From Okeania sp. (GTDB lineage Bacteria; Cyanobacteriota; Cyanobacteriia; Cyanobacteriales; Microcoleaceae), in assembly GCF_035285525.1 (NCBI RefSeq), contig NZ_JAYKGW010000116.1:1-15449 (forward strand): DNA of 15,449 nucleotides. Reading direction: 5' to 3'. The notes beneath the pieces were generated by a model that searched no databases, was not told the DNA's origin, and saw nothing but the letters and a program-made list of their open reading frames with translations. Made by a program: the position numbers and the translations under genes. Positions 1-15,449 of this stretch are shown here, in pieces. The first letter of the stretch is position 1, and each line of letters begins with the position of its first letter.

Positions 1-130
1 CCAATCTACATCTACTTCCTATTCCCTTGATGTTGGGTTTCGTTCCTCAACCCAACCTACATCTACTTCCTATTCCCTTGATGTTGGGTTTCGTTCCTCA
101 ACCCAATCTACATCTACTATTCCTCTTAAC
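1..130. repeat. 51-bp tandem repeat, about 2.5 copies (starts 1, 52, 103). Each copy holds the hairpin GTTGGGTT-tcgttcctc-AACCCAAC. It lies 3' of the minus-strand CDS and is cut by the window edge.
   Basis: Direct reading: CCAA(T/C)CTACATCTACTTCCTATTCCCTTGATGTTGGGTTTCGTTCCTCAAC repeats with period 51. The 8-bp inverted arms are visible in each full copy. CTACTCC-type heptamers follow at about 139-158. Confidence 0.85.
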
Positions 131-158
131 TTTTTACTACTTCCTACTCCCTACTCCC

Positions 159-1187
159 TTATTTTGAAATAAAATGTACCCAGAAATTACCATCTGGCAT
201 ACAAATATTACGAATTAATCTATAAGAATAATGTAAATAAGCACCACTTAAGTCAGTACGATATCCAGTAGAAGACCATTCCCCATAAGGGTCATGGATA
301 AATAATCCTTCATTATCAAAACCAACACCAACAATTAGATGACCAAAAGAAGTAAAATAACTGTGTATAACTACAGGATTTTCTACTAATAACCAGTCTT
401 GAATTTCTGCAATAGTAGCGTTAGTTTTAAAATTATCTTGACATCCATAATCTCTAACAATTTTCACTAAATGATATGGATTATGACGACTGTAACCTTG
501 ACTTAAAGCATACTCATAAAGTTCGTCTTCAAATTTACCATAATTAGACTTACGATTAGTCTGTAAAAATTCTAAACATGAAGCGATTGAAGTAATATTA
601 GATAAACCTGCGGGATTATACCAATCATCTAGTTTTGGTTTGTAGGGAACTTTAATCCTGATATGTTCTGGTTTAGACTTAGGATGTACAATTTGATTTT
701 TTTCATAAATTTCTATGTGTTTTTCATGGATATACCAAACTCCTGTATTGTTATATTTATGGTCACGAAAAGCAATCCGGAAGTGGTTCCTAACTGGAAC
801 ATAAGCTAAAAGTTCAAACTCTTGGTCAGCAGAAATATGATGTTTTTCTAAATCAGTTAATTGAGAAGATTGAAGGGGTTTAGACTTAAGAATAGTATCT
901 TTTTTCGTTTTTAATACAATTGGAGTTGCAGGAATATTTGCTTCTTTGGCATCGAACAATTTTTTGATGGTTTTTTCTCCTAAATATCCTGGTTCACCAC
1001 TTTTTTGATGGACTTGAAACCGATGAAGTGCTGCTGTGGTTAATGGGCCAAATATACCATCTATTGGAGGGTTAAGCATATTTAGGTCAATGAGGATGGC
1101 CTGAATCTCGCAAGTGAGGTTTTCATCATCAGCAATTGTTTTTACGTCGTATTTAAGGTCTGTCCCCAGAAAGTCTTTGAGTTCCAT
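159..1187 (-). CDS. Peptidoglycan-binding (PG_binding_1-like) protein with a C-terminal papain-fold/C39-like peptidase-type domain
   Basis: 342-aa ORF. The N-terminal segment IQAILIDLNMLNPPIDGIFGPLTTAALHRFQ matches the PG_binding_1 repeat pattern (DGxFGxxT..A...FQ). The C-terminal 150 aa (..SIASCLEF.. / ..FGHLIVGVGFDNEGLFIHDPYGEW) resembles C39-like/peptidase_C39_2 domains. The domain call is by eye only. Confidence 0.6.
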   Translation of the reverse strand: MELKDFLGTDLKYDVKTIADDENLTCEIQAILIDLNMLNPPIDGIFGPLTTAALHRFQVHQKSGEPGYLGEKTIKKLFDAKEANIPATPIVLKTKKDTILKSKPLQSSQLTDLEKHHISADQEFELLAYVPVRNHFRIAFRDHKYNNTGVWYIHEKHIEIYEKNQIVHPKSKPEHIRIKVPYKPKLDDWYNPAGLSNITSIASCLEFLQTNRKSNYGKFEDELYEYALSQGYSRHNPYHLVKIVRDYGCQDNFKTNATIAEIQDWLLVENPVVIHSYFTSFGHLIVGVGFDNEGLFIHDPYGEWSSTGYRTDLSGAYLHYSYRLIRNICMPDGNFWVHFISK

Positions 1188-1251
1188 ATTAGGTTTTGAT
1201 AATAGGAAATAGTAATCAGGAGTTATAATATCTTATTTGGGGCAGCCTTTT

Positions 1252-1275
1252 CAGTTATCAGTTATCAGTTATCAG
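1252..1275. repeat. STRR-like heptamer array, CAGTTAT x3
   Basis: CAGTTATCAGTTATCAGTTATCAGCGAA read directly. It lies about 65 bp upstream of the minus-strand start codon at 1187. Confidence 0.9.
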
Positions 1276-1349
1276 CGAAGGAAGTAGAAAGTAAGGATAG
1301 GGAAGAGGAAATAGTGCGATTTTTCGGGAACCGTGCATCTTGCTCGCTT

Positions 1350-1521
1350 CTTGAGGATATGGCTCCCGTGGGTGTACCTCGCAAAAGCCAAGGTCAGAAA
1401 CCCGCTTTCTTAGAGAAACGGGGTTTCTGAGGATATGGCTCGCGTCTTGAGAATATGGCTCCCGTGGGTGTACGCAAAAATCAAGGTCAGAAACCCGGTT
1501 TTTTTAAGAAACTGGGTTTCT
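1350..1521. repeat. 96-bp direct repeat (copies start 1350 and 1446). Each copy ends in an AGAAACCCGGTTTCT-type hairpin (1396-1428 and 1489-1521).
   Basis: CTTGAG(G/A)ATATGGCTCCCGTGGGTGTAC..GCAAAA(G/A)(C/T)CAAGGTCAGAAACCCG.. occurs twice. A partial GAGGATATGGCTCGCGT lies between the copies. The second hairpin overlaps the stop codon of CDS 1504-2445. Confidence 0.85.
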
Positions 1522-2445
1522 CTTGCTCATCCCCATTATCAATATTTCTTTTTTTTCTCTACGTTTGAGGAAGGTGGCTCCAAAACCAATAACAGATAAA
1601 CCGATAAGTACGGAAGGTTCAGGAACATCATTAGGTGGTTGCGGTTTATTTGAAAAGCTATTCGCCTGAATAAATACAGCAGAATCAAGAACAGAATCTC
1701 CTGCATCAGCGATCGCTAACTTGATAGTATGAGTTCCAGCACTTAGTCCTAATGCTTGTGCAGTCAAAACTGTCGTAAAACCGTCATATTCTATATCATA
1801 AAACGGTCCACCATCATTGAGGTCATTATTTTTAAAGAACTGTTGGTTACTAGCTCCATATCCTAGAGGATCACCTCCATTAACTGTATTGATTGCAACT
1901 GGAGTATCTGTACCTGGAATCAGAGCAATGTTCTCTCCATTTACAAAGAAACCAAACACATCATTAAATTCAGTGTTAGTATATTCGTTGTATTCTTCAG
2001 AAGCAAATACATAATTGAAGAAAACATCTCCTCCTTCGGTTGTAAAGTCAAACTCCAAAACAGTTGCATCATTAGTGGTGTAACCTGGAATCAAGCTATC
2101 CAACTCAGTATCTCCAGACAATCCATTGTTAGTAGTTGTATTATCTGCATTATTAGGACCTTCTGCATCTTTTGCCTTACCTGTAGTCAGAATAATGCCT
2201 TCATTAATACCAATTCCAGAAGATAATCCATCTGTAAAAGTTCCTACTGCATCTGCCGCACCTGTATAGATGATAGAATCCGGTACAACTGTGATTCCAC
2301 TGCCAAGAATTTCATTTACTAAAGTTTCCCTATTGTTAGTGGGAGTTATAGAAATTGCCTGAGCTATAGTTGTTCCACTAAAAGAAAAGAGAGCTGTCCC
2401 CGCAACAGTCATTGCGAGTTTGTTCAAAAGTTTTGAGGTAGTCAT
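1504..2445 (-). CDS. Secreted choice-of-anchor-L domain protein with a PEP-CTERM sorting signal
   Basis: 313-aa ORF with an N-terminal signal-like segment (LAMTVAGTALFSFSGTTIAQA). The core GDTELDSL...DATVLEFDFTTEGGDVFFNYVFASEEYNEYTNTEFNDVFGFFVNGENIAL..INTVNGG fits the choice-of-anchor L family. The C-terminus VPEPSVLIGLSVIGFGATFLKRREKK has the PEP motif, a TM helix and a basic cluster. The last 11 or so codons and the stop lie in a dispersed repeat. Confidence 0.85.
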   Translation of the reverse strand: MTTSKLLNKLAMTVAGTALFSFSGTTIAQAISITPTNNRETLVNEILGSGITVVPDSIIYTGAADAVGTFTDGLSSGIGINEGIILTTGKAKDAEGPNNADNTTTNNGLSGDTELDSLIPGYTTNDATVLEFDFTTEGGDVFFNYVFASEEYNEYTNTEFNDVFGFFVNGENIALIPGTDTPVAINTVNGGDPLGYGASNQQFFKNNDLNDGGPFYDIEYDGFTTVLTAQALGLSAGTHTIKLAIADAGDSVLDSAVFIQANSFSNKPQPPNDVPEPSVLIGLSVIGFGATFLKRREKKEILIMGMSKRNPVS

Positions 2446-2480
2446 AGCCTGGTTTATCTGGTAGATTGTATTTTGATTGT

Positions 2481-2571
2481 CAGGACTTACAGAAAGGTAC
2501 TATATGTAGAGTTAAAAAACTATTGCACAATAGTTTTAAGCGCTATATCTAGGGCCGCTGCGTAAGTCCTG
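2481..2571. mobile_element. 91-bp MITE-like palindromic element, copy 1 (TIR CAGGACTTAC...GTAAGTCCTG)
   Basis: It aligns over its full length with 8177-8267. It has terminal inverted repeats and an internal AAAACTA..TAGTTTT hairpin. There is no coding capacity. Confidence 0.8.
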
Positions 2572-2887
2572 TGTTTAAGAAGTGGGAACTTAATAAAATA
2601 CTAATGTATTAGGCTTCTTTACTAATCTACAATTAATACTCTATTTATTTACCATTTCCTTATAAAATCAATCTATCTTTTCTCTTTTAATATCCGCAAC
2701 CCTCTTTTATTGACTTTACTGAAATTTAAAGATTGAATAAATTTTGAATTTCTATTAACATGATTCATGTTTTTTGACACAAAAACTGGTGTGTTTTTTA
2801 GGGGGAGTAAAAAAAGCTAAAACCTTTATATATAAGCTTTTTGAGCCTATAAATCAAGCCATAATTGATCTGCTCAAGGGTTTTTAT

Positions 2888-3015
2888 TAGTGGACTTGGC
2901 TGAGTTTTTTTATGGTTAAAAGTAGTGGATTTGGCTGAGTTTTTTCATGGTTAAAAGTAGTGGATTTGGCTGAGTTTTTATGGTTAAAAGTAGTGGATTT
3001 AGTGGAGGGTTTTTA
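2888..3015. repeat. Tandem repeat of about 35 bp, about 3.6 copies (TAGTGGATTTGGCTGAGTTTTTTCATGGTTAAAAG)
   Basis: Copies start at 2888, 2923, 2958 and 2991 (periods 35, 35, 33). It lies in the 800-bp spacer upstream of the PEP-CTERM gene. Confidence 0.9.
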
Positions 3016-3171
3016 GTATTTAAGTAAGCATTCAACCTTTAGCTATCAGCTATTGGTTATAGAATATTTTCCCCAACTAAAGCTCTTAAGTCGTCTTCAA
3101 GATGACTAAGTAAGTGTCAACCATTGTGGGTTATTCATCGCTCTCAAAAATTAGCGATCACGCCCGACGAG

Positions 3172-3248
3172 ACTCAGAAACCCGGTTTCTTAAAAAAACC
3201 GGGTTTCTCTTGCTCATCCCCATTATTCATTATTCATTATTCATTATC
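3172..3248. repeat. Dispersed hairpin element ACTCAGAAACCCGGTTTCTTAAAAAAACCGGGTTTCTCTTGCTCATCCCCATTAT followed by heptamer array CATTATT x4. It sits immediately 3' of the M16 peptidase gene and may act as a terminator or RNA-stability hairpin.
   Basis: A 13-bp stem (AGAAACCCGGTTT / AAACCGGGTTTCT) spans 3176-3208. The same hairpin plus CTCTTGCTCATCCCCATTAT tail recurs at 1489-1539. Heptamers at 3221-3248 abut the stop codon (3248-3250). No U-tract follows, so a terminator role is unproven. Confidence 0.8.
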
Positions 3249-4555
3249 TATCTACTCCTTACTTTAGGTACAAACGTTACTAACCTGTAAGCATTAACAG
3301 ATAAATATTTTAATGCTGCTTGTTGAATATCTGATGAGTCAAGCGCCTGAATATTCTGAGGATAATTGAGTGCTGCTCCTAAATCTCCGATCATTGACTG
3401 ATAGTAACCATATAAATTTGCGCGATCGCTTGGTGTCTCATTCGCAAAAATAAACCTATTCGCTACCAATGTCCGAATACGTTTCATTTCTGTTTCTGTT
3501 ACTGACTCTTGTTGGATAGTATGAATGTGATGAGCGATCGCTGTTTCGACTTCAGCTAAATTTTGTTCTGGCAGTCTAGCGGAGATATAGAAAACACCTT
3601 GATAACGATAACTTGTATTACTGACGCCAATAGAAAAAACCAAACCTCTTTCTTCCCTTAAGTCACACACTAGACGAGATGTTTTCCCCCGACTCAAAAT
3701 AGTTGCTAACACATCTAAGGCATAAGTTTCTTGTAACTGGGTTAACCCAGGTACACGCCAAATCATGGTTAATCTTGCTTGTTGAAGAGCGTCATCAACC
3801 ACTTCATGGCGGACTATTTTTGTAAAAGGTGATTCTGGTGTAAGGTTAATTTTAGGTGATGGTGATCTTGGTGAAACATTTTTACCATTGTTCGCTTCTG
3901 CAAATGAATCTGTAACTATATCAATTAATTCTTCTACTGGTAAATTACCGACTACCGCAGCAGTCATAGAATTAGGTTGATAGCAACTTTGGTGAAAATC
4001 ACGCATTTGTTGAGCTTGTAGTTGAGAAATAATTTCTGCTGTCCCTAATACTTGACGACGATAAGGCAATTTTTCAAAGGCAGTTTCAATGACTTTTCGA
4101 TAACAACGACGATTAAGGTTGTCATTTGAGCGCCGGATTTCTTCAAGTACAACAGAGCGCTCTCTTTCAAAATCATCATCAGCAATACTGGGGTTCAGTA
4201 GCACTTCCCATTGCAAAGGTGCTAATTTAGCAAAGTCTTTAGGAGCGCTGGTGATGTAAAAATGGGTGTATTCTTGACTGGTGGCAGCGTTCATTACAGC
4301 ACCTTTTTGTTCGACTAAACGTTCAAATTCTCCACTAGGAAGTTTGGGAGTACCTTTGAAAATTATATGTTCCAGAAAATGGGCCATGCCATTGATGGAT
4401 TCGGTTTCGATGGCAGAACCAATATTAAGCCAAATATTGAGATTGACAGCTTCAACTGGCAGGTGTTCGGCAATTATGGTTAGTCCATTGGGTAGTTGAC
4501 GAATAGTTGGGGCGTTGAGGGATTTGATGGTTGATGGTACTAAAGTTGAGGTCAT
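3248..4555 (-). CDS. M16 family (pitrilysin/insulinase-like) zinc metallopeptidase
   Basis: 435-aa ORF with the inverted zinc-binding motif HxxEH in GMAHFLEHIIFKGT. A downstream Glu-rich segment (VVLEEIRR) is typical of active M16B subunits. Length and two-domain layout are consistent with this family. Confidence 0.9.
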   Translation of the reverse strand: MTSTLVPSTIKSLNAPTIRQLPNGLTIIAEHLPVEAVNLNIWLNIGSAIETESINGMAHFLEHIIFKGTPKLPSGEFERLVEQKGAVMNAATSQEYTHFYITSAPKDFAKLAPLQWEVLLNPSIADDDFERERSVVLEEIRRSNDNLNRRCYRKVIETAFEKLPYRRQVLGTAEIISQLQAQQMRDFHQSCYQPNSMTAAVVGNLPVEELIDIVTDSFAEANNGKNVSPRSPSPKINLTPESPFTKIVRHEVVDDALQQARLTMIWRVPGLTQLQETYALDVLATILSRGKTSRLVCDLREERGLVFSIGVSNTSYRYQGVFYISARLPEQNLAEVETAIAHHIHTIQQESVTETEMKRIRTLVANRFIFANETPSDRANLYGYYQSMIGDLGAALNYPQNIQALDSSDIQQAALKYLSVNAYRLVTFVPKVRSR

Positions 4556-4688
4556 TTTTTAGTTATTAGTTATCAGCTTTTGTCTTCCTAATATATAGCA
4601 GAAGGAAAGTAGGATAAGAAAGACTTAAAAAGACTCAGAAATCAGGTTTCTCTAACTACTGGATTGTTTCACCTAAAATAGTGCATTA

Positions 4689-4753
4689 GTAGGGGCGGGT
4701 TTTACCCAGAATTTTCATGGTTACTTCAAGATTTATATAAACCCGCCCCCTAG
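4689..4753. repeat. REP/REPIN-like hairpin element, GC-type (GTAGGGGCGGGTTT...AAACCCGCCCCC)
   Basis: The 11-bp arms GGGGCGGGTTT and AAACCCGCCCC are separated by about 40 nt, with a 5' GTAG. It belongs to the same family as 6873-6937 and 13701-13766. Confidence 0.85.
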
Positions 4754-4760
4754 GAAAGTT

Positions 4761-4885
4761 GGCTATATCATTAGGGGCTGGTTTAGCTAACTTAATGGGT
4801 GAAAACTCGTTGTACGGACGTATCACTGCTCGACATGAAACGCATTTTTGTTATGCAACGTCCCTAGGGTCAAACCTTCCCCTAC
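4761..4885. repeat. Degenerate REP-like hairpin (AGGGGCTGGTTTAGCTAACTTA...CAAACCTTCCCCTAC) whose loop is interrupted by a 54-bp nested palindromic insert (4813-4866)
   Basis: GCTATATCATTAGGGGCTGGTTTAGCTAACTTAATGGGTGAAAACTC aligns with 6944-6990 and 7008-7046. The extra segment TACGGACGT...ACGTCCCTA has its own inverted ends and is absent from the intact copies. Confidence 0.7.
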
Positions 4886-4905
4886 GCTGCCTTTCTCATT
4901 TACAG

Positions 4906-4990
4906 TTTTAGATGAAACAGTCCACTACATAAGGAGCGTTGGTGCGTTAAGCTACCGCTAACGTACCTTACTGGACTATTTCATCTAAAA
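4906..4990. repeat. Long imperfect inverted repeat (19-bp arms, 18/19 match). The right arm belongs to a 32-bp direct repeat found at 4658-4689 and 4970-5001.
   Basis: TTTTAGATGAAACAGTCCA (4906-4924) pairs with TGGACTATTTCATCTAAAA (4972-4990). An inner GGTGCGTTAAGC/GCTAACGTACC pairing is also present. The direct repeat is ACTGGA(T/C)T(G/A)TTTCA(C/T)CTAAAATAGTGCATTAG. Confidence 0.8.
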
Positions 4991-5019
4991 TAGTGCATTA
5001 GCTTTTAACTTGAAAATTC

Positions 5020-5131
5020 TTAATAGACATCTCCAAAAATAAAAAATTAAATCAATTCTTATCCATAAATTATCAATTATTTCTTCCTGTTCCCTGTTAA
5101 GTGTTCCCTCTTTTCTGGAGATGTCTAATGC
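5020..5131. repeat. Inverted repeat with a 12-bp perfect core (TAGACATCTCCA / TGGAGATGTCTA) separated by 80 bp of AT-rich DNA. It is flanked by an outer inverted pair of the 17-mer CTAAAATAGTGCATTAG (4985-5001 versus 5143-5159).
   Basis: Read directly. The cores lie at 5024-5035 and 5116-5127. The reverse complement of 5143-5159 is CTAAAATGGTGTATTAG, a 15/17 match. Confidence 0.75.
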
Positions 5132-5180
5132 ATGAATTCAATCTAATACACCATTTTAGCTGTGTCAGTCTACTACTAGA

Positions 5181-5199
5181 ACTCAGAAACCCGGTTTCT
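5181..5199. repeat. Single copy of the palindromic element ACTCAGAAACCCGGTTTCT. Degenerate copies occur at 4633-4651 and just downstream.
   Basis: Same prefix and palindrome as at 3172-3190. Confidence 0.8.
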
Positions 5200-5331
5200 T
5201 TTGCTTGGTTTCTCTAGCTCGGGTTTGTCAGTAAATTTTCCTACACAGATGAAATTTAGCCCCATTTCCTTGCCATTAACTAAAAGGACAGTTTATATTA
5301 ATATTTAGTTAAGAAATGTTAATATAATCTC

Positions 5332-6876
5332 ATGTCCTTGAAAAAGACTATACAAAAATCAAAAATTGTGGTATGTGGCGCGGGTATTGGTGGCCTCACT
5401 ACAGCAGCATTATTGGCCAAGCGAGGCTACGAAGTCCAGATATTTGACCAAGCGATTGTTCCTGGCGGTTGTGCTTCAACTTTCAAACGACGGGGTTTCA
5501 CTTTTGATGTTGGTGCCACTCAAGTGGCAGGTTTGGAACCTGGTGGCATTCATCACCGTATTTTCTCAGAATTGGAAATAGACATCCCGAACGCTACCCA
5601 TTGCGATCCTGCTTGTGCGGTATTTCTCCCTGGTGAAATTGAACCTATAAGCGTTTGGCGCGACCCCAAAAAATGGCAGTCAGAAAGACAACGACAATTT
5701 CCTGGAAGCGAACCTTTTTGGCAGTTAATGACTAAACTGTTTGAGGCAAGTTGGAAGTTTCAAGGACGGGATCCAGTTTTGCCTCCGCGAAATATCTGGG
5801 ATATATGGCAGTTAGTGAAAGCATTGCGTCCGGATACTTTAATTACAGTGCCTTTTACTTTAATGACGGTAGCAGATGCGTTGCGGTTGTATGGTTTATA
5901 TGATAATCTGCGGTTGAAAACTTTTTTAGATTTACAACTGAAACTTTATTCTCAAGTTGGCACGGAGGAAACAGCTTTACTTTATGCTGCTACTGCTTTA
6001 GCTGTTTCTCAAGCTCCTCAAGGTTTGTATCATCTTGAGGGGAGTATGCAGGTTTTGAGCGATCGCCTAGTTGCAGCTCTAGAAAGAGATGGAGGTAAGT
6101 TATTCATGGGTCATACTGTTGAACAGATATATACAGATAATGGCAAAGCTAATGGGGTGAAAATTAGAAATCAGAAAACTGGGGAAACTTGGGTAGAAAC
6201 TGCTGATCATGTTGTGGCAAATGTCACTGTACAAAATTTAGTGAAATTAGTGGCAGAGGAAAATAGAGCCCATACTTCACACCCAATACCTGGTTACAAA
6301 CGCCGAGTTGATAAGCTTCCGTCTCCCTGGGGTGCATTTGTGGTCTATTTGGGAGTTGATGAGAGCGCTATTCCCAAAAATTGTCCGCCTCATTTGCAAT
6401 TTTTCTATGATTATGACGGCCCTATTGGGGAAAATAATTCTTTGTTTGTGTCGGTGAGTCATCCGGGAGACGGTCGCGCCCCTGATGGTAAAGCGACAAT
6501 TACTGCTTCTAGTTTTACCGATATTCAGATTTGGCGACATTGTAAAGATTATCAGGAGTTGAAGCAGAAATATACAGAAGAAGCGATCGCTCGTTTAAGT
6601 GGATATTTTGATTTAAAACCAGAAATGATAGTTCATCAGGAAGCTGGAACACCTCGTACTTTTGTGAAATTTACGGCACGGGATGAGGGCATTGTTGGCG
6701 GTGTTGGTCAACGTGTGGCAAATTTCGGACCTTTTGGAATTGCGAATCGAACACCTATTCAGGATTTGTGGTTAGTGGGAGATTCGACTCATCCGGGAGA
6801 GGGTACAGCGGGGGTGTCTTATTCAGCGTTAACTGTAGTGCGACAGATTGAAAAAGTAGGAAGTAGGAATATGTAG
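5332..6876 (+). CDS. crtD: FAD-dependent oxidoreductase of the phytoene-desaturase (CrtI) superfamily, most like cyanobacterial carotenoid C-3',4' desaturase CrtD
   Basis: 514-aa ORF. It has an N-terminal Rossmann dinucleotide motif VVCGAGIGGLTTAALLAKRG..E....PGG. CASTFKRRGFTFDVGATQVAGLEPGGIH and the C-terminal WLVGDSTHPGEGTAGVSYSA are patterns I associate with CrtD-type rather than CrtH/CrtISO-type enzymes. The subfamily assignment is from memory and is not verified. Confidence 0.7.
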   Translation: MSLKKTIQKSKIVVCGAGIGGLTTAALLAKRGYEVQIFDQAIVPGGCASTFKRRGFTFDVGATQVAGLEPGGIHHRIFSELEIDIPNATHCDPACAVFLPGEIEPISVWRDPKKWQSERQRQFPGSEPFWQLMTKLFEASWKFQGRDPVLPPRNIWDIWQLVKALRPDTLITVPFTLMTVADALRLYGLYDNLRLKTFLDLQLKLYSQVGTEETALLYAATALAVSQAPQGLYHLEGSMQVLSDRLVAALERDGGKLFMGHTVEQIYTDNGKANGVKIRNQKTGETWVETADHVVANVTVQNLVKLVAEENRAHTSHPIPGYKRRVDKLPSPWGAFVVYLGVDESAIPKNCPPHLQFFYDYDGPIGENNSLFVSVSHPGDGRAPDGKATITASSFTDIQIWRHCKDYQELKQKYTEEAIARLSGYFDLKPEMIVHQEAGTPRTFVKFTARDEGIVGGVGQRVANFGPFGIANRTPIQDLWLVGDSTHPGEGTAGVSYSALTVVRQIEKVGSRNM

Positions 6877-6937
6877 GGGCGGGTTTCACCAGAAATTTTC
6901 ATGGCTACTCTAGGGTTTACACAAACCCGCCCCGTTA
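6873..6937. repeat. REP/REPIN-like hairpin, GC-type. Its GTAG overlaps the crtD stop codon.
   Basis: GTAGGGGCGGGTTTCACCAGAAATTTTCATGG...ACACAAACCCGCCCCGTTAG. The stop codon TAG at 6874-6876 is the TAG of the conserved GTAG. Confidence 0.9.
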
Positions 6938-6951
6938 GAGGGTGCGCTATA

Positions 6952-7075
6952 TCATGGGGGGCGGGTTGAGCTGACTTATCGGTGAAGACTCCTTAACTTA
7001 ATTAATTTCATGGGGGCGGGTTGAGCTGACTTATCGGTGAAGACTCCTTAACTCACTTGTGAAACCCGCCCCTAC
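6952..7075. repeat. REP-like element with a duplicated left arm (two 46-47-bp direct copies at 6952 and 7008) and a single right arm (AAACCCGCCCCTAC, 7062-7075)
   Basis: TCATGGGGG(G)CGGGTTGAGCTGACTTATCGGTGAAGACTCCTTAACT appears twice and is followed by CACTTGTGAAACCCGCCCCTAC. Confidence 0.9.
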
Positions 7076-7127
7076 TATGAACTTTATTTTTCCTTCTGCC
7101 CTCTCTCTGCCTTCTGCTTTCTTCCTT

Positions 7128-7946
7128 TTATTTTCTTAACGGTTCAACTATCGGCAAAAAATAGGGAACTAATTCTTCGTTTCCCACAACCAAAGTAGGA
7201 AAGGGATGGCTTAAATAATCTTTGCCTATTGTTAAAGGAAAAATATCTCTGGATACTAATGGTATCCAAATTGCTCCTGCTGCTTTTGCAACTACCCAAG
7301 ATGCAGTAATATCCCAAATTCTCGGTGTAGCTTCTACTCCAGCAATAGAAGCACCAGCAGCTACCAGTAAAAAATTATAACTTGCTATTCCTAACATTCT
7401 AATTTTTGTTGGTATTTGGGGTAAAATTTTGGTACTTCTAGTGCAAATATTAAATAAATGATTACCAGTAATTTTATCTTTAATTGGCTGAATTTTTCGA
7501 TGATTTAAAAATGCTCTATTTATAGGTGGATTAGTTAAATAATTTTTATTTTCCTGATAATAAAAACCATAATAAGATTGACCTAATGGAGGCAAATGTA
7601 CATAACCAAATATAGGAGTACCTCGATACAATAATCCTATACAAATTGCCCAAATAGGTACACCTTTAGCAAAGTTTGTAGTTCCATCTAAAGGATCGAC
7701 TATCCAACACCATTCATTATTAGGAAATATCTGATTACTTTCTTCTGTTAATATTCCGTGAGTGGGAAAAGTAGAGGCGATCGCTTCTCTAATTTCTGTA
7801 TCTGCCCATTTATCAGATTTAGTAATTAAGCTACCATCAGCTTTTTCGTCTGCTGTGACATTTCCAAAATCTTTTAAGAGTTGATTGCCTACTCTAAAAG
7901 TAGTTGTTTCTGCGAGATATAAAACTTGGTTCCAAAAGTCTGTCAT
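7128..7946 (-). CDS. Inositol monophosphatase (IMPase/SuhB/CysQ) family protein. The start has been trimmed to Met43 of the tracked ORF.
   Basis: It carries the family motifs EES..(ILTEES) and WIVDPLDGTTNF. The tracked ORF (to 8072) extends through the heptamer array 7960-7994 and non-coding-looking sequence. The ATG at 7944-7946 gives MTDFWNQVLYLAE.., a typical family N-terminus of 272 aa. Confidence 0.85.
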   Translation of the reverse strand: MTDFWNQVLYLAETTTFRVGNQLLKDFGNVTADEKADGSLITKSDKWADTEIREAIASTFPTHGILTEESNQIFPNNEWCWIVDPLDGTTNFAKGVPIWAICIGLLYRGTPIFGYVHLPPLGQSYYGFYYQENKNYLTNPPINRAFLNHRKIQPIKDKITGNHLFNICTRSTKILPQIPTKIRMLGIASYNFLLVAAGASIAGVEATPRIWDITASWVVAKAAGAIWIPLVSRDIFPLTIGKDYLSHPFPTLVVGNEELVPYFLPIVEPLRK

Positions 7947-7959
7947 TACAGTTATTTTA

Positions 7960-7994
7960 GGGAATAGGGAGTAGGGAGTAGAGAGTAGGAAAGA
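7960..7994. repeat. STRR-like heptamer array (GGGAATA GGGAGTA GGGAGTA GAGAGTA GGAAAGA)
   Basis: Read directly. It starts 14 bp upstream of the proposed IMPase start codon. Confidence 0.9.
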
Positions 7995-8176
7995 GCAAGC
8001 TATTAGCTGCCAGTTATTCCTTTCCTGCGGAATGCTGCCCAAACGGAATGTTATACAAACAGCAAACCCCATCTAAACCTGAAAATGGCTTTATAATAAA
8101 TATAACCTTTAAAGTCGGCTTTGATAGTAATATCCATTAGAATATCACTACTTTTACAGTTATCAGCTATTAACTA

Positions 8177-8267
8177 CAGGACTTACGCAAAGGTACTAAA
8201 TATAGAGTAAAAAACTACCAGTGCCATAGTTTTAAGCACTATATCTAGGGTCGTTGCGTAAGTCCTG
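8177..8267. mobile_element. 91-bp MITE-like palindromic element, copy 2 (perfect 14-bp TIR CAGGACTTACGCAA / TTGCGTAAGTCCTG), inserted within a CAGCTAT/TAACTAT heptamer array
   Basis: It aligns with 2481-2571 over its full length. The flanks are ..TATCAGCTATTAACTA[element]AACTATTAACTATTAGCTACCAGCTATTC. Confidence 0.85.
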
Positions 8268-8365
8268 AACTATTAACTATTAGCTACCAGCTATTCATTT
8301 GGTAATGATGGAATTATTATAGAGCATCCTGCTCGCGGAAGTCTATAACTCTTAGCAACCCTATT

Positions 8366-8418
8366 CCCCTACTCCCCTACTCCCCTACTCCCCTACTCTT
8401 TACTCTTTACTCTTTACT
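8366..8418. repeat. Short tandem repeats: octamer CCCCTACT x4, then heptamer CTTTACT x3
   Basis: Read directly. The UPF0182 stop codon (8414-8416) lies inside the last heptamer. Confidence 0.9.
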
Positions 8419-11400
8419 GAAAAACTTCTTGAAGTGCTTCATCAAGAGTAGATTTCATAACAACTCGGTTTTGATAAGAAACGATTACTCTTGCTAAAGT
8501 TGGCAAGCTATTTTGCTCTGCTTCTAAATAAATAGGTTCAACATAAAGCAAAGATTTATTAATAGGAATTACTAATAAATTTCCTTGAATCGCTTTTGAA
8601 CCTTCACGATTCCAAAGAGAAATTTGCTGTGATATTTCTGGGTTTTGATTAATCAAAGCTTCAACTTGTTCTGGACCGTATATTAATCGTTGTTTAGGGA
8701 ATTGATATAACAATAATTTACCATAATTTTTCCCATCCGATCTAGCAGCTAACCAAGCAATTAAGTTATTACGACTTGCTGGAGTATAAGGTCGAAGTAA
8801 AATAAATTCTTCTGAGATTTCTTCTGGTAATTTTGTAATTAGATAATAAGGTTCTACTGTTTGTTGTTGATTACCATAGATTTCAATAGGTACTCGCCAC
8901 AAATCTTCTCGATTATAAAATACTCGGGGGTCATCCATGTGATAAGTTGATAATACTTCAGATTGTACTTTAAATAAATCTAATGGATAGCGAATATGAA
9001 CACGAATACTGGTTGGCATTTCTGCTATAGAATTAAACATATTTGGAAATACTTTTTTCCAAGTTTTAATAATAGGGTCTTTGGGGTCAGATACATAGAA
9101 TTTAATTGAGCCATTATAAGCATCAATTACAACTTTTACTGAGTTCCGAATGTAATTAAATTCATTATTTTCTGGGTCAGAATAAGGATAGTGATTACTT
9201 GTAGTGTAAGCATCAATAATCCAGTAGAGATGATTAGGAGTTGTTTGGGCAATATTTTGATTACTAAAGTTAGGATTAGCTACAACTAAATAGGGGTCAC
9301 TATCATAACGTAAAAATGGAGCGATCGCTCGGACTCTAGCATTAATATTGCGACGATATAATACTTTTGTTTGTGGTATAAATTCATCAGTAAATAACAT
9401 TCTCCAGTTCTTCAAATATTTAGCAAATATCCATCTTTTCCACCCTCTACCAATCACAATTCCGCCACTGCCATCATAAGTATTATAAGAGTTTGCTTCT
9501 CCACTGGGATAGTCTAATTCTCTATCTTTTTCGGCGGTAGAAGTAATAACATCAGTATTAGTAAGTTCTCCATAATAAATTCTTGGTTTACCTATAGGAA
9601 TGCTGTTTCTAATCCTATTTGATACTTCTAAAGTGCTATTTTTTTCTAAAGCTGGATCTGGTCCGATATTTTTCACAAAATATTCTGGTAATCCACTTTT
9701 TTCAACTTGATTAACTGGGGAAATAGTAAAACCATAACCATGAGTATAGACTAAGTTTTGGTTGACCCAAGTTTGTGCTGGTTCAGGTACAGATTCATAG
9801 TTTAGTTCTCTAGCTGCGATAATTACTTGTTGTTTTTTTGTAGGGTTATCTAGTGTTATCTCTGACTCTTCTTTCAAAAATGTATAACGGTCAATATCAG
9901 CATTTAAAAATTCGTAGTAAGGTCGAATTTGTTGTAATTGTCGATTAGTTTGTAAGATTGGTCTTCCATCCCAAAGGCGAATATTTTCAATAATTAATTG
10001 ATTATTGATTAGGTCAGTATAGGTAAGTTTATTATTTGGATCAAAAAGTTTTACTTCTAATTTATCGACATCAATATAAGCTTTTTTAGTAAATTTAATA
10101 CTACGTTTAATATAAGGAATTTCTCGTTCTATTTCATTAGGTTGTACAATTGCCATTTGGGCAATTTTTGGAATTAACCAACCAGCAATTACTGCTACTG
10201 TTAAATACCATGTTAAGATGGCTCTTAATGAATAGCTATTGGCAAATAATTTAGCACTAAATTTTTTCTTTCTTTTTCTTTTACGACCTAGACGTATAAA
10301 CCATAAACTTATTTCAATATAACGTTGAATATTTTTGACTGAAAAAGTTGCTTGCCAAAATAGAAATAATGCTATTAATAATGCTAAAATAGCTAAAAAC
10401 AAATAAGCAGGAAACTGAACTTTGACATCAGTATAACCAGCACCATAAATTACCCCACGTTGAGAGTAAAGTAATTCAAAACAAGCGAGAAAGTAACTAA
10501 ATGCTATGGTTAATATTAAGCCTCCACCTAAAGCATGAAGATGTCTTTGTTGTGGTTCAGAAAATTGATAAAAGTTACCTTTATTTAGACTTTTTCCTGA
10601 AAGTAAATATATCAGTAAGCAAGCAATAAATCCATATAAAAATAATCCAATTAGCCAAAATTGTAGTAGTTGTAAAACTGGAAGTTGAAACACATAAAAG
10701 CTAATATCTATTTTAAATAAATCTTCTTTTTCGTTAAAGGGTATAGCATTCAATATCTGTAATATATTTGCCCAATGACTCGAAAGAATAAAACTAAAAA
10801 CTAAACTTAGGATTATGGCAAATACACTTAACCAAAATACAGGATGAATAATTACAACGATAAATAACAGAATAAACAATCCTAGTAACCAAGAGTTAGA
10901 TGGTATTTGATTTAATATTTGCAAAATTGAGTCTATGCTAAATTCTGATGGTATTCGTGGAGATACTTTAGCAAGTGTAAAATCAGGATGCCAATAATTA
11001 GTAAATATTTCTATATAATGAGTTAAAATTAATCCTACTAACAAAATTAATCCGAATATAAAAGATAATAATAAACCTAATCCTAGTGATGGTTCAATAT
11101 GCAATTTACTGGAAGGCATAGTAACTGGAGGAATTAGCATTATTTCTTCAGTTATTTCCATTTTACTATCTTGGTTGTTTGAATACTTAAATATATTTGC
11201 TATTCTCAAATTTACTAAAAAAAAGCTGGCTGTAATCAAAAAAGTAATTATCCAAATTGAAGTTTCTGTTTGTAATTTAGTTATTAATACAGGCAAATAA
11301 TTTAATTCTTCAAACCATAAATATTCAGCTAATATTTTGGTTGACAAGTCAAAGATTAACCATAAACACAATAAACTAATTAATATTATTAATATATGTA

Positions 11401-11467
11401 TTGGTGTCAGTTTTCCTAATGATTTAAAAAGTCTAACTTTTAGTTTATAAGTATTATTTATTTTCAT
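8414..11467 (-). CDS. UPF0182 (COG1615) family large integral membrane protein
   Basis: 1017-aa ORF. The N-terminal roughly 430 aa have multiple hydrophobic helices and begin ..AEYLWFEELNY. The central block IENIRLWDGRPIL...QQIRPYYEF.NADIDRY...AARELN...TWVNQNLVYTHGYGFTISPVN and the later NYIRNSVKVVIDAYNGSIKFYV are, as I recall, hallmarks of UPF0182. Confidence 0.85.
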   Translation of the reverse strand: MKINNTYKLKVRLFKSLGKLTPIHILIILISLLCLWLIFDLSTKILAEYLWFEELNYLPVLITKLQTETSIWIITFLITASFFLVNLRIANIFKYSNNQDSKMEITEEIMLIPPVTMPSSKLHIEPSLGLGLLLSFIFGLILLVGLILTHYIEIFTNYWHPDFTLAKVSPRIPSEFSIDSILQILNQIPSNSWLLGLFILLFIVVIIHPVFWLSVFAIILSLVFSFILSSHWANILQILNAIPFNEKEDLFKIDISFYVFQLPVLQLLQFWLIGLFLYGFIACLLIYLLSGKSLNKGNFYQFSEPQQRHLHALGGGLILTIAFSYFLACFELLYSQRGVIYGAGYTDVKVQFPAYLFLAILALLIALFLFWQATFSVKNIQRYIEISLWFIRLGRKRKRKKKFSAKLFANSYSLRAILTWYLTVAVIAGWLIPKIAQMAIVQPNEIEREIPYIKRSIKFTKKAYIDVDKLEVKLFDPNNKLTYTDLINNQLIIENIRLWDGRPILQTNRQLQQIRPYYEFLNADIDRYTFLKEESEITLDNPTKKQQVIIAARELNYESVPEPAQTWVNQNLVYTHGYGFTISPVNQVEKSGLPEYFVKNIGPDPALEKNSTLEVSNRIRNSIPIGKPRIYYGELTNTDVITSTAEKDRELDYPSGEANSYNTYDGSGGIVIGRGWKRWIFAKYLKNWRMLFTDEFIPQTKVLYRRNINARVRAIAPFLRYDSDPYLVVANPNFSNQNIAQTTPNHLYWIIDAYTTSNHYPYSDPENNEFNYIRNSVKVVIDAYNGSIKFYVSDPKDPIIKTWKKVFPNMFNSIAEMPTSIRVHIRYPLDLFKVQSEVLSTYHMDDPRVFYNREDLWRVPIEIYGNQQQTVEPYYLITKLPEEISEEFILLRPYTPASRNNLIAWLAARSDGKNYGKLLLYQFPKQRLIYGPEQVEALINQNPEISQQISLWNREGSKAIQGNLLVIPINKSLLYVEPIYLEAEQNSLPTLARVIVSYQNRVVMKSTLDEALQEVFQ

Positions 11468-11483
11468 TAGTTATATTTTTTTA

Positions 11484-11518
11484 GGGAATAGGGAATAGGG
11501 AATAGGGAATAGGTATTA
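11484..11518. repeat. STRR-like heptamer array, GGGAATA x4 plus a degenerate copy, in the 5' leader of the UPF0182 gene
   Basis: Read directly. It lies 17 bp upstream of the start codon at 11467. Confidence 0.9.
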
Positions 11519-11547
11519 TAGCATCTTGCTCCCTATAGGTTTACCTT
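11515..11547 (-). promoter_or_regulatory. Candidate sigma70-type promoter for the UPF0182 gene (-10 TATAAT at 11515-11520 on the minus strand), carried on a conserved GAGCAAGATGC-TATAAT module
   Basis: The minus strand reads GGTAAACCTATAGGGAGCAAGATGCTATAATACC followed by the heptamer leader and the ATG 48 nt downstream. The -35 is weak (TAAACC). This is a sequence-only prediction. Confidence 0.35.
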
Positions 11548-11828
11548 GATTAATAGAGAATCCATCTTTGGAGGATAAAATCAATATTGGCAAAAACTTC
11601 AATCTTGGTCAGTTTTGGAGAACAATATTGAATTGTACTAATACTACTAGATTTAATACTATTTATTAAATTTATCTTCTCAAGCTAATAACTAAAAGCT
11701 GACGGTTCTTTGCGCAGCGTGACCCAGGAAATGCTTACAATAATTCACAAGAGATTAATGATACAATTCTTATAGCTCGCGCCTGTCTTTAAAACCTATG
11801 AGATAAAAACTGTAACTTGCCTTTATTT

Positions 11829-11925
11829 TTGAGTCCTACAATAGAAACCCTTGAGTCCTACAATAGAAACCGGGTTTCTGCTTTAAGAAACCGGGTTTCT
11901 GCTTTAAGAAACCGGGTTTTTGACT
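11829..11925. repeat. Compound tandem repeat: TTGAGTCCTACAATAGAAACCC x2 (22 bp), then AGAAACCGGGTTTCTGCTTTA x3 (21 bp). It abuts the stop codon of the histidine kinase gene.
   Basis: Copies start at 11829 and 11851, then at 11865, 11886 and 11907. Each 21-mer contains the palindromic 15-mer. It may act as a terminator or stabiliser hairpin cluster for the minus-strand kinase gene. Confidence 0.9.
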
Positions 11926-13577
11926 TAAGTAAGTGGTAATTTAACTGTAAATACACTTCCTTGTTCTAACTTAGAATAAACCTGAATATTTCCTCCCATT
12001 CCTTCTACTAAAGTTTTGACAATAGACAAACCTAAACCAGCTCCATTCCCAGCACGATTTCTTGCTTCATCACCTCGATAAAAACGTTCAAAAATCTTAG
12101 CTTGTTGTGACAAAGGAATTCCTTGACCTTGGTCACAAACCTGGATTATTGCTTCATTATTTTGTGTATAAACATTTAAAATAATAGAAGACTTTTCGTC
12201 AGAATATTTAACAGCATTATCTATTAAATTAAGCAAAACTTGTTTCAGACGATTTACGTCTGCTGTTATTTTAATTGATAAAAAATCTCCAGATTTATCA
12301 ACATATCTTTCCTTGACTTGACCAACATTTTTGGATTTTAAACTTAACTCACCACCCAGAAAATTATCATCCAAATTAATCTCTGAAGATAATTTATTAG
12401 AATTGTCAAAATCAAAACAAACTGAATTATTTACACCTGAACAAACTACATCTTTACCGAGACTAGATACTTTTTCTCCATTCACAATATTACCCTCATT
12501 TCCCAATCTCAAAATAATTTTTCTATCGCTACATTGCTTTGCCATTTCCACAACTTCCGCTACCAAATCATTCAGAACTACTAACTCTAAATGAAAGTGG
12601 ATTTGACCACTATCTGCTCTAGCTAACTCCAACAAATGTTTCAATAATTCAATCGTGCGTTGCGCTTCCCCAGAAGCAACCAAAATAGCCTCCTTCTGAG
12701 TTTCAGTCAAATTATTCCCCCGTCTCAAAATACTCTGCAAATACCCAGAAACAATAGTCAAAGGAGTTCTTAACTCGTGAGAAACATTACTGACAAATTC
12801 CCTTTGCTGTTCCCAAGAATCAGACAATCTACCTAACATAATATCTAAAGTTCTTGCCATCTCCTTCACCTCACTGGGAGCTTTTTCCAAAGAAACCCTT
12901 GCTTCAGCTAAACGATCGGCATTAATATTATCAGCAAGTTGACTAATCTGACACAGAGGTATGAGGGAACGCTTAACATAAATAGTAATCGCAACCGTCA
13001 CTGCCATTATTGCTAAAACACTAGCTATACTCATACTCATCACCATAGTCACTAACATCTCTCGATCGCGAGTAATGTCAGAAACAACATAAAGCTTACC
13101 AATATTTATGCCATTAACCGTGAGAGGACCGCTACATAAAACAAAATAGCGTCCATTCATTTCATGCACTAAAGATTTTTGTGGCATCTCATTGAGAGAC
13201 TTTAAAATGAAATGGTCAGTATCCTTCCGCAAACCTTGTGATTCAGCTAAAATCTCCCCATCCTGATTTTTGACCCAAAGAAATACATTAGCAATTGTTA
13301 AATTATTAATAGCTTTCTGCAAACTTTTGTTCGTATACCACATTTTGCTATACATTTCAACATCTTTAGGAAAACGTTCAGCCATCTGCTCAATCTTATG
13401 TTTGTGACTAACTAATAATAATTGCTGCATTTTCCAACTGGTCCACAATGCGACACTGCCTAGTCCTAATACGGAAAACAGGGCAATACCTACTGTGAGA
13501 CGTATTTGTAAGGATGATGAATCAAATTTCCATTGTTTGAGTTTTAAAATGTTTTGCTGTTTCACTGTAAACTTCAT
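11925..13577 (-). CDS. Membrane-bound sensor histidine kinase (two TM segments, HAMP, HisKA and HATPase_c) with a large insertion in the catalytic domain
   Basis: 550-aa ORF. TM1 is around residues 28-47, a periplasmic-type loop follows, and TM2 is around residues 176-200. The H-box is FVSNVSHELRTPLT (His268), the N-box is LLNLIDNAVKYS, G1 is DQGQGI, the F-box is FERFYRGD and G2 is GAGLGLSIV. No response regulator gene is adjacent in this window. Confidence 0.9.
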   Translation of the reverse strand: MKFTVKQQNILKLKQWKFDSSSLQIRLTVGIALFSVLGLGSVALWTSWKMQQLLLVSHKHKIEQMAERFPKDVEMYSKMWYTNKSLQKAINNLTIANVFLWVKNQDGEILAESQGLRKDTDHFILKSLNEMPQKSLVHEMNGRYFVLCSGPLTVNGINIGKLYVVSDITRDREMLVTMVMSMSIASVLAIMAVTVAITIYVKRSLIPLCQISQLADNINADRLAEARVSLEKAPSEVKEMARTLDIMLGRLSDSWEQQREFVSNVSHELRTPLTIVSGYLQSILRRGNNLTETQKEAILVASGEAQRTIELLKHLLELARADSGQIHFHLELVVLNDLVAEVVEMAKQCSDRKIILRLGNEGNIVNGEKVSSLGKDVVCSGVNNSVCFDFDNSNKLSSEINLDDNFLGGELSLKSKNVGQVKERYVDKSGDFLSIKITADVNRLKQVLLNLIDNAVKYSDEKSSIILNVYTQNNEAIIQVCDQGQGIPLSQQAKIFERFYRGDEARNRAGNGAGLGLSIVKTLVEGMGGNIQVYSKLEQGSVFTVKLPLT

Positions 13578-13700
13578 TTTGAGTCTTTTTTGCTAAAAAA
13601 TCATTGAACTACAATTATTATTAATTTAGCTATTTATTCTGAGAAAATCCTGATAATTATATGAGGTAGATATGGAATGAAGTAGTCAAATGATAGACAA

Positions 13701-13766
13701 TAGTAGGGGCGGGTTTGAGCTATAAGTTTCAGGCTTATTCTAGAATTTATATAAACCCGCCCTCAT
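13701..13766. repeat. REP/REPIN-like hairpin, GC-type (TAGTAGGGGCGGGTTTGAGC...TATATAAACCCGCCCTCAT)
   Basis: Same family as 4689-4753, including the shared loop end ATTTATATAAACCCGCC. The right arm carries one substitution. Confidence 0.85.
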
Positions 13767-13787
13767 GCACAAAATTAGTTCTTCCAG

Positions 13788-14650
13788 TAGATTTTTTAGA
13801 TTAATAGTATGGGGCAGGTTTAGTTCAATTAATGATTAAATTCATAATTTATTTGATAAATCTGCACCTACAATAATTAATTGAATTTAATAGATTTGGT
13901 TAAATTAATAGTATGGGGTAGGTTGAGTTCAATTAATAGTATGGGGAAGGTTGAGTTCAATTAATGATTAGATTCATAATTTATTTGATAAACCTGCACC
14001 TACAATAATTAATTGAATTTAATAGATTTTTTTAAATTAATAGTATGGGGTAGGTTTAGTTAAATTAATGGTATGGAGCAGGTTTAGTTAGATTAATGAT
14101 TAGATTCATAACTTACCTAGTAAACCTGCCCCTACGATATTTAATTTTCATCAAATTGGATAGATTTTTTTAGGTTAATAGTATAGGGCAGGTTTAGTTA
14201 AATTAATGATTAAATTCATAATTTATTTGATAAACCTGCCCCTACAATAATTAATTGAATTTAGTAGATTTTTAGATTAATAGTATGGGGCAGGTTTAGT
14301 TCAATTAATGATTAAATTCATAATTTATTTGATAAACCTGCACCTACAATAATTAATTGAATTTAATAGATTTTTTTAGGTTAATAGTATGGGGTAGGTT
14401 TAGTTAAATTAATGGTATGGGGCAGGTTGAGTTAGATTAATGATTAGATTCATAACTTACCTAATAAACCTGCCCCTACAATAATTAATGAAATTGGGTA
14501 GATTTTTTTAGGTTAATAATGGAAATTGTAATTTAATCGTATAGGTCAGGTTTGGTTAAATTAATAGTATGGGGCAGGTTGAGTTTAATTCATGATTAGA
14601 CTCATAACTTATTTGATTAACCTGCCCCTACAATTCAATTTATAAAATTT
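13788..14650. repeat. Tandem array of 7 AT-rich REP/REPIN-like units (about 102-150 bp each) with core GTATGGGGCAGGTTTAG...ATAAACCTGCCCCTAC. There are 11 left arms and 7 right arms.
   Basis: Units start at 13788, 13891, 14023, 14161, 14265, 14367 and 14499, each opening TAGATTT. Units 2, 3, 6 and 7 carry a 28-bp tandem duplication of the left arm. The units are homologous along their whole length, so there are no unique spacers. Confidence 0.9.
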
Positions 14651-14675
14651 GTAATATAATTTTTCTGATAAATCT

Positions 14676-15239
14676 ATGAAATATAATCCTAATTTTCATA
14701 ATCGTCAGTCAATTCGTTTAAAAGGATATGATTATAGCCAAGAAGGTTTCTATTTTGTTACCATTTGTATTTGGCAAAAAGAATGTTTATTAGGGGTTGT
14801 TGATAATCAAGAAATGTTTTTAAATAAGTATGGTGAAATTGTTAATTCTAATTGGTTTAATTTAAAAAAAGTTTATCCTTACATCAATCTTGATGCTTTT
14901 ATTGTTATGCCGAATCATATTCATGGAATTATTGAAATAACAGATGATAATCAACATCACACAAGACATGGTTTACCTGAAATTATTAGAGCGTTAAAAA
15001 CTTTTTCAGCCCGTAGAATTAATCGGTTACGACAAATGAAAGGTGTTCCGGTGTGGCAAAGAGGATATTATGAACACATTATCAGAAATGAAACATCATT
15101 AAATAGTATCAGAGAGTATATTTTTAATAATCCATTTAATTGGTGCAATGATGAAATTTATACAGAAAATTTATTTTCATTTCCTAAACAATTTAATATA
15201 AAAGGAATAGGAAATGTGATTAATAACCAAAAAAATTAA
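14676..15239 (+). CDS. rayT: REP-associated tyrosine transposase (RAYT; IS200-like Y1/HUH transposase, COG1943 type)
   Basis: 187-aa ORF. It has the N-terminal R..RLKGYDYS..G.YFVT.C pattern, the HUH motif in MPNHIHGIIEI and the catalytic-Tyr region WQRGYYEHIIRNE. The gene is bracketed by inverted GTAGGGG(C/T)(A/G)GGTT hairpin repeats. There is no tnpB or other IS partner. Confidence 0.85.
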   Translation: MKYNPNFHNRQSIRLKGYDYSQEGFYFVTICIWQKECLLGVVDNQEMFLNKYGEIVNSNWFNLKKVYPYINLDAFIVMPNHIHGIIEITDDNQHHTRHGLPEIIRALKTFSARRINRLRQMKGVPVWQRGYYEHIIRNETSLNSIREYIFNNPFNWCNDEIYTENLFSFPKQFNIKGIGNVINNQKN

Positions 15240-15449
15240 TCCGTAGGGGTGGGTTTCTCCAGAAAATTACGATACTTGAAAATAAGCTAAATCAACCCAC
15301 CCCCACACCACCATAAATTCCCAAAAATTAATCCGTAGGGGTGGGTTTCTCCAGAAAATTATGATACTTAAAAATAAGCTAAATCAACTCATCCCCTATT
15401 ACCATAAATTCCATAAAAATTAATCCGTAGGGGTGGGTTTCTCCAGAAA
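15231..15449. repeat. 92-bp tandem repeat, about 2.4 copies and truncated by the window end, of a REP-like hairpin (GTAGGGGTGGGTTTCTCCAGAAAATTA...CAACCCACCCCC)
   Basis: Copies start at 15231, 15323 and 15415. The first copy contains the rayT stop codon (15237-15239). The loop sequence CCAGAAA(A)TT resembles the GC-type elements at 4689 and 6873. Confidence 0.9.

Follow-up and report, generated by a model that had tools for sequence, protein, structure and literature searches.

An open reading frame annotated 'transposase [Okeania sp.]' (WP_324236664.1) lies towards one end of a contig from the marine cyanobacterium Okeania sp., with tandem hairpins on both sides. Does it belong to a mobile insertion sequence, or does it encode a domesticated enzyme whose substrates are the hairpins around it? 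We addressed this question over the whole contig of 15,449 nt (the window), whose sequence ends inside the downstream hairpin array. An initial annotation had read the locus as an intact RAYT-type HUH/Y1 transposase bracketed by its probable substrate hairpins, a REPtron-like arrangement, and this reading is supported by family models, motifs, the fold match to 4er8, orthologous loci and an enrichment across 84 loci (Table 1).

Table 1. Positions of the gene, its flanking hairpins and the dispersed doublets in the window
Feature	Position	Strand	Details
GC-type REP doublet, dispersed	4689-4885	.	hairpin A 4689-4749 intact; hairpin B 4771-4885 degenerate, interrupted by another palindrome
GC-type REP doublet, dispersed	6873-7075	.	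hairpin A 6873-6933 (GTAG plus), orphan left arm 6958, hairpin B 7010-7075 (GTAG minus)
Single GC-type REP, distal REPtron edge	13703-13766	+	GTAGGGGCGGGTTT ... AAACCCGCCC; 10-bp stem, 36-nt loop
Upstream array, 7 complete CA-type REP hairpins	13807-14631	-	minus strand 5'-GTAGGGGCAGGTT...; stems 10-11 bp, loops 34-38 nt
Leader, last hairpin to ATG, 44 nt	14632-14675	+	KiyG1 equivalent copied inside every CA-type unit
RAYT / TnpAREP gene, intact	14676-15239	+	187 aa, ATG start; TnpAY1 subclass 2.4 = RAYT group 4
Downstream array, TG-type REP hairpins	15243-15449	+	GTAGGGGTGGGTT ... AACCCACCCC; 92-nt units from 15243, 15335, 15427

The predicted protein matches Pfam Y1_Tnp (33.8 bits), and its best-scoring family is NCBIfam NF047646, REP_Tyr_transpos (74.7 bits, E = 6.7e-21; the equivalog cut-off of 80 bits is narrowly missed). 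The IS200 model NF033573 scores 50 bits lower (24.8 bits) and does not reach its cut-off of 55 bits, so that the comparison of models suggested by the initial annotation favours a RAYT. The AlphaFold model (pLDDT 78.8) has TnpAREP-REP (4er8_A, E = 1.4e-7) as its top Foldseek match, with the ISDra2 and IS608 TnpA proteins next. Among the matches listed in a protein profile scan of the genome collection, the best identity was 60%. Close relatives from Microcoleus carry the name 'REP-associated tyrosine transposase' in UniRef.

The claim of an intact HUH/Y1 reading frame was borne out at the level of individual residues, with one correction. The HUH motif is NHIH at residues 80-83, with H81 encoded at 14916-14918 and H83 at 14922-14924. 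Alignment to E. coli TnpAREP (4er8), whose catalytic tyrosine is Y115, places the catalytic tyrosine at Y148 (15117-15119) within Y148-I-F-N-N152-P153 and aligns N152 with the metal ligand N119. The segment GYYEHIIRNE, previously taken for the tyrosine motif, is present as part of a conserved WQ.GYYEH block that includes the WQ motif (W127-Q128), and is not the catalytic-tyrosine motif. Catalytic residues were indeed conserved: H81, H83, Y148 and N152, together with P153, are invariant in 31 homologues. The combination NHIH / WQ / YIFNNP is the published signature of TnpAY1 subclass 2.4, NH[IFV]H / WQ / YIxNNP (Quentin et al. 2018, PMC6006769), a subclass that equals RAYT group 4 (Bertels et al. 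2017, PMC5581495) and whose members, like this one, are about 190 aa long. Inserts of the form GAGL...KPAPT, visible in the alignment of homologues, correspond to a feature described for subclass 2.4 (PMC6006769).

The hairpin arrays lie close to both ends of the gene. Upstream, the seven tandem hairpins reported in the initial annotation were recovered, running from left foot to right foot at 13807-13871, 13939-14003, 14071-14135, 14181-14245, 14283-14347, 14415-14479 and 14567-14631, with periods of 102 and 132 nt and a plus-strand 5' foot of GTAT. This array holds 11 left arms and 7 right arms, the four orphan left arms (13911, 14043, 14387 and 14539) each lying 28 nt upstream of a paired one. 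Downstream, the 92-nt units also proved real: the first GTAG begins 3 nt past the stop codon, the right arm of the second unit is degenerate, and the contig ends within the third. The gene-proximal cores are inverted around the gene, as had been proposed from the pattern GTAGGGG(C/T)(A/G)GGTT, the upstream one (GTAGGGGCAGGTT, 14619-14631) reading on the minus strand and the downstream one (GTAGGGGTGGGTT, 15243-15255) on the plus strand, and the GC-type sister element is found outside the array where it had been noted. The shared core GGGGYRGGTT occurs 23 times in the window, compared with 0.05 occurrences expected by chance.

All of these hairpins have 10-11 bp stems with a GTAG foot, and their size of about 60 nt and loops of 34-40 nt make them a long-loop variant of the classical REP. 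Folded as single-stranded DNA, the GC and CA types reach z-scores of -3 to -6, whereas the TG-type hairpins of the window fold weakly (z = -1.8 and -0.9). Scanned in full against Rfam at gathering thresholds, the window matched no family. A CRISPR array was rejected, as entire 102/132-nt and 92-nt units repeat, spacers included, and there is no Rfam match. Between 13500 and 15449, a consensus scan returned fewer promoter-like sites than in shuffled sequence and zero terminators, and the hairpins are not followed by terminator-like T-tracts. Remnants of a kinase gene (the missing 4-kb gene) were sought at the junction 13661-13702, where no significant homology was found. The window also contains an unrelated palindrome family, GAAACCSGGTTTC, which has no RAYT.

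The position of the gene is shared by five genomes of three genera (Okeania, Trichodesmium and Dapis), in each case downstream of an orthologous HisKA gene (74-75% amino acid identity). Nucleotide identity between the four intact copies (the window, Okeania KiyG1, a Trichodesmium MAG and a metagenome contig) is 82-90%, with dN/dS of 0.16-0.24, indicating purifying selection. Two of the six orthologues are decayed, that of Dapis by an in-frame stop and that of SIO2B3 by 5' truncation; both keep their hairpins, showing that the arrays persist without the enzyme. The reading frame is shown to encode a domesticated member of TnpAY1 subclass 2.4 (RAYT group 4), a predicted HUH/Y1 nuclease-ligase for single-strand DNA, and the gene is fixed in the chromosome.

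The arrays vary greatly between strains. In orthologues at 76-83% identity (L081, L082, L083, L200 and L201), TG, CA and GC hairpins directly flank both sides of the gene. The KiyG1 array spans about 1.9 kb and comprises 13 GC-type and 5 CA-type units, other strains carry alternating TG/CA doublets, and Dapis has arrays on both sides. A GC-type unit lies within the REPtron of all three Okeania loci (one copy in the window, 13 in KiyG1 and one in SIO2B3), and the same type flanks the homologues of Microcoleus, Phormidium, Calothrix and Chamaesiphon. The duplicated half-hairpins are spaced 28 nt apart in the window and 18 nt in KiyG1; because these boundaries differ between strains, slippage fits them better than site-specific cleavage. 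The boundaries of array units and half-unit duplications differ from strain to strain and are bordered by short direct repeats, AATTAAT among them. A Trichodesmium transcriptome paper (PMC4143802) does not mention these hairpins.

The association between this class of gene and its hairpins extends well beyond Okeania. Across 84 loci from many phyla, hairpins with a GT[AG]G foot reach a density of 1.85 per kb up to 600 nt from the gene, compared with 0.19 per kb elsewhere, an enrichment of about 10-fold. At least one such hairpin is found near the gene in 68 of the 84 loci, and in 63 of these 68 the commonest gene-adjacent hairpin starts with GTAGGGGC. These first 8 nt are conserved while the remaining stem and loop vary, most non-cyanobacterial members having loops of 2-4 nt compared with the 34-40 nt found here on the GTAGGGGC stem. 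At least four foot-hairpins lie within 600 nt in about a third of the loci. An array abutting the gene, which the initial annotation had thought atypical, is therefore normal for the class, as the KiyG1 and Dapis arrays also illustrate.

Pairing in the three stem variants (GC, TG and CA) is kept through compensatory changes. The two variable stem positions are complementary in 56 of 65 elements, where 23 would be expected, a value reached by none of 10,000 permutations; this count includes only loci not selected for the pattern, the metagenome loci picked with a complementary pattern having been left out.

Hairpins of the same family are also found away from the gene. Beyond the REPtron, the 15.4-kb contig carries intergenic doublets at two sites, both of the GC type, which is the only type there. 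The GTAG foot of the 6873-7075 doublet provides the stop codon of crtD, and this doublet is missing from the same site in two related genomes (L202 and L203). Of the 116 metagenome stretches that carry TG-type hairpins, only seven have a RAYT homologue nearby, and two metagenome contigs (L104 and L197) contain TG/CA doublets away from RAYT genes.

Several other explanations for the locus deserve consideration. That it is an autonomous IS200/IS605-type insertion sequence, with the hairpins on either side as its two ends (left and right) and the entire unit transposing, is highly improbable. The enzyme has the HUH/Y1 fold in common with IS200/IS605 TnpA, as well as the presumed recognition of hairpins in single-stranded DNA and a guide tetranucleotide on their 5' side; the IS608 and ISDra2 TnpA proteins are the next-best structural matches, and hairpins lie near both gene ends (44 and 3 nt). 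Against this, the IS200 model score is far below its cut-off, the motifs read NHIH / WQ / YIFNNP in place of DH[VI]H / W[TS] / Y[IV]ENQ, and the flanking hairpins are inverted and reiterated, not one left end and one right end on the same strand. Moreover, no tnpB accompanies the gene, and it does not look like a multi-copy element that moves as a whole, holding instead a conserved chromosomal position in three genera with high identity among its intact copies. Motifs, model scores, the orientation of the flanks and synteny led us to reject this explanation. It is unlikely, too, that the hairpins are simply MITE-like repeats or ordinary palindromes between genes (transcription-terminating or mRNA-stabilizing ones, for example) amplified by replication slippage and unequal recombination alone, next to a RAYT that is a relic or never acted on them. 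Such an origin would fit the arrays that outlast two decayed orthologues, the strain-specific boundaries of units and half-units at short direct repeats, and the presence of a palindrome family with no RAYT in the window; it sits poorly with the enrichment of foot-hairpins beside the gene and the conservation of GTAGGGGC within otherwise variable hairpins, with purifying selection on the intact orthologues and their invariant catalytic residues, and with the missing T-tracts.

The stem variants raise a further alternative, in which each is served by a dedicated RAYT paralogue: the enzyme of the window would act on the TG and CA types, and the dispersed GC elements would belong to a second, unseen RAYT. 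The GC type alone flanks the homologues at 50-60% identity (from Microcoleus, Phormidium and Calothrix), TG/CA flanks the 76-83% clade, and only GC-type copies stand outside the REPtron in the window, as this arrangement would predict. However, the homologues flanked by the GC type belong to other genera and appear to be orthologues, not paralogues, the GC type is also found inside the same REPtron in each of the three Okeania loci, and no second RAYT was seen in the Okeania, Trichodesmium and Dapis stretches examined. The one-paralogue-per-variant scheme raised by the initial annotation thus finds no evidence here, and we think it improbable.

We instead consider it quite likely that the locus is an Okeania REPtron, a domesticated RAYT lying between arrays of hairpins that the enzyme has itself most likely copied. 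By analogy with the TnpAREP proteins of E. coli, Stenotrophomonas and Marinomonas, the enzyme would bind a folded single-stranded hairpin with a 5' GTAG foot and, after it, a G-rich stem (GTAGGGGYRGGTT), cleave beside the hairpin using Y148 and a metal held by H81, H83 and N152, and rejoin the strand elsewhere. The expected outcome, again by analogy with these proteins, is the copying of REP hairpins into intergenic DNA, for the most part as inverted A/B doublets some 200 nt long. The arrays next to the gene may represent local amplifications of the substrate hairpins, built and reshuffled as units undergo unequal recombination or slippage, perhaps with a contribution from aberrant strand transfer by the RAYT; such reshuffling would explain why the arrays differ from strain to strain. 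In the Okeania/Trichodesmium/Dapis clade, a single compensated base-pair change in each of the two REPs of the gene-flanking doublet would have turned an ancestral GC stem into the TG and CA types, which in this strain would have become segregated, CA upstream and TG downstream.

How does this locus compare with known systems? Like other subclass 2.4 REPtrons, it has long REPs with a G-C-rich stem bottom, a 5' GT[AG]G foot and 'double-foot' forms (GT[AG]G ... C[TC]AC). It differs from them in lacking an internal REP within the reading frame, in the unusually long loops on the conserved GTAGGGGC stem, and in having two flanking REP types that are told apart by compensated changes at adjacent base pairs and, in this strain, lie on opposite sides of the gene. 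Similarly to the E. coli K-12 REPtron (TnpAREP/YafM, with Y, Z1 and Z2 REPs and BIMEs; 4er8; PMC3333891, PMC3479197), it combines an HUH/Y1 fold, a single catalytic tyrosine on helix alpha-D and a 5' GTAG foot with inverted pairs of two related REP types flanking a vertically inherited, apparently single-copy gene; the E. coli REPs are dispersed in intergenic DNA, and GC-type doublets lie at two further intergenic sites of this contig. In contrast, the E. coli protein is only 19% identical and belongs to subclass 2.2 (group 2, DHLH / WE / YIHYNP), and its REPs are imperfect palindromes of about 35 nt with a bulge and a short loop. Relative to classical REP, BIME and REPIN elements, the 5' GTAG foot, palindromic stem and inverted doublets (4689-4885, 6873-7075 and those in L081-L083) are shared, whereas the classical elements measure 20-40 bp and have a small loop.

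The initial annotation had held that REP/RAYT biology was worked out almost entirely in proteobacteria, and this is true of the biochemistry alone. Cleavage and strand-transfer experiments are confined to RAYT groups 2 and 3 (PMC8266576, PMC3479197), all of them proteobacterial, and the enzymes so far shown to be active are those of the E. coli type and of group 3. By contrast, RAYTs of group 4 / subclass 2.4, with GTAG REPs of long and double-foot forms, have already been described as common in cyanobacteria (PMC6006769, PMC5581495, PMC3733652). One survey (Di Nocera et al. 2013, PMC3733652) describes the GTAG-12, -15 and -16 families of filamentous and unicellular cyanobacteria as GTAG palindromes occurring as singletons, dimers and tandem clusters, with REPtrons present; that survey includes neither Okeania nor Trichodesmium, and the GGGGYRGGTT family is likened to these families by description.

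The locus is thus a further, clear-cut instance of a class that had already been catalogued in cyanobacteria and does not represent a new type of system, and it leaves the current picture of RAYT/REP biology unchanged. Through it, the RAYTs of group 4 / subclass 2.4 gain a well-resolved REPtron, together with array polymorphism between strains of an ecologically important clade (Okeania and Trichodesmium). Arrays of this kind break assemblies, as the contig ending inside one illustrates, and REP insertion alters gene ends, as at crtD. Together, the hairpins form a natural set of candidate substrate variants that differ in the stem (GC, TG or CA), in the loop (A or B) and in having one foot or two. 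A bolder reading, which we hold to be rather doubtful, is that the Okeania and Trichodesmium REPtrons are a natural record of a group-4 RAYT acting in cis, in which the variable arrays, the 5' half-hairpins (foot plus left arm) in 2-6 copies and the leader-copying units arose from repeated foot cleavage and strand transfer, not slippage, and in which the long-loop A/B hairpins constitute a distinct, undescribed substrate class. If that were so, the long-loop A/B hairpins could serve to test how a subclass 2.4 enzyme reads stem sequence.

The window locus encodes an intact, selected RAYT-type HUH/Y1 protein. Its top NCBIfam model is REP_Tyr_transpos, at 74.7 bits narrowly below the 80-bit equivalog cut-off, whereas the IS200 model scores far lower, at 24.8 bits against a cut-off of 55; Pfam Y1_Tnp is matched at 33.8 bits. 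The comparison of RAYT and IS200 family models proposed in the initial annotation therefore favors a RAYT. The sole noteworthy sequence match in the PDB is 4er8 (E. coli TnpAREP), which is also the best structural match (E = 1.4e-7) of an AlphaFold model (pLDDT 78.8, with an alignment of 31 homologues as input), followed by ISDra2 and IS608 TnpA. Alignment to 4er8 and its published active site (H59/H61, Y115, N119) identifies H81/H83 as the HUH histidines, Y148 within YIFNNP as the catalytic tyrosine, and N152 as the metal-binding asparagine, none of which varies across the 31 homologues. GYYEHIIRNE, initially taken for the tyrosine motif, corresponds instead to the conserved WQ-block and does not contain the nucleophile.

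The protein exactly matches the motif signature of TnpAY1 subclass 2.4, defined by Quentin et al. 2018 and equivalent to Bertels' RAYT group 4, whose members carry NH[IFV]H / WQ / YIxNNP and are ~194 aa long (PMC6006769). Genes of this subclass are flanked by long REPs with three G-C pairs at the stem bottom, as well as by "double-foot" REPs (5′ GT[AG]G ... C[TC]AC 3′), and frequently contain in-frame REP insertions (PMC6006769). In agreement with the latter description, the 31-homologue alignment shows GAGL...KPAPT inserts in P0039, P0045, P0088, P0101, P0109, P0113, P0119 and P0120. These are translated REP arms (GGGGCGGGTTT / AAACCCGCCCCTAC), indicating that the RAYT gene itself has received REP insertions.

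Structured hairpins adjoin the gene, with both foot and stem conserved, and on re-measurement the initial description of a RAYT ORF between hairpin arrays with inverted cores proved accurate. The hairpins are of three types (GC, TG and CA, named by two variable stem positions), with one GC and seven CA units on the upstream side of the gene and TG units on the downstream side. Because the GTAG feet lie on the minus strand upstream and on the plus strand downstream, the gene is bracketed by inverted feet pointing towards it. Besides the paired arms of the upstream hairpins (left arm GTATGGGGCAGGTT, right arm AACCTGCCCCTAC), four orphan left arms are present, each preceding a paired one by 28 nt, which brings the left arms to 11 against 7 right arms. 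A 44-nt gap separates the last right arm from the RAYT ATG, and the first downstream unit starts 3 nt past the stop codon. GGGGYRGGTT occurs 23 times in the window, against 0.05 expected. Folded as single-stranded DNA, the hairpins have stems of 10-11 bp and loops of 34-40 nt, with fold z-scores that range from -3 to -6 in the GC and CA types but are weaker, at -1.8 and -0.9, in the TG type. The window spans a complete Okeania sp. contig of 15,449 nt, and tandem repeats occupy both contig ends, where the assembly evidently broke.

Features of the window and of the orthologous RAYT loci
Feature	Positions	Strand	Remarks
RAYT ORF	14676-15239	+	187 aa; WP_324236664.1; NCBI annotation "transposase"
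Upstream array	13807-14631	GTAG foot minus	seven complete hairpins, ~65 nt each; periods 102 and 132 nt
Downstream 92-nt units	starts 15243, 15335, 15427	GTAG foot plus	GTAGGGGTGGGTT ... AACCCACCCC; third unit cut at contig end
GC-type element	13703-13766		GTAGGGGCGGGTTT ... AAACCCGCCC
GC-type doublet	4689-4885	A hairpin GTAG plus	A, then inverted B hairpin
GC-type doublet	6873-7075	A hairpin GTAG plus	A, then inverted B hairpin
crtD	5332-6876		stop within GTAG foot, 6873-6876
Repeat at contig start	1-118		51-nt unit x2.3
Repeat at contig end	15227-15449		92-nt REP units
Short tandem repeats (among others)	11482-11513, 8359-8398, 1251-1275, 3221-3247, 7958-7989		heptamers/octamers
GAAACCSGGTTTC family	1397-1520, 3177-3207, 5186-5198, 11866-11920		3177-3207 inside short ORF 3114-3290
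L081, Trichodesmium MAG			RAYT 83% aa identity
L082, metagenome contig			RAYT 76% aa identity
L083, Dapis BLCC M172	9881-10393		RAYT 81% aa identity; in-frame stop (pseudogene)
L200, Okeania KiyG1			RAYT intact
L200, GC-type units	8075-9400		13 units upstream of RAYT
L200, CA-type units	9447-9960		five 113-nt units after the GC units
L201, Okeania SIO2B3	9900-10426		RAYT 5′-truncated by ~17 codons; CA-type array also lost

What is conserved is the hairpin, beyond mere sequence. Two neighboring stem positions distinguish the three types, yet in each type the left arm still forms Watson-Crick pairs with its right arm. Among loci not selected for the complementary pattern, both variable positions are complementary in 56 of 65 elements, against 23 expected, a count reached in none of 10,000 permutations; as hairpin copies are related by descent, it amounts to three or more independent compensated switches, not to 56 separate events. 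Chamaesiphon carries a fourth stem variant, CT/AG.

This type of protein and foot-bearing hairpins are tightly associated across phyla. Scanning representative genomes with the protein profile gave at least 80 loci from cyanobacteria, Chloroflexota, Nitrospirota, Planctomycetota, Bacteroidota and others, of which the 80 listed matches, together with L081-L083 and the window, formed a set of 84. Hairpins that combine a GT[AG]G foot with a stem of 8 bp or more reach a density of 1.85 per kb in the 600 nt next to the gene versus 0.19 per kb elsewhere. At least one lies near the gene in 68 of the 84 loci, and at least four in about one third; the dominant flanking hairpin begins GTAGGGGC in 63 of these 68. 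Loops measure 34-41 nt in cyanobacterial loci and 2-4 nt in most non-cyanobacterial ones. Homologues from Microcoleus, Phormidium, Calothrix and Chamaesiphon (50-60% identity), all from other genera, are flanked by exactly the dispersed GC-type hairpin of the window and look like orthologues.

Exact-protein look-ups yielded five related loci (L081, L082, L083, L200 and L201). A divergently oriented HisKA gene lies upstream of RAYT in L081, L083, L200 and L201, with orthology to that of the window shown for L081 and L083 (74-75% aa identity), and hpsJ lies downstream in L083, L200 and L201. This shared position, together with a dN/dS of 0.16-0.24 among four intact RAYT copies, contradicts behavior as an insertion sequence. 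The gene instead behaves as a domesticated, vertically inherited one, though it is decaying in some lineages; hairpins still adjoin both decayed copies (L083 and L201). Between HisKA and RAYT, the loci L081, L083, L200 and L201 carry a ~4-kb PAS/HisKA hybrid kinase gene that is absent from the window (13578-13702), and we found no kinase-gene homology at the window junction (13661-13702). A GC-type REP sits at this junction; in the Okeania relatives, the same REP comes after the stop codon of the kinase gene.

The window captures a single configuration of a highly plastic REPtron, with its two REP types segregated. Its array content differs from that of KiyG1, SIO2B3 and L081-L083, the kind of copy polymorphism for which a comparison of sister strains had been suggested. 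In L081-L083, TG hairpins (GTAG on the plus strand) alternate with CA hairpins (GTAG on the minus strand) as inverted doublets reiterated one to five times, on both sides of the gene in L082 and L083 and upstream in L081, where one more starts downstream before the contig ends. The GC units of KiyG1 carry an 18-nt foot-plus-left-arm segment in 2-6 copies ahead of one right arm, and every CA unit there holds a copy of the RAYT leader, reaching the AT of the ATG. SIO2B3 has one GC-type unit upstream. Gene-abutting arrays, initially considered atypical, are the rule in these loci.

Hairpins also lie away from the gene, and their insertion is polymorphic. Outside its REPtron, the window holds GC-type REPs as two doublets, one of which supplies the TAG stop of crtD through its GTAG foot. 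The doublet is missing 3′ of crtD in Okeania SIO3I5, which has a different short double-foot GTAG palindrome at the site (GTAGGGACGTTCCATGGAACGTCCCTAC), and in Trichodesmium MAG_R01, which has a related palindrome (TAGGGACATTC...GAAATGTCCCTAC). The crtD C-terminus in the window is unlike that of relatives. The TG-type hairpin was found in 116 metagenome stretches, with a RAYT homologue within the fetched DNA in only seven; metagenome contigs L104 and L197, for example, carry TG/CA doublets and small arrays kilobases away from any RAYT.

Other repeats accompany the REPs. Many short tandem heptamers and octamers (e.g., TAGGGAA x4.6 and CCCTACTC x5), mostly intergenic, are of the short tandem-repeat kind characteristic of filamentous cyanobacteria. 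A second palindromic family, GAAACCSGGTTTC, unrelated to REPs, occupies 10 sites (20 strand matches, 0.03 expected by chance), partly in tandem units of 21-93 nt; no associated gene is evident in the window.

By analogy with groups 2 and 3, the enzyme would use the GTAG foot and the stem to bind the strand in its folded, single-stranded form, cleave near the hairpin using Y148 and the HUH-bound metal, and then transfer the cleaved strand (PMC3333891, PMC3479197, PMC8266576). Unequal recombination or slippage between units is the simplest explanation for the arrays, as half-unit duplication boundaries vary by strain and have short direct repeats beside them; aberrant RAYT strand transfer may also contribute.

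Together, the intact, selected protein and its associated GTAG hairpins establish the proposed REPtron-like cyanobacterial locus as a genuine REPtron. The suggested novelty outside proteobacteria holds only in part. Subclass 2.4 has already been catalogued in cyanobacteria, where group 4 is common (Bertels et al. 2017, PMC5581495) and where GTAG REPs, REPtrons and tandemly reiterated REP clusters have been described (Di Nocera et al. 2013, PMC3733652); biochemistry to date is, however, confined to proteobacterial groups 2 and 3 (Corneloup et al. 2021, PMC8266576). The long-loop A/B hairpins, compensated stem variants and strain-level array plasticity are useful detail rather than a new kind of system, and the window's hairpin variants would suit as substrates for the first group-4 biochemistry.
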